Of a stretch of DNA of 54,080 nucleotides, positions 1-54,080 are shown in pieces. Origin of the DNA: Clostridia bacterium (GTDB taxonomy: Bacteria > Bacillota > Clostridia > Christensenellales > UBA1242). The stretch's first letter is position 1; each line of letters starts with the position of its first letter. A program made the position numbers and the translations under genes. The notes below the pieces were generated by a model. The model saw nothing but the letters and a program-made list of their open reading frames with translations. It was not told the DNA's origin and made no database searches. Where the stretch lies: positions 1 through 54,080 of the forward strand of contig JAFZSF010000018.1 in NCBI GenBank assembly GCA_017619495.1, in the 5' to 3' direction.

Positions 1-200
1 AAAGTATATTCAACTAAATTACCCGTTATTTTTAGTACTTTATTCACACCGTCAATTACCAATGACAGCATTAAATTTTTATTGTTTAACGAATGCTTTA
101 AGCGCAAATGTGTGCCGTGTTCCAACTGATGAATTTCCACATACCCTGCCACGGCTCCCGTGCGGTCGTATAAAATAATGTTTTTAATGTAATTAGCCAT
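1..200 (-). CDS. Hypothetical protein, partial (runs off window start)
   Basis: ATG at 200 opens 66 uninterrupted codons (MANYIKNIILYDRTGAVAGYVEIHQLEHG...) to the window edge; TATCTT lies 6 nt upstream. Confidence 0.65.
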   Translation of the reverse strand, partial: MANYIKNIILYDRTGAVAGYVEIHQLEHGTHLRLKHSLNNKNLMLSLVIDGVNKVLKITGNLVEYT

Positions 201-222
201 TAAGACAAGATACTAAATTACC

Positions 223-996
223 TTAGTAAAATTTGCGCGAAATAGCACTGATATTGGCGTATTGTGTCGGAGTTATTTGTTCTGGGCGTAAAGTTGCATC
301 AATTCCAGCAGCCCCAAGAATTTGTTCCGCAGTAGTCTTGTTAGTTTTAAGCGCACTCGACAAAGCATTCAGCATGGTTTTACGACGCGCCGCAAAAACA
401 CCTTTCAGCATAGTTGCCATGTTTTTATCAACTAGTTGTCCATTCTTTTTCAAACAAATAAAAGCGCTGTCAATCTTGGGTTGTGGTGTAAACATCGTAC
501 GCGGTACAGTTGTTAAAATTTTACAATCGGATTGTAATTGGCAAGTAACCGACAAGGCACCATATAGTGTATTACCATGTGGCGCAACAATGCGTTCGGC
601 TACTTCGTCTGCTACTAGAACATTCAATTCACGGCAATTTGGTAAAGATAAAAACTGCATAATCAGGGGCGTCGTAATATAATAAGGGACATTGGCAATC
701 AAACGGAATGGCGGTAAATTTCGATAATCAAACTCCAAAGCATCAACAAAAGTTAAGGTAACATTATTATATGCTTGCAAGCGTTGCTCTAAGATAGGTT
801 GCAACCGCTTGTCAATTTCCAAGCAATGTAATTGGCAGCCGGTTTCGGCTAAGGCTTGTGATAAAGTTCCAGCACCAGCGCCGACCTCAACAATCACATC
901 AGTGGCTTGTACATTTAATTTTTTAACGAGAGTACGCAAAAAGCTAATATCATAGATAAAATTTTGTCCCAATGATTTTTTGTACTCGAATTCCAC
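223..996 (-). CDS. rsmA: 16S rRNA m6(2)A dimethyltransferase RsmA/KsgA
   Basis: KKSLGQNF, EVGAGAGTL, ANVPYYITTP, FTPQPKIDSA motifs. Confidence 0.97.
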   Translation of the reverse strand: MEFEYKKSLGQNFIYDISFLRTLVKKLNVQATDVIVEVGAGAGTLSQALAETGCQLHCLEIDKRLQPILEQRLQAYNNVTLTFVDALEFDYRNLPPFRLIANVPYYITTPLIMQFLSLPNCRELNVLVADEVAERIVAPHGNTLYGALSVTCQLQSDCKILTTVPRTMFTPQPKIDSAFICLKKNGQLVDKNMATMLKGVFAARRKTMLNALSSALKTNKTTAEQILGAAGIDATLRPEQITPTQYANISAISRKFY

Positions 997-1002
997 TTGA
1001 AC

Positions 1003-1011
1003 AGTTTAACA
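1003..1011 (-). promoter_or_regulatory. Extended -10 promoter (TGnTAAACT) 6 nt before rsmA GTG; leaderless
   Basis: Minus strand TGtTAAACTgttcaaGTG; no SD. Confidence 0.6.
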
Positions 1012-1088
1012 CATTATGTTAGTATATGATAGTTTATTTTGCACAAGATAAACTCATACCAATGAAACACTTTTTACCAAAGAAAAAC

Positions 1089-1116
1089 AAAGCAGCACGG
1101 ATTAACGGGCTGCTTT
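1089..1116 (-). terminator. Intrinsic terminator overlapping the tatD stop
   Basis: AAAGCAGC...GCTGCTTT inverted repeat followed by a T-rich tract on the minus strand. Confidence 0.6.
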
Positions 1117-1878
1117 TATTTTGTAAAAACGATAAGCGTTTTCCGCAGTTAATGTTTCAACTGCTAACGGCGTTTTACCCAAGACCCGAGCCATGGTTTC
1201 CGCTGTATACTGAATATATTGTGGCAGGTTAATTTCACCGCGTTTAGGAACGGGCGCCAAATAAGGTGCGTCCGTTTCTATTAAAATACGATTCAATGGA
1301 ATTGCGCGTAAAGTATCATGCAAGTATGCTTTACTTTTATAAGTAATGTGCCCACCAAAGGCAAAATATACCTCAATACCAGACAGTTGACTCATTAAAA
1401 ACTTTGCTTGCTCGGCGGTATAACTCATACAATGAATCAGTACACCGTTTTTTAGTTTGGCACGGTTAGCAATTAAAACATTGGCTGTATCTTCCCAGGC
1501 ATCACGGCTATGTACAACCAAAGGTTTTCGGTAACGGTCAGCCATATAAATTTGATGCTCAAAAGCCGCAATTTGCTCTGCCCGCGATGGTAAATCAGCG
1601 CGGTGATAGTCCAAACCACATTCACCAATCGCGACGAACTTGGGTTCATGTAGATGTTCCACCACGAAATGTTCAAAATCATTAGCAGAATATGTATCAG
1701 CATATTCGGGGTGAACGCCGGCAGTACAATAAATATGTTCATGTTCACGCGCGTACGCAAAAACAGTGGGCAGACTTGCAAAGTCCGCCCCAATTTCAAC
1801 ACCATGATTTTTACCTTGCACCACTTCTGGAAGACTGTTTAAGCGTGGGTCAGTTGTATGAAAATGTGAATCAAACAC
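1102..1878 (-). CDS. tatD: TatD family DNase
   Basis: DSHFH, GVHP, IGECGLDY, HSRDA, ETDAPYL motifs. Confidence 0.95.
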   Translation of the reverse strand: MFDSHFHTTDPRLNSLPEVVQGKNHGVEIGADFASLPTVFAYAREHEHIYCTAGVHPEYADTYSANDFEHFVVEHLHEPKFVAIGECGLDYHRADLPSRAEQIAAFEHQIYMADRYRKPLVVHSRDAWEDTANVLIANRAKLKNGVLIHCMSYTAEQAKFLMSQLSGIEVYFAFGGHITYKSKAYLHDTLRAIPLNRILIETDAPYLAPVPKRGEINLPQYIQYTAETMARVLGKTPLAVETLTAENAYRFYKIKAAR

Positions 1879-1880
1879 GA

Positions 1881-2357
1881 TTACTCCGCACGAGAAATTT
1901 TCAAAATCTTTAATTCAATTTGGCTTACCGGAGTTTTAATAATTGCGATTTCACCAACTTTTTTGCCTAATAACGCTTTACCTTTCGGACTTTCATTGGA
2001 AATGTAGTTCTTTTCAATATCAAATTCCATAAAACCAGTAACAACATAAGTTTCTTGTTTTTTAGTACGCACATTTTCAACTAAAACAGCTGTACCCAAG
2101 TTAACCTCACTTGTTTTGGCAGTTTTATATGAGAAGACAGATAAATTTTGCAAAGTTGCTTCTACTTCTTTAACACGGATTTCTAAATTATTTTGGGCTT
2201 CGCGCGCCGCAGCATATTCAGCATTTTCTTTCAAATCACCAAATTCACGCGCCTCACGAATTTGCGCGGCAATATCTTCGCGTTTCGCTCTTAAAACTTC
2301 TAATTCATCTTCAAGTTTCTTTTTACCAACCACAGTTACATATCTTGTAGTCATCAA
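1881..2357 (-). CDS. greA: Transcription elongation factor GreA
   Basis: AREFGDLKENAEY and ISNESPKGKALLGK; SD GAGGAG upstream. Confidence 0.96.
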   Translation of the reverse strand: MMTTRYVTVVGKKKLEDELEVLRAKREDIAAQIREAREFGDLKENAEYAAAREAQNNLEIRVKEVEATLQNLSVFSYKTAKTSEVNLGTAVLVENVRTKKQETYVVTGFMEFDIEKNYISNESPKGKALLGKKVGEIAIIKTPVSQIELKILKISRAE

Positions 2358-2440
2358 TAATTTTCTCCTCTTACCATGATTATGGTTTTATATAATATGC
2401 TGATTTTTGCCATTTTGTCAAGTAAAATGCTTTTTAGCAA

Positions 2441-2815
2441 TTATGGCATCAATAAAGTGTCGTAAACACTGCAATTCAGATAACGCAACTTTTTAGCAAG
2501 TAGATACAGCAATTCAGCATTAGTCGGTTCTTGATCGAACAGTAAACCAAACTTCGGTTGTGGCAACCACTTTTCCACCAAAGTATGTAAATTGCGTTCA
2601 ACACATAAGCGCGTAATTTTGCGTTTGTGTGCGACCGATAAATAAATTGATTTCAAATTTGATGCTAATTCCGTGTAATTTTCCAGTGCGGCCTTTAACA
2701 AATCACACAAAATTGGAAAACCAACATAACCTGATGGACAGTCATAAGCGATTAAGAAATCGCTAATACCGGTTTTTACTTTTTCGCGATCATTTTGTTT
2801 CATCGTAATTCTCAC
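2441..2815 (-). CDS. Stand-alone Spo0A C-terminal (DNA-binding) domain protein
   Basis: Aligns by eye to Spo0A_C (P..Y.GF..L, IY..VA......CVERN, PTNAE....LAKKLR); no receiver domain. Confidence 0.8.
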   Translation of the reverse strand: MRITMKQNDREKVKTGISDFLIAYDCPSGYVGFPILCDLLKAALENYTELASNLKSIYLSVAHKRKITRLCVERNLHTLVEKWLPQPKFGLLFDQEPTNAELLYLLAKKLRYLNCSVYDTLLMP

Positions 2816-2821
2816 TTTTGA

Positions 2822-3121
2822 TTAATATTTGGGGATTAAATGAATATGGGCGTGCATAATTTCTTGACCAGCCGCCTTACCGCAATTCACTTTGATGTTA
2901 TAGCCCACAGGCTGGTGCGTTTTTTCAATTTTAGTTTTGGCAACATTAATCAAAGCCCCTACCGCTGCCCATTCAGCCGCAGTCATATCAAAGACTGTGG
3001 TCATATGGCGTTTAGGAATAATCAAGCTATGACCGGCTGCCACCGGAAATTTATCATACAACATATAACACAATTCATTTTCTGCAACGCAATTTTTAGC
3101 TAAATCACAAAAAAGACACAT
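2822..3121 (-). CDS. HIT family nucleotide hydrolase
   Basis: CLFC at N-terminus, GHSLIIPKRH, HAHIH triad; start moved to ATG 3121 behind SD GGGGAG. Confidence 0.93.
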   Translation of the reverse strand: MCLFCDLAKNCVAENELCYMLYDKFPVAAGHSLIIPKRHMTTVFDMTAAEWAAVGALINVAKTKIEKTHQPVGYNIKVNCGKAAGQEIMHAHIHLIPKY

Positions 3122-3962
3122 ATGACGCTCCCCCACACGGCAAAATCAAATTTTCTTTTGTCGGTAATCCAATCTCGTAAGTTTGGATATCGTAGTGTAA
3201 CCCATGCAAATTTTTTCGTAAAACATTTTCTATGACTGCTGGTTGCACCGCAGATGTATAATTATTAACCAACATGAATAGCGGTTTTTCCGATAATAAC
3301 TGCACGCAATTGGCAATTAAATCATTCAAATTATCGGTCAATTTCCAAATTTCACCATTAGCACCACGACCAAAATTAGGCGGATCCATAATAATGGCAT
3401 CGTATTTGTGTCCACGACGAATTTCGCGCGCCACAAATTTTTGACAGTCATCAACAATGTAGCGCACACTTTCATAAGGAATTTGGTTCAAAGCAATATT
3501 GCGTTTAGCTACATCAGTCATACCACGGCTGGCATCAACATGGGTCACGGTAGCACCAGCCTTAGCACAGGCTACAGTCGCACCACCAGTATAAGCAAAT
3601 AAATTTAAGACCTTAGCGTGCGGGTGTTTACCTAAAACTTCCATGACCATATCCCAGTTTACCGCTTGTTCTGGAAACAATCCGGTGTGTTTGAAATTCA
3701 TAGGACTAATAATAAAAGATAGATTTTTATATTTAATGGTCCACTCATCAGGAGTTGGTTTCAACCATTCCCATGCACCACCACCTGTCGCCGAACGATG
3801 GTAATGACCGGAAATATGTGGATAATGTTGATAATCAACAGAAGCGCTCCATATCGCCTGTGGGTCTGGGCGTAACAAGACGATTTTACCCCAGCGCTCT
3901 AATTTTTCGCCATCACCAGTGGCAATGATTTCAAAATCACGCCAATCTGATGTGTATTTCAT
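3105..3962 (-). CDS. Class I SAM-dependent methyltransferase (RlmI/RlmK-like)
   Basis: KHTGLFPEQ, LNLFAYTGG, IIMDPPNFG motifs. Confidence 0.88.
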   Translation of the reverse strand: MKYTSDWRDFEIIATGDGEKLERWGKIVLLRPDPQAIWSASVDYQHYPHISGHYHRSATGGGAWEWLKPTPDEWTIKYKNLSFIISPMNFKHTGLFPEQAVNWDMVMEVLGKHPHAKVLNLFAYTGGATVACAKAGATVTHVDASRGMTDVAKRNIALNQIPYESVRYIVDDCQKFVAREIRRGHKYDAIIMDPPNFGRGANGEIWKLTDNLNDLIANCVQLLSEKPLFMLVNNYTSAVQPAVIENVLRKNLHGLHYDIQTYEIGLPTKENLILPCGGASYVSFL

Positions 3963-6960
3963 GTTTTCCTTTTCCTCCCGTAATGTGCATTTCAGTAGCT
4001 AAGACTTCGCGCATAATACGCGGTTGATGTGCACAAGCAGCTGCGTACATTTTGGCGTTTCCCGCCTTAAAATCAACCACGATACGGTCGGTGATTTCCA
4101 TTTTCTGATTCATACGCTCTAATTGAATACTACGAATCAGTTCACGCGCAATACCTTCCAACATTAAATCGTCGGTAATTTGTGTATCCAATACTACGGT
4201 AATATCATTTACCGCTGTAATGACAAAACCAGCACGCGGAGCCAATTTGCGTTCAAATAAATCTGGGGTTAAAGCATCAAAGCCCGCGATATTAATTTTT
4301 TCGCCCGCGTCAAAAGCAGCAATATATTGCGTCATCTGTTGTGAGTTTTGTAGAGCATTTTTTAGTTCTTGTACACGGTTTTTCAAAATCGCACCGGCTT
4401 TTTTGAAATTAACAGTTAAATATGCGACATTAAACTTTTCGTCATCGGTCACAATTTCAATCTGTTTGACATTTAGTTGTTCTTGGATAATTGCGGCAAA
4501 CATTGTGACTGTATCAATTTGATTGGTTTTAACATAGACTTTGGATAATGGTTGTTTAATGGCAATTTGATTCTCGGCACGCAACGATAGTCCTAAGCTG
4601 ATAATTTGTTTGACTAATTCAATTGGTTGTAATAAATCGGTTTTGCTTTTAATTTTTAACGGTGTCGGATAATTAGCTAGCATGACCGGTGCTTCGCCTT
4701 CACCAAAACAATTTTCCCATAAATATTGAGCATAACTAGGGACTAACGGAGTTAAAACAATGGTTACACTACGCAACGCCTGAAACAAACACCAATATGC
4801 ATTCATTTTGTCTTGATCTTCGCCATTCTTCCAATAACGACGACGATTAACACGAATATAGAAATTAGAAATATTTTCCACGAAGTCATCAGTTAATTTG
4901 ACTACATTATGAATTTTGAATTGGTCATATGCTTCACGGGTGGCTTGAATATATTGGTTAGTTAATTGTACCAGCCACATATCGATGGGGGCCAAATTCT
5001 CTGGTTGATAGTTTTTCACATCTGGTTTATCGACCAAGGCATAGGTCGTATAGAATACATAGGCGTTCCACAGTGCCAACAAACGGCGTTTAGCATCTTC
5101 TGCGATACTGTCCCCAAAACGCATATCCAAAGTCGGATTTGCGCTAGCGAAAGCATAACGCAAAACATCGGTGCCATACTGTTTAGCTACATCTTCAATG
5201 TAAATTTTACGCGGACCAGTTTTGGAAAACTTTTTACCATCCTCGTCAACAATAGTAGAATGGCCAACAACATTTTTGTATGGTGCTTCCCCTGTCAAAA
5301 CCACAGACATAAATAGTTGAGCATAGAACCATAAACGAATTTGTTCTTTCATTTCCAAAACCATATCGGCCTTAAACTGCCCCTTAGGTTTAGTTGAGAA
5401 CGGCGCAATACCAGCGTCTAACCAACAATCACCTACCTCGGTAACACGCGACACTGGTTCATGGCATTTTTCACAAGTAATTTGAATTTCATCGATATAA
5501 GGACGATGTAAATGTGGCAAAGCATCAACTTTACTGGGGTCAATCGCGCGCGCACGCAGTTCTTCTTTACTGTCAATGACATTCAAATGACCACATTTTT
5601 TACACGGATAAAACGGCAAAGGTAAACCATAGAAACGGCGTCGACTGATATTCCAATCACCCATGTCAGTCAACCATTGACGCATTGACTTACCCATGAA
5701 GTCTGGTGTCCAGTGAACTGTATCGGCAGCCTTTAATAAATCCTTACGAATACCATCGGTTGCAATATCATATCCTTCAACTAAACGGAAAATAACATCA
5801 GTTTTACAACGCCAGCAGAACGGATAGTTATGCGTGTGATCATGATGATAATATAAAGTTTGATTTTGCGTTAAATGTTCAAAAACAGCTGGTTCACAAG
5901 CAACAGTTGACAAACCTGCCAACCATTCAAAATCTTCATAGAAAGTACCATTCTCCGCGACTGGAATAATGAATGGTGCCATGTTTAACTTTGTACCCAA
6001 CGCAAAGTCTTCCGCACCGCAACCTGGCGCAATATGTACAGCACCTGAACCATCAATTTCATCAACTTGATCCCACGGCACAATTTTATGTTCAAATTGT
6101 TGTTTTTGTAATGGCAAGAATGGTTCATAAACTAAACCAACCAAATCGGCACCTTTAACTTTTTCCACCACTTTAACCAAGTCATCGCGCAAAACTTTCA
6201 ATTGTTTTTCACAAACAATCAATAAATTTTTGTCGCTCTTAACTTGACACTTACAATAAGTAAATTCAGGGTTTACTGCAATCGCCATGTTGGCAGCCAA
6301 AGTCCACGGCGTGGTTGTCCAAACCAAGATGCGTTCATCGCGTCCAACCAATTTGGCTTTAACAAAAACAGCCTTGTGCGTGCGTTCTTTATAACTGCCA
6401 CTCATTTCATGTTCACTCAAACTGGTTCCACAGCGCGGACACCATGGCATGGTCTTGTAGCTCTGCTTCAGCATTTTTTTATCGTGGCAAACTTTCAAAA
6501 AATGCCAGATCGAAGTGATGTTTTGATCAGAATTAGTGATGTAACTATGTTCCCAATCACCCAACTGTTCAAATAACTTACTTTGTTCCGTTTGATGATT
6601 TTTGAAAAAGTTAACACGCTCAATACATTTTTCGGTAAATTTATCAACGCCGTACTGCGTAATTTCTTGTTTATTGTTCAAGCCTAACAATTTTTCGACT
6701 TCGACTTCAACCCACATACCTTGTGCGTCAAAACCCCAAACATAATCAACTTCTTTGCCGATTAAAGAATTATAACGGTTATAAGCATCTTTCAATGTAC
6801 GACCCCAGCCGTGGTGCAAACACAAGGGTGCATTTGCGGTAACCGGACCATCTAAAAAATTAAATTTAGGTTTGCCTTTGTTTTTTGCCTTTACTTTGAC
6901 AAGAATATCGGCTGGTTCATAATTATGACCAAAATCAAATACAGAGGTTTCTTTTTTCAT
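3937..6960 (-). CDS. ileS: Isoleucyl-tRNA synthetase, type 2
   Basis: FLDGPVTAN, WTTTPWTL, DWNISRRRF, long type-2 C-terminus (EGIARELIRSIQ); signature motifs read CLHH and KFSKT. Confidence 0.95.
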   Translation of the reverse strand: MKKETSVFDFGHNYEPADILVKVKAKNKGKPKFNFLDGPVTANAPLCLHHGWGRTLKDAYNRYNSLIGKEVDYVWGFDAQGMWVEVEVEKLLGLNNKQEITQYGVDKFTEKCIERVNFFKNHQTEQSKLFEQLGDWEHSYITNSDQNITSIWHFLKVCHDKKMLKQSYKTMPWCPRCGTSLSEHEMSGSYKERTHKAVFVKAKLVGRDERILVWTTTPWTLAANMAIAVNPEFTYCKCQVKSDKNLLIVCEKQLKVLRDDLVKVVEKVKGADLVGLVYEPFLPLQKQQFEHKIVPWDQVDEIDGSGAVHIAPGCGAEDFALGTKLNMAPFIIPVAENGTFYEDFEWLAGLSTVACEPAVFEHLTQNQTLYYHHDHTHNYPFCWRCKTDVIFRLVEGYDIATDGIRKDLLKAADTVHWTPDFMGKSMRQWLTDMGDWNISRRRFYGLPLPFYPCKKCGHLNVIDSKEELRARAIDPSKVDALPHLHRPYIDEIQITCEKCHEPVSRVTEVGDCWLDAGIAPFSTKPKGQFKADMVLEMKEQIRLWFYAQLFMSVVLTGEAPYKNVVGHSTIVDEDGKKFSKTGPRKIYIEDVAKQYGTDVLRYAFASANPTLDMRFGDSIAEDAKRRLLALWNAYVFYTTYALVDKPDVKNYQPENLAPIDMWLVQLTNQYIQATREAYDQFKIHNVVKLTDDFVENISNFYIRVNRRRYWKNGEDQDKMNAYWCLFQALRSVTIVLTPLVPSYAQYLWENCFGEGEAPVMLANYPTPLKIKSKTDLLQPIELVKQIISLGLSLRAENQIAIKQPLSKVYVKTNQIDTVTMFAAIIQEQLNVKQIEIVTDDEKFNVAYLTVNFKKAGAILKNRVQELKNALQNSQQMTQYIAAFDAGEKINIAGFDALTPDLFERKLAPRAGFVITAVNDITVVLDTQITDDLMLEGIARELIRSIQLERMNQKMEITDRIVVDFKAGNAKMYAAACAHQPRIMREVLATEMHITGGKGKHEIHIRLA

Positions 6961-7001
6961 TCTAATATCCTTTTATTTATGGTTATAAATTAACATGATT
7001 T

Positions 7002-7739
7002 TTAATAACTTTCAATGACTTTTACCAAATCAATGATATCTGCATTAGTCAAGAAAGCAATCGGTCGTTCCATAGCAGTACCCTTTTCCGTAATCAATAT
7101 TGCGGCAATCTTACGGTTATTGTTAAAAATAGTTAACGCTTGTTCAATAGTTATATCCCTTCTGACAATAGTAAAATGTCCTGATTGTGGGTACATACGC
7201 AAATAATTTTCAATGGAAGTTTTGCGAATAAAATCGTCTAAATCGTTAGTATCTAAAATCGTCGCCAAGTCTTCAATTAGTTTTCGCCAACGCACAATGC
7301 CAACCAAATGATTTCCTTTATAGGCTGGAATCATGCCGTGTCCAGTAATGCCCGTTTCCTTAATCAAGTCATATAAACTACGCCCCGCATCAATCGTGGT
7401 AACTGGACGCTGGCGCAAAACATCAACCACTAATGGTGGTGTCGTAATTAAAGTAGCAATTTTTTCCATTAATTCCACCACTTCTAAATGCGGTTCGGCA
7501 ATAACCTTGTTATTATCACTACTATGTACAATGGCGTTACGCAAACGCGCGAAGTTGATTAAATCATTTTCGTGACCACGGATTACCGAATTCAAATCCG
7601 CACAGCGACGAATTAAATCTGAAAATGAAATAGTGGTTTTGAAGTTGTATTGCACGCGTAAGGCTTTATCAATCGCGTTATAAGCGTCCAAAAAACGGGC
7701 GCCCAATGACTTTCCTGCTGAATTCGACATGTTTGACAT
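7002..7739 (-). CDS. CBS-domain protein with N-terminal helical domain
   Basis: LRNAIVH...IAEP N-terminal motif followed by CBS-like repeats; start placed at ATG 7739, 6 nt after TATAAT. Confidence 0.75.
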   Translation of the reverse strand: MSNMSNSAGKSLGARFLDAYNAIDKALRVQYNFKTTISFSDLIRRCADLNSVIRGHENDLINFARLRNAIVHSSDNNKVIAEPHLEVVELMEKIATLITTPPLVVDVLRQRPVTTIDAGRSLYDLIKETGITGHGMIPAYKGNHLVGIVRWRKLIEDLATILDTNDLDDFIRKTSIENYLRMYPQSGHFTIVRRDITIEQALTIFNNNRKIAAILITEKGTAMERPIAFLTNADIIDLVKVIESY

Positions 7740-7761
7740 ATTGGTATTATACACTTATAAT
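7733..7761 (+). promoter_or_regulatory. Consensus sigma-A promoter of rnr; leaderless
   Basis: TTGACA-17-TATAAT, then 5 nt to GTG 7767. Confidence 0.85.
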
Positions 7762-7774
7762 TTGCTGTGAGCAA
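7746..7774 (-). promoter_or_regulatory. Sigma-A promoter of the CBS gene; leaderless
   Basis: TTGCTC-17-TATAAT, then 6 nt to ATG 7739. Confidence 0.75.
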
Positions 7775-9467
7775 AATAGAAAATCGGATTACCGGTGAAT
7801 TATCTGTTACACTAAAAGGCTATGGTTTCGTCGAGTTACCTAATCGCGACGAAGATATTTTTATTGCCAAAGACAATTTACATGGCGCCGTTGATGGTGA
7901 TATTGTTGAAATCCGTTATAAAAAGAAAAAACACAATGACCGCCCTGATGCCGAAGTAGTACGCGTCATTGCCCACCAAGACCAACCGGTAACGATTGAA
8001 AGCATCATGAAAAAATATAAATTGTTACCCAATTTTCCTGATGTCGTTTTACAAGAAGCCGAAAAAGTTAGTCATAAAAAGCTTAGTGATTGCATGCAAA
8101 ATCGTGTTGATTTGCGGGGTTTACCGATTATCACGATTGACCCAGCCGACGCCCGCGATTTAGATGATGCGGTCAGTTTAGTTGATAATGCCGACGGTAC
8201 CATAACCCTAGGCGTGCATATTGCCGATGTTTCCGAATATGTTACTGCGGACAGCGCGCTTGACAAAGAAGCTTATCGCCGTGGCACCAGTGTCTACTTT
8301 CCCGACCGCGTTTTGCCGATGTTACCCACCCAATTATCCAATGGTGTTTGTTCTTTGAATCCCAACGAACCGCGTCTAGCTTTGTCGGTTTTAATGAACT
8401 TGGATCAACATTACAATCTAATTAGCCACAAAATTCAAAAGTCACTGATTCAGTCAGTAACCCGTTTTTCATATGACGAAGTCCAAGCTATTTTAGACGG
8501 TCAAGTTGATCATCAACACCGTGGTATGTTACTACGCATGGCAGAAATCACCAAAAAGTTTGAACGCGACCGCCAGGCCCGTGGTGAGATTACTTTCAAT
8601 GTTCCAGAACCTAAAATTGTTTTGGACGAAAACGGACAAATTGCTTCAGTTTATTCTCAACCACACAATTTAAGCCACCGTATTATTGAAACTTTTATGG
8701 TCATGACCAACGAAGTTGTGGCTGAACATTGTTATAAATTACACTTACCATTCATATACCGTATCCACGAAAAACCCGACGCCTTAAAAGTAATTCGCTT
8801 TTTAAGTGCCTTAACGCCCTTTCAAGTACAACACCATATTGACTTTGAAAACCCGACCGGCTTTCAATATCAAGACATGTTAAACAACATTAAAGACGAA
8901 AATGTCAAAATTGTCGTATCTGGTTTAGCATTGCGTTCTATGCAGAAAGCTAAATATGATCCGCACTGTGTCGGTCATTACGCATTGGGGTCAACATATT
9001 ATTGCCACTTCACTTCCCCCATTCGACGCTACCCCGATTTAACCATACACCGCATTATCAAAATGTATTTAGATAATCAATTATCGGCTCCCCAAGTTGG
9101 ACGCTTGCAAGCGTTTGTTACTGCCGCCAGCCAACAATCGTCCCAAACCGAATTAGACGCTGTCGCTGCTGAACGCGAAGTGGACGCTTTGAAATGTGCC
9201 GAATATATGCAAGTCCATATTGGCGAAACATTTGACGGTATCGTTAATGGTATTACCGATTTCGGTGTCTTTGTCTATTTGCCCGCTAACACCGCCGAAG
9301 GTTTGGTACGCATAGAAAATTTACCGGACGATCATTATTTATACCACGATGACACGATGCAAATGATTGGTAAAAAGTCCAAAATTCGCATGGGCGACCC
9401 AATCAAAGTCAAGGTCATCGGCGTAAACTTGCACAAATCTAAAATTGAATTTTCCGCGAACTTTTAA
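7767..9467 (+). CDS. rnr: Ribonuclease R, shortened form
   Basis: TIDPADARDLDDA, HFTSPIRRYPDL, C-terminal S1 domain; 566 aa with a reduced N-terminus. Confidence 0.93.
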   Translation: MSKIENRITGELSVTLKGYGFVELPNRDEDIFIAKDNLHGAVDGDIVEIRYKKKKHNDRPDAEVVRVIAHQDQPVTIESIMKKYKLLPNFPDVVLQEAEKVSHKKLSDCMQNRVDLRGLPIITIDPADARDLDDAVSLVDNADGTITLGVHIADVSEYVTADSALDKEAYRRGTSVYFPDRVLPMLPTQLSNGVCSLNPNEPRLALSVLMNLDQHYNLISHKIQKSLIQSVTRFSYDEVQAILDGQVDHQHRGMLLRMAEITKKFERDRQARGEITFNVPEPKIVLDENGQIASVYSQPHNLSHRIIETFMVMTNEVVAEHCYKLHLPFIYRIHEKPDALKVIRFLSALTPFQVQHHIDFENPTGFQYQDMLNNIKDENVKIVVSGLALRSMQKAKYDPHCVGHYALGSTYYCHFTSPIRRYPDLTIHRIIKMYLDNQLSAPQVGRLQAFVTAASQQSSQTELDAVAAEREVDALKCAEYMQVHIGETFDGIVNGITDFGVFVYLPANTAEGLVRIENLPDDHYLYHDDTMQMIGKKSKIRMGDPIKVKVIGVNLHKSKIEFSANF

Positions 9468-9476
9468 TGATAACGA

Positions 9477-9510
9477 AAAAAGGCTTCACGACGAAGCCTT
9501 TTATTTTTTT
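9477..9510. terminator. Bidirectional intrinsic terminator between rnr and the ABC gene
   Basis: AAAAAGGCTTC-acgac-GAAGCCTTTT with A/T tracts on both sides. Confidence 0.85.
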
Positions 9511-9519
9511 GGTTCATGG

Positions 9520-12486
9520 TTAGCGATTATTGATACTGTCAATCGGGTTTTTGCGGGCAATTCTGTAAACTGGTAATAAAGTTGAGATAAAGGCAACCCC
9601 CAAGCTGACCGCAATCAACAAACCAATTTGTCGGATACCAACCGTTAATAAAGTAATTTGGAACCCGAGTTCTTGGTACAAACTGCGGTTGATAAAGAAC
9701 GCCGCCACAAAAGTCGCAATTGTTGCCAAAGCGAAGTTAATTATCGCAATCACAAAACTTTCCGAAAAGAAAATTGAGAAGACATCTTTCTTGCCGGCAC
9801 CAATCGCACGCAAAACACCAATTTCGCGTTTTTTGTAGTTAATACTAATTGAAATAAAGTTCATTAACAAGAAGCTGGCAAAGACGGCAAAGCCAATACC
9901 AACATACAAGAAAACTTGTTTCATGTTGACAATCATGCTAGCGAAATTATCAATTTGGAACGAAGCCGAGAATTGAACATTATAACCATTACCATTATTG
10001 TTGTAGGTTACCAAATCTTTAACCAACGCATAATCCGAGTTATTACCTTTTAAACGCGTAATTAAATAGTCACAACCAGTGAACATTTCTTGGTAGCGGT
10101 TACTGGTCATAATGACCATGTCACCATTTGAATAATAACCAGGTTCATTATTCCATTGCGAATAAGAGTTACTGTAATGGATATCATAGTAACCATTTGT
10201 AATGGCAACAACTTCAAATTCGTACAAGGTATCGCCATTACGATTTTCAATGGTATATTTCAGTCCACCATCCAACAAAGCTTGCGGATCCGAAGTATCG
10301 TCTAAATAACTGGGGAAATTTTGGGTAATAATGACTTGATTATCTTGCAAATGATTAATATCAACACCAGCTTTAATATATTCCAGACCATTATCAACAA
10401 AGTTCCAGTACTGTTCGTCGGTTTCAGCATCAGCAGGCTTGTTATCGCCTTTACTGGGGTTATAATATAGTGTTTCGGCGGTATGGTTACCCCAGTAGTC
10501 GGTTACAGTTCTTGTCACCTTGTGAATGTCGTATTCCTTTTGGATTTGTTCAAGGGTATAAATATAATTTTTATAAAGCGAACTACTCCAATCTGGTTTT
10601 TCGTCACCGAGGTAGTATTTTAATTCACGCGACATAGTGTAACCGTCTGCTAAACTATTATATTTACTGGGTGCAACATAGCACATATTCAAAAGACCAT
10701 AGCTGGTAAGGCTTTGAATTTCATAATAAGAGATAAAACTCTGCATACTACCATTGGAACTGTTAGTTGCATCGGCTTCCGCAGTATATTTTGAAACATC
10801 AGTGTCGTCGCGCACGATACCGACGATTTTAGCGCCCTCATTGTGCCCTGAAACCCAAACATCATGTTCATCATCATAGTAAGTGTCAATATATTTAGAC
10901 AAACCAGCACCATTAAAAGTTTTTCCGCTAAGGTCACTAAATTTTTCAATGTTCTTATAATTGCGTTTAATACAATTAAACATGTGTTCGGAAATTACCA
11001 CTTCATCATCAGCAGTCGGATAGCTTCCGTCAATTAATTGCAATTTAAGATCCGTAGCCACGGTTGCGTCCAAAGGTAAAACCCCGGATAATGTCATACC
11101 GTAAATTGAAGGTCCATAGGAATAACTACTGCTGGATTGGTCTTTGGGTTCGGCATTGTTCAACGAATATGAAGCACCGGAAGAATAATAGGAATCCTTA
11201 CCCGGGTTAATAACTTCAAAAAAATTGTAATCAGTATGCCTTGCCTTAATTTTGGCAGCAGCGTCCTTGGTCATACCATTGGTTGATTTATAGCCATTTT
11301 GGTCAATTTCCACCGCGGAAATCGGTAAGTTGTGCGTATTGGTCATTTTCAAACTTTCATAAGTCGAAGTCGCAACATTGAAACTGGCCATTGTATCAGC
11401 AAGACCAAACAGCGCAAACGCTACAAATGATAATAAAATGGTAAAGAACAAACGAATAGGCTTATGTTTTAAGGAACTTGAACCCATTTTGAAAGCATCT
11501 TTGATTTTCATCTTAGAACGAATTAGCTTAAATTGTTTTGGGTCATAGTTTTTCAGAGCCACATCTTCTTTGGTGGTACTTTTGAACACTTCGCGATTAC
11601 CATCATCGGTAATAAAAGCCGTTTTCTTAATTTCACGATTCGGCTTTTCGTCAAACGAAATAATGGTATCTTGGTGGTCAGTGTTGGCGATAATCATTTG
11701 GTTGATTTTAACCAAATCATCTTTGTTCAACTGTTGACCTTTTTTAATATGGATAATTTTGTCATCAATAAAACTAACGCCAGAGGCACTCTTATCGGCA
11801 GCTACTTCGTGCTTAGTGTTATCACTGATAATATGACCATCTTTCAATTCAATTACGCGGTCACCATAAATTTCCGCAAATTCACGGTCGTGCGAAACGA
11901 TAATCACCAATTTTTCTTGGGACAATTTTTTCAAAGTGTCCATAACTTGCTTACCAGTGTTACTATCCAACGCCCCCGTCGGTTCGTCAGCCATAATAAT
12001 CTCTGGATCTTTAATCAGTGCACGCGCAATCGCAACACGCTGTTTTTGACCACCGGAAAGTTGGTTTGGTTTGCGTCTATAATAACCAGACAAATCGACT
12101 TTATCTAACAGTGCATTGACGGCGGCGTTATCAGCTTTCTTACCTTGTAATTCCAAAGCCAATGCTAAGTTCTTACCAATCGTAAATTCTTCCAAGATGT
12201 TATACTCCTGAAAGATAAAACCGATAAAAGTGTTACGATAAGCGTCAAAATCGCTTTGTTTGAAATCCTTAGATGATTTGCCTTTAATTAAAATTTCACC
12301 ATCATTAAAGGTATCCAGACCACCAATAGAATTTAAGAGAGTGGATTTACCACTACCACTTTTACCAAGTAAGAAAACCATACCGGTTTCCGGAAAATCA
12401 ATGCTAACCCGATCAAGTGCCACAACCTGCTTGACATCTTTTCCTTTAATTTTGTAGATCTTCGTTAAGTTTTTAACTGATAACAT
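9520..12486 (-). CDS. Fused ABC ATPase/FtsX-type permease (MacB-like)
   Basis: GKSGSGKST, LSGGQKQR, MADEPTGALD; large extracytoplasmic domain; EIGVLRAIGA and C-terminal TM helices. Confidence 0.93.
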   Translation of the reverse strand: MLSVKNLTKIYKIKGKDVKQVVALDRVSIDFPETGMVFLLGKSGSGKSTLLNSIGGLDTFNDGEILIKGKSSKDFKQSDFDAYRNTFIGFIFQEYNILEEFTIGKNLALALELQGKKADNAAVNALLDKVDLSGYYRRKPNQLSGGQKQRVAIARALIKDPEIIMADEPTGALDSNTGKQVMDTLKKLSQEKLVIIVSHDREFAEIYGDRVIELKDGHIISDNTKHEVAADKSASGVSFIDDKIIHIKKGQQLNKDDLVKINQMIIANTDHQDTIISFDEKPNREIKKTAFITDDGNREVFKSTTKEDVALKNYDPKQFKLIRSKMKIKDAFKMGSSSLKHKPIRLFFTILLSFVAFALFGLADTMASFNVATSTYESLKMTNTHNLPISAVEIDQNGYKSTNGMTKDAAAKIKARHTDYNFFEVINPGKDSYYSSGASYSLNNAEPKDQSSSSYSYGPSIYGMTLSGVLPLDATVATDLKLQLIDGSYPTADDEVVISEHMFNCIKRNYKNIEKFSDLSGKTFNGAGLSKYIDTYYDDEHDVWVSGHNEGAKIVGIVRDDTDVSKYTAEADATNSSNGSMQSFISYYEIQSLTSYGLLNMCYVAPSKYNSLADGYTMSRELKYYLGDEKPDWSSSLYKNYIYTLEQIQKEYDIHKVTRTVTDYWGNHTAETLYYNPSKGDNKPADAETDEQYWNFVDNGLEYIKAGVDINHLQDNQVIITQNFPSYLDDTSDPQALLDGGLKYTIENRNGDTLYEFEVVAITNGYYDIHYSNSYSQWNNEPGYYSNGDMVIMTSNRYQEMFTGCDYLITRLKGNNSDYALVKDLVTYNNNGNGYNVQFSASFQIDNFASMIVNMKQVFLYVGIGFAVFASFLLMNFISISINYKKREIGVLRAIGAGKKDVFSIFFSESFVIAIINFALATIATFVAAFFINRSLYQELGFQITLLTVGIRQIGLLIAVSLGVAFISTLLPVYRIARKNPIDSINNR

Positions 12487-12582
12487 TTTTACCTACCTTT
12501 TAATAAAGTTTAGATTACTATAAACGCTAACACAAGCATATTTTATTTGTTAATAAATACAAATTTTAAATTTCCAATTTAC

Positions 12583-12616
12583 AAAAAGAAGTTTCGCCGA
12601 GTGACGAAACTTCTTT
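12583..12616 (-). terminator. Intrinsic terminator after rpoB-rpoC-secG
   Basis: AAAGAAGTTTCG-n8-CGAAACTTCTTT with T tract on the minus strand. Confidence 0.85.
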
Positions 12617-12621
12617 GATGA

Positions 12622-12957
12622 TTATTCTGTTGCACCACTCATATTAAAGATACCGAACATGATAAAGAAAACAATAGTCAAAACGGCAATCGTGCAAGCA
12701 CAAATGATAATCAAATTGCGGATACGACCAAGATTATTTTTGTTACGATTTTTGGTGTAGTAACTTTCCGCGGCACCAGTAATGGCGTTAGTGCCAGTGC
12801 CATTATCCGGCGGGGATACCAAGATTGCCACAATCATAATGATACTTATCAAACTGATCAAGCCAATGATAATACCTTGCATAACCGGAAAACTGTCCGC
12901 AATCCACTTGGGGCGCTCCGACGGAGCCATTAATAAATTAATCAAATTATTTAACAT
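12622..12957 (-). CDS. secG: Preprotein translocase subunit SecG
   Basis: Two TM helices flanking [12 protein letters not shown]; overlaps the rpoC stop. Confidence 0.8.
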
Positions 12958-15900
12958 TTTTGTACCCTACATTTTGATAAAATTTCATACCAGTACCAGC
13001 TGGAATCAGCTTACCAAAGATAACATTTTCTTTAAGACCTTGTAAGTGGTCAACTTTATTTTTGACTGCAGCGTCGACCAATACAGAACTGGTTTCTTGG
13101 AAGGACGCAGCCGACAAGAAACTATCTGTGCGCAATGCAGCTTTGGTAATTGGCAATAAGACACGAGTTGCACGCGCTGGTTTTTTACCGTCGTTAATTG
13201 CCAACAAGTTCTTGTGTTCAAATTCAATGACATCGACCACTGAACCAATTTGGAAATCAGTGTCGCCAGCATCTTCGATTTTAACTTTCTTCAACATCTG
13301 TCTTACAATTATTTCCAAATGCTTATTGTTAATCGAAATATCTTGTGTTTTATAAACTTTAATGATTTCAGTAATCAAGTAATCTTGTACCGCTTTAATA
13401 CCTTTGTTACGCAAAATATCGTGCGGATTGAAGACACCTTCGGTCAAAGCTGAACCCGGTTCCACTACATCGCCCTTCTTGACGATCACTTTCATACTGG
13501 CTGGAATCAAGTACGGAACTTCTTTACCTTCGTTAGTCTTAATCACGACTTCAACACGCTTTTCAATTGGGTTAACAGCAGAAACAGTACCACCAACATC
13601 GCTGACCAAAACCACCCCCTTGGGAACGCGCGCTTCCAAAACTTCTTCAACACGCGGCAAACCTTCGGTAATGTTTGAAACCGCAATACCACCACTGTGC
13701 TTGGTACGCATGGTTAACTGAGTACCCGGTTCACCAATGGATTGAGCAGCAATAATACCGACTGGCTCACCCACGCTAACGATTTCGTGACCACTCATAT
13801 CGCGACCATAACATTTAGCGCAGACACCGTGTTTACATTTACAAGTCAATACGCTACGAATCTCAACTTCTTTAATACCAGCAGCTTCAATGCGATCAGC
13901 AGCTTCATCGGAAATCATAGTATCAGCGTGAACCAAAACTTCTTTGGTCTTCGGATCAACAACATCACGCACGGCGAAACGACCTTTAATACGGCTGGCC
14001 AAGTGTTTGACATAACCGTCCATACGCAATTCAGTCATAACCATACCCTTCGGCTTTTCACCCAGAGTAGCGAAACAGTCTTCTTCGGTAACAATAACAT
14101 CTTGTGCTACATCGACCAAACGACGCGTCAAGTAACCAGCGTCAGAGGTCTTCAATGCTGTATCAGCCAAACCTTTACGACCACCACGCGATGATAAGAA
14201 GTATTCTAACGGAGACAGACCTAAACGATAGCAACCTTTCGTTGGGACATCTTCTTTTTGTCCAGAAACATTCGCGATAATACCACGCATACCAGATAGC
14301 TGCATAATCTGTTTGTTTGAACCACGCGCACCAGATGTTGCCATCATACGAATAGGATTTGTTTTACCCAAAACACTAATTACATCATCTTGAATTTTAT
14401 CGGTAGCTTCTTTCCACAAAGCGATATTGCGGTCTAATTTTTCATCAAGGCTCAACTCACCTTCGGCATAAGCTTGTTCAATCTTTTTAACCTTTGCTTC
14501 GGTATCCTTAATAATTTGTTCACGATCAGCAGGAATAGTAGCATCGAAAACTGACAATGAAATTGAACCCAAAGTTGAATATTTGAAACCAACAGTTTTA
14601 ATCTTATCAATTGATTCACTAGTCACAGTAGCACCATGAACTTCAAAGATTTTAACGATCAAATTGTTGATATCTTTCTTGACAACTTCTTTGTTATATT
14701 CATAAGCGAATTTATTTTCCGGCTTACTACGATCAACAATACCAATATCTTGCGGGAAACATTGGTTGAATAAGATACGACCAACAGTAGTTTCCACACG
14801 ACCGAATTCTTCTACTTCGTCCATGTTACCTTCAATTTCAAAGTTTGAACGACGCACTTGAATTTTAGCATGCAAATCCAATTCGCCAACATTATAGGCG
14901 TAAATTGCTTCGTTTTCGTCTTTGTAAATATTACCCTCACCTTTGGCACCATCAATTTGTTGGGTCATATAGTAGCAACCCAAAATAATATCCTGTGTCG
15001 GAGTAACAACGGATTTTGAATCACTTGGTTTCAAAATATTATTTGAAGCCAACATCAAAATACGGGCTTCGGCTTGGGCTTCTGGGGACAACGGAACATG
15101 GACGGTCATTTGGTCACCATCAAAGTCCGCGTTAAACGCAGTACAAACCAAGGGGTGTAAACGAATCGCACGACCATCAATCAAAACTGGTTCAAAAGCT
15201 TGAATTGATAATTTGTGCAATGTGGGTTGTCGGTTCAACAAAACCGGATGGTCACGAACGACTTCTTCCAAAATATCCCAAACTTGTGGTTTTTCGCGTT
15301 CAATCAAACGCTTAGCACTACGGCTGTGATGAGCCAAGCCCATATCAACCAATTTTTTCATAACAAATGGTTTGAATAATTCTAATGCCATTTCTTTAGG
15401 TAAACCAACTTGATAGTGCTTCAATTCCGGACCAACAACAATAACCGTTCGACCTGAATAGTCAACACGCTTACCTAACAAATTATTACGGAAACGACCT
15501 TGTTTACCACGCAAACCCTCGGCCAATGATTTTAACGGACGACCTTTGGCACCTTGCACTGCTTTACCACGGCGACCGTTATCAATTAATGCATCAACAG
15601 CTTCTTGTAACATACGCTTTTCGTTACGAATAATAACTTCGGGTGCACCCAATGAAATTAATTTTTTCAAACGGTTATTACGGTTAATAACACGACGATA
15701 CAAGTCATTAACATCGGTTGTTGCGAAGCGACCACCATCAATTTGTACCATCGGACGCAATTCCGGCGGAGTTACCGGTAAAACATCCATAACCATCCAT
15801 TCCGGACGGTTGCCACTTTGCTTAAATGATTCCAACAAATCTAAGCGTTTAATGGCTTTTTCGCGTTTGGCACCTTTACCAGATGCAATGATTTCGTTAC

Positions 15901-16474
15901 ATTCTTTAATTTCTTTATCTAAGTCCAAAGCCGCTAGCATTGATTTAATTGCTTCGGCACCCATACCATATTTAAATGAATTGGCACCAAATTTTTCTAA
16001 TGCTTCATGTAATTCACGGTCAGACAAAATTTGACCATAAGTTAAAGTGGTTTTGCCAGGATCAATCACAACGAAGGAAACAAAATAAATTACTTGTTCC
16101 AAGTTTTTAATGGTCATATTTAACAAAGTACCAATCTTAGATGGAACACCTTTGAAATACCAAATGTGAACAACCGGTGCCGCCAGTTCAATGTGGCCCA
16201 TGCGTTCGCGACGCACGATTGAACGCGTAACTTCTACACCGCACTTGTCGCAAACAGTTCCTTTATAGCGGATTAATTTATATTTACCGCAGGAACATTG
16301 CCAATCTTTCTTAGGTCCAAAGATGCGTTCACAAAACAAGCCATCTTTTTCTGGTTTTTGGGTACGATAGTTAATCGTTTCAGGTTTAGTAACTTCACCA
16401 TGACTCCATTCACGGATTTTATCTGGGCTGGCAATACTGATTTTCAAACTTTCAAAATTATTTAACTCAAACAT
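12947..16474 (-). CDS. rpoC: RNA polymerase beta' subunit
   Basis: NADFDGD, Zn-finger cysteines, GKRVDYSGR. Confidence 0.99.
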
Positions 16475-16494
16475 TTTCTTTTTCCTTCTCCTTA

Positions 16495-19400
16495 TTATTC
16501 CTCATCAAACAATTGTTCAATATCGAACATTTCTAAGTCATCAGCAGCAGGTTCTTCGACTTTTTCTTGATCAAATTCGATTTCAGCTTCGGTTTCTTGC
16601 TTTTCGTCAGCTTCAACATTAGCTAACATTTCCGCATCATCAACCAACGCATCAATCTTTTCTAATTCGACTTCTTTCTTGTCGGCAGTATAAATACCAA
16701 CATCAAAGCCAAGACCTTGTAATTCACGAATCATAACTTTACTTGCTTCTGGAATACCTGGATCAGGCAATTTAGTGCCATTAACAATTGAAACATAAGT
16801 TTTGGTACGACCTTGCACATCATCAGATTTAACGGTCAACATTTCTTGTAAGATATGGGCGGCACCATAAGCTTCCAAAGCCCAGACCTCCATTTCACCC
16901 ATACGCTGACCACCGAATTGGGCTTTACCACCCAACGGCTGTTGCGTTACCAAACTATATGCACCAGTTGAACGAGCGTGAATCTTGGTATCAACCATGT
17001 GGTGTAATTTCAACATGTACATATAACCGACAGTAGTACGGTTTTGGAATGGTTCACCAGTACGACCATCATACAATTGCATCTTACCATCTTCCGGTAA
17101 ACCGTTTTTGCGTAACAATTCTTGAATATCGTTTTCATTAGCACCATTGAAGACCGGAGTTGCAACTTTCCAACCTAAAGTCTTAGCCACTAAGCCCAAA
17201 GAAACTTCCAACAACTGACCAATATTCAAACGCGAAGGAACACCCAACGGGTTCAAAACAATATCAACCGGAGTTCCATCAGCCATGTACGGCATATCTT
17301 CAACTGGCAAAATCTTAGAAACAATACCCTTGTTACCATGACGACCGGTCATCTTATCACCAACTTTAATGTTGCGTTTTTGTGCGATGGTAACTTTAAT
17401 AATTTCATTAACGCCAACATCCATTTCATCGTGGTTCTTACGACTGAAACATTCTACGGCAACAACGACACCATCTTTACCATTTTCAACACGCATTGAC
17501 GAATCACGCACTTCACGCGATTTTTCACCAAAGATGGCGCGCAACAAGCGTTCTTCTGGTGTTAACTCAGACTCACCTTTCGGAGTAACCTTACCAACCA
17601 AGATATCACCAGTACGAACGAATGAACCCACACGCACAATACCGCGTTCGTCAAGGTTCGCCAAGGCATCTTCACTTAAATTCGGAATATCACGCGTAAT
17701 TTCCTCATCACCCAATTTGGTAGTACGCACTTTACATTCTTTCAAGTGTAAAGCAATTGAAGTAAACTTATCTTCTTTAACAACGCGTTCAGAAATCAAG
17801 ATCGCGTCCTCAAAGTTGTAACCTTCCCAGTTCATATAGGCGACGCACATGTTTTTTCCGATTGCCAATTCCCCATTGCAGGTAGCGTAACCATCGGTAA
17901 TAATTTCGCCAGCCTTAACTTTATCACCTTTACGCACAATCGGTTTTTGGTTAATACAAGCTTCTTCGTTGTAACGAGTAAATTTAGTCAATTTATAGAA
18001 ATCGTGTTCATGGTTATCGTCGCGCTCAATTACAATTTGGTCACCAGTTACCGAAATAACAGTACCAGCGGCCTTAGCGGTCAACATAACATTACTATCC
18101 AACGCAGCACGGTGTTCCAAACCGGTTGCAACCAATGGAACTTCGGTCTTGATTAAAGATACCGCTTGGCGTTGCATGTTAGAACCCAACAAAGCACGAC
18201 CCGTATCATCATTACTCAGGAAAGGAATTAAAGCGGTTGCCAAAGAAACGAATTGACGCGGGCTGGCATCAATATAATCAACGCTTTCGCGCGGCATATC
18301 CAAGATAATATCGCGGTGACGGCAAGTAACAAATTCATGTAACAAGCGACCTTCTTCGTCCAATGGTTCGGTTGCTTGGGCCACATAGAAAGCGTCTTCT
18401 TCATCAGCGGTTAAATAATCTACGATATCGGTAACTTTACCAGTAGCCTTGTCAATACGACGCAACGGCGCAGTAATGAAACCATATTCGTTAATTTGTG
18501 CGAACATAGCCAAACTGTTAACCAAACCAATCGATTGACCTTCGGGAGTTTCAACCGCACAAAGACGACCATTATGGGTATAGTGCAAGTCACGGACTTC
18601 ACTGGTAGCGCGTTCCTTTACGATACCACCTGGACCAACGGCTGTAATTTTACGCTTTTGAGTAATTTCGGTTAAAGGGTTATTGGTATCCATCACATGG
18701 GACAATTGCGATACGGCACAGAAGTCACGCAAAGCACGCGTAATCGCTTTCGCATTAATAATATTTAACGGATTGATTGACTTGCTGTTGATTTCCATGG
18801 TTTGCATAGTTTCACGCATGCTATTGCGTAATTTCAACATACCATCTTTAAAGTGACGCGCCATCAAGTCACCAACCGTATTTAAGCGACGGTTACCCAA
18901 GTGGTCAATGTTATCCTCGTAGCCAACGCCGTCACACATATTCAACAAATAAGAAACCGAAGCAATAATATCATCGCGGTGTAAGTGACGCATTACCAAT
19001 TCTTTGGCATTTTCTTTAACGGCTTTAATCTTTTCTGCCTTGGTGTTTTTACCTTCCAAAACTTTTAACAAAGTTGGATAGTGAACCAATTCTTTAATAC
19101 CAGTATCGTGTTCGGTGCAATCCAAATATGCGTTGACATTAACACGGTTATTACCAATTACTTGAACAGCATCGCCAAGTTCATTCTTAATTGTAACAAC
19201 ATTAATACCGGCATTTTGAATTTTATCAGCCGTTTGCTTATCAATTTCGGTATCATGAGGTACAACAATTTTACCGTTGATTTTAATATCTTCGGCAGCA
19301 ATGTGTTTCAAAATACGTGTACTGATGCAAAGTTTTTTGTTGAATTTATAACGACCAACAACTGCCAAGTCATAATTCGGGAAGGTAAAGAACATGCTGT

Positions 19401-20220
19401 TCAAGCTGCTTTCCATAACATCGGCGTTTGGTAATTCTGATGGACGCATTTTGCGTGACAATTCCAACAAGGCTTTTTCCTTAGATACTTGTTCGCCGCC
19501 GTCATTCAATTTATCAATTGTCGCTTTTAAAACTGGGTGATGAGCAAAAGTTTCTAATAATTCTTGATCATTCCCTAAGTCCAAAGCACGCAAGAAAGTT
19601 ACCAAATTAACCTTGTTAGCCTTGTTCGGACTAACCGAAATAATATTGTTAACATCTTTGGTCATTTCAATATAAGCACCATGCGTTGGGCTCATCGTGC
19701 ATTCGATAATTTCTTTGCCAGTTTTATGGTCCTTAGAACGATTGAAATAGACACTTGGACTCTTGATAATTTGGTTAACGATAACACGCGCTACCCCATT
19801 AACAATGAAATAACCGCTGTCGGTCATTTGCGGAACATCACCCAAGAAAACATCTTGTTCGATGACTTCGTTAGTTTTGTGCCCTTCGGCGTCTTCTTTA
19901 AATACTACACGCACTTTTACACGCAATGGTTTTACATACATTTGACCACGACGCAAACATTCACTTTCGTTATATTTCGCATCATCACTGATGTAATAAT
20001 CCAAGAAGTACACTTCACATTTACCAGAGTAATCAGTAATGGGATTAAATTCATCTAACACTTCGCGAATGCCTTGGTTAATGAAACGCTTAAAACTCTC
20101 CTTTTGAATGTCTAAAAGATAGGGGACCGGAAGCAACTCCGGAACTCTGCGGAATGTCATACGCTCCGTTTTTCCGTAGGTGTCCTTAAAAAGTCCCGTC
20201 TTTTTAAGATTAACAGCCAT
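16495..20220 (-). CDS. rpoB: RNA polymerase beta subunit
   Basis: [31 protein letters not shown]; start set to ATG 20220 behind AGGAAGG. Confidence 0.99.
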
Positions 20221-20293
20221 TTTTACCTTCCTTATAATATATTTTTTGCCGGGCTTTATTTCAATCCGCCCAGTCAAAATTACACAATGAGAA

Positions 20294-20322
20294 AAAATAT
20301 CATATTTTCATACTAATGTCAA
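20294..20322 (-). promoter_or_regulatory. Putative sigma-A promoter of rpoBC
   Basis: TTGACA-17-TATTTT with an extended TG. Confidence 0.55.
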
Positions 20323-20346
20323 ACACTTTTTCAAAAGCGGACAAGC

Positions 20347-20380
20347 AAAAACCGCCTTGCTTTAAATGTGAAGGCGGTTT
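20347..20380 (-). terminator. Intrinsic terminator of the 1163-aa gene
   Basis: AAACCGCCTT-n12-AAGGCGGTTT followed by Ts on the minus strand. Confidence 0.8.
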
Positions 20381-20388
20381 AGTTTTAA

Positions 20389-23300
20389 TTACAAATCCCA
20401 GCCGTAAATATTAGGTACATTGATAATCGAATTTTTATTCGGAAGTCCTGTGATCACACCGGGTTTAACGATATTTTTAACCCCTAAATCCTTTGGCGCA
20501 AATTCAAATAATTTATTGCCTTGTGCTTCATTTGCTGATTCTGTCACGGAAGAATTTTTAACCACATCGTTAGACTCGACAACCGAATCCACCTTTCCTA
20601 CTTCACTATCTTGCATCGAGGCACCTAATTTTTCAAGCTGTACCGTGGCGCGTTGACGATCAACAAAGGAACTATTTTCATCGGCCAAAATTTCGTGTGC
20701 AGATTTTGTTAATTTTAAGGCTTCAATTTCTTCTGCACTGTATCCGGTCGAATGGGCGAGATTTTGGCTAATAACTTCTGCGGCATGTGCGTGTTCAGTC
20801 AAATTACCTTCAATCATTTGATTATTTGTCAGATCGATGTCAACATTGGCAACCCTACCATAAGCTGTAATACGGCCGACATGCATTTGATGAGTGACCG
20901 GATTAATTTCATAATAGGTACCATCTTTATCAGTAAAGCAGTAACTACCATCGACACTGGTGCCACTATAATTACATTTATTCACCAGATCTTGGTAAAC
21001 GGTGGCAGCGTAACTGCCGTCATTATTCCATGTGGGAATTTCAGTACTACCACTAAGCGCAGTTACATCGTCGACTGCGGAACTATTGTCAGTATCTACA
21101 GGCGAAGTATCCGATGATTTGAAACGATTATTATCAACGCGTGATGTATCAACGGGTTCAGCTGGCTCCATGGACTCGTTCTCTATAGACTCGTTAGTGA
21201 TAATTGCTTCTTTAACACCATTTTCAAAACGGTCACCACTAACACTACTCAACTTTACGGTTTCATTTTCATTGGTTGTAATATTGTCACCTAATTCGAC
21301 CTCATCGTCTAACACTGTCACCGCGTGCGCACCAATTCGTCCATTATCAACCCTTGATGTTGCAACTGGTTCGGACTGTCTAGGTTGTTCTTCAACAGCA
21401 GGGGCATCGGTCGGAACATCATTATCAATTACTGGTTCAGCCGTATGTCCATTTAAACGATCATTCCCAACATCTGAAACCGCAACTGGGTCAATCTTCG
21501 GTTCAGTTTTAACGGTTTCGGTAATTTGGTCATCAAAACGATCATTACCAACATGCGACATCGAAACAGGGTTTTGATGAACCACGCTCTGTTCATTACC
21601 CCCAAGAGTAATATTAAGCCCACCTTCCTTGTTGATAATTTCGTCGGATTTAATCAAATTATCAACATCATGGTTATTTGCAAAACCATTTTCCAGATGA
21701 TTCATGGTTTCACTAAAGCCATTATTCTCAATTTCACCAGAACGCTCAAATTGAACCGTGCTATAAAGTTTACGCAAAAGGCCATAAGGATCTTTAACAC
21801 CAAGTTTTTCCATGGTTTCAATCATGGCTTTTTCCTGTTGCTCGTTATACAGAAGTTCCCTCTTACCATTGAAAAATTGTTTATTATTAGCTGAATACGC
21901 AGTCAAGCGCGCATTATCAGTTAATTCAACTTTGCCGAGGTTATCAAGGCGATTTAAGTTTTCTTCAGTTAAATGTTGATCATGCAAGTATTTTTGATAC
22001 GCTTCTAATTGTTCACGCTTATACTGTTCATAACCAGTTTCTTGTGGAAGATCCTCATTAGCATCAGCCTGCATTGGTGATAGTTTAGTTACATCGTGAC
22101 CGAGGTTTTCAAGTGATTCAGTCGTTTTATGTCCAAAGCTACCAACCAGTTTACCAAGTTTGGTTGCAGAAAGGTCTTCTTTCATTTGAGCAGTATCAAC
22201 ATGCATGTTTATGCCATCTTGATGATTAAATGAAATATTACGACCAACAGCTGAGCCGAAGTCACTACCGATTTGGCCACCAAGATAAACTGCAGCGCCT
22301 TTGGCAGCACCATAGGCAACAGCCTTGGCAACATCAGCACCTTTTACATTATGTACAATGTTTTTAACGCGATCGACGAAATGCTCCAAGTGAGCGCGAA
22401 TGCCCTTGGGTTGCTCTGCGGTTTGTGTTTCGGCTTGTGCAACGGCGTCGCGTTGTAAATTGACACGGCGTTCTAAATCATGGAAAGTAGCCTTAACCAT
22501 CATTAAGCCAGCACCAACCGCACGCCACTTAGGACCGAGTGCCATTGCCATAGCATATGGCACTGCCTTCCCCATCATGGCAATACCAGCTTTCAAAGCA
22601 ATTTTAGCTGCATCACTCTTTTTTAATTTTTCGCCATGCTCTTGGGCTTCAAGTTTAGCCTTACGCAAATTGGACAGACCTGCGACAACACCAGCACCAA
22701 CTATGGTGGTTATACCTAAAACTGGACCGACGATTGAACCGACCCCCGGAATGGCAGTAATCGTCGAAATTGCTGTCGCGCCACCCAAGGTAATACCAAA
22801 GGTTTTTACGACATCGAAGACGGGATTAAATTTAACTTGTGGACGGTTACCGCGGTTAGGTTCGGAAACCAAATCATCACTAACTTCATTTTGTGCATCA
22901 TTCACTGCTTGTGTAGCATTCGCTTCGGATTGTGTTGTCACAATATTTTCGGTTGGTTCATGATTCGCTTGGGTAGATGTAGTAGATACTGCTTGGGTTG
23001 TACCTAATTGCGCTGCGTGTTCTTCAAATTGTTGGGCGCGTTCTTCCACTGGAAATTTCAAAACAACCTGTTGGTACTTTTCTTTTGTCCAACCTTGGCG
23101 TTTAGCGAAAGCAAATAAAATTTTATTAATGGTTAGCCCTGCGCCTTCCAGCATAGCGTTACGCGCCTGTGAGTTTTCAGCACCCATGGTAATGGCGTCC
23201 AAGTTATTGGTAAAGAAAGCTGCACGATCTTCATCACACAAAACGCCATAAATTTTTTTAATTTTATCTGTATAACTAAGATTGCGGTCATGTACAATCG

Positions 23301-23880
23301 CGACCAATTTGTCAAAAGCATTTTCGTCGGCGTGACTAACAAAATCATCGTCAAATTCATTTTGCTTGGTCATCAGTTGTTGGTCGATGCGATTAACAAT
23401 TGTACCGTGTTCAAGTAAATTACCATGTCCAAGAGCCGTAGCGGTACGCTTAATACTATTAAGATTCATAACCACATCAAAACTAGGATGTGAATTGATA
23501 TATGCTAGCATGGATTCATTAACCAGCCAGTTTTCAAATTGTGTTTTTAGAAGATTATCCTCTGATGTACGACCAAAGCGTTTATAAGCGTCACTTTCTA
23601 ATAAATCAGCAACAATATCAAAAGTAATCAAAGACGGGTCACTATTAAAATAATTCAACATGGCACGAACAAAGTTTTCATCGGAAAGATTTTGTTCATC
23701 GGACAACATAACAGTGTGTGTTATATTTAACAAGGTTACCGGATCTTCGGGCACCTCTTTATCAGGTACAAAGTACCGATACAAAAATTTACCAGCATTA
23801 ATCGAACGCAACATATTCGCCGGAGTGTTAGTAAAATACTTCTTCGCAAATTTTTGAATTAGTGTTTCTCGTTCCGCCAT
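20389..23880 (-). CDS. Large hypothetical protein with Gly/Ala-rich hydrophobic segments and acidic repeats
   Basis: 1163-aa ORF with its own promoter and terminator; no signal peptide; no family recognised. Confidence 0.85.
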   Translation of the reverse strand: MAERETLIQKFAKKYFTNTPANMLRSINAGKFLYRYFVPDKEVPEDPVTLLNITHTVMLSDEQNLSDENFVRAMLNYFNSDPSLITFDIVADLLESDAYKRFGRTSEDNLLKTQFENWLVNESMLAYINSHPSFDVVMNLNSIKRTATALGHGNLLEHGTIVNRIDQQLMTKQNEFDDDFVSHADENAFDKLVAIVHDRNLSYTDKIKKIYGVLCDEDRAAFFTNNLDAITMGAENSQARNAMLEGAGLTINKILFAFAKRQGWTKEKYQQVVLKFPVEERAQQFEEHAAQLGTTQAVSTTSTQANHEPTENIVTTQSEANATQAVNDAQNEVSDDLVSEPNRGNRPQVKFNPVFDVVKTFGITLGGATAISTITAIPGVGSIVGPVLGITTIVGAGVVAGLSNLRKAKLEAQEHGEKLKKSDAAKIALKAGIAMMGKAVPYAMAMALGPKWRAVGAGLMMVKATFHDLERRVNLQRDAVAQAETQTAEQPKGIRAHLEHFVDRVKNIVHNVKGADVAKAVAYGAAKGAAVYLGGQIGSDFGSAVGRNISFNHQDGINMHVDTAQMKEDLSATKLGKLVGSFGHKTTESLENLGHDVTKLSPMQADANEDLPQETGYEQYKREQLEAYQKYLHDQHLTEENLNRLDNLGKVELTDNARLTAYSANNKQFFNGKRELLYNEQQEKAMIETMEKLGVKDPYGLLRKLYSTVQFERSGEIENNGFSETMNHLENGFANNHDVDNLIKSDEIINKEGGLNITLGGNEQSVVHQNPVSMSHVGNDRFDDQITETVKTEPKIDPVAVSDVGNDRLNGHTAEPVIDNDVPTDAPAVEEQPRQSEPVATSRVDNGRIGAHAVTVLDDEVELGDNITTNENETVKLSSVSGDRFENGVKEAIITNESIENESMEPAEPVDTSRVDNNRFKSSDTSPVDTDNSSAVDDVTALSGSTEIPTWNNDGSYAATVYQDLVNKCNYSGTSVDGSYCFTDKDGTYYEINPVTHQMHVGRITAYGRVANVDIDLTNNQMIEGNLTEHAHAAEVISQNLAHSTGYSAEEIEALKLTKSAHEILADENSSFVDRQRATVQLEKLGASMQDSEVGKVDSVVESNDVVKNSSVTESANEAQGNKLFEFAPKDLGVKNIVKPGVITGLPNKNSIINVPNIYGWDL
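21122..21573 (-). repeat. Five degenerate peptide repeats PVxxSxVxN(D/G/N)R(F/L/I)
   Basis: NPVSMSHVGNDRF, DPVAVSDVGNDRL, EPVATSRVDNGRI, TVKLSSVSGDRF, EPVDTSRVDNNRF. Confidence 0.75.
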
Positions 23881-23886
23881 AAGATA

Positions 23887-23915
23887 AGCTTATCACAAGC
23901 TACAACGGAACGCAA
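23887..23915 (-). promoter_or_regulatory. Sigma-A promoter of the 1163-aa gene; leaderless
   Basis: TTGCGT-17-TAAGCT with extended TG, 6 nt to ATG. Confidence 0.75.
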
Positions 23916-23918
23916 TAT

Positions 23919-23946
23919 AAATCGCCAAAACGAATTGGCGATTTTT
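23919..23946. terminator. Hairpin/terminator downstream of tRNA-Phe
   Basis: AAATCGCCAA-n6-TTGGCGATTT. Confidence 0.7.
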
Positions 23947-23968
23947 TGTAAGGTATTATTTTTTTATT

Positions 23969-24044
23969 TGGTGCCTTCGCGCGGAATCGAACCACGGACA
24001 CAGAGATTTTCAGTCTCTTGCTCTACCGACTGAGCTACGAAGGC
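23969..24044 (-). tRNA. tRNA-Phe(GAA)
   Basis: Cloverleaf GCCTTCG...AGAGA-CTGAAAA-TCTCT...TTCGATT...CGAAGGC-ACCA, 76 nt. Confidence 0.97.
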
Positions 24045-24055
24045 TTAACTTGATT

Positions 24056-24084
24056 AGCATAACACATGCCACTGAAAATTGCAA
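24056..24084 (-). promoter_or_regulatory. Sigma-A promoter of tRNA-Phe
   Basis: TTGCAA-17-TATGCT with extended TG. Confidence 0.7.
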
Positions 24085-24101
24085 ATAAGAATTTTTATTA
24101 C

Positions 24102-24611
24102 TTAAAAGATGCGACAAACCCACGACGCCAAAACCGCAGAAAAAAAGGTACAAAACAAGGCAATGGGAATGGCTAAACCTAGTTTTTTAACATTGGTTTT
24201 AGAAAAATAAATCGTCGCAATGTAAAAAACTGTATCACTGCTGCCAGCAATAATACTAGCCACACGGGAAATATAACTGTCAGGTCCGTACAGAACAATG
24301 ATTTCATTATACAATGCAATCGACCCCGCCCCGCTAAAAGGTTTCAGGAAAACAAAATGTGCCAACTCACGCGGAATTCCAAGGAATTCAAACACTGGTG
24401 CCACAAAATTACAGACAATCATTAACAGTCCCGAGGCTTCAAACAATTTAACCGCCACTAAAATCGCGACGATGTATGGTAAGATATCCCAAATTAAAGC
24501 GATGGCGTCCTTAGCACCTTTCACAAACGCCCCATAAGTATCGGTTCCCTTAAATCCAGCGTATACAAAAATAAAAATGATAAAGAGCGGAATAATGTAT
24601 AACGCCATCAA
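24102..24611 (-). CDS. spmB: Spore maturation protein B
   Basis: FVKGAKD, KPFSGAGS, YGPDSYI, GSSDTVFY; follows spmA. Confidence 0.92.
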   Translation of the reverse strand: MMALYIIPLFIIFIFVYAGFKGTDTYGAFVKGAKDAIALIWDILPYIVAILVAVKLFEASGLLMIVCNFVAPVFEFLGIPRELAHFVFLKPFSGAGSIALYNEIIVLYGPDSYISRVASIIAGSSDTVFYIATIYFSKTNVKKLGLAIPIALFCTFFSAVLASWVCRIF

Positions 24612-25180
24612 TAATCGTCCTTCTTGCGCTCACGACAAAATATTTTTACCAAGACTACACCTAAAACTGTAGCACATAATGACACGATAAAAGTTGGTAA
24701 AATAATACGCGCGGGGTCTGCGCTACCATTGGCTTGTAAAATACCAATAATCGTCGTCGGGATTAACTGCAATGAAGTAGCCGCCAAAATAAACAACATA
24801 ATCATAGGTGGCGACGCTTTGGTTTGTTCGGGCTTAGCCATGTGTTCAATCGCCGCGATGGCCGCAGGTGTGGCTGCCCCCGAAGCACCAATCATATTAG
24901 CAGCAATATTAGTAGCAACATGCCCATTAACAGTGTCCGTCTGTTTACCAAACAAAAATTCAATTGGCTTTTTTAATAATTTAGCAATTTTATCAATTAG
25001 TCCCGCCCGCGTCGCAATTTCGGCCACCGCCATCCAAAAAATATAAATCCCCGCCAACGTAACTGCCAACAATAAGGACTCTTGCACCGCATTCAATGAA
25101 GTTGCCAAGATAGCGTCCGGCCTTGAAAACAAAAGCCAAACACAAGATGCAATCATCATTACTAAAAAAATGAGTGCCAT
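24608..25180 (-). CDS. spmA: Spore maturation protein A
   Basis: NIAANMIG.SGAATP and TSLQLIPTTII motifs. Confidence 0.92.
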   Translation of the reverse strand: MALIFLVMMIASCVWLLFSRPDAILATSLNAVQESLLLAVTLAGIYIFWMAVAEIATRAGLIDKIAKLLKKPIEFLFGKQTDTVNGHVATNIAANMIGASGAATPAAIAAIEHMAKPEQTKASPPMIMLFILAATSLQLIPTTIIGILQANGSADPARIILPTFIVSLCATVLGVVLVKIFCRERKKDDY

Positions 25181-25212
25181 TTTCCATGATTATGCTTTAT
25201 AATAATTGAGTT

Positions 25213-25878
25213 ATGAAATTTTATGCGATTGAAGGAACCGATGGTTCTGGTAAAAAAACCCAAATCAAAAAGTTGTATGACTATCTAAAAACTAAGGGAG
25301 CCGATGTACACATTGTGTCTTTCCCCGATTACGATAGTCCCAGTTCGGCGCCAGTTAAAATGTACCTTTCGGGTGAATTCGGCGATGACCCAAATGTTTT
25401 GGACGCCTATCAAGCCAGTACACTGTTTGCGACTGACCGTATTTGCAAAATGACTAAATTATTACCAAGTCTTAAACCAGATGCGATTATTTTATTCGAC
25501 CGCTATGTGCAATCGAACATGTTACACCAAGCTGGTAAAATTCAAGGTCATAAAGAACGCGAAAATTTTGTGCGTTGGCTCGATGATTTTGAATTCAATG
25601 TCTTGAAATTACCACGCACCGACAAAGTTATTTTCTTAGACTTACCTACTGACAAAGCGATGGAATTAATTAGTAAGCGTGAACAATTAAAAATTGGCGA
25701 CGAATTCACCAAAGATATCCACGAAGCAAACTACAACCACTTATCAAACGCTTACAATGCAGGCTTGGAAGCTTGTGAAATGTTTGGCTGGTCAAAGGTT
25801 CAATGCGTCAATGACTTCGGAGAAATTTTAACCCCAGACGAAATTCACGAAAAAATTAAAGCCGTTTTGGAGATTTAA
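25213..25878 (+). CDS. tmk: Thymidylate kinase
   Basis: IEGTDGSGKKTQ, SFPDY, DRYVQSN, DIHE. Confidence 0.92.
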   Translation: MKFYAIEGTDGSGKKTQIKKLYDYLKTKGADVHIVSFPDYDSPSSAPVKMYLSGEFGDDPNVLDAYQASTLFATDRICKMTKLLPSLKPDAIILFDRYVQSNMLHQAGKIQGHKERENFVRWLDDFEFNVLKLPRTDKVIFLDLPTDKAMELISKREQLKIGDEFTKDIHEANYNHLSNAYNAGLEACEMFGWSKVQCVNDFGEILTPDEIHEKIKAVLEI

Positions 25879-26534
25879 TGAATTATTTAATTGTAACCAC
25901 GGATCCCATAAGTGCAGAACATGACGCTTTGGAGTATGCTAAATCCTATAATTCCAGCGATGTCTTCTGGGTAAAAAAGAGTCCTGATAAAAAAGAAATT
26001 ACCGTTGATGTCATTAATGACATGATTAATCAATTTAACTTATCGGCAGTATCAGATAAAAAACTGTTCATTGTATTTCAAGCCGAATTGATGAACACCA
26101 ACGCACAAAACAAATTACTGAAAACGATTGAGGAAGCCAGTAACACCACCGTTTTGTTCTTATGCCAAAACCTAGAACGCATTTTACCCACCATACGCAG
26201 CCGTTGCATAATTCAATATCACCAATCCACCGAAAACCAAACCTTAAAACAGTTAGCAGCTAACAATCCGGACTACCCTGCAATTAAACAAGCCGCCCAA
26301 CAATTCATGACTGCCAGCAGTATTGATACGGCGATGACCTGCTTGCCAATATTAAGCAAACCCGAGAATTTAACTCTGGCGCTGAATGAATTAAGTCGCG
26401 CTCTGTCCGCAGCTAATTTTGAACCCACTAAGAAATTATCCATCTATCAAGCCTTAGCTAAAATTTCACGCAACATTGACGCCAATTGTAACGCTACTAA
26501 CGCATTTGATTTATTGTTACTAGCGCGCTTTTAA
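25878..26534 (+). CDS. holB: DNA polymerase III delta' subunit, truncated/divergent
   Basis: MNTNAQNKLLKTIEE and LPTIRSRC; follows tmk; lacks P-loop and Zn cysteines. Confidence 0.82.
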   Translation: MNYLIVTTDPISAEHDALEYAKSYNSSDVFWVKKSPDKKEITVDVINDMINQFNLSAVSDKKLFIVFQAELMNTNAQNKLLKTIEEASNTTVLFLCQNLERILPTIRSRCIIQYHQSTENQTLKQLAANNPDYPAIKQAAQQFMTASSIDTAMTCLPILSKPENLTLALNELSRALSAANFEPTKKLSIYQALAKISRNIDANCNATNAFDLLLLARF

Positions 26535-26887
26535 TAGAAACAATTTTCTAAAAATTCTAAATTACCATCAGTAATTTCAATCACATCAAACGACACCATG
26601 CAATCGTGCATTAAGTGATGTTGTAAAAGATAGTTTTGTGCGGCATGACGAATATGGCGCTGCTTATTAGCGTTAACCGCATACCGCCCTAAAATTAAAT
26701 CATGTGTACGGTTCTTTACTTCAATAAAGTGCAACACACCGTCGCGTTCAGCAATAATATCAATTTCACCGAAGCGACAGCGGTAATTACGCTTAATTAT
26801 TTTCATCTGCTGTTTACGACAAAAGCGGCTGGCTTGGTCTTCCCCGTACTGACCGAATGCTTGATTTAAGGTTTGGTGATTACTCAT
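26531..26887 (-). CDS. YraN family (UPF0102) endonuclease-like protein
   Basis: GQYGE, RNYRCRFGEIDII, FIEVK, FDVI. Confidence 0.92.
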   Translation of the reverse strand: MSNHQTLNQAFGQYGEDQASRFCRKQQMKIIKRNYRCRFGEIDIIAERDGVLHFIEVKNRTHDLILGRYAVNANKQRHIRHAAQNYLLQHHLMHDCMVSFDVIEITDGNLEFLENCFY

Positions 26888-27720
26888 AACAAATTATCCA
26901 AATTAAATTTACCGATTTTGCCTTCACGGAATTCAGACAAAATCATTTTAGCAGCACGACGCGTATCTAACACGCCACCACGCAAAATACAACCACGCTT
27001 TTTGGCAATTTCGGCAAAGCTGGTCACACCGAAACGGGCTTGTACCGCTGCGGGTTGTAGTTTGGTTAAATCTTCCAGTAACGCTTGACTTAACGCAACC
27101 GTGTCCAAAATCTCATCATTAATTGAGCCCACATAGGCTAAATTACGCGCCACTTGTTGATTAGTAAATGCTGGCCACAAAGTTCCCGGTGTATCCAGCA
27201 ACCACAAATTATCCGTAATTGGCACCCATTGTTTAGTACGTGTAACACCAGGGCGATTACCGGTTTGCGTCTTACCCTTATTGGTCATGTTGTTAATAAA
27301 AGTCGATTTACCGCAATTTGTCACACCGATTACTGCCACCCGCAAAGTCTTAACAATTCCGTGTGACATCTTAGCTTGAATGCGTTCAGCCAATAGTTTT
27401 TGCAAAGCTTTAACCACAGCTTCCGTACCGCCGCTTTTTACCGAATTACGCGTAATCACCATATAAGGTGTCTTGATTTGCAAGGATTGAATAAATTGTT
27501 CCTTAACGCCACTTGACGCTAAATCAATTTTATTTAACACAAACAGAACTGGTTTGCGTCCAATAAAGTCATCGAACTGCGGATTAATACAAGATTGCGG
27601 ACATCGTGCATCAACCACATACACAATGGCATCGCAAATTTTCAATTCGCCATCAATCATTTTCAGCGTCTGCGCCATATGCCCAGGAAACCAGTTAATG
27701 TTAATTTTATTTTCGTTCAT
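26884..27720 (-). CDS. rbgA: Ribosome biogenesis GTPase RbgA/YlqF
   Basis: INWFPGHM, DARCP, NKID, GVTNCGKS, LLDTPG. Confidence 0.96.
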   Translation of the reverse strand: MNENKININWFPGHMAQTLKMIDGELKICDAIVYVVDARCPQSCINPQFDDFIGRKPVLFVLNKIDLASSGVKEQFIQSLQIKTPYMVITRNSVKSGGTEAVVKALQKLLAERIQAKMSHGIVKTLRVAVIGVTNCGKSTFINNMTNKGKTQTGNRPGVTRTKQWVPITDNLWLLDTPGTLWPAFTNQQVARNLAYVGSINDEILDTVALSQALLEDLTKLQPAAVQARFGVTSFAEIAKKRGCILRGGVLDTRRAAKMILSEFREGKIGKFNLDNLL

Positions 27721-27725
27721 TTAAT

Positions 27726-28502
27726 TTACTCGCCTTTAATATATTTAAAATAATCTTCTGTATTATTTGTCGCAATAATTGAAGTAGGTTTAGAATATTG
27801 AATATCCTCTCCATCAATTGTTTTTATACAACCACCAGCTTCTTGGATAATCAAACTTGCTGCTGCATAATCCCATGGCATTAATTTTAATTCAAAAAAA
27901 AGCTCAGCCCTACCACATGCAATATTACACAACTCAATAACACTACTTCCAAACCTTCTAAAATCACTAGCAACCAAAGCAAATTTTCTCTGTATATCTA
28001 AGGACCGTTTTCTTAAATTATCGTAATAAGGCGCACATCCACAGAACACAATTCCGTTTTTTAATTTTTTATCTGAAACATAAATTCGTTTACCGTTCAA
28101 GAAAGCTCCTTTACCTTTTTCTGCTTCAAATAGTTCTTTTGTGTATGGATTATAGCAGATACCAACAATTGGGGTTTCTTCTTTCAGAAGTGCTACCGAA
28201 ATTGCGCTCAATTTTAAATTACGAGAAAAATTAGTTGTTCCATCAATCGGGTCAACGATAAACCTATACTCACTATCTGAATAATTAATTGTGTTACCTT
28301 CTTCACCAGTAAATATAGCGCTAGGAATTAGTTCAAGTAGTGATTGCTTTAATTTTTTCTGAACTAAAATATCATAATTGGTTGCAATGTTATTATTTCC
28401 AGCTTTATTTTTGATTTCCAAATCATCATAATTTGCATTCAAAACTAGATTACCTACTTCAATAACTGCTTCTTTAATTTTTCTAATTATATTTTTTTCC
28501 AT
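27726..28502 (-). CDS. Inositol monophosphatase family protein
   Basis: GEE, IVDPIDGTTNF, PWDYAAA motifs. Confidence 0.93.
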   Translation of the reverse strand: MEKNIIRKIKEAVIEVGNLVLNANYDDLEIKNKAGNNNIATNYDILVQKKLKQSLLELIPSAIFTGEEGNTINYSDSEYRFIVDPIDGTTNFSRNLKLSAISVALLKEETPIVGICYNPYTKELFEAEKGKGAFLNGKRIYVSDKKLKNGIVFCGCAPYYDNLRKRSLDIQRKFALVASDFRRFGSSVIELCNIACGRAELFFELKLMPWDYAAASLIIQEAGGCIKTIDGEDIQYSKPTSIIATNNTEDYFKYIKGE

Positions 28503-28515
28503 AACCACCTTCAGT

Positions 28516-29082
28516 TTACAACACCTTTAATATTTCATCAAACTTTGTATAACCACTTTCAGCATTAATATGTCCACCACTTTTGATTACATATTGTTGA
28601 TTAGCAATCGTATCAGCAAATTTTTTCTCAGCAGTATAACTAACATATGGGTCATTATCTGAATAATAACATATAATATCTCTACTGTATTTATTTACAT
28701 CAGCCAAATTATTAATGAACATGGGTTTATTCACGGCATCATATTCCGGACTAATCCCTAAGTAATTATTAAATCCACACACAAAGACAAGTCGCTTTGC
28801 TTTTATTTGATTTGTAATTAAATATTTACAAACAAAAACAGGTGCAATACTATGCGCTACAAAAATGGTGTTTTCATTAATCTTTAATTGTTTTAACACC
28901 TGCGACCAGTTTTCAAATGTTTGATTACCAACACCAACTGGCATCTGTGGTACTATAACATCATATCCGCGTTTTTCCAATTCAGTTTTCAACCACAGAA
29001 ACCAGTTGCCATCTGGTGAACCAAAACTACCGTGTAGAATAATATAATTAGTTTCAATTTTATCAACCATATTTTGCTTCAT
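28516..29082 (-). CDS. RBBP9/YdeN family alpha/beta hydrolase
   Basis: ILHG, NWF.WL, VAHS, SDNDPYV, GGHIN. Confidence 0.9.
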   Translation of the reverse strand: MKQNMVDKIETNYIILHGSFGSPDGNWFLWLKTELEKRGYDVIVPQMPVGVGNQTFENWSQVLKQLKINENTIFVAHSIAPVFVCKYLITNQIKAKRLVFVCGFNNYLGISPEYDAVNKPMFINNLADVNKYSRDIICYYSDNDPYVSYTAEKKFADTIANQQYVIKSGGHINAESGYTKFDEILKVL

Positions 29083-29088
29083 GGTTTT

Positions 29089-29117
29089 ATTTTACAATAT
29101 GATCAAAATTTCTTCAA
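29089..29117 (-). promoter_or_regulatory. Sigma-A promoter of the YdeN-like gene; leaderless
   Basis: TTGAAG-17-TAAAAT, 6 nt to ATG. Confidence 0.7.
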
Positions 29118-29130
29118 ACTATTATAGACC

Positions 29131-30243
29131 TCAATCACTAACATCAACATCTAATGTAATTTCGATTTTATAAGCTGGGAATTGGTTTTGAACCTTGTCG
29201 TAAATCGCACGATAGACAGCTTCGCGATCTTTTAAATTAAAATCTAAAATGATGTCGAAGCTAATTGTCTTTGAACTTTCATCTAAATAGAACCCGTGCA
29301 TTTGTAATACACCAGCATGTGCAAAGACTATTTTGGTAATTTGTTTTTTAGTTTCAATTACCGACTGATCTTGTGTATTAATGGAATATACACCAATCGT
29401 ATGTAAAAACACACCATACTTTTCCGCAATGTTTTTTGTAATTTGACGCGACAATTTATCGATTTCAGCGACAGTAAGCATATCTGCCACTTCAATATGC
29501 ACTGACCCTAAATACTTATCCGGACCATAGTCATTTAAGACTAAATCATAGGCACCTTGTATAGACTTTTCTTTAATAATCTCCTTTTTAATTGCACGCG
29601 CTAAATGACTTTCCACTCGCACACCAATGAGATTATTGACCGCAGTCTTAATCAACTCAACCCCAGTTTTAATAATGAAGCATGATAAAATCAGGCCAAC
29701 ATAGGCTTCCAAACTAACTTTGAACACTAAATAAATTACCGCCGAAGCCAAAACCGAAATTGAAAGTATGGCATCGTTAAACGCATCTGAACCACTGGCG
29801 ACTAATGAATCTGATTTGACCTTTTTCCCTTTATACTTAACATAAATTCCCAAGATAAACTTAATCACAATTGCCACAATTAAAATCACTAAGGTGATTA
29901 CCGAATAATCCGCCGCTTCTGGGTGAATCATTTTTTTAATAGATTCAACCAGTGCGGTAATACCAGCATACAATACCAAACCCGCAACGATAAATGTCGT
30001 CACATATTCAACTCGACCATGTCCATACGGGTGTTTTTTGTCGGGTGCCTTACCCGCCAGTTTTGTTCCAATAATTGTAATAATACTCGACAATGCATCA
30101 GTAAAATTGTTAACCGCATCAGATATAACTGCAATTGAATGCGCTAATAAACCAACCAAGGCCTTGAATCCAGCCAGCACAAAGTTAGCTAAAATACTAA
30201 TTGCGCTGGTTTTAACAATAATTTTTTCGCGTTGATCTTTCAC
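29131..30243 (-). CDS. Cation diffusion facilitator family transporter
   Basis: SDAVNNFTD, HPYGHGRVEY, six TM segments, duplicated C-terminal domain. Confidence 0.93.
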   Translation of the reverse strand: MKDQREKIIVKTSAISILANFVLAGFKALVGLLAHSIAVISDAVNNFTDALSSIITIIGTKLAGKAPDKKHPYGHGRVEYVTTFIVAGLVLYAGITALVESIKKMIHPEAADYSVITLVILIVAIVIKFILGIYVKYKGKKVKSDSLVASGSDAFNDAILSISVLASAVIYLVFKVSLEAYVGLILSCFIIKTGVELIKTAVNNLIGVRVESHLARAIKKEIIKEKSIQGAYDLVLNDYGPDKYLGSVHIEVADMLTVAEIDKLSRQITKNIAEKYGVFLHTIGVYSINTQDQSVIETKKQITKIVFAHAGVLQMHGFYLDESSKTISFDIILDFNLKDREAVYRAIYDKVQNQFPAYKIEITLDVDVSD

Positions 30244-30283
30244 AAATAAATACCTCGTTCAAAACAATTTAATTCATCATCGT

Positions 30284-30841
30284 TCATAATTCATCCTTTG
30301 TGATTGAATAAACATATAAGTCGTTACGCTCTTTGGTTACCTTGTTAATGCGACGACCACGCAAGACGGCTTCTTTCTTCATACCAGCCTTTTGCATCAC
30401 ACGACCACTGGCGGGGTTACCACTAATATGACGCGCTTCAACTAAATACATACCAGCTTCAGTAAGTAAGTATTCGATGACCGCCCGTAGTGCTTCGGTA
30501 GCATACCCACACCCCCAAAATTTAGAACCAAAACAATAGCCGATTTCAGCAATACCATTTTGCAAGTCAAGCGCACAGTGTCCGTTAGTAACCGAAATAC
30601 TGCCAACAATTTCGTGGTTGTCTTTAGTTTCAATTACCCAATCGAAACTGCCATTGTCATAATTATCAATCCAATTTTGCACATTTTTTTTGGTTTCGGT
30701 AAGGTCTTTGTGTGGTTCAAAACTTAAAAACTGACAGCATAGTGGATCAGATGCCCAGTTTATAAAAACCTGTTCCACATCTTCAATTCTATATTCGCGC
30801 AAAATCAAGCGCGCAGTTTCTATGCGTTTAGTATTACTCAT
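30284..30841 (-). CDS. GNAT acetyltransferase, RimJ/RimL family
   Basis: IETARLILRE, EIGY...FWGCGYATEA, NPASGRVMQKAGM. Confidence 0.92.
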   Translation of the reverse strand: MSNTKRIETARLILREYRIEDVEQVFINWASDPLCCQFLSFEPHKDLTETKKNVQNWIDNYDNGSFDWVIETKDNHEIVGSISVTNGHCALDLQNGIAEIGYCFGSKFWGCGYATEALRAVIEYLLTEAGMYLVEARHISGNPASGRVMQKAGMKKEAVLRGRRINKVTKERNDLYVYSITKDEL

Positions 30842-30902
30842 TTCTTCTCCTGCACCTATACCATTTTAGCATAACACAAAATTAAAAACTTAGGCAAAGT
30901 AA

Positions 30903-31568
30903 TTACGCTTTGTCATTAGGACGATATTTTTTAGTAACCGCAGCGCTGGCTTCATCTTTCCATTTTTGAATTGCCGCGTGGTTGCCCGAAAATAGAATTT
31001 CTGGCACCGCCACACCATTCCAAACACGCGGGCGGGTGTACTGCGGATATTCTAATTTACCATCGACATAACTTTCACTAATTAAACTATCTTTATTAAT
31101 GACACCATCAACATAACGCGACACAGCATCAACCAAAACCATGGCGGGAATTTCACCACCAGTTAAAACAAATTCACCGATAGAAATCACTTCATCAAAA
31201 CAAGCATCAATTACGCGTTGATCCACGCCTTCATAATGACCGCACAAAACAATAATATGTTCATAATGTGACAAAGCAACAACTTTATCTTGTGTTAAAA
31301 TTGGCGCGGCTGGGGTCATAAAAATACGATGTGCTTTGTGTTCTGGATCAATGGCCTTTAAGCAATCAGCAATGGGTTGACATGCCAAAACCAGACCAGC
31401 ACCCGGCGAATATGAATGGTCATCAACTTTACGGTGCTTGTCGGTTGTGTAGTCGCGGAAATTTACCATTTGAATTTGCAACTTACCTGCTTTCGTGGCG
31501 CGACCCAAAATACTGGTTTGCAAGGGAATAAACATTTCCGGAAATAAAGTCAAAATCGTCCAACGCAT
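30903..31568 (-). CDS. trmD: tRNA (guanine37-N1)-methyltransferase
   Basis: LTLFPEM, CGHYEGVDQR, SIGEFVLTGGE, YPQYTRP. Confidence 0.97.
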   Translation of the reverse strand: MRWTILTLFPEMFIPLQTSILGRATKAGKLQIQMVNFRDYTTDKHRKVDDHSYSPGAGLVLACQPIADCLKAIDPEHKAHRIFMTPAAPILTQDKVVALSHYEHIIVLCGHYEGVDQRVIDACFDEVISIGEFVLTGGEIPAMVLVDAVSRYVDGVINKDSLISESYVDGKLEYPQYTRPRVWNGVAVPEILFSGNHAAIQKWKDEASAAVTKKYRPNDKA

Positions 31569-32059
31569 TATACTAGCTCCGCTTCTAACGCATTTGGTGT
31601 TAATACCAAAGTGTGCGTCGTCATATTAGTTTCAGCAATAAACTCATCTTCATTCGGCAACAGGACAAACCCCTGACCGTCAACCGCAATTTCAAAGAAA
31701 TCACCGGCACCATAATTTTCAATCGAGGCCACGGTACCAATTTTTTGTCCATTATGTACAACTTCAAAACCAATTAAATCACTGGATAAAACTTCATCGG
31801 GTGCTAAATGCAAAGCGCTGGCATCCACCTTGACGATTTGGTTGCGCAACTTTTCGGCTTGCTCAATACTATCAACGCCAGTTAAACGCAAATAGGCAAA
31901 ACCATTTTGCACACTGCTACGCACTACTTGGTAAGTTTGTTCATGTAACGAAACTGATTTTAAGTCATTAAAAACCGCGGGGCGATTGTAAGTAATATCA
32001 ATCTTTAACTCGCCTTGCAGACCCCGTGGTTTCAAAACTGTGCCAATGGCTACCAGCAT
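31568..32059 (-). CDS. rimM: Ribosome maturation factor RimM
   Basis: IG...KPRGLQGE, AEKLRN, DLIGFEV; upstream of trmD. Confidence 0.92.
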   Translation of the reverse strand: MLVAIGTVLKPRGLQGELKIDITYNRPAVFNDLKSVSLHEQTYQVVRSSVQNGFAYLRLTGVDSIEQAEKLRNQIVKVDASALHLAPDEVLSSDLIGFEVVHNGQKIGTVASIENYGAGDFFEIAVDGQGFVLLPNEDEFIAETNMTTHTLVLTPNALEAELV

Positions 32060-33795
32060 TATTTGAATTCCTTAACTTGTTGTCTAACCATGGCGATAAA
32101 CTCTTCTACCGTCATTTGACCCAAATCTTGTCCTTCGCGTGTACGCACCGCCACTTTATTAGCTTCCTGTTCTTTCGCGCCAATAATTAAGCAGTATGGA
32201 ATTTTTTTCAAAGTTGCTTCACGAATTTTCAAACCAATTTTTTCGTTACGCAAATCGGTTACCGCACGAATATCAGCTGCCAATAAAGCGCGTTTGATTT
32301 GTTCACAATATTCGTCTTGGGCGTTAGTAATATTCAAGACGCGCACTTGGGTTGGCGATAACCAAACAGGCAAAGCCCCCATCGTCTTTTCAATCAACAT
32401 CGCCAAAGTGCGTTCATAACAACCGATCGAAGAACGGTGAATTAAGAACGGTTTCGCTTTTTTACCGTTTTCGTCAATGTATGTCAAGCCAAAGCGTTCT
32501 GATAAAGCGAAGTCTAACTGAATGGTAAATAAAGTGTCTTCTTTACCATAAGTATTCTTAGCTTGGATATCAATTTTCGGGCCATAGAAGGCAGCTTCGC
32601 CATCAGCTTCGGTAAATTTCAAATTGTGTGCTTTCAAAGCATTACGGATTTCGTTTTGACTCCATTCCCAAGCATCGGGCATATCAATGTATTTTTCTTT
32701 ATTATTTGGATCCCATTTCGACAAACGAATCGAAACATCGTTTTCCATGTTTAATACGCGTAAGAAGTATTTGGTTAAATCCATACATTCATCAATAACT
32801 TGTTGGATTTGATCGGGACGCACAATAATGTGACCATCACTCAAAGTGTACTCACGCAAACGAATCAGCCCATGCATTTCACCACTGTTTTCATTGCGAA
32901 ATTGTTTTGCCGTTTCAGCAAAGCGCATGGGTAAATCTTTATAGGAACGCAACTCACTACGGTATAACAAAATATGCATTGGACAGGTCATCGGGCGCAG
33001 AGCCATAACATTGTCATTCAATACTTCATCACCGATTAAGAACATCGAATCTTTATAGTGTTGCCAGTGACCACTAACCTTGTACAAATCACTCTTCGCG
33101 AACGACGGAGTCTTAACATGTAAATAACCACGGCGGATTTCTTCATCTTCTACAAAGCGTTGCATAATACGCAAAATGGTTGCACCTTCCGGTGTAAACA
33201 ATGGCAATCCTTGACCAACTAATTCGGACGAAGTGTAATAGCCTAATTCACGGCAAATTTTATTGTGGTCGCGTTTTTTAACTTCTTCCTGCCAAAGGTT
33301 GTAAGCTTCTAATTCGCTTTTTTTAGCGAAGGCAACACCATAGATACGGGTCAACATTTTATTCTTTTCATCGCCACGCCAGTAGGCACCCGTAATCTGG
33401 GTTAATTTGAACGCCTTAATTTTACTTAAACGATCCACATGCGGACCAGCACACAAATCAGTAAAATTGCCGATAGTATACATGGAAATACTTTCACCAC
33501 GCGGAATGTCGTGTAATAATTCGACTTTATAAATTTCTTTGTTTTTATTAATGATACGCGATGCTTCGGTGCGCGTAACTTCTTTGCGTTCTACCACAAA
33601 ATCCTCTTTGATGATGCGAGCCATTTCAGCTTCAATTTTTGGCAAGTCTTCATCTTTGATTGGTGTTGCAAAATCAAAGTCGTAATAGAAGCCCGATTCT
33701 GTGGCTGGGCCGATCGCCAATTTAGTATTTGGGTAGATGTTTTTTACGGCATACGCCAAGACATGAGCGGCCGTATGATTCAAAATTTTATCCAT
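32059..33795 (-). CDS. thrS: Threonyl-tRNA synthetase lacking the N-terminal TGS domain
   Basis: HTAAHVLA, DLCAGPH, RPMTCP, AAFYGPK; start placed at ATG 33795 (MDKILNHT). Confidence 0.97.
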   Translation of the reverse strand: MDKILNHTAAHVLAYAVKNIYPNTKLAIGPATESGFYYDFDFATPIKDEDLPKIEAEMARIIKEDFVVERKEVTRTEASRIINKNKEIYKVELLHDIPRGESISMYTIGNFTDLCAGPHVDRLSKIKAFKLTQITGAYWRGDEKNKMLTRIYGVAFAKKSELEAYNLWQEEVKKRDHNKICRELGYYTSSELVGQGLPLFTPEGATILRIMQRFVEDEEIRRGYLHVKTPSFAKSDLYKVSGHWQHYKDSMFLIGDEVLNDNVMALRPMTCPMHILLYRSELRSYKDLPMRFAETAKQFRNENSGEMHGLIRLREYTLSDGHIIVRPDQIQQVIDECMDLTKYFLRVLNMENDVSIRLSKWDPNNKEKYIDMPDAWEWSQNEIRNALKAHNLKFTEADGEAAFYGPKIDIQAKNTYGKEDTLFTIQLDFALSERFGLTYIDENGKKAKPFLIHRSSIGCYERTLAMLIEKTMGALPVWLSPTQVRVLNITNAQDEYCEQIKRALLAADIRAVTDLRNEKIGLKIREATLKKIPYCLIIGAKEQEANKVAVRTREGQDLGQMTVEEFIAMVRQQVKEFK

Positions 33796-33802
33796 GGGTT
33801 TT

Positions 33803-33830
33803 AGTATAGCACTAAATCTAAATAATGCAA
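33803..33830 (-). promoter_or_regulatory. Sigma-A promoter of thrS-rimM-trmD; leaderless
   Basis: TTGCAT-16-TATACT with extended TG, 7 nt to ATG. Confidence 0.72.
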
Positions 33831-33875
33831 ATATCAAAAATAATTAAATTATGTCCTTTAACATAGACTAAGGAT

Positions 33876-34547
33876 ATGGAAATTTCTACTGATGAACGCT
33901 TTGTATTCTGCTTAGAACATTTGGCGCAAAAATTCCATGGTCAAATTAAACGCACAGATATGCGGTACAATTTAATACTGAATACCGGCGTAGATAATTT
34001 TCGACTGTTTGACAGTATTGTTAATCAAATAGTTACCACTATGAAAGGTTATTATTTACAAAGTAAAATGCGAATTAAAAACAAAACTTTAATCAAGGTG
34101 TTAATCAACTACGATAAAAAATCTGACACCGTAATTGCTGGTTCATTATTTCAATTAACACCCCAATTATTATTAGATTCAATCTACGATTTCGCGCTAA
34201 CCCGCTTAAAATGCCGCTGGGACGAAGTAATCCAGTTAGTCAATGAAAACTATTTTCAATTAACTCAGACTGTTTTGTTTAACGAACTGTTACGGTTCTT
34301 AATCCTTAACATGGATTATCGCGTTTCCGAAGCTCATGTTATGGTTGTCGATAACCAACCAATCATTTGCGATAAAAAATTACAACCGCTTCCCCAAGGC
34401 GACGAAGATATTATTAATGCTTTAATTGAAGTAGCGCCACGGCAGATATTTATTCATAATGATTCGTTGTTAGCGCGCGATCTCGTCGAGCGCATTGAAT
34501 ATTTATTTCCAAACTGCGTTTGCATTGAATACAATGCAGTGTTATAA
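33876..34547 (+). CDS. YtxC-like sporulation protein
   Basis: F.LTRLKCRWDEV, FNELLRF, LIEVAPRQIFIH, IEYLF; adjacent to thrS as in Bacillus. Confidence 0.72.
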   Translation: MEISTDERFVFCLEHLAQKFHGQIKRTDMRYNLILNTGVDNFRLFDSIVNQIVTTMKGYYLQSKMRIKNKTLIKVLINYDKKSDTVIAGSLFQLTPQLLLDSIYDFALTRLKCRWDEVIQLVNENYFQLTQTVLFNELLRFLILNMDYRVSEAHVMVVDNQPIICDKKLQPLPQGDEDIINALIEVAPRQIFIHNDSLLARDLVERIEYLFPNCVCIEYNAVL

Positions 34548-34548
34548 T
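34520..34548 (+). promoter_or_regulatory. Sigma-A promoter of yaaT-nrdR inside the end of ytxC; leaderless
   Basis: TTGCAT-17-TATAAT with extended TG, 6 nt to ATG 34555. Confidence 0.8.
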
Positions 34549-34554
34549 TTACTT

Positions 34555-35181
34555 ATGAAGACTTACAATGTGAGAGTTTTTAACGAAACACAAACGACTA
34601 AGTTCGACAGCGAAATTGTCGACCTTAAACCGAACGAATATGTTATTGTTGAGACTGCTACGGGCGCTGAATGGGGCGTAGTTACTGATGAAGGTGTTGA
34701 TAAGAAAAAACACGAAGCCAATCATGCGCAAATTTTCCGTCGCGCGACCACCAAAGACCAAAGCCAAATTAATTTATTATTAAAGTCGGCTGAATTCGCC
34801 AAGGAAAAAGCTATTACCATGTCCGAACAATTGAAGTTGGATATGCGTATCATGTCAGCACACTACACCTTTGACGCCAGTAAAGTTATAATTGACTTCT
34901 CCGCTGAACAGCGCGTTGATTTTCGTGAATTAGTGCGTAACTTAGCCAGTGCCTTACACACGCGCATTGAGCTACGCCAAATTGGTGCGCGTGACGAAGT
35001 GAAAGCCTTAGGGGCTTTGGGACCATGTGGACAAGAATGTTGTTGCAGACGTTTTTGCCATAACTACCCCGAAGTTTCGATTAAGATGGCAAAGCAACAA
35101 AACCTGTCACTAACACCGGAAAAAATCAATGGTATCTGTGGGCGCTTAAAATGTTGCTTGTCATATGAAACAGATAAATGA
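34555..35181 (+). CDS. yaaT: PSP1/YaaT (RicT) family Fe-S regulatory protein
   Basis: RVDFRELVR, RIELRQIGARDE, GPCGQECCC, GICGRLKCCLSYE. Confidence 0.94.
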   Translation: MKTYNVRVFNETQTTKFDSEIVDLKPNEYVIVETATGAEWGVVTDEGVDKKKHEANHAQIFRRATTKDQSQINLLLKSAEFAKEKAITMSEQLKLDMRIMSAHYTFDASKVIIDFSAEQRVDFRELVRNLASALHTRIELRQIGARDEVKALGALGPCGQECCCRRFCHNYPEVSIKMAKQQNLSLTPEKINGICGRLKCCLSYETDK

Positions 35182-35224
35182 TAAACTGTAATAGAAAAAT
35201 TAAGGAACAAAGGAGCACTTAATC

Positions 35225-35701
35225 ATGAGATGTCCAAACTGCGGTTCACACGATAATAAGGTTGTTGACAGTCGTACCAACGACAATTCAAATTCGATTC
35301 GCCGTCGTCGCGAATGCTTAAAATGCGGTAAGCGTTTTACCAGTTATGAAACCATTGAGCGCGTATCTTTATTAGTGATTAAGCGTGATGGCAGCCGTCA
35401 ATCATTTGATGCGCAAAAAATCAAAAACAGTATTATCGCGGCAACTGGCAAACGCCCTGTATCCATGAAACAAATTGACAGCATAGTTGAAAGTATTGAA
35501 ATGCAAATTGCTAACGCCGCGATTGGTGACCAACAAGAAATTGCCAGCAGCGTAATCGGCGATATGGTCATGGAAGAATTGAAAAAGATTGATGAAGTCG
35601 CTTATATTCGTTTTGCGGCCGTTTATCGTCAATTCAAAGATGTTTCTACCTTTGTTAATTTCGTAAAAAATCTTGAACAAGAAATTTCCAAGAAAATTTA
35701 A
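35225..35701 (+). CDS. nrdR: Transcriptional repressor NrdR
   Basis: MRCPNC, RRRRECLKC, ATP cone, VAYIRFAAVY. Confidence 0.97.
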   Translation: MRCPNCGSHDNKVVDSRTNDNSNSIRRRRECLKCGKRFTSYETIERVSLLVIKRDGSRQSFDAQKIKNSIIAATGKRPVSMKQIDSIVESIEMQIANAAIGDQQEIASSVIGDMVMEELKKIDEVAYIRFAAVYRQFKDVSTFVNFVKNLEQEISKKI

Positions 35702-36741
35702 GCTTGTGTTTTAATTTCTGCCAAGCGTAAGGCTTCAACCATATCCGCAATCTCACCATCAACAAACTTGGTGAGATTATATTCTGTGCGATTAATACGA
35801 TGGTCAGTAACCCGCCCCTGTGGATAATTATAAGTACGAATGCGTTCGCTACGGTCGCCGGTACCGACTTGTGAATGGCGTTCCGAAGCGTATTTTTCGT
35901 CTTCCAAACTTTGATAATAATGTGCTAATTTAGACACTAAAACCGTCATCGCTTTTTCACGGTTAGCAAGTTGACTGCGCCCGTCTTGGCATGTTACGAC
36001 GGTGTTGGTCGGTAAATGTGTAATGCGAATAGCGCTTTCGGTTTTATTAATATGTTGACCACCAGCCCCCGATGCTCGATAAACATCAATGCGTAAATCT
36101 TTTTCGTCAATTTGAAAATCCACGGTCGTAGCTTCGGGCAAAACAGCCACGGTGGCGGTCGAAGTATGAATTCGCCCTTGGGATTCGGTTTCCGGTACGC
36201 GCTGTACACGGTGTACCCCGCTTTCATATTTGAATTTAGAATATGCGCCCTCACCTTTAATCATAAAGGTAACATTTTTAACACCGCCGATACCATTCTC
36301 TTCAATATCGGTAATTTCCACGGTAAATCCATTCGCATTGGCGTATAGTGTATACATGCGCAGTAAAACTGCCGCGAATAAACAAGCTTCATCACCACCT
36401 GCGGCGGGACGAATTTCAATAATGACATTGGCTTCGTCGCGTTCATCTTTGGGCGTCAATAACAAGCGCAATTCTGCTTCCGTTTGTGCCAGCAAGGTTT
36501 GGTTTTCCGTAATTTCTGCTTTGACCAATTCCGCCAATTCAGGATCGGTAATTTTTTCTGCCGCTAAAATATCATTGTTGATTTTTTGATATTTACGATA
36601 AGTCGCTACAATGGGTGCCAATTTTGACACCTCCTTGGAAATTTGCGAATAACGCGTAAAATCATTAAAAATTTCCGGCAGTGTTAACTGTTGTAGTAAC
36701 TGCTCGTACTTTGCCTCCAATGCACTTACTTCTTCAAACAT
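35698..36741 (-). CDS. prfA: Peptide chain release factor 1
   Basis: GVHRVQRVPETE (PxT), GAGGQHIN, RSERIRTYN. Confidence 0.98.
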   Translation of the reverse strand: MFEEVSALEAKYEQLLQQLTLPEIFNDFTRYSQISKEVSKLAPIVATYRKYQKINNDILAAEKITDPELAELVKAEITENQTLLAQTEAELRLLLTPKDERDEANVIIEIRPAAGGDEACLFAAVLLRMYTLYANANGFTVEITDIEENGIGGVKNVTFMIKGEGAYSKFKYESGVHRVQRVPETESQGRIHTSTATVAVLPEATTVDFQIDEKDLRIDVYRASGAGGQHINKTESAIRITHLPTNTVVTCQDGRSQLANREKAMTVLVSKLAHYYQSLEDEKYASERHSQVGTGDRSERIRTYNYPQGRVTDHRINRTEYNLTKFVDGEIADMVEALRLAEIKTQA

Positions 36742-37583
36742 TATACCCTTATTGTAACCACTCGGTCGCGATTTGCCAAATCTTTATACGCCTTCACACT
36801 ACTATACCCTGATTCTAAGGCAATTTTTTCCACGGCTGCCGCTTGGTCATAACCAATTTCAAACATAATCATACCATATGTTGACAGATGCGGTCGTGCA
36901 GTCGATAATATTCGACGATAAAAAAACAAGCCATCAATACCACCATCTAACGCCATATGTGGTTCTTGCAAAACCCACGGATCTTCGACCCCAATATCTG
37001 TGGTACGCACATAAGGCGGATTGCAAACTATTAAATCAAATTTACCATGCACATCTGTCAACAAATCACTGTATATTAAATTAATATCAGCATGATGCAA
37101 CGATGCATTTTGTGCTGCCACCGCCAATGCATCAGCACTATAATCAACCGCAGTAATTTCATAGCGTAACACATGGTTTTGTTGGTGTAACCAATCACAC
37201 AAATACGCTAATGAAATTCCAATAATACCAGACCCACAACATAAATCCAAAATGCGATATGGCGAATTTTCGTTACCAATCAAAGAATCCGCAATGATTT
37301 TCTTTTCTGCTAACTCAACCAAAATTTCAGTATCATGACGCGGCACCAAAACGCTGGGTGTGACAATAAATTTACGGTTATAAAAATAAGTACTCCCCAG
37401 CAAATACGCCAAAGGAGTGCCTTTTTTATATTGTTCAATAATTTTAATCGCTTGCTTAGCAATTGGTTCACTGATGTCTTTAATTAAAAAAACATTGGTG
37501 CGTTTAGCTTCTAGTAAATGGCACAAAACTTGGATTGTCGCTTCGTGCTCACCAGTCTGTGCAATCAATTGTGCTAATTTCAT
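36741..37583 (-). CDS. prmC: Release factor glutamine methyltransferase
   Basis: [28 protein letters not shown]. Confidence 0.95.
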
Positions 37584-37789
37584 TTTGATTTTGCGTAGCG
37601 TTTATTAAATTTGTCAACACGACCAGCAGTATCAACAATTTTTTGTTTGCCAGTATAAAATGGGTGACATTTTGAGCAAATATCAATTTTTACGACATCA
37701 CCTTCTTTGGTAGTTCCGCAGGTGAATTTGTTACCGCAAGCGCATTCAAATTCGGCTTCGTGATAATTTGGATGAATATTTTCTTTCAT
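37580..37789 (-). CDS. rpmE: 50S ribosomal protein L31 (zinc-binding type)
   Basis: [29 protein letters not shown]; start set to ATG 37789. Confidence 0.97.
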
Positions 37790-37796
37790 AACGATT

Positions 37797-37825
37797 ATAT
37801 TACCATGGCAAATAAATCTTGTCAA
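37797..37825 (-). promoter_or_regulatory. Sigma-A promoter of rpmE-prmC-prfA; leaderless
   Basis: TTGACA-17-TAATAT with extended TG, 7 nt to ATG. Confidence 0.8.
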
Positions 37826-39159
37826 TCAAATGTCGCAAAACTACTTTTACGCAGAAATTCGCCACTTACCACATCGCCTGCACCACAAAGAATGATAGCA
37901 TCATATTCCGCGGCGTGTTCATGCAGATAGTCCGTTAATTTTTCTATTGTCGCCAAATATTTTACTTTAAGATAGCGACTTAAATCTAATCCACGACCAC
38001 CGACTATCGTTTTACCACGCGCAGCATAGGTTTTGTAAATTACCAGATGTGGTACGGTTGACAATACTTTCACAAAATCGTCCCATAAAGATAGTGTACG
38101 CGTATAAGTATGTGGTTGAAAAACTAAAAGGTATTTTTTGAATAAACTTTGCGCGGTTTGAATCGTAGTGGCAATCTCACGCGGGTGATGTGCATAGTCT
38201 AAAATTACCGGAGTGTGCCCTAACCTGGCAAAGCGTTGAAATCGGCGCGCAATACCGCGGTAATTAGCGATGGCGTGGCGGGTTGAGTCTAAACCGATTT
38301 GACACACCAAAGCGCAGGTAATGGCTGCCAAGGCGTTTGCGACATTATGCAAACCCGGTACATGCACAGTAAAGCGTGGTAATTGATAAATCATACCGAA
38401 GATTTGGGAGTTAATAACTACATCAAAACTATGTCCACCTTGGGGCAAAGTTTGCAAATTATTAGCATGAACATCACCATAATTGATACCAAAAGTGATG
38501 GTACGCTGTTTGCCAAACAGTAGCGCACTGTTAGGGTCACTGGCATTTTTAATTACGATTTCACTTTGAGCAGCAAATTGTGCAAAGCATTGTTTAATTT
38601 CTGACAAATCACGATAACAATCCAAATGGTCAGCATCGACATTGGTAATCACAGCGATATACGGTTTTAACTTCAAAAAACTTTTGCGAAATTCGCACGC
38701 TTCGGTAATAAACCATTGTTTACCACCTAAGTGCAAATTATCCTGCGCCCCAATATGCACAGTGGGTTGACGACCACCCTGACGAAAAATAGTTCCAATC
38801 ATGGCAGTCGTTGAACTTTTACCATGGCACCCCGCCACCGCAATAACACGCGCATAATGTCGCGCAATTTGGGCCAATAAATTTTCACGATAAACAATTT
38901 TTATACCCTGCCGTCGAGCGTAAAGGAGTTCTGGATTATCATCGGCGATTGCGCCATTTATCACCAAACAGTCGACGGGATCTTGTTGTAAATTCTTGCT
39001 TGTATGACCAATATAAACTGGAATGCCTAAGGACGACAATTCATGAGTATTTTTTGAAGCGACCACATCACTGCCAGCGACTTGCTTACCTTGGACTTTT
39101 AATAATTTAGCCAACGCTGACATAGAAACGCCACCGATGCCCACAAAAAAATAACGCAC
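37822..39159 (-). CDS. murC: UDP-N-acetylmuramate--L-alanine ligase
   Basis: [44 protein letters not shown]. Confidence 0.93.
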
Positions 39160-39213
39160 CGTTTTATATATGCGTTATTTTTTAAGACTGTTATTTAATA
39201 TTAACGGTTGTGA

Positions 39214-39537
39214 TTACAACAAACCCATATTCTTCGCGACCTTAACCGCGCGTGCTAATTCGCGTTGGTGAGCAGCACATAAACCGGTTTGACGGCGTGG
39301 GAAGATTTTTCCGCCTTCGGAAATGTACTTCTTCAAGCGTGGATCTTTGTAATCAATATACAACGGGCGTTTAGCTTCGTCTTTTTCCATACAGAAAGCG
39401 CAAACACGGCGTTTTTGACGAGGAGCGCGTTTTTCTTTGCGTTCTTCGGTATTTTCGCTAGCGTTCTTTTTGTTGGCTTTATTTTCTTGACGACTTAATT
39501 CTTCAATAACTTCGCGAGTCGATAAATTTTCTCCCAT
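39214..39537 (-). CDS. rpsR: 30S ribosomal protein S18 with N-terminal extension
   Basis: [24 protein letters not shown]. Confidence 0.96.
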
Positions 39538-39552
39538 AATTTCTCCTTTTAA

Positions 39553-39942
39553 TTAAAACGGTAATGAATCATCAGCAATTGGTTTCATTTCCACATTGTT
39601 AGTTTGGTCATATGAACTGCTTGGATTTTCATCTTTGCGATTCAAAAACTCAACAGCATCGGCAACAACATCAACCGAGGTGCGTTTATTGCCTTCTTTA
39701 TCTTCGTAATTGCGGATTTGAATTTCGCCACTGATGGCAACTTTACTACCTTTCTTAATAAACTTGGCGCAATTTTCACCCAAAGCACGCCATACTGTTA
39801 CATTGTAAAAATCTGTTTCTTGATTTCCACCAGCACGACGATTTACAGCGATCGAGAAACGGCAAACACTGGTATTATTAGCACCAACCGTTGACAATTC
39901 TGGATCACGGGTCAAGTTACCAATTAAAAAAACTTTGTTCAT
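39553..39942 (-). CDS. ssb: Single-stranded DNA-binding protein
   Basis: MNKVFLIGNLTRDPE, C-terminal DDSLPF. Confidence 0.97.
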   Translation of the reverse strand: MNKVFLIGNLTRDPELSTVGANNTSVCRFSIAVNRRAGGNQETDFYNVTVWRALGENCAKFIKKGSKVAISGEIQIRNYEDKEGNKRTSVDVVADAVEFLNRKDENPSSSYDQTNNVEMKPIADDSLPF

Positions 39943-39948
39943 GGTAAA

Positions 39949-40326
39949 TTATTCTCCTTCTTTAACTTCTTTGGCTTCTTTTTCACGCATTTCTTTTTCT
40001 TTCTTAGCCAAGTATTCTTCACGCGCTTTGGCACGATTTTGTTTGCGGATTACATCTTGCGCCAACATAACATCGGTCTTAGCAACGAACAAGTGACGAT
40101 TGACACCTTCGGTAATATTCATTAAAGCTGTCATTTTGGCTGGAACTTCCGGCGCGGCGCTGAAATTCAACAAGTAGTAGAAACCATATTTCTTTTGTCC
40201 TAACTTTTCTACGGTTGTTTGTTCACCTGCCATTTTTTTGAAATTGGCGATGATCTCCTCGCGTTTCGCTTCGTTAAGTTTTGCGTCCACAACGATCATA
40301 CATTCGTACGATTTCTTGTTTTCCAT
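39949..40326 (-). CDS. rpsF: 30S ribosomal protein S6, divergent
   Basis: YECMIVV, GFYYLLNF, first gene of rpsF-ssb-rpsR. Confidence 0.92.
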   Translation of the reverse strand: MENKKSYECMIVVDAKLNEAKREEIIANFKKMAGEQTTVEKLGQKKYGFYYLLNFSAAPEVPAKMTALMNITEGVNRHLFVAKTDVMLAQDVIRKQNRAKAREEYLAKKEKEMREKEAKEVKEGE

Positions 40327-40332
40327 GTTTTA

Positions 40333-40378
40333 CCTCCTTTTATGGTCTAACGCCTACGGTGTTACCGTAGGAAAAAGA
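40333..40378 (-). promoter_or_regulatory. Putative S6:S18 autoregulatory leader RNA
   Basis: CTTTTT-CCTACGG-taaca-CCGTAGG-cgttagaccat-AAAAGGAGG: inner hairpin plus an outer stem pairing with the SD region, resembling the Bacillus rpsF leader. Confidence 0.7.
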
Positions 40379-40386
40379 TACATTAC

Positions 40387-40415
40387 ATAATACAACATTC
40401 AGCTGAAAAATGCAA
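40387..40415 (-). promoter_or_regulatory. Sigma-A promoter of the rpsF operon
   Basis: TTGCAT-17-TATTAT. Confidence 0.7.
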
Positions 40416-40426
40416 CCATAAATATC

Positions 40427-40455
40427 TTGCGTTATTTTTAGATATTTGTTATAGT
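40427..40455 (+). promoter_or_regulatory. Sigma-A promoter of tRNA-Met
   Basis: TTGCGT-17-TATAGT with extended TG. Confidence 0.72.
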
Positions 40456-40463
40456 AACTATAC

Positions 40464-40539
40464 GGCGATGTAGCACAGCGGTTAATGCACCGAGTTCATA
40501 CCCCGGGTATCGCTGGTTCGATTCCAGCCATCGCCACCA
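40464..40539 (+). tRNA. tRNA-Met(CAT), elongator type
   Basis: GGCGATG/CATCGCC acceptor stem with G1-C72, loop TTCATAC, GCTGG-TTCGATT-CCAGC, ACCA end. Confidence 0.9.
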
Positions 40540-40558
40540 AATTAAGCGTAAATTGATT

Positions 40559-41356
40559 TTACGCTTTTTTATTTGTTAGGCACTGACTTAACCTTGTATT
40601 TGGTGGAAAACGCAAAAGCCACTGCTCTAAATCATTTTCGTAAAAGACAGTATTATGATCATCAACAACTACGAATTCGGTGGGGTGCTTTTGATTAATC
40701 ATTTTATAAATAGTGAATAAAGTTAAATTAGTTAAAACGGCACAACGAACAAAAAAACCCAACTTAGTTTTACCGGCGTAATTAAATTTATCAGCATAAA
40801 GCGACTGTTTGAAGTCCCAATTGATTTGCAATAACATGATAATAGCAAAAAATAGCCACCACCAATATTGCCCCAACAGCCCAACAATTATCATGACCAC
40901 GAAAAACAAATTTGACCAGAGACAAATAAACTTAGATGGTACATACTGTGACAAAATTTTTCCACCATCAAGCGGATAAATGGGTAGCAAATTGATTATA
41001 CCGACCATAAAATTAGCAACCACTAAATATTCGAGATAGATAAAAAGGACCGGGAAAAGCCAAACCATGACACCAAACAGCAAACTAAACAATAAACTGG
41101 CAATTGGGCCTGCCAGATAAATCCAACATTTCTGTTGCGCAGTCAAAATTTTAGCTTGTAAATTTAACGCCCCACCAAAAGGGGTCAAAGTAATGCGTGC
41201 TACCACGGCACCAAAGTATTTGGCCATTAAAGCATGGGCTAATTCGTGCAGAACAACAGCGATGATTAAAGCGATAAAAAAATCCGTCGCCGTAAAAATA
41301 ATCGCTACGACAGCAGTTAATATAAACAAAGGGTGAATTAACAAACGCACAGCCAA
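40559..41356 (-). CDS. spoIVFB: M50 site-2 protease, SpoIVFB-like
   Basis: IHPLF, HELAH, ITLTPFGG, LAGP, NLLPIYPLDGG. Confidence 0.82.
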   Translation of the reverse strand: MAVRLLIHPLFILTAVVAIIFTATDFFIALIIAVVLHELAHALMAKYFGAVVARITLTPFGGALNLQAKILTAQQKCWIYLAGPIASLLFSLLFGVMVWLFPVLFIYLEYLVVANFMVGIINLLPIYPLDGGKILSQYVPSKFICLWSNLFFVVMIIVGLLGQYWWWLFFAIIMLLQINWDFKQSLYADKFNYAGKTKLGFFVRCAVLTNLTLFTIYKMINQKHPTEFVVVDDHNTVFYENDLEQWLLRFPPNTRLSQCLTNKKA

Positions 41357-41358
41357 AT

Positions 41359-42183
41359 TTATGCGTTGTGCGTTAAATTTAGAAATAGTTGTGATTGTTC
41401 CAGCAAACTTCCCGCCCCGATCAAGGTGGCATTATTTTCGTCTACGGCGATCATAGTTTGTAATTGCAAACTCCAATACACTGCTTCGGACAAGCCACGA
41501 ATTTTAGCACCAGGACCACCAAAAACGACACCAGTATTCAAAATTTGACGCATAACTTCGGCGCTAGCTTGCGGTAGCAAATGGTTAATCGCACCAATAA
41601 TTTGTGCATAAAGCGGATAAATTACCTCACGCACCTGCTCAGCTTTTAAAATAAATTCAGGGAATTTAACAAAGCGTGTATCATTTTTCAACAATGATGC
41701 CACATCATTAAAAATGCCATGTGCGGTTTCATAACTGATTTCGACTTGGTACTTTTCCGCGACCAAGTCTTTAATTGCTTCAACACACGAATCAACGCCG
41801 ACATCAAGAATTCCACTATATAAAATTTTTTCACCTAATATAATTGCCAAGTCGGTTGCCGAGTCACCAATCACAACCGCCATAACTGGAACTTGTTCAG
41901 TAAAAGGATAACCAAAATATGATGCCAAAGCGATAGTCGGTTGAATATAAACCAAATCTGAAAATCCGACATCATAAAGAATGGCTTTTTCACAAGCAAC
42001 CCGTTCTTCGGTTTCGCCGGGAGTACCAACTACTGCAATTTTCTTTTGTTCTTGGTCGCTTAGAATCCTTTTAACCTTTTTACGCAATGTGTCGTCAATT
42101 TCTTCATTAAAAATAATCCCCAGCCCGCGTTTATAAAGCCGAAGATTATCTTGATTAAAATCCGCAACAATTTCGATTGGCAC
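41359..42183 (-). CDS. Degenerate MreB/Mbl-like actin-fold protein
   Basis: Colinear by eye with MreB (LY..GLGIIFNE, VVIGDSATDLA, ISYETA, GVVFGGPGAKIRGL, LIGAG) but nucleotide-binding motifs are altered. Confidence 0.75.
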   Translation of the reverse strand: MPIEIVADFNQDNLRLYKRGLGIIFNEEIDDTLRKKVKRILSDQEQKKIAVVGTPGETEERVACEKAILYDVGFSDLVYIQPTIALASYFGYPFTEQVPVMAVVIGDSATDLAIILGEKILYSGILDVGVDSCVEAIKDLVAEKYQVEISYETAHGIFNDVASLLKNDTRFVKFPEFILKAEQVREVIYPLYAQIIGAINHLLPQASAEVMRQILNTGVVFGGPGAKIRGLSEAVYWSLQLQTMIAVDENNATLIGAGSLLEQSQLFLNLTHNA

Positions 42184-42189
42184 GAATCT

Positions 42190-42218
42190 ATTATATATGC
42201 ATTTGTAATAAAAAGCAA
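42190..42218 (-). promoter_or_regulatory. Promoter of mreB-like/spoIVFB; leaderless
   Basis: TTGCTT-17-TATAAT, 6 nt to GTG; an overlapping CATATAT is also present. Confidence 0.7.
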
Positions 42219-42219
42219 A

Positions 42220-42624
42220 TTATCTTTTCGAAAATTGCGGAGCGCGACGAGCTTTTTTCAAACCGTATTTTTTGCGTTCTTTCATACGCGGATCACGGGT
42301 TAAGAAACCAGCCTTCTTCAATTCTGCTTTGAAATTTGCATCTTCTTTTACCAAAGCGCGTGCAATACCATGGCGGATCGCACCAGCTTGACCTGATAAA
42401 CCACCACCATTAACATTAACGATTGCGTCAAAGGTGTTAACATCTAACAAAGCAAAAGGTTGGTTAACGGTTAAACGCATAAAGCCATCACCGAAATAGT
42501 CTTCCAAAGACTTATCGTTGATAACAACTTTACCGGTTCCTTTAATTAAACGCACACGGGCAACACTGGATTTACGACGACCAGTACCCAAAGTTTGTGC
42601 TACTGCATTTTTCTTAACTGCCAT
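42220..42624 (-). CDS. rpsI: 30S ribosomal protein S9
   Basis: [31 protein letters not shown]. Confidence 0.99.
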
Positions 42625-42626
42625 GA

Positions 42627-43079
42627 TTAGTTTGCCTTCCCTTTAATATCAATTTTACGCGGTTTTTGTGCTTCATGCGGGTGTTCCGCCTGGTTATAAA
42701 CCTTTAATTTTTTGAACATTTCGCGACCCAAAGAATTCTTTGGTAACATCCCCTTAATGGCATGTTCGATGACCCATGCTGGGTTCTTTTGCATTGCATC
42801 TTTAGCTTGCGTGTATTTATCACCACCGACATAACCACTGTAACGGAAATAGTATTTATCGGTCATTTTCTTACCGGTAAAGATGGCCTTTTCCGCATTA
42901 ACAACGATTACATAATCACCAGCATCACTGTGTGGTGTATAGGTTGGTTTATGTTTACCGCGTAAAATCAATGCAACACGGCTGCAAAGGCGACCAACAG
43001 GAAGACCGGTAGCGTCTACCAGCAACCATTCGCGCTTAGTATTTTGTTTGTCCGCAAAAAAAGTTTTTTGTGTTATCAT
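42627..43079 (-). CDS. rplM: 50S ribosomal protein L13
   Basis: [35 protein letters not shown]. Confidence 0.99.
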
Positions 43080-43087
43080 ATTTGATA

Positions 43088-43116
43088 AGTATAGTCACTC
43101 GCGCGCATTTTGTCAA
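43088..43116 (-). promoter_or_regulatory. Sigma-A promoter of rplM-rpsI; leaderless or near-leaderless
   Basis: TTGACA-17-TATACT, 8 nt to ATG; no SD. Confidence 0.8.
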
Positions 43117-43249
43117 ATACTATTTCTTTACTGCCACCTACCCCTTGGCTCTCTCTTCTTTGAACCTTTTTATCTTTACTCCCTTCTTCCTCCTGCACAT
43201 CACTTTGTAGATCGCTAACGTTACTCCTAGCGTTATTACTCCGGCTGCT
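43113..43249 (+). repeat. 137-bp exact direct repeat, copy 1
   Basis: Identical to 53944-54080; covers the last 36 codons, the stop and 25 bp downstream of the giant gene. Confidence 0.97.
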
Positions 43250-46200
43250 ATGATTATAAACATTACAAAGTATTCGTCCATACCTTCTCTTCCTTCTTCT
43301 TCTGTTTCTTCTTTCCCCGGCTTCTCTACAACCGCCGCGGCACCTAAATTGTGTTCATAGTAGCTACTATCTTCGTTCTCTTTGGTCTTTATTTGTTCGT
43401 TTCCATACTTTTTTATCCATTCATCATATCCTTCGTAGTACGCTTTTATCTTTTCTAAACTCATCCCTGACAACGACATACAGGCCGAAGCTCCACTCGC
43501 AAAATCTCCTGAATCGTTTATCACTTCATCTTTTTCATTCGTAAATACATAGCGCACTGTCTTCGCATTATAAACTAACATCTCGTTATCTACACTGGCC
43601 GTATATGTTACATCTCGCGTAGCATGCATCGTGTCTACATTGTAAATAGCACCATCTTCATCTTTCCAACCTAATATATGATAACCACCAAACAATAAAC
43701 CTGACCAGAATTTGTTACCGTCCTCATCTGTAATAATTTGCGGTAATGGAATGATTTCGCCTTCCGCTACAAAGATTCCGGTATCTCGCGAATCGTTTTC
43801 TTCTACTTTGAACCACTTTCCCGTACTTGACAACTGGTAGGTTGTATTACCTGCGGTTATTATCCATTCAATTTTATATTTTTCATCTTCGGCATTAAAG
43901 AAATTAGCATAGAAAATTTGTGAAACATTTCCTTCATAGTGCGAGCCCTTGGGATATATTTTGCCATCGCCTGCTCGTGTAATCGTCCAACCATTCGGAT
44001 TTAACAATGAACCATCTTCGGATTTCTTTTTGTATATGTTTTCGTCAAGCTTATAAGGAATTCCGTGCCATTTCCAACCTTGTTGCGGCGCTACACCCTC
44101 ACTCAGTGGTTCGGCTCCATTCTTATCATACTGAATCGCATACACTTGGTACAGATAGAATTTAATTTCCGGAACTGACAAACCAATATATTCGTTATTC
44201 TTTCCCAAATAATATTGTTCATCTTCTGCCATATCAACAGAATTTGTTTTACGGTTAATTTCTTTTTTATAATAATCATTCCATGTGCGGAAATAATTCT
44301 CATTGTTTATCGTTTTTATGCGAACTACCGCACGGCCATCTTTACCAACTGAATTTACATTTTCAAAGACATGGAACAATGAATTCATCGTATTCACTTC
44401 GTGTTGGTATTTGAATGGTGAATCTTCGTATGCCATTTCGCCAGTAAAGTCAATCCATGCACGCACATATGCCACATCACTATAAGTACCTAACGGCATT
44501 TCAATCAATACCGCACGATCTTCAGCAATTGTAATCTGACTAAATGCTCTCGTCTGGTTATATTCTTCAAAGTTCTTATTTTCTTCGTCGCGCAAAACCG
44601 AAACCATGAATTGATAGGTCCCTAAATTAAATTCCGTATCAGGAGTCCATTGGCGGTCAAAATCTTCGTGTTTGTTATATTCATCATAGACACGATAGTA
44701 GTACCTAACATTTCCGTCATTAAGTAGTTCGTTTTGAAAGTTACATTCAAAATCAAGATATAAATTTTTGGCCTGTTCACGAGTAAAGGTTCCACCAGAT
44801 ACAATTTCATCATTTGCCGTAATTTCGCCATTGGTTTTCTTTTTAATCACCGCACGAACAGAATCAACGGGGAAAGACATGGCTTGAATTCTTGCAGTCA
44901 AAGTACCATATGGTAAATTTCCGTACTCTGCACGATCATCAAAGGTTTTAAGCTCATAACCTGACGGCAAATATCCCGCCAATGTAAAGATCGATTTTTT
45001 ATACACCAATCGACAATCAATTACATATTCACCTTGGTTCATGGCAGTTATATTACCTTGTTGCCACCTGGTCGAAAGTCCCCTTTCTTGGGTAATCTGC
45101 GCATCAGGATTGAAACGATACTCAAAATATGGCAAATCCAAGTTGCTAAATTGCGCCCCATATACATTTTGTGTATTAAGTGTATTATCTATTAATTCGT
45201 AGATACTATCTGCGTGATTTACTAACAATGCCGGCAATACCTCCAGTGTTCCATTTTCTAACGCGGCAAAGTATGCGCTACTTAACTTGAAAGTAATTTC
45301 GTCAATGTAGTTGTTACCAAGTAAGTAATTTTGAATTTCGGTTGCCATTTGATCAGTAATAACTACACTATTATCTTCAATGCTTTTACCAATAAAGTAT
45401 TCTTTAATTGCAAACTTCCTGGTTTCAACTGACAATGACGAATAAGTAATTAAATTTTGGCTTACCGCTGTGTACATAATCGAACTAGATTCAGGTGCAG
45501 TACGAATATTCAAAATATATCGCTCAACTAAAACTTGCACCAAGGTACCTTTTAGCGGATCATTTTCGTCGGCTGCATCACCAACAAATACATTATTACT
45601 GTCAAGTTCAACATAGTAATAAATATCCCAAAGACCAATTGAGTCTACTTCTGGAACTGCTTGATTCCATAAGCGATGTTCTGCATCTACACCGGGTGCT
45701 ACCTTCGAATAATATATTGTCACGCCCAAAGCATCAGCATTTACATTCAGACGACCTTCTTCTAACGCTCTTTGTGGCTTACCACTGTATTTCAAACCAG
45801 AAATAGCTTCCGGCTTAGTTTCCCATCTAATGGGACGAGGATTAATTTGTGCATTCAAATATTCGACCGCTGAATTACAGTAATTACCACTTGCATCCAA
45901 AGCAATAACTTGGTAATTAATTTTATAGTCATTCGCAGCATTTATGCGTCCCGGCAGTTCAGCATCATTTAACCAAGTATAACCTCCCTTAACTGCATCG
46001 TAATAATAACGATAATGTTGTGTTTCACCTTCGTACCAGAATTCAATCGCACAATGGTGCAAAGCTAATGAAGTTAAACTGCCATAAGCAATTAAGTTTT
46101 GCACGCTTCCCTTTCTTTCTTTGGCTACGGAGTCGTAATAATCTGTATACACGACTGAATCTAAGGCATACGGAACTTCATTTAAACCAAGCGCAGCATT

Positions 46201-49200
46201 ACATTGCGCAATTGACACTATCACCGAGCCAACTGATTGGTTCCAATTCTCACCGGCAAAAACACCATAATTAACCGTATAATTACCAGCATTAACACCA
46301 GTCAATGCTTGAATATCAGCAGAATCAGATGTTTTTAAGACGGTGTTTACACTGTATTTGATTTGCAAATCGTCATCAACATCGTAATATTGCCCCGCAC
46401 CGTAGTAAATACCAGTAGCAAGGAACTTAGCACTCGCCACACCTTTTAATAAATTTTGCGATTCTCCGTTATAAATTAATCCATCACTGTCATCGCCATA
46501 ATAACTGGGAGCGGTTAGGATAATTTGAGCCGGAGCAATATTTACAACCGCAAAACATTTAAGGTATTCATTCAAGTTTTCGTTATCACCATTGGTTTTA
46601 ACCCATACCCATAAATAATAATTACCAGCATTCGTACCCTTCAATTCGTTAATATCTTCATACCAAGTTATCGGTTTTCCAGCAAGGGTTGCACTATCAC
46701 CCAAACCCCATTTAACATCTATGTTATTGTTGTAAGCGGTAGTGTTAACATCATTACCATTTATCACAATCGGTAATTTAGCTTCACTGTTCAAGGTCAC
46801 CGTCGCCAAAATTTGCTGTTGATCTTGACCAATATAGCGTAAACCTTCGGTACGCGGAGTAATACTATTATTAAAATAGCTATATTCCAAATCAGCCGCA
46901 GCAATTTCTGTGAAATCCCTTTCTGGATCAATACAGTAGCATTTATAATAATCGGCAATATTACGCGCTCCTGTCGCTGGATTAACAATACTGGTCACTT
47001 TAACCCAAATGTAATATTGACCTGCGTTGCTTGCTTTCAGATCATTAATATTTTCCAACCATGCAGATACGCTAGCAACCGGTGCAACTAATGGATCGTT
47101 AGAGTAAGCGTATTCAATCTTTGAGTAGTCGTTAATATTCGACAGTAAAATTCCACTGGTTTTAAATCTTTGTGTCACACCTGTACTAATTAATTGTTTT
47201 TCGCTACCATCATATGACAACCTAGGAACAAATGTAATACCACTTAAAACAATATCATTTTCAGCAGCTTGACCAATCGTTACTGAACCAATATAACGCG
47301 GTTCAATCTCTGTATGACTGTAACCAGCACCGAACTTAATCCAAATATAATAGGTACCTGTATTGGCCTGTTTTAATTTGCCATTTACTGTAATGTCAGT
47401 ATACCAACCATCTTCACCAGCGCCAGTATTATCAAAAGTACCGGTCTTGGTTAGTGTTTCCGGACTGCCACTAATATAATAACTAGCTTGACCAAATTTC
47501 GGTTGAGTATTGTTCGCAGGTACAATAAACGAATTATTACCGTTCTTCATTTCCAAACTAGCTGCACCGGCAATTAAGCACTGTTCGGTTCCATCATAAG
47601 CCAAATTTCTGTTCAAACTTGGCACATTAATTTTCATCGATAATTCATTTGTGGGAATAATTTGCGCATAAGTATTATTAGAAAACAATTCAAAAATTAA
47701 GTCGTCAACAGCGATGTCGTTTACACCGTCCTTGATGGCAATTTTAAAGTACAATTGATATTGCCCAATTCCCACAGCACCAGTATCAGCCCAAACAGTA
47801 TATTGACTAGCCGTTGGTTGCGCACTGCCATGTTCAGTAACATTCCACAATACATAAGTATTGGCAGCATTGTTAATTTCGTCACTTAAATTGTAGTTCG
47901 ACCCCGTGATACGAACCGACAAGTTACCGCCAACTAATTTCTGATCTTTAACCATAATATTGGCACCGGTAAACATTTCCGTCATGCCGTAAAGTCCGGA
48001 AACGGACAAATCTGACTTAATCGCTTTACCAATACTAATCGCCTGACGAACTGGAGCATCACCGTCCACTGCCAATGTTGACAAGCATTCAACTACCGTC
48101 GAAATATTACTTTCCGTGTTTGTGTCACTTACATAAAGCATGACCCACAATTTATAGTTACCATAATGGACACGCGACAGGTTTTGCCACATCGAACGCC
48201 AACCCGTTGCCGTACGGTCAGTAATCGCCGGCGCAGTTTCACTCACATCGGTAATTGCATAGAAAATTTCACCAATGTTTTCACCACTTGGAATTGTTCG
48301 ATAAACATTATCAGTTCCTGATATTTTAGCATTACCATTCTCGTCGCGATCCAAAATTTGAATTGACAATTGCAAATCACTAATCAAATTACGCGCCAAA
48401 CCATTAAAGCGTAAATCGTCACCGTTAGCTTCTTTTTGAACCGTATAACTCGATTGGTTCAAACGAATATCACTAGCACTAGCACGCGTAATTGTAATCG
48501 GACTACTCGAAAAGCAAACAGGATTATGTGCAATATGGTTATCACCTGCATCAACTTTCATCCAAATATAATATGTACCAACACGACTTACTTTAAGATC
48601 TTGATAGTTAGATTTCCAAGATTCCACGGTTAAACTGTTGACATCCGTACTATTAGAAACTGCATAGGAAATTGCACCAAAATTACCGTGCCTTTGCACA
48701 CCGTTTATAAGATAAGTTCCATTTTTATAAAAACTATACGCAATATTAGCACCACTAACAGTCAAGCGTGTACCATTATGCTGCAAGAAATAATTCCCCG
48801 ATTGTAAAAGAATTTGATAGTCGCCACCTTTATATGTTAACACACCACCATTGGCTATAACCGGCGCTGAAATTTCAACTTCCACCTTATTAATCGTCAC
48901 CGCAATGGACATGATTTCGTTAGCATCGTCAACACTACTATTTGCACCGGGCTTAGCCTTAAAGAACAGGGTTTTAACACCAGCATCTTTAATTGACAAT
49001 TCGTTTGCTCCGTAATCATACCACCCCGAAGCTGAACCCGACCAACTGTATACTAATGGAATTTCCGTACTACTACTCTGCAATTTTGCTTTACCATCAG
49101 TAAATAACTGCGTGCAAGGTATATTACTACCAGTGTAATAAACACCCGACTTCGCCTGTGGCATCGCCGCAGGATCAAACATAGCCGACGCTTTGTTAAT

Positions 49201-52200
49201 GGATACGGTTACATAACTGTAATTATAGCGGTTGATATCGGTCAACGCCTTGGTTGTATCTTCCTTTACTTGCGTAGTAAAGATTGTTTTACCACCACTG
49301 GTATAACTAGCACCACGGTAATAAACCTTAAACGAACCGGCCTGTGCCCATTTTAAGCTTTCCGCAGTAACATCTTGTGTCCAAACCCATTGGCCACTTG
49401 CATTGGCCGTTAATTGTCCTAATGAATATTCCACTTTTGGTGCTAATTGCGCACTGGCTGTAATCAATTGATGTTTATCATTATCAGCCGTAAACACAAT
49501 ACCATCAATCGGCGTCGGTGCCACCTGGACAAACGAGGTTGTAGATGTTATGCTGGCTGCGGTCGGGTGCATATAAACATAACTGGCATTTACATAGTCA
49601 TCGTTAATGGTAATACGAACAAACATATAATAACTACCTAAATCAGACTGTTGTGCGGCACCAATTTCACTCTTCCATTGGCTGGCAAAATTCGACGATG
49701 TCGCCACCGATTTGTCGTTACTTGTAATTAATAAATACTCTGAACTTACCCCAGTCGAACTATATGCACTACCGTTAATCGTGAAACTTACCGCCGATTT
49801 AACTTGGAACAACGGTTGTCCTTGCGGCACATAGGTGTTATCCTCAAATAAATACCTAAATTGATGCGAACCACCGTTGGTTTCCTCTAAGAAAGTATTG
49901 GTTACTGCGAAGTTACTGTCGGTTAAAGATGTCAAACTAACAATATTCATCTTCGGCGTCGCGTATACCGCACGACTGCTGTCGTAAATACGATAAGCCA
50001 TCGCACCTGCTTTTACATTGTCACTACCCGACCAACGAATCCACACATAATGGCTGCCGTTTTTGGCAACCACATTCCTATAATTGGTTCCCGTCAACCC
50101 ATAGTAATTACCCGTCATCGCATCTAATGCTTCACTGACACCAATTTCAAAAGTGCCAAAGTCAGTCGCCAAATCACCAGTAGTCTTGGAACCTGACTTA
50201 TAATACGCCTTAATCGTCGGCGCAGAATCACCCGCAATCATGCGTTGATTGCCATTGTTAAATGGTAAGTTGTAATTATCAAATGCGATGTCATCTTCCA
50301 CACTACGCTCTGGCGTACCACCATTAAAGGTCACCCCAGCAAAATATATATTGCAATTGGCAGTATCTAACGAAAATTGTTGAATCTCAAACTTGGCATA
50401 CATGCGACCATCAGACGCCGCCACATTGGTACTGGCCGTCCATTTTACCCATAAATATTTGGTACATATATTCGTAAATGTCGGCAATGAACTTGTACTC
50501 GTTTGCCAACCTGTCGTCGGTGCAACTGTCGCGCTATCGCCAACCGCATACGAAACCGTTCCCAAAGTTAAGGCTGTATGACTCGATGCTAATGTACCCG
50601 CCGCAATGACACTATGCGCTGCTCCATCATAAGGAATCAAACCGTTAGCACCATAAGTACTGGCCCCCGTCATCGTCACACCCGTCAACGGAATCGTGGC
50701 AGCATTGTACCCATTGGCGGTAATTTGTGCTGCTTTGATAATCATATTTGTCGCAAAGTTATAGTGCGTTTTGACCTTTAACCACAAGGTCCAAGTTCCA
50801 CTGGCGGTCGGTTTTAAGGCCTTGATACCATTAATTAATGCAGTGGTAGATGCCGTTTCTACCCACGAAGTGGCACTGGCCGCCGGTTGAGTGTTTTCCG
50901 CTACGAAAGCATAATAACAATTATTGTATGTGGTTCCAGTTTCCGAAGAGAGACCATTCCAACCAGCATCGGAATTACCGCTGTACTGTAAATCAATCTT
51001 TGATGTACTGGCAAACGGCGCCGTCCAAACACCGTTAGTACCAACATTAACTGACGACGCAACCGACAAACTGGTCACCGATACCTTACTACTAACCGAT
51101 GTTTTATTAATCGTAAAAGTAAAACTCTTGGAACCACCGGCAATATTATCGGTATAACTTGATGTCGGTGTCCATTTAACCGTCAACTCATATGTCCCTG
51201 CATTTTTGGGTTTGACTTTTAGTGTGTCCCAAGTCTGATTATTATATGATGTACTCCAGCCACTGGATGTTTGCGTCATGCTGTATGTAGTAGTCACCAT
51301 GGATGTGGTTAAACCAGTAGCCGACAAAGTGGGCGCCGTGGTTGTGGTCAAGGGACAATGCGTCGCGCCGTCATATGTTACTGCAGTTGCCGCCGTGCCT
51401 GAACAAGTAAATTCACCTTTGGCAATGTAACCATACACCCCTGAATAAGTCCAATCGACTGCATTGTGGTTGGTACCCGCCGCCACACGATAATACAAAT
51501 AATAACGGTATTGGGTTGTGCCCGTGTAGGCGTCTTTACCCTTCATGTTAGACAAAGTTGAATTTTCCCCAGAACCAGTTGATGCGGTAGGTGCAGATGT
51601 CGCGGTACTCTTAATGACACGATAATAAATGGTTCCGTCACCTGACCTGGTCGGTGTCCCTGTAAACAAAGATTGGTCACCGTTATTATATTTTAATCCC
51701 GTCACAGCCGCCAAAGTATTTTTTGAAATTGAACCATTAACCTTGGTAATGGTCACAGTAACATAACCCTGATCACTGTCAATATAGTTAGTAGTATTGG
51801 TCGATGCTGCATAATAATAAACGGTATAAGTTCCCGCATTGGTCGCCGTGACGCTATTAATATCGGTAACCCAACTACCCGAATCAACTTTATACTTAAT
51901 CGTGTATGAACCACTGGGGTTACCATCATTGGTCGCCGCAGCGCTCAGCAGTTTGATGGCATTACCCGTGTATGGTGTACTGGTCGCCGTGACCGTCGGT
52001 GCTTTGGGTTTTTTCAGTTTAGCCTGTGTCAGAATTTGAACCGATTTACTGCCTTGCCCACTGTCATTATAACCTGCGTCACCCTTTGCATACCATTTGA
52101 CCAAATAATAACCCGGTGCCTTGGCCTTGATGGCAGCCTTATCAGTGGTCCAATTGACTTCCACAGCCCCCTGTGTCCAATAGGCGTCACTTTTATACAG

Positions 52201-53739
52201 AATATATTGCATGGTACCATGGGTGGCGGTACCAGCATCGTAAATAAACGCGACATCTTGGTTCGTACCGCTGGAATCTACCTCGCGGTAAAAATAGCGG
52301 TCAGAACCATAATAAGAACTCATAAAAGTTGGGTCGGTCGATACCGCGGCGGTACCATTGGTATTAATTGTCAAGTTAAGACCGGTCACCTCTTTTATAA
52401 TATATTCGCTATCGCCAGCCGCAGCCTCAGGCGAAGTGTATTTCATATGATAGGTAGAACCGAGCGTATCCGTCCCGCTTGCGGCATACATTACATAGCG
52501 CGCACGCACACCAATGGTTCCGATATTTGTCAATTGCGGGACATCTTGACCCCAAATTCCATTACCGTACAGTCCCTTCGACATTGTCGAACCAAACCAC
52601 GTATTACCGTTATTGTTAGTATATTGGTACACCCAAGCAGTTTTGATACCACTAACATATTCCACACTCTCCGGAACATACGCACCAGTATTTCCCGTGT
52701 TTTTTAAAGTTAGAGCCGTTCCATCATATGTTTTACTGGCACCCTCTGGCAATGTCGTTGGGTCGATGCGATAAAAGCTAACTCCACCATTTCCATTATA
52801 TGGATTTCTCGTATAGCCCGTTATATCACTGGTACACAGCGGATAGCAGTTCGGCGAACATGAACCGCCACCACCCTGGGCTGGGCCGCTATTCCTTAGA
52901 CTACCCCCACCATCAACATACGCAAAAGCACTGCCACCACCACCGTCGTTGTACCCCGCACCACCACCTGAGCCGGACACCATCGTAGATCCACCATACA
53001 CACCAACATAATAATAGCTCCCATTCGGGCTCTTTGTTTTACTCGTACTGGAATAAGAATTGGGCCCCTGAAAACCGCCCGATGATTGCGAAGCCGGGGT
53101 TCCCGGCATCCAATAGTAAGAACCACTACCATTTGACATGGATTTGCTAATCGCCCAACCTGAAAACTTTGCAGCCATTGCTTGACCATAGTTGCTATAA
53201 TTGGCGCCAGCCCATGTAGCATCAGCAATTAACTTATAATTAGTATAGCCAATGCCACTACCCGCTTCTGAGGTACCGCCGCCGCCACCACCACCGGCCA
53301 CGGCAGAGGTATCGGTCTGTCCATTGGGGCGTCCGAAGTTCGTTGAGATTGTGGTTTTTCCGCCACCTCTAGAACCATAGCTGGAACTATAAGGATTGCC
53401 CCCACCCTGACCTATTCTCACGGTCATACTGTTGCCTTTGTAAAACGCCAGACATACTGCCCCATAACCTTGCTTACTTCCATTACCATCCTGACCCCAG
53501 AATCTTACTGCATAGACTCCATTGTCAAAATTTAATGTGTAACTTTTATCACAGTTCTTTGAAGGGCCAGTAAGATCAAATGTTGTTTGCCCCGTAAAAT
53601 TTTTCGTTTCTGCCGCTGCCTCAATTGCGGGGTTATCGGAATTAGATAGTCCGCGGAACTTAAAGACCGCCGAAAACAGCGCACACGCGGCAACCAGTAC
53701 CGACATGATTATAATGGACGCTTTGGCTCTTTTGTTCAC
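43138..53739 (-). CDS. Giant membrane-anchored surface protein (3533 aa), putative adhesin
   Basis: N-terminal signal/anchor, Gly-rich domain, about 20 degenerate beta-rich modules (Y[DNT]G..Q.L ... NAG.Y..W), InlB B-repeat-like unit, C-terminal TM helix and basic tail; no LPxTG. Confidence 0.9.
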   Translation of the reverse strand: MNKRAKASIIIMSVLVAACALFSAVFKFRGLSNSDNPAIEAAAETKNFTGQTTFDLTGPSKNCDKSYTLNFDNGVYAVRFWGQDGNGSKQGYGAVCLAFYKGNSMTVRIGQGGGNPYSSSYGSRGGGKTTISTNFGRPNGQTDTSAVAGGGGGGGTSEAGSGIGYTNYKLIADATWAGANYSNYGQAMAAKFSGWAISKSMSNGSGSYYWMPGTPASQSSGGFQGPNSYSSTSKTKSPNGSYYYVGVYGGSTMVSGSGGGAGYNDGGGGSAFAYVDGGGSLRNSGPAQGGGGSCSPNCYPLCTSDITGYTRNPYNGNGGVSFYRIDPTTLPEGASKTYDGTALTLKNTGNTGAYVPESVEYVSGIKTAWVYQYTNNNGNTWFGSTMSKGLYGNGIWGQDVPQLTNIGTIGVRARYVMYAASGTDTLGSTYHMKYTSPEAAAGDSEYIIKEVTGLNLTINTNGTAAVSTDPTFMSSYYGSDRYFYREVDSSGTNQDVAFIYDAGTATHGTMQYILYKSDAYWTQGAVEVNWTTDKAAIKAKAPGYYLVKWYAKGDAGYNDSGQGSKSVQILTQAKLKKPKAPTVTATSTPYTGNAIKLLSAAATNDGNPSGSYTIKYKVDSGSWVTDINSVTATNAGTYTVYYYAASTNTTNYIDSDQGYVTVTITKVNGSISKNTLAAVTGLKYNNGDQSLFTGTPTRSGDGTIYYRVIKSTATSAPTASTGSGENSTLSNMKGKDAYTGTTQYRYYLYYRVAAGTNHNAVDWTYSGVYGYIAKGEFTCSGTAATAVTYDGATHCPLTTTTAPTLSATGLTTSMVTTTYSMTQTSSGWSTSYNNQTWDTLKVKPKNAGTYELTVKWTPTSSYTDNIAGGSKSFTFTINKTSVSSKVSVTSLSVASSVNVGTNGVWTAPFASTSKIDLQYSGNSDAGWNGLSSETGTTYNNCYYAFVAENTQPAASATSWVETASTTALINGIKALKPTASGTWTLWLKVKTHYNFATNMIIKAAQITANGYNAATIPLTGVTMTGASTYGANGLIPYDGAAHSVIAAGTLASSHTALTLGTVSYAVGDSATVAPTTGWQTSTSSLPTFTNICTKYLWVKWTASTNVAASDGRMYAKFEIQQFSLDTANCNIYFAGVTFNGGTPERSVEDDIAFDNYNLPFNNGNQRMIAGDSAPTIKAYYKSGSKTTGDLATDFGTFEIGVSEALDAMTGNYYGLTGTNYRNVVAKNGSHYVWIRWSGSDNVKAGAMAYRIYDSSRAVYATPKMNIVSLTSLTDSNFAVTNTFLEETNGGSHQFRYLFEDNTYVPQGQPLFQVKSAVSFTINGSAYSSTGVSSEYLLITSNDKSVATSSNFASQWKSEIGAAQQSDLGSYYMFVRITINDDYVNASYVYMHPTAASITSTTSFVQVAPTPIDGIVFTADNDKHQLITASAQLAPKVEYSLGQLTANASGQWVWTQDVTAESLKWAQAGSFKVYYRGASYTSGGKTIFTTQVKEDTTKALTDINRYNYSYVTVSINKASAMFDPAAMPQAKSGVYYTGSNIPCTQLFTDGKAKLQSSSTEIPLVYSWSGSASGWYDYGANELSIKDAGVKTLFFKAKPGANSSVDDANEIMSIAVTINKVEVEISAPVIANGGVLTYKGGDYQILLQSGNYFLQHNGTRLTVSGANIAYSFYKNGTYLINGVQRHGNFGAISYAVSNSTDVNSLTVESWKSNYQDLKVSRVGTYYIWMKVDAGDNHIAHNPVCFSSSPITITRASASDIRLNQSSYTVQKEANGDDLRFNGLARNLISDLQLSIQILDRDENGNAKISGTDNVYRTIPSGENIGEIFYAITDVSETAPAITDRTATGWRSMWQNLSRVHYGNYKLWVMLYVSDTNTESNISTVVECLSTLAVDGDAPVRQAISIGKAIKSDLSVSGLYGMTEMFTGANIMVKDQKLVGGNLSVRITGSNYNLSDEINNAANTYVLWNVTEHGSAQPTASQYTVWADTGAVGIGQYQLYFKIAIKDGVNDIAVDDLIFELFSNNTYAQIIPTNELSMKINVPSLNRNLAYDGTEQCLIAGAASLEMKNGNNSFIVPANNTQPKFGQASYYISGSPETLTKTGTFDNTGAGEDGWYTDITVNGKLKQANTGTYYIWIKFGAGYSHTEIEPRYIGSVTIGQAAENDIVLSGITFVPRLSYDGSEKQLISTGVTQRFKTSGILLSNINDYSKIEYAYSNDPLVAPVASVSAWLENINDLKASNAGQYYIWVKVTSIVNPATGARNIADYYKCYCIDPERDFTEIAAADLEYSYFNNSITPRTEGLRYIGQDQQQILATVTLNSEAKLPIVINGNDVNTTAYNNNIDVKWGLGDSATLAGKPITWYEDINELKGTNAGNYYLWVWVKTNGDNENLNEYLKCFAVVNIAPAQIILTAPSYYGDDSDGLIYNGESQNLLKGVASAKFLATGIYYGAGQYYDVDDDLQIKYSVNTVLKTSDSADIQALTGVNAGNYTVNYGVFAGENWNQSVGSVIVSIAQCNAALGLNEVPYALDSVVYTDYYDSVAKERKGSVQNLIAYGSLTSLALHHCAIEFWYEGETQHYRYYYDAVKGGYTWLNDAELPGRINAANDYKINYQVIALDASGNYCNSAVEYLNAQINPRPIRWETKPEAISGLKYSGKPQRALEEGRLNVNADALGVTIYYSKVAPGVDAEHRLWNQAVPEVDSIGLWDIYYYVELDSNNVFVGDAADENDPLKGTLVQVLVERYILNIRTAPESSSIMYTAVSQNLITYSSLSVETRKFAIKEYFIGKSIEDNSVVITDQMATEIQNYLLGNNYIDEITFKLSSAYFAALENGTLEVLPALLVNHADSIYELIDNTLNTQNVYGAQFSNLDLPYFEYRFNPDAQITQERGLSTRWQQGNITAMNQGEYVIDCRLVYKKSIFTLAGYLPSGYELKTFDDRAEYGNLPYGTLTARIQAMSFPVDSVRAVIKKKTNGEITANDEIVSGGTFTREQAKNLYLDFECNFQNELLNDGNVRYYYRVYDEYNKHEDFDRQWTPDTEFNLGTYQFMVSVLRDEENKNFEEYNQTRAFSQITIAEDRAVLIEMPLGTYSDVAYVRAWIDFTGEMAYEDSPFKYQHEVNTMNSLFHVFENVNSVGKDGRAVVRIKTINNENYFRTWNDYYKKEINRKTNSVDMAEDEQYYLGKNNEYIGLSVPEIKFYLYQVYAIQYDKNGAEPLSEGVAPQQGWKWHGIPYKLDENIYKKKSEDGSLLNPNGWTITRAGDGKIYPKGSHYEGNVSQIFYANFFNAEDEKYKIEWIITAGNTTYQLSSTGKWFKVEENDSRDTGIFVAEGEIIPLPQIITDEDGNKFWSGLLFGGYHILGWKDEDGAIYNVDTMHATRDVTYTASVDNEMLVYNAKTVRYVFTNEKDEVINDSGDFASGASACMSLSGMSLEKIKAYYEGYDEWIKKYGNEQIKTKENEDSSYYEHNLGAAAVVEKPGKEETEEEGREGMDEYFVMFIIIAAGVITLGVTLAIYKVMCRRKKGVKIKRFKEERAKG

Positions 53740-53943
53740 GGTCTAATTCAATCCCCCAATTAACACTATTATTTAACACAAAATTCAATTTATGTAAAAC
53801 AAAAAAGACTATTATTTCTTCATGATCCATTTCACTACTGTTACGCATTACTGACAACTAGAATTTAGATTAGCTGTAGTGTGACGACTTGATTGCCAGC
53901 TTATGCGGGTACTTGAAAATCCAAATTAAAGTTGCAGTTAAAA

Positions 53944-54080
53944 TCAAATACTATTTCTTTACTGCCACCTACCCCTTGGCTCTCTCTTCTTTGAACCTTT
54001 TTATCTTTACTCCCTTCTTCCTCCTGCACATCACTTTGTAGATCGCTAACGTTACTCCTAGCGTTATTACTCCGGCTGCT
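53944..54080 (+). repeat. 137-bp exact direct repeat, copy 2 (cut by window end)
   Basis: Identical to 43113-43249; identity continues to the last base of the window. Confidence 0.97.
53969..54080 (-). CDS. 3' end of a second gene with the same TM anchor and tail (partial)
   Basis: Reads ...AAGVITLGVTLAIYKVMCRRKKGVKIKRFKEERAKG-stop, identical to the C-terminus of the 3533-aa protein. Confidence 0.75.
   Translation of the reverse strand, partial: AAGVITLGVTLAIYKVMCRRKKGVKIKRFKEERAKG

Follow-up and report, generated by a model that had tools for sequence, protein, structure and literature searches.

Organization of the giant-gene locus

The window analysed here is a 54,080-nucleotide stretch of DNA that makes up the whole of contig C26 in a genome bin of a Clostridia bacterium (836,835 bp in 37 contigs, rated 90% complete). 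Its right-hand part is taken up by a single giant gene reading leftward towards rplM, and by a short segment beyond the gene's start that ends in a repeat of the gene's own 3′ end (Table 1). A putative promoter for the giant gene was read by eye; it is not among the sites listed by a consensus promoter scan, and the same TTTACA-N17-TAAATA motif recurs upstream of homologues in two related genomes, G013 (at both of its copies) and G004.

Table 1. Features of the giant-gene locus, and contigs of metagenome run X1 that match it (depths are contig-mean k-mer depths)
Feature	Position	Strand	Length (nt)	Depth	Description
rplM	42627–43079	-			Ribosomal protein L13; gene directly downstream of the array
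rplM promoter-like site	43088–43116	-			TTGACA-17-TATACT, 11/12 consensus match
Repeat copy 1	43113–43249	-	137		Final 36 codons of the giant gene plus 1 nt of the preceding codon, TAG stop, 25 nt of 3′ non-coding sequence
Giant ORF	43138–53739	-			3,533 aa, GTG start
Window versus X1–X3 differences	53707 and 53722	-			Window G, T; X1–X3 contigs A, A
Putative giant-gene promoter	53770–53798	-			TTTACA-N17-TAAATA, read by eye
Duplicated unit	43113–53799	-	10,687		Promoter, gene, stop plus 25 nt; assembled at k=31 without branching, at about twice the flank depth
Spacer L	53800–53943	-	144		34% GC; lies between the end of the upstream copy and the downstream copy's promoter
Repeat copy 2	53944–54080	-	137		3′ end of the probable upstream tandem copy, severed by the contig end
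X1 record 1			5,394	6.98	rplM flank, ending 30 nt inside the repeat
X1 record 3	43113–53799		10,687	16	Unbroken over this interval
X1 record 6	53770–53943		204	14.2	Crosses spacer L and enters the repeat for 30 nt
X1 record 7	53770–53799		2,297	7.95	Shares only these positions with the window, then diverges (C′)

Direct comparison within the window shows the two repeat copies to be identical, with no mismatch, at an offset of 10,831 nt. An exact match of this length in 54 kb cannot be due to chance. The bases preceding the two copies are unlike (..TTTG and ..AAAA) and the shared backward extension is zero, giving the repeat a sharp left edge. Because the window is the whole of C26, the right edge of the repeat is the end of the contig, and 137 nt does not reflect its natural length. 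Read on the minus strand, the repeat takes in codons 3498–3533 of the giant ORF, with the TAG stop at 43138–43140 lying inside copy 1, and encodes the C-terminal two thirds of a transmembrane helix together with a basic tail; tblastn matches the same residues to positions 54079–53972, within copy 2. In all these respects the repeat is as the original prediction had described it: an exact 137-bp identity, abrupt on its left (TG versus AA) and running off the window on its right, that takes in most of the helix, the tail, the stop and 25 non-coding bp.

Within the bin, the repeat is confined to this locus. None of the other 36 contigs of the bin holds any of its 21-mers, and a wider search with the 31-mers of positions 43000–54080 likewise found none there, so that a genome-wide count of the 137 bp, as had been proposed, gives no copy beyond the two on C26. 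When the genome was searched with the giant protein by tblastn, two HSPs were returned, both on C26, and no second paralogue was found on the other contigs. Spacer L has no other copy in the bin, and its comparison with the genome and with the upstream regions of relatives yields short, chance-level matches only.

At its outer end, position 43113, the repeat splits the −35 hexamer of the rplM promoter-like site, and a whole rplM promoter therefore follows the rplM-proximal unit only. The promoter-like site is conserved in the relatives G010, G013 and G003, and the last ~16 nt of the repeat fall within the sequence conserved upstream of rplM there.

A recA gene was found on contig C30, and profile searches (PF00589, PF00239) match two tyrosine and two serine recombinases, on C10, C21 and C32. 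No recombinase gene is present on C26, as had been noted for the window from the outset; neither silent cassettes nor a dedicated site-specific recombinase were found near the locus, a search that covered C26, the contig upstream of the array being missing from the bin.

A putative two-anchor surface protein

The giant protein has hydrophobic segments at its two ends only. An N-terminal signal or anchor at about residues 4–29 leads into a glycine-rich N-terminal domain and a long, predicted beta-rich ectodomain, and a C-terminal transmembrane helix at about residues 3488–3515 is followed by the basic tail, which ends in RFKEERAKG. The helix and tail are conserved as protein in all 11 aligned homologues. 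A search for LPxT[GAS] motifs found no LPXTG sortase anchor, six pieces of the protein have no Pfam match even at E ≤ 10, and NCBIfam assigns no family, offering only a sub-threshold match to OmpL47. Self-BLASTP finds no internal repeats, and searching PDB sequences with a profile of the N-terminal alignment was likewise uninformative.

Structure models were made for the two ends. For the last 520 aa the model (pLDDT 68) consists largely of beta structure; its resemblance to Gram-positive pilus adhesins and pilins (SpaC, PitA, SpaA) and to the InlB B-repeat is weak, with 13 fold matches at E ≤ 0.001 and TM values of 0.1–0.2. The other model, for the first 340 aa, has low confidence (pLDDT 52); its top PDB matches – 14 shown, down to rank 18, with probabilities of 0.94–1.0 – are all ALK/LTK TNF-like/glycine-rich ectodomains, at TM 0.26–0.32. 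The nearest clusters in the Atlas carry the corresponding family, PF12810 (score 0.79), which serves as a lead only. The likeness to the ALK/LTK TNF-like plus glycine-rich domain lies in the top folds of this low-confidence model, whereas the PF12810 (ALK_LTK_GRD) HMM has no match at E ≤ 10 to the N-terminal 350 aa, nor does PF12810 match any of five aligned homologues.

Ebh of Staphylococcus aureus is a giant membrane-anchored fibrillar surface protein. The protein described here may resemble Ebh and other Gram-positive fibrillar proteins (SpaC, PitA, SpaA): its hydrophobic N-terminus would be an export signal, its very long ectodomain is predicted to be rich in beta structure, with weak fold matches to adhesin stalk domains, and it closes with a transmembrane helix and a basic tail. 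It differs from fibrillar adhesins of this kind in having no LPXTG motif, no Pfam or NCBIfam family and no internal repeats detectable in its sequence. From its predicted topology and modelled folds we read it as a putative adhesin-like fibre, anchored in the membrane at both ends.

Giant genes in related genomes

The last 1,000 aa of the giant protein were used to search 41 genomes, of which 16 match, the source genome included. Matches were found in 14 of the 18 other genomes of the genus, in one of six from other genera of the family, and in none of 16 from other families of the order. The giant family is thus essentially that of a single genus of small-genome Eubacteriales, plus the one genome of six from the family's other genera. 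In a large protein database, four of 2,137 scored candidates match – the protein itself and three proteins of 4,897–4,946 aa – and a search of genome contigs found one locus, in the relative G010. Searching metagenome contigs with the whole protein gave 22 pattern matches, none of which was confirmed. A literature search returned nothing relevant.

The position of the gene is conserved: in G004, G010, G013 and G016 a giant gene precedes rplM and an MreB-like gene. G013 has two giants in tandem (4,897 and 4,946 aa; loci L011 and L012), separated by a 53-nt gap and lying at the same locus in the same orientation. Their bodies have diverged to 30–62% identical nucleotides per 300-nt window. Their 5′ ends are alike: the 50 nt upstream and the first 25 nt of coding sequence are identical, the first 110 nt are 88% identical, and the conserved promoter stands before each of the two genes. 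The G013 pair indicates that duplication of the giant gene at this locus is either recurrent or old in the genus, and that local homogenisation takes place.

Two further candidates from relatives were set aside. G003 has two giant-gene contigs that might be taken for paralogues, but both run into rplM-rpsI and represent a single locus, present in two versions because the bin is mixed. Contig C24 of G012 was considered as a case of the same break point; it starts 21 nt after the giant-gene stop, and its break is a different one.

G013 also bears on what lies upstream. The RNase Y orthologue that precedes its giant genes has no match in our bin, and 30 letters from the loose end of C′, the sequence upstream of the unit in metagenome contigs, are not found in the bin's other 36 contigs. 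For the MiaB-like orthologue, also upstream in G013, the bin yields only a 30%-identical radical-SAM paralogue on C10, which was rejected. The contig upstream of the array seems to be missing from the bin.

The giant gene in ruminant-gut metagenomes

The sequencing runs that contain this DNA are ruminant-gut metagenomes; 22 runs from 11 studies are listed, 20 of them with some of the stretch and four with at least half. Contigs assembled at k=31 from four runs (X1 to X4), with an assembler different from that used for the bin, were aligned to positions 42500–54080. X1 is the probable source run and hence perhaps not independent, X2 and X3 come from the same study as X1, and X4 is a bovine run from another study, the only other-study run compared. 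Depths are contig-mean k-mer values and not those of mapped raw reads. Since contigs of this kind lose rare variants, they could conceal a different continuation past the repeat if it were of low abundance.

Seven X1 records in total match the interval, among them the four in Table 1. The entire unit is recovered as one contig that passes the inner end of the repeat (43249/43250) without a fork, at a depth 2.3 times that of the rplM flank and 2.0 times that of the C′ flank. The X1 graph is a cycle, in which the unit leads through L back into the unit, with a single entry (C′) and a single exit (the rplM flank). The fork between L and C′ falls at 53799/53800, one base upstream of the putative promoter. 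No third flank is present in X1, although contigs sharing as little as 30 nt would be picked up, and its absence from the graph argues against two strains with different flanks. The C′ loose end at 53799 is present in all four runs. By eye, L and C′ share one short patch (GCGTAA..TAGTGA), too short to speak of homology.

X4 contigs differ from the window by about 1–5%. One of them, record 24, joins in a single contig positions 53822–53879, ten letters matching the end of L with one change, and positions 43113–44030; that is, the spacer with a 54-nt deletion, the repeat, and then a further 781 nt of the giant-gene body. The X1 graph and this bridging contig together indicate that the gene beyond the contig end is another copy of the same gene, in keeping with the tandem arrangement that the original prediction had proposed.

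The window differs from the contigs of X1–X3 at two positions near the start of the gene (Table 1), in codon 11, where the change is synonymous, and in codon 6, where it replaces lysine by asparagine (K6N). These may be differences between the two gene copies.

Could the junction be spurious? The second repeat copy sits exactly at a contig end, and other contigs of the same assembly also have terminal overlaps, as would fit a chimeric or mis-joined end, whether of the terminal 137 nt or of the whole L-repeat junction. The same junction was, however, rebuilt by a different assembler at k=31 (X1 record 6) and is bridged by one contig from another study in X4, and we regard an assembly artefact, which the original prediction had named as the first way in which it could fail, as extremely improbable.

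The original prediction itself had inferred something else: that the repeat is a constant C-terminal anchor cassette shared by giant genes with possibly different ectodomains, among which recombination would swap ectodomains and so vary the surface. In such an arrangement the upstream gene would be a different giant paralogue having only the anchor cassette in common with the gene in the window. The tandem giants of G013 do combine different bodies with a near-identical short end, though that end is the 5′ one, and they show partial homogenisation within the family; the contig that would hold the upstream gene here is missing from the bin. Yet every repeat copy in X1 enters the same body, with no fork at its inner end; the unit has twice the depth of its flanks; the X4 contig runs from L through the repeat into 781 nt of that body; the bin offers neither a second paralogue nor a further repeat copy; and its recombinase matches lie on other contigs, with none on C26. 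One body is thus seen where a surface-variation system calls for several, and we consider ectodomain swapping very unlikely. What the X1 graph yields is the outcome that had been set against it, a full-length, near-identical upstream duplicate, in the form of an unbranched 10,687-nt contig at about twice the flank depth.

Discussion

We conclude with good confidence that the giant-gene transcription unit is present in its entirety a second time, in tandem and nearly identical, and that the contig breaks off 137 nt into this second copy. A junction sequence that leads from the end of the unit to its start, a roughly twofold depth of the unit, and an identical continuation beyond the 137 nt were all found, and the tandem giants at the equivalent locus in G013 add support from synteny. 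The full-length identity of the copies is read from the unbranched graph and the depth, no read or contig spanning a whole copy. What is duplicated is a complete transcription unit, 10,687 nt long, from the −35 of its promoter to 25 nt after its stop.

In the direction of the gene, the chromosome would run from C′ (unbinned) through one unit, the 144-nt L and a second unit into rplM; there would be two units in tandem, and perhaps a third. Each would extend from one base upstream of its own −35 to 25 nt past the stop, ending inside the −35 of rplM, and since each unit would include its own promoter, each copy is expected to be transcribed on its own. Short-read assembly would collapse the copies into one, so that of the second copy nothing is left but the junction, with L and 137 nt breaking off at the edge of the contig. 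The long perfect homology, acted on in a recA-bearing cell, would allow unequal crossing-over and gene conversion to keep the copies alike and to alter their number.

Several observations fit this reading less well. From two contig-end overlaps of 141 nt elsewhere in the assembly we infer that the assembler worked at k=141, for which a graph junction would be expected to leave an overlap of 140–141 nt; the repeat has 137, a mismatch that counts against a collapsed duplicate. The junction contig has a depth of 14.2 where about 8 is expected for two copies, and three copies are in turn at odds with the unit depth of 16. L and C′ are unlike from the first base past the promoter, which is unexpected for a fresh and simple tandem duplication.

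The depth of the junction, which matches no whole number of copies, would be accommodated if the copy number were heterogeneous, the duplication being present in part of the population, or if an excised circle of 10,831 bp (the unit plus L) coexisted with a single-copy chromosome. The cyclic graph looks the same for an array as for a circle, and long perfect repeats in a bacterium with recA are expected to recombine. L, however, exists only at the junction, so that any circle must itself derive from a tandem array; the unit carries a single gene and nothing for the replication of a circle; and the junction is retained in X4, at 1–5% divergence, which points to a stable chromosomal arrangement. 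We therefore find heterogeneity or a circle unlikely as the explanation of the locus, and retain a chromosomal tandem duplicate as the preferred one.

In bacteria, both the upkeep and the resolution of tandem duplications and amplifications depend on unequal crossing-over and gene conversion by RecA, a subject reviewed by Andersson and Hughes. The array described here shares with them multi-kilobase copies placed head to tail, a novel junction, a doubled depth, near-identical silent sites and collapse in short-read assemblies. It departs from the typically unstable amplifications of the laboratory in that its 144-nt spacer differs from the sequence upstream of the first copy, and, because the same junction is present in a strain 1–5% diverged, the duplication looks older than these and may have been kept alike by conversion. 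The presence of the junction in a diverged strain and the unlike contexts of L and C′ together suggest an older duplication homogenised by conversion in place of a fresh one, a suggestion drawn from one contig in one independent run and from 30 letters of C′. The original prediction had likewise taken identity at silent and non-coding sites as a sign of recent duplication or of ongoing homogenisation, and the data support that alternative pair.

The G013 pair offers a close comparison, being of the same family and sharing the locus upstream of rplM and an MreB-like gene, the orientation and a promoter for each copy. Its copies have diverged except at the promoter and signal-peptide end, whereas at k=31 nothing distinguishes the present copies from each other over 10.7 kb. 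Another comparison is with cassette systems of surface variation, such as vsa and vlp of Mycoplasma or pilE/pilS of Neisseria, which need several variable parts to be joined to, or recombined with, a constant part. Surface-protein genes in tandem with an identical terminal segment are common to these systems and to the present locus; unlike them, the locus shows one body only and no dedicated recombinase nearby.

The feature is a further example of tandem gene duplication, which is well known, and represents no novel type of system. Its main import is as a correction: what appears at the contig end as a shared anchor cassette is best seen as the trace that a tandem duplicate left on being collapsed, and in the bin the giant gene is counted too few times and the DNA upstream of the array is missing. 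For the organism it would mean that a bacterium of about 0.84 Mb devotes roughly 21 kb to a single unannotated giant surface protein, encoded twice, and that the duplication comprises exactly one transcription unit, from promoter to promoter. That the junction is kept across diverged strains hints at concerted evolution. It is conceivable, though we hold this only tentatively, that the duplication is old, that its copies evolve in concert by gene conversion, and that unequal crossing-over flips the array among one, two and three copies. Were this true, the array would act as a reversible switch, of dosage or on-off, for a giant adhesin that accounts for about 2.5% of the DNA of a minimal-genome gut bacterium.

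Variation of the giant gene among strains and species

In X4, a bovine gut metagenome run from a separate study, the strain shows patches within the N-terminal third of the giant surface-protein gene (window 50935-52669) where the window's sequence is replaced or diverged; outside these patches it is 95-99% like the window. A contig from another ruminant-gut run, X3, matches the rplM flank up to 43128 and then diverges into the 3′ end of another giant gene, whose terminal sequence, ..FKEEARH*, is like that of the relative G010. The same samples harbour a second species of the genus.

Coordinates of features in the window and in the relative G013
Feature	Location	Strand	Remark
X3 contig, last stretch matching the window	window 43113-43128		
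X4 replacement	window 51149-51272		149 different letters in its place
X4 diverged patch	window 51540-51623		length unchanged
X4 gap	window 52510-52669		
1,163-aa ORF	window 20389-23880	-	adjoins rpoB/rpoC
Upstream stretches of two G013 giant genes	L011:19370-19422 and L012:15264-15320		contig G013:C3

Locus versions, contig ends and flanking genes

The bin of the relative G003 (63% complete) contains one locus in two versions, because both of its giant-gene contigs, L019 (G003:C52) and L020 (G003:C38), continue into rplM-rpsI; these versions could reflect either mixed strains or a duplicated locus. Within the bin that holds the window (G000), two pairs of contigs, C2/C31 and C22/C28, share terminal overlaps of exactly 141 nt and are probably neighbouring nodes in a k=141 assembly graph, representing further unresolved repeats or strain forks.

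A MiaB-like gene precedes the giant gene in both G013 and G004, and its only match in a search of the whole G000 bin is a relative of 30% identity; RNase Y has no match anywhere in the same bin. The block upstream of the array of giant genes probably sits on unbinned contigs. Elsewhere in the window, no Pfam family matches the ORF beside rpoB/rpoC at E <= 0.01.

A shared 5′ cassette in diverged giant genes

In G013 the two giant genes lie in tandem and have diverged; they have the same 50-nt promoter stretch and are identical through coding nt 1-25, with 88% identity over the initial ~110 nt and only 30-62% nucleotide identity beyond this shared 5′ part. The G013 giants are different bodies carrying a short 5′ cassette that is either homogenised or strongly constrained.
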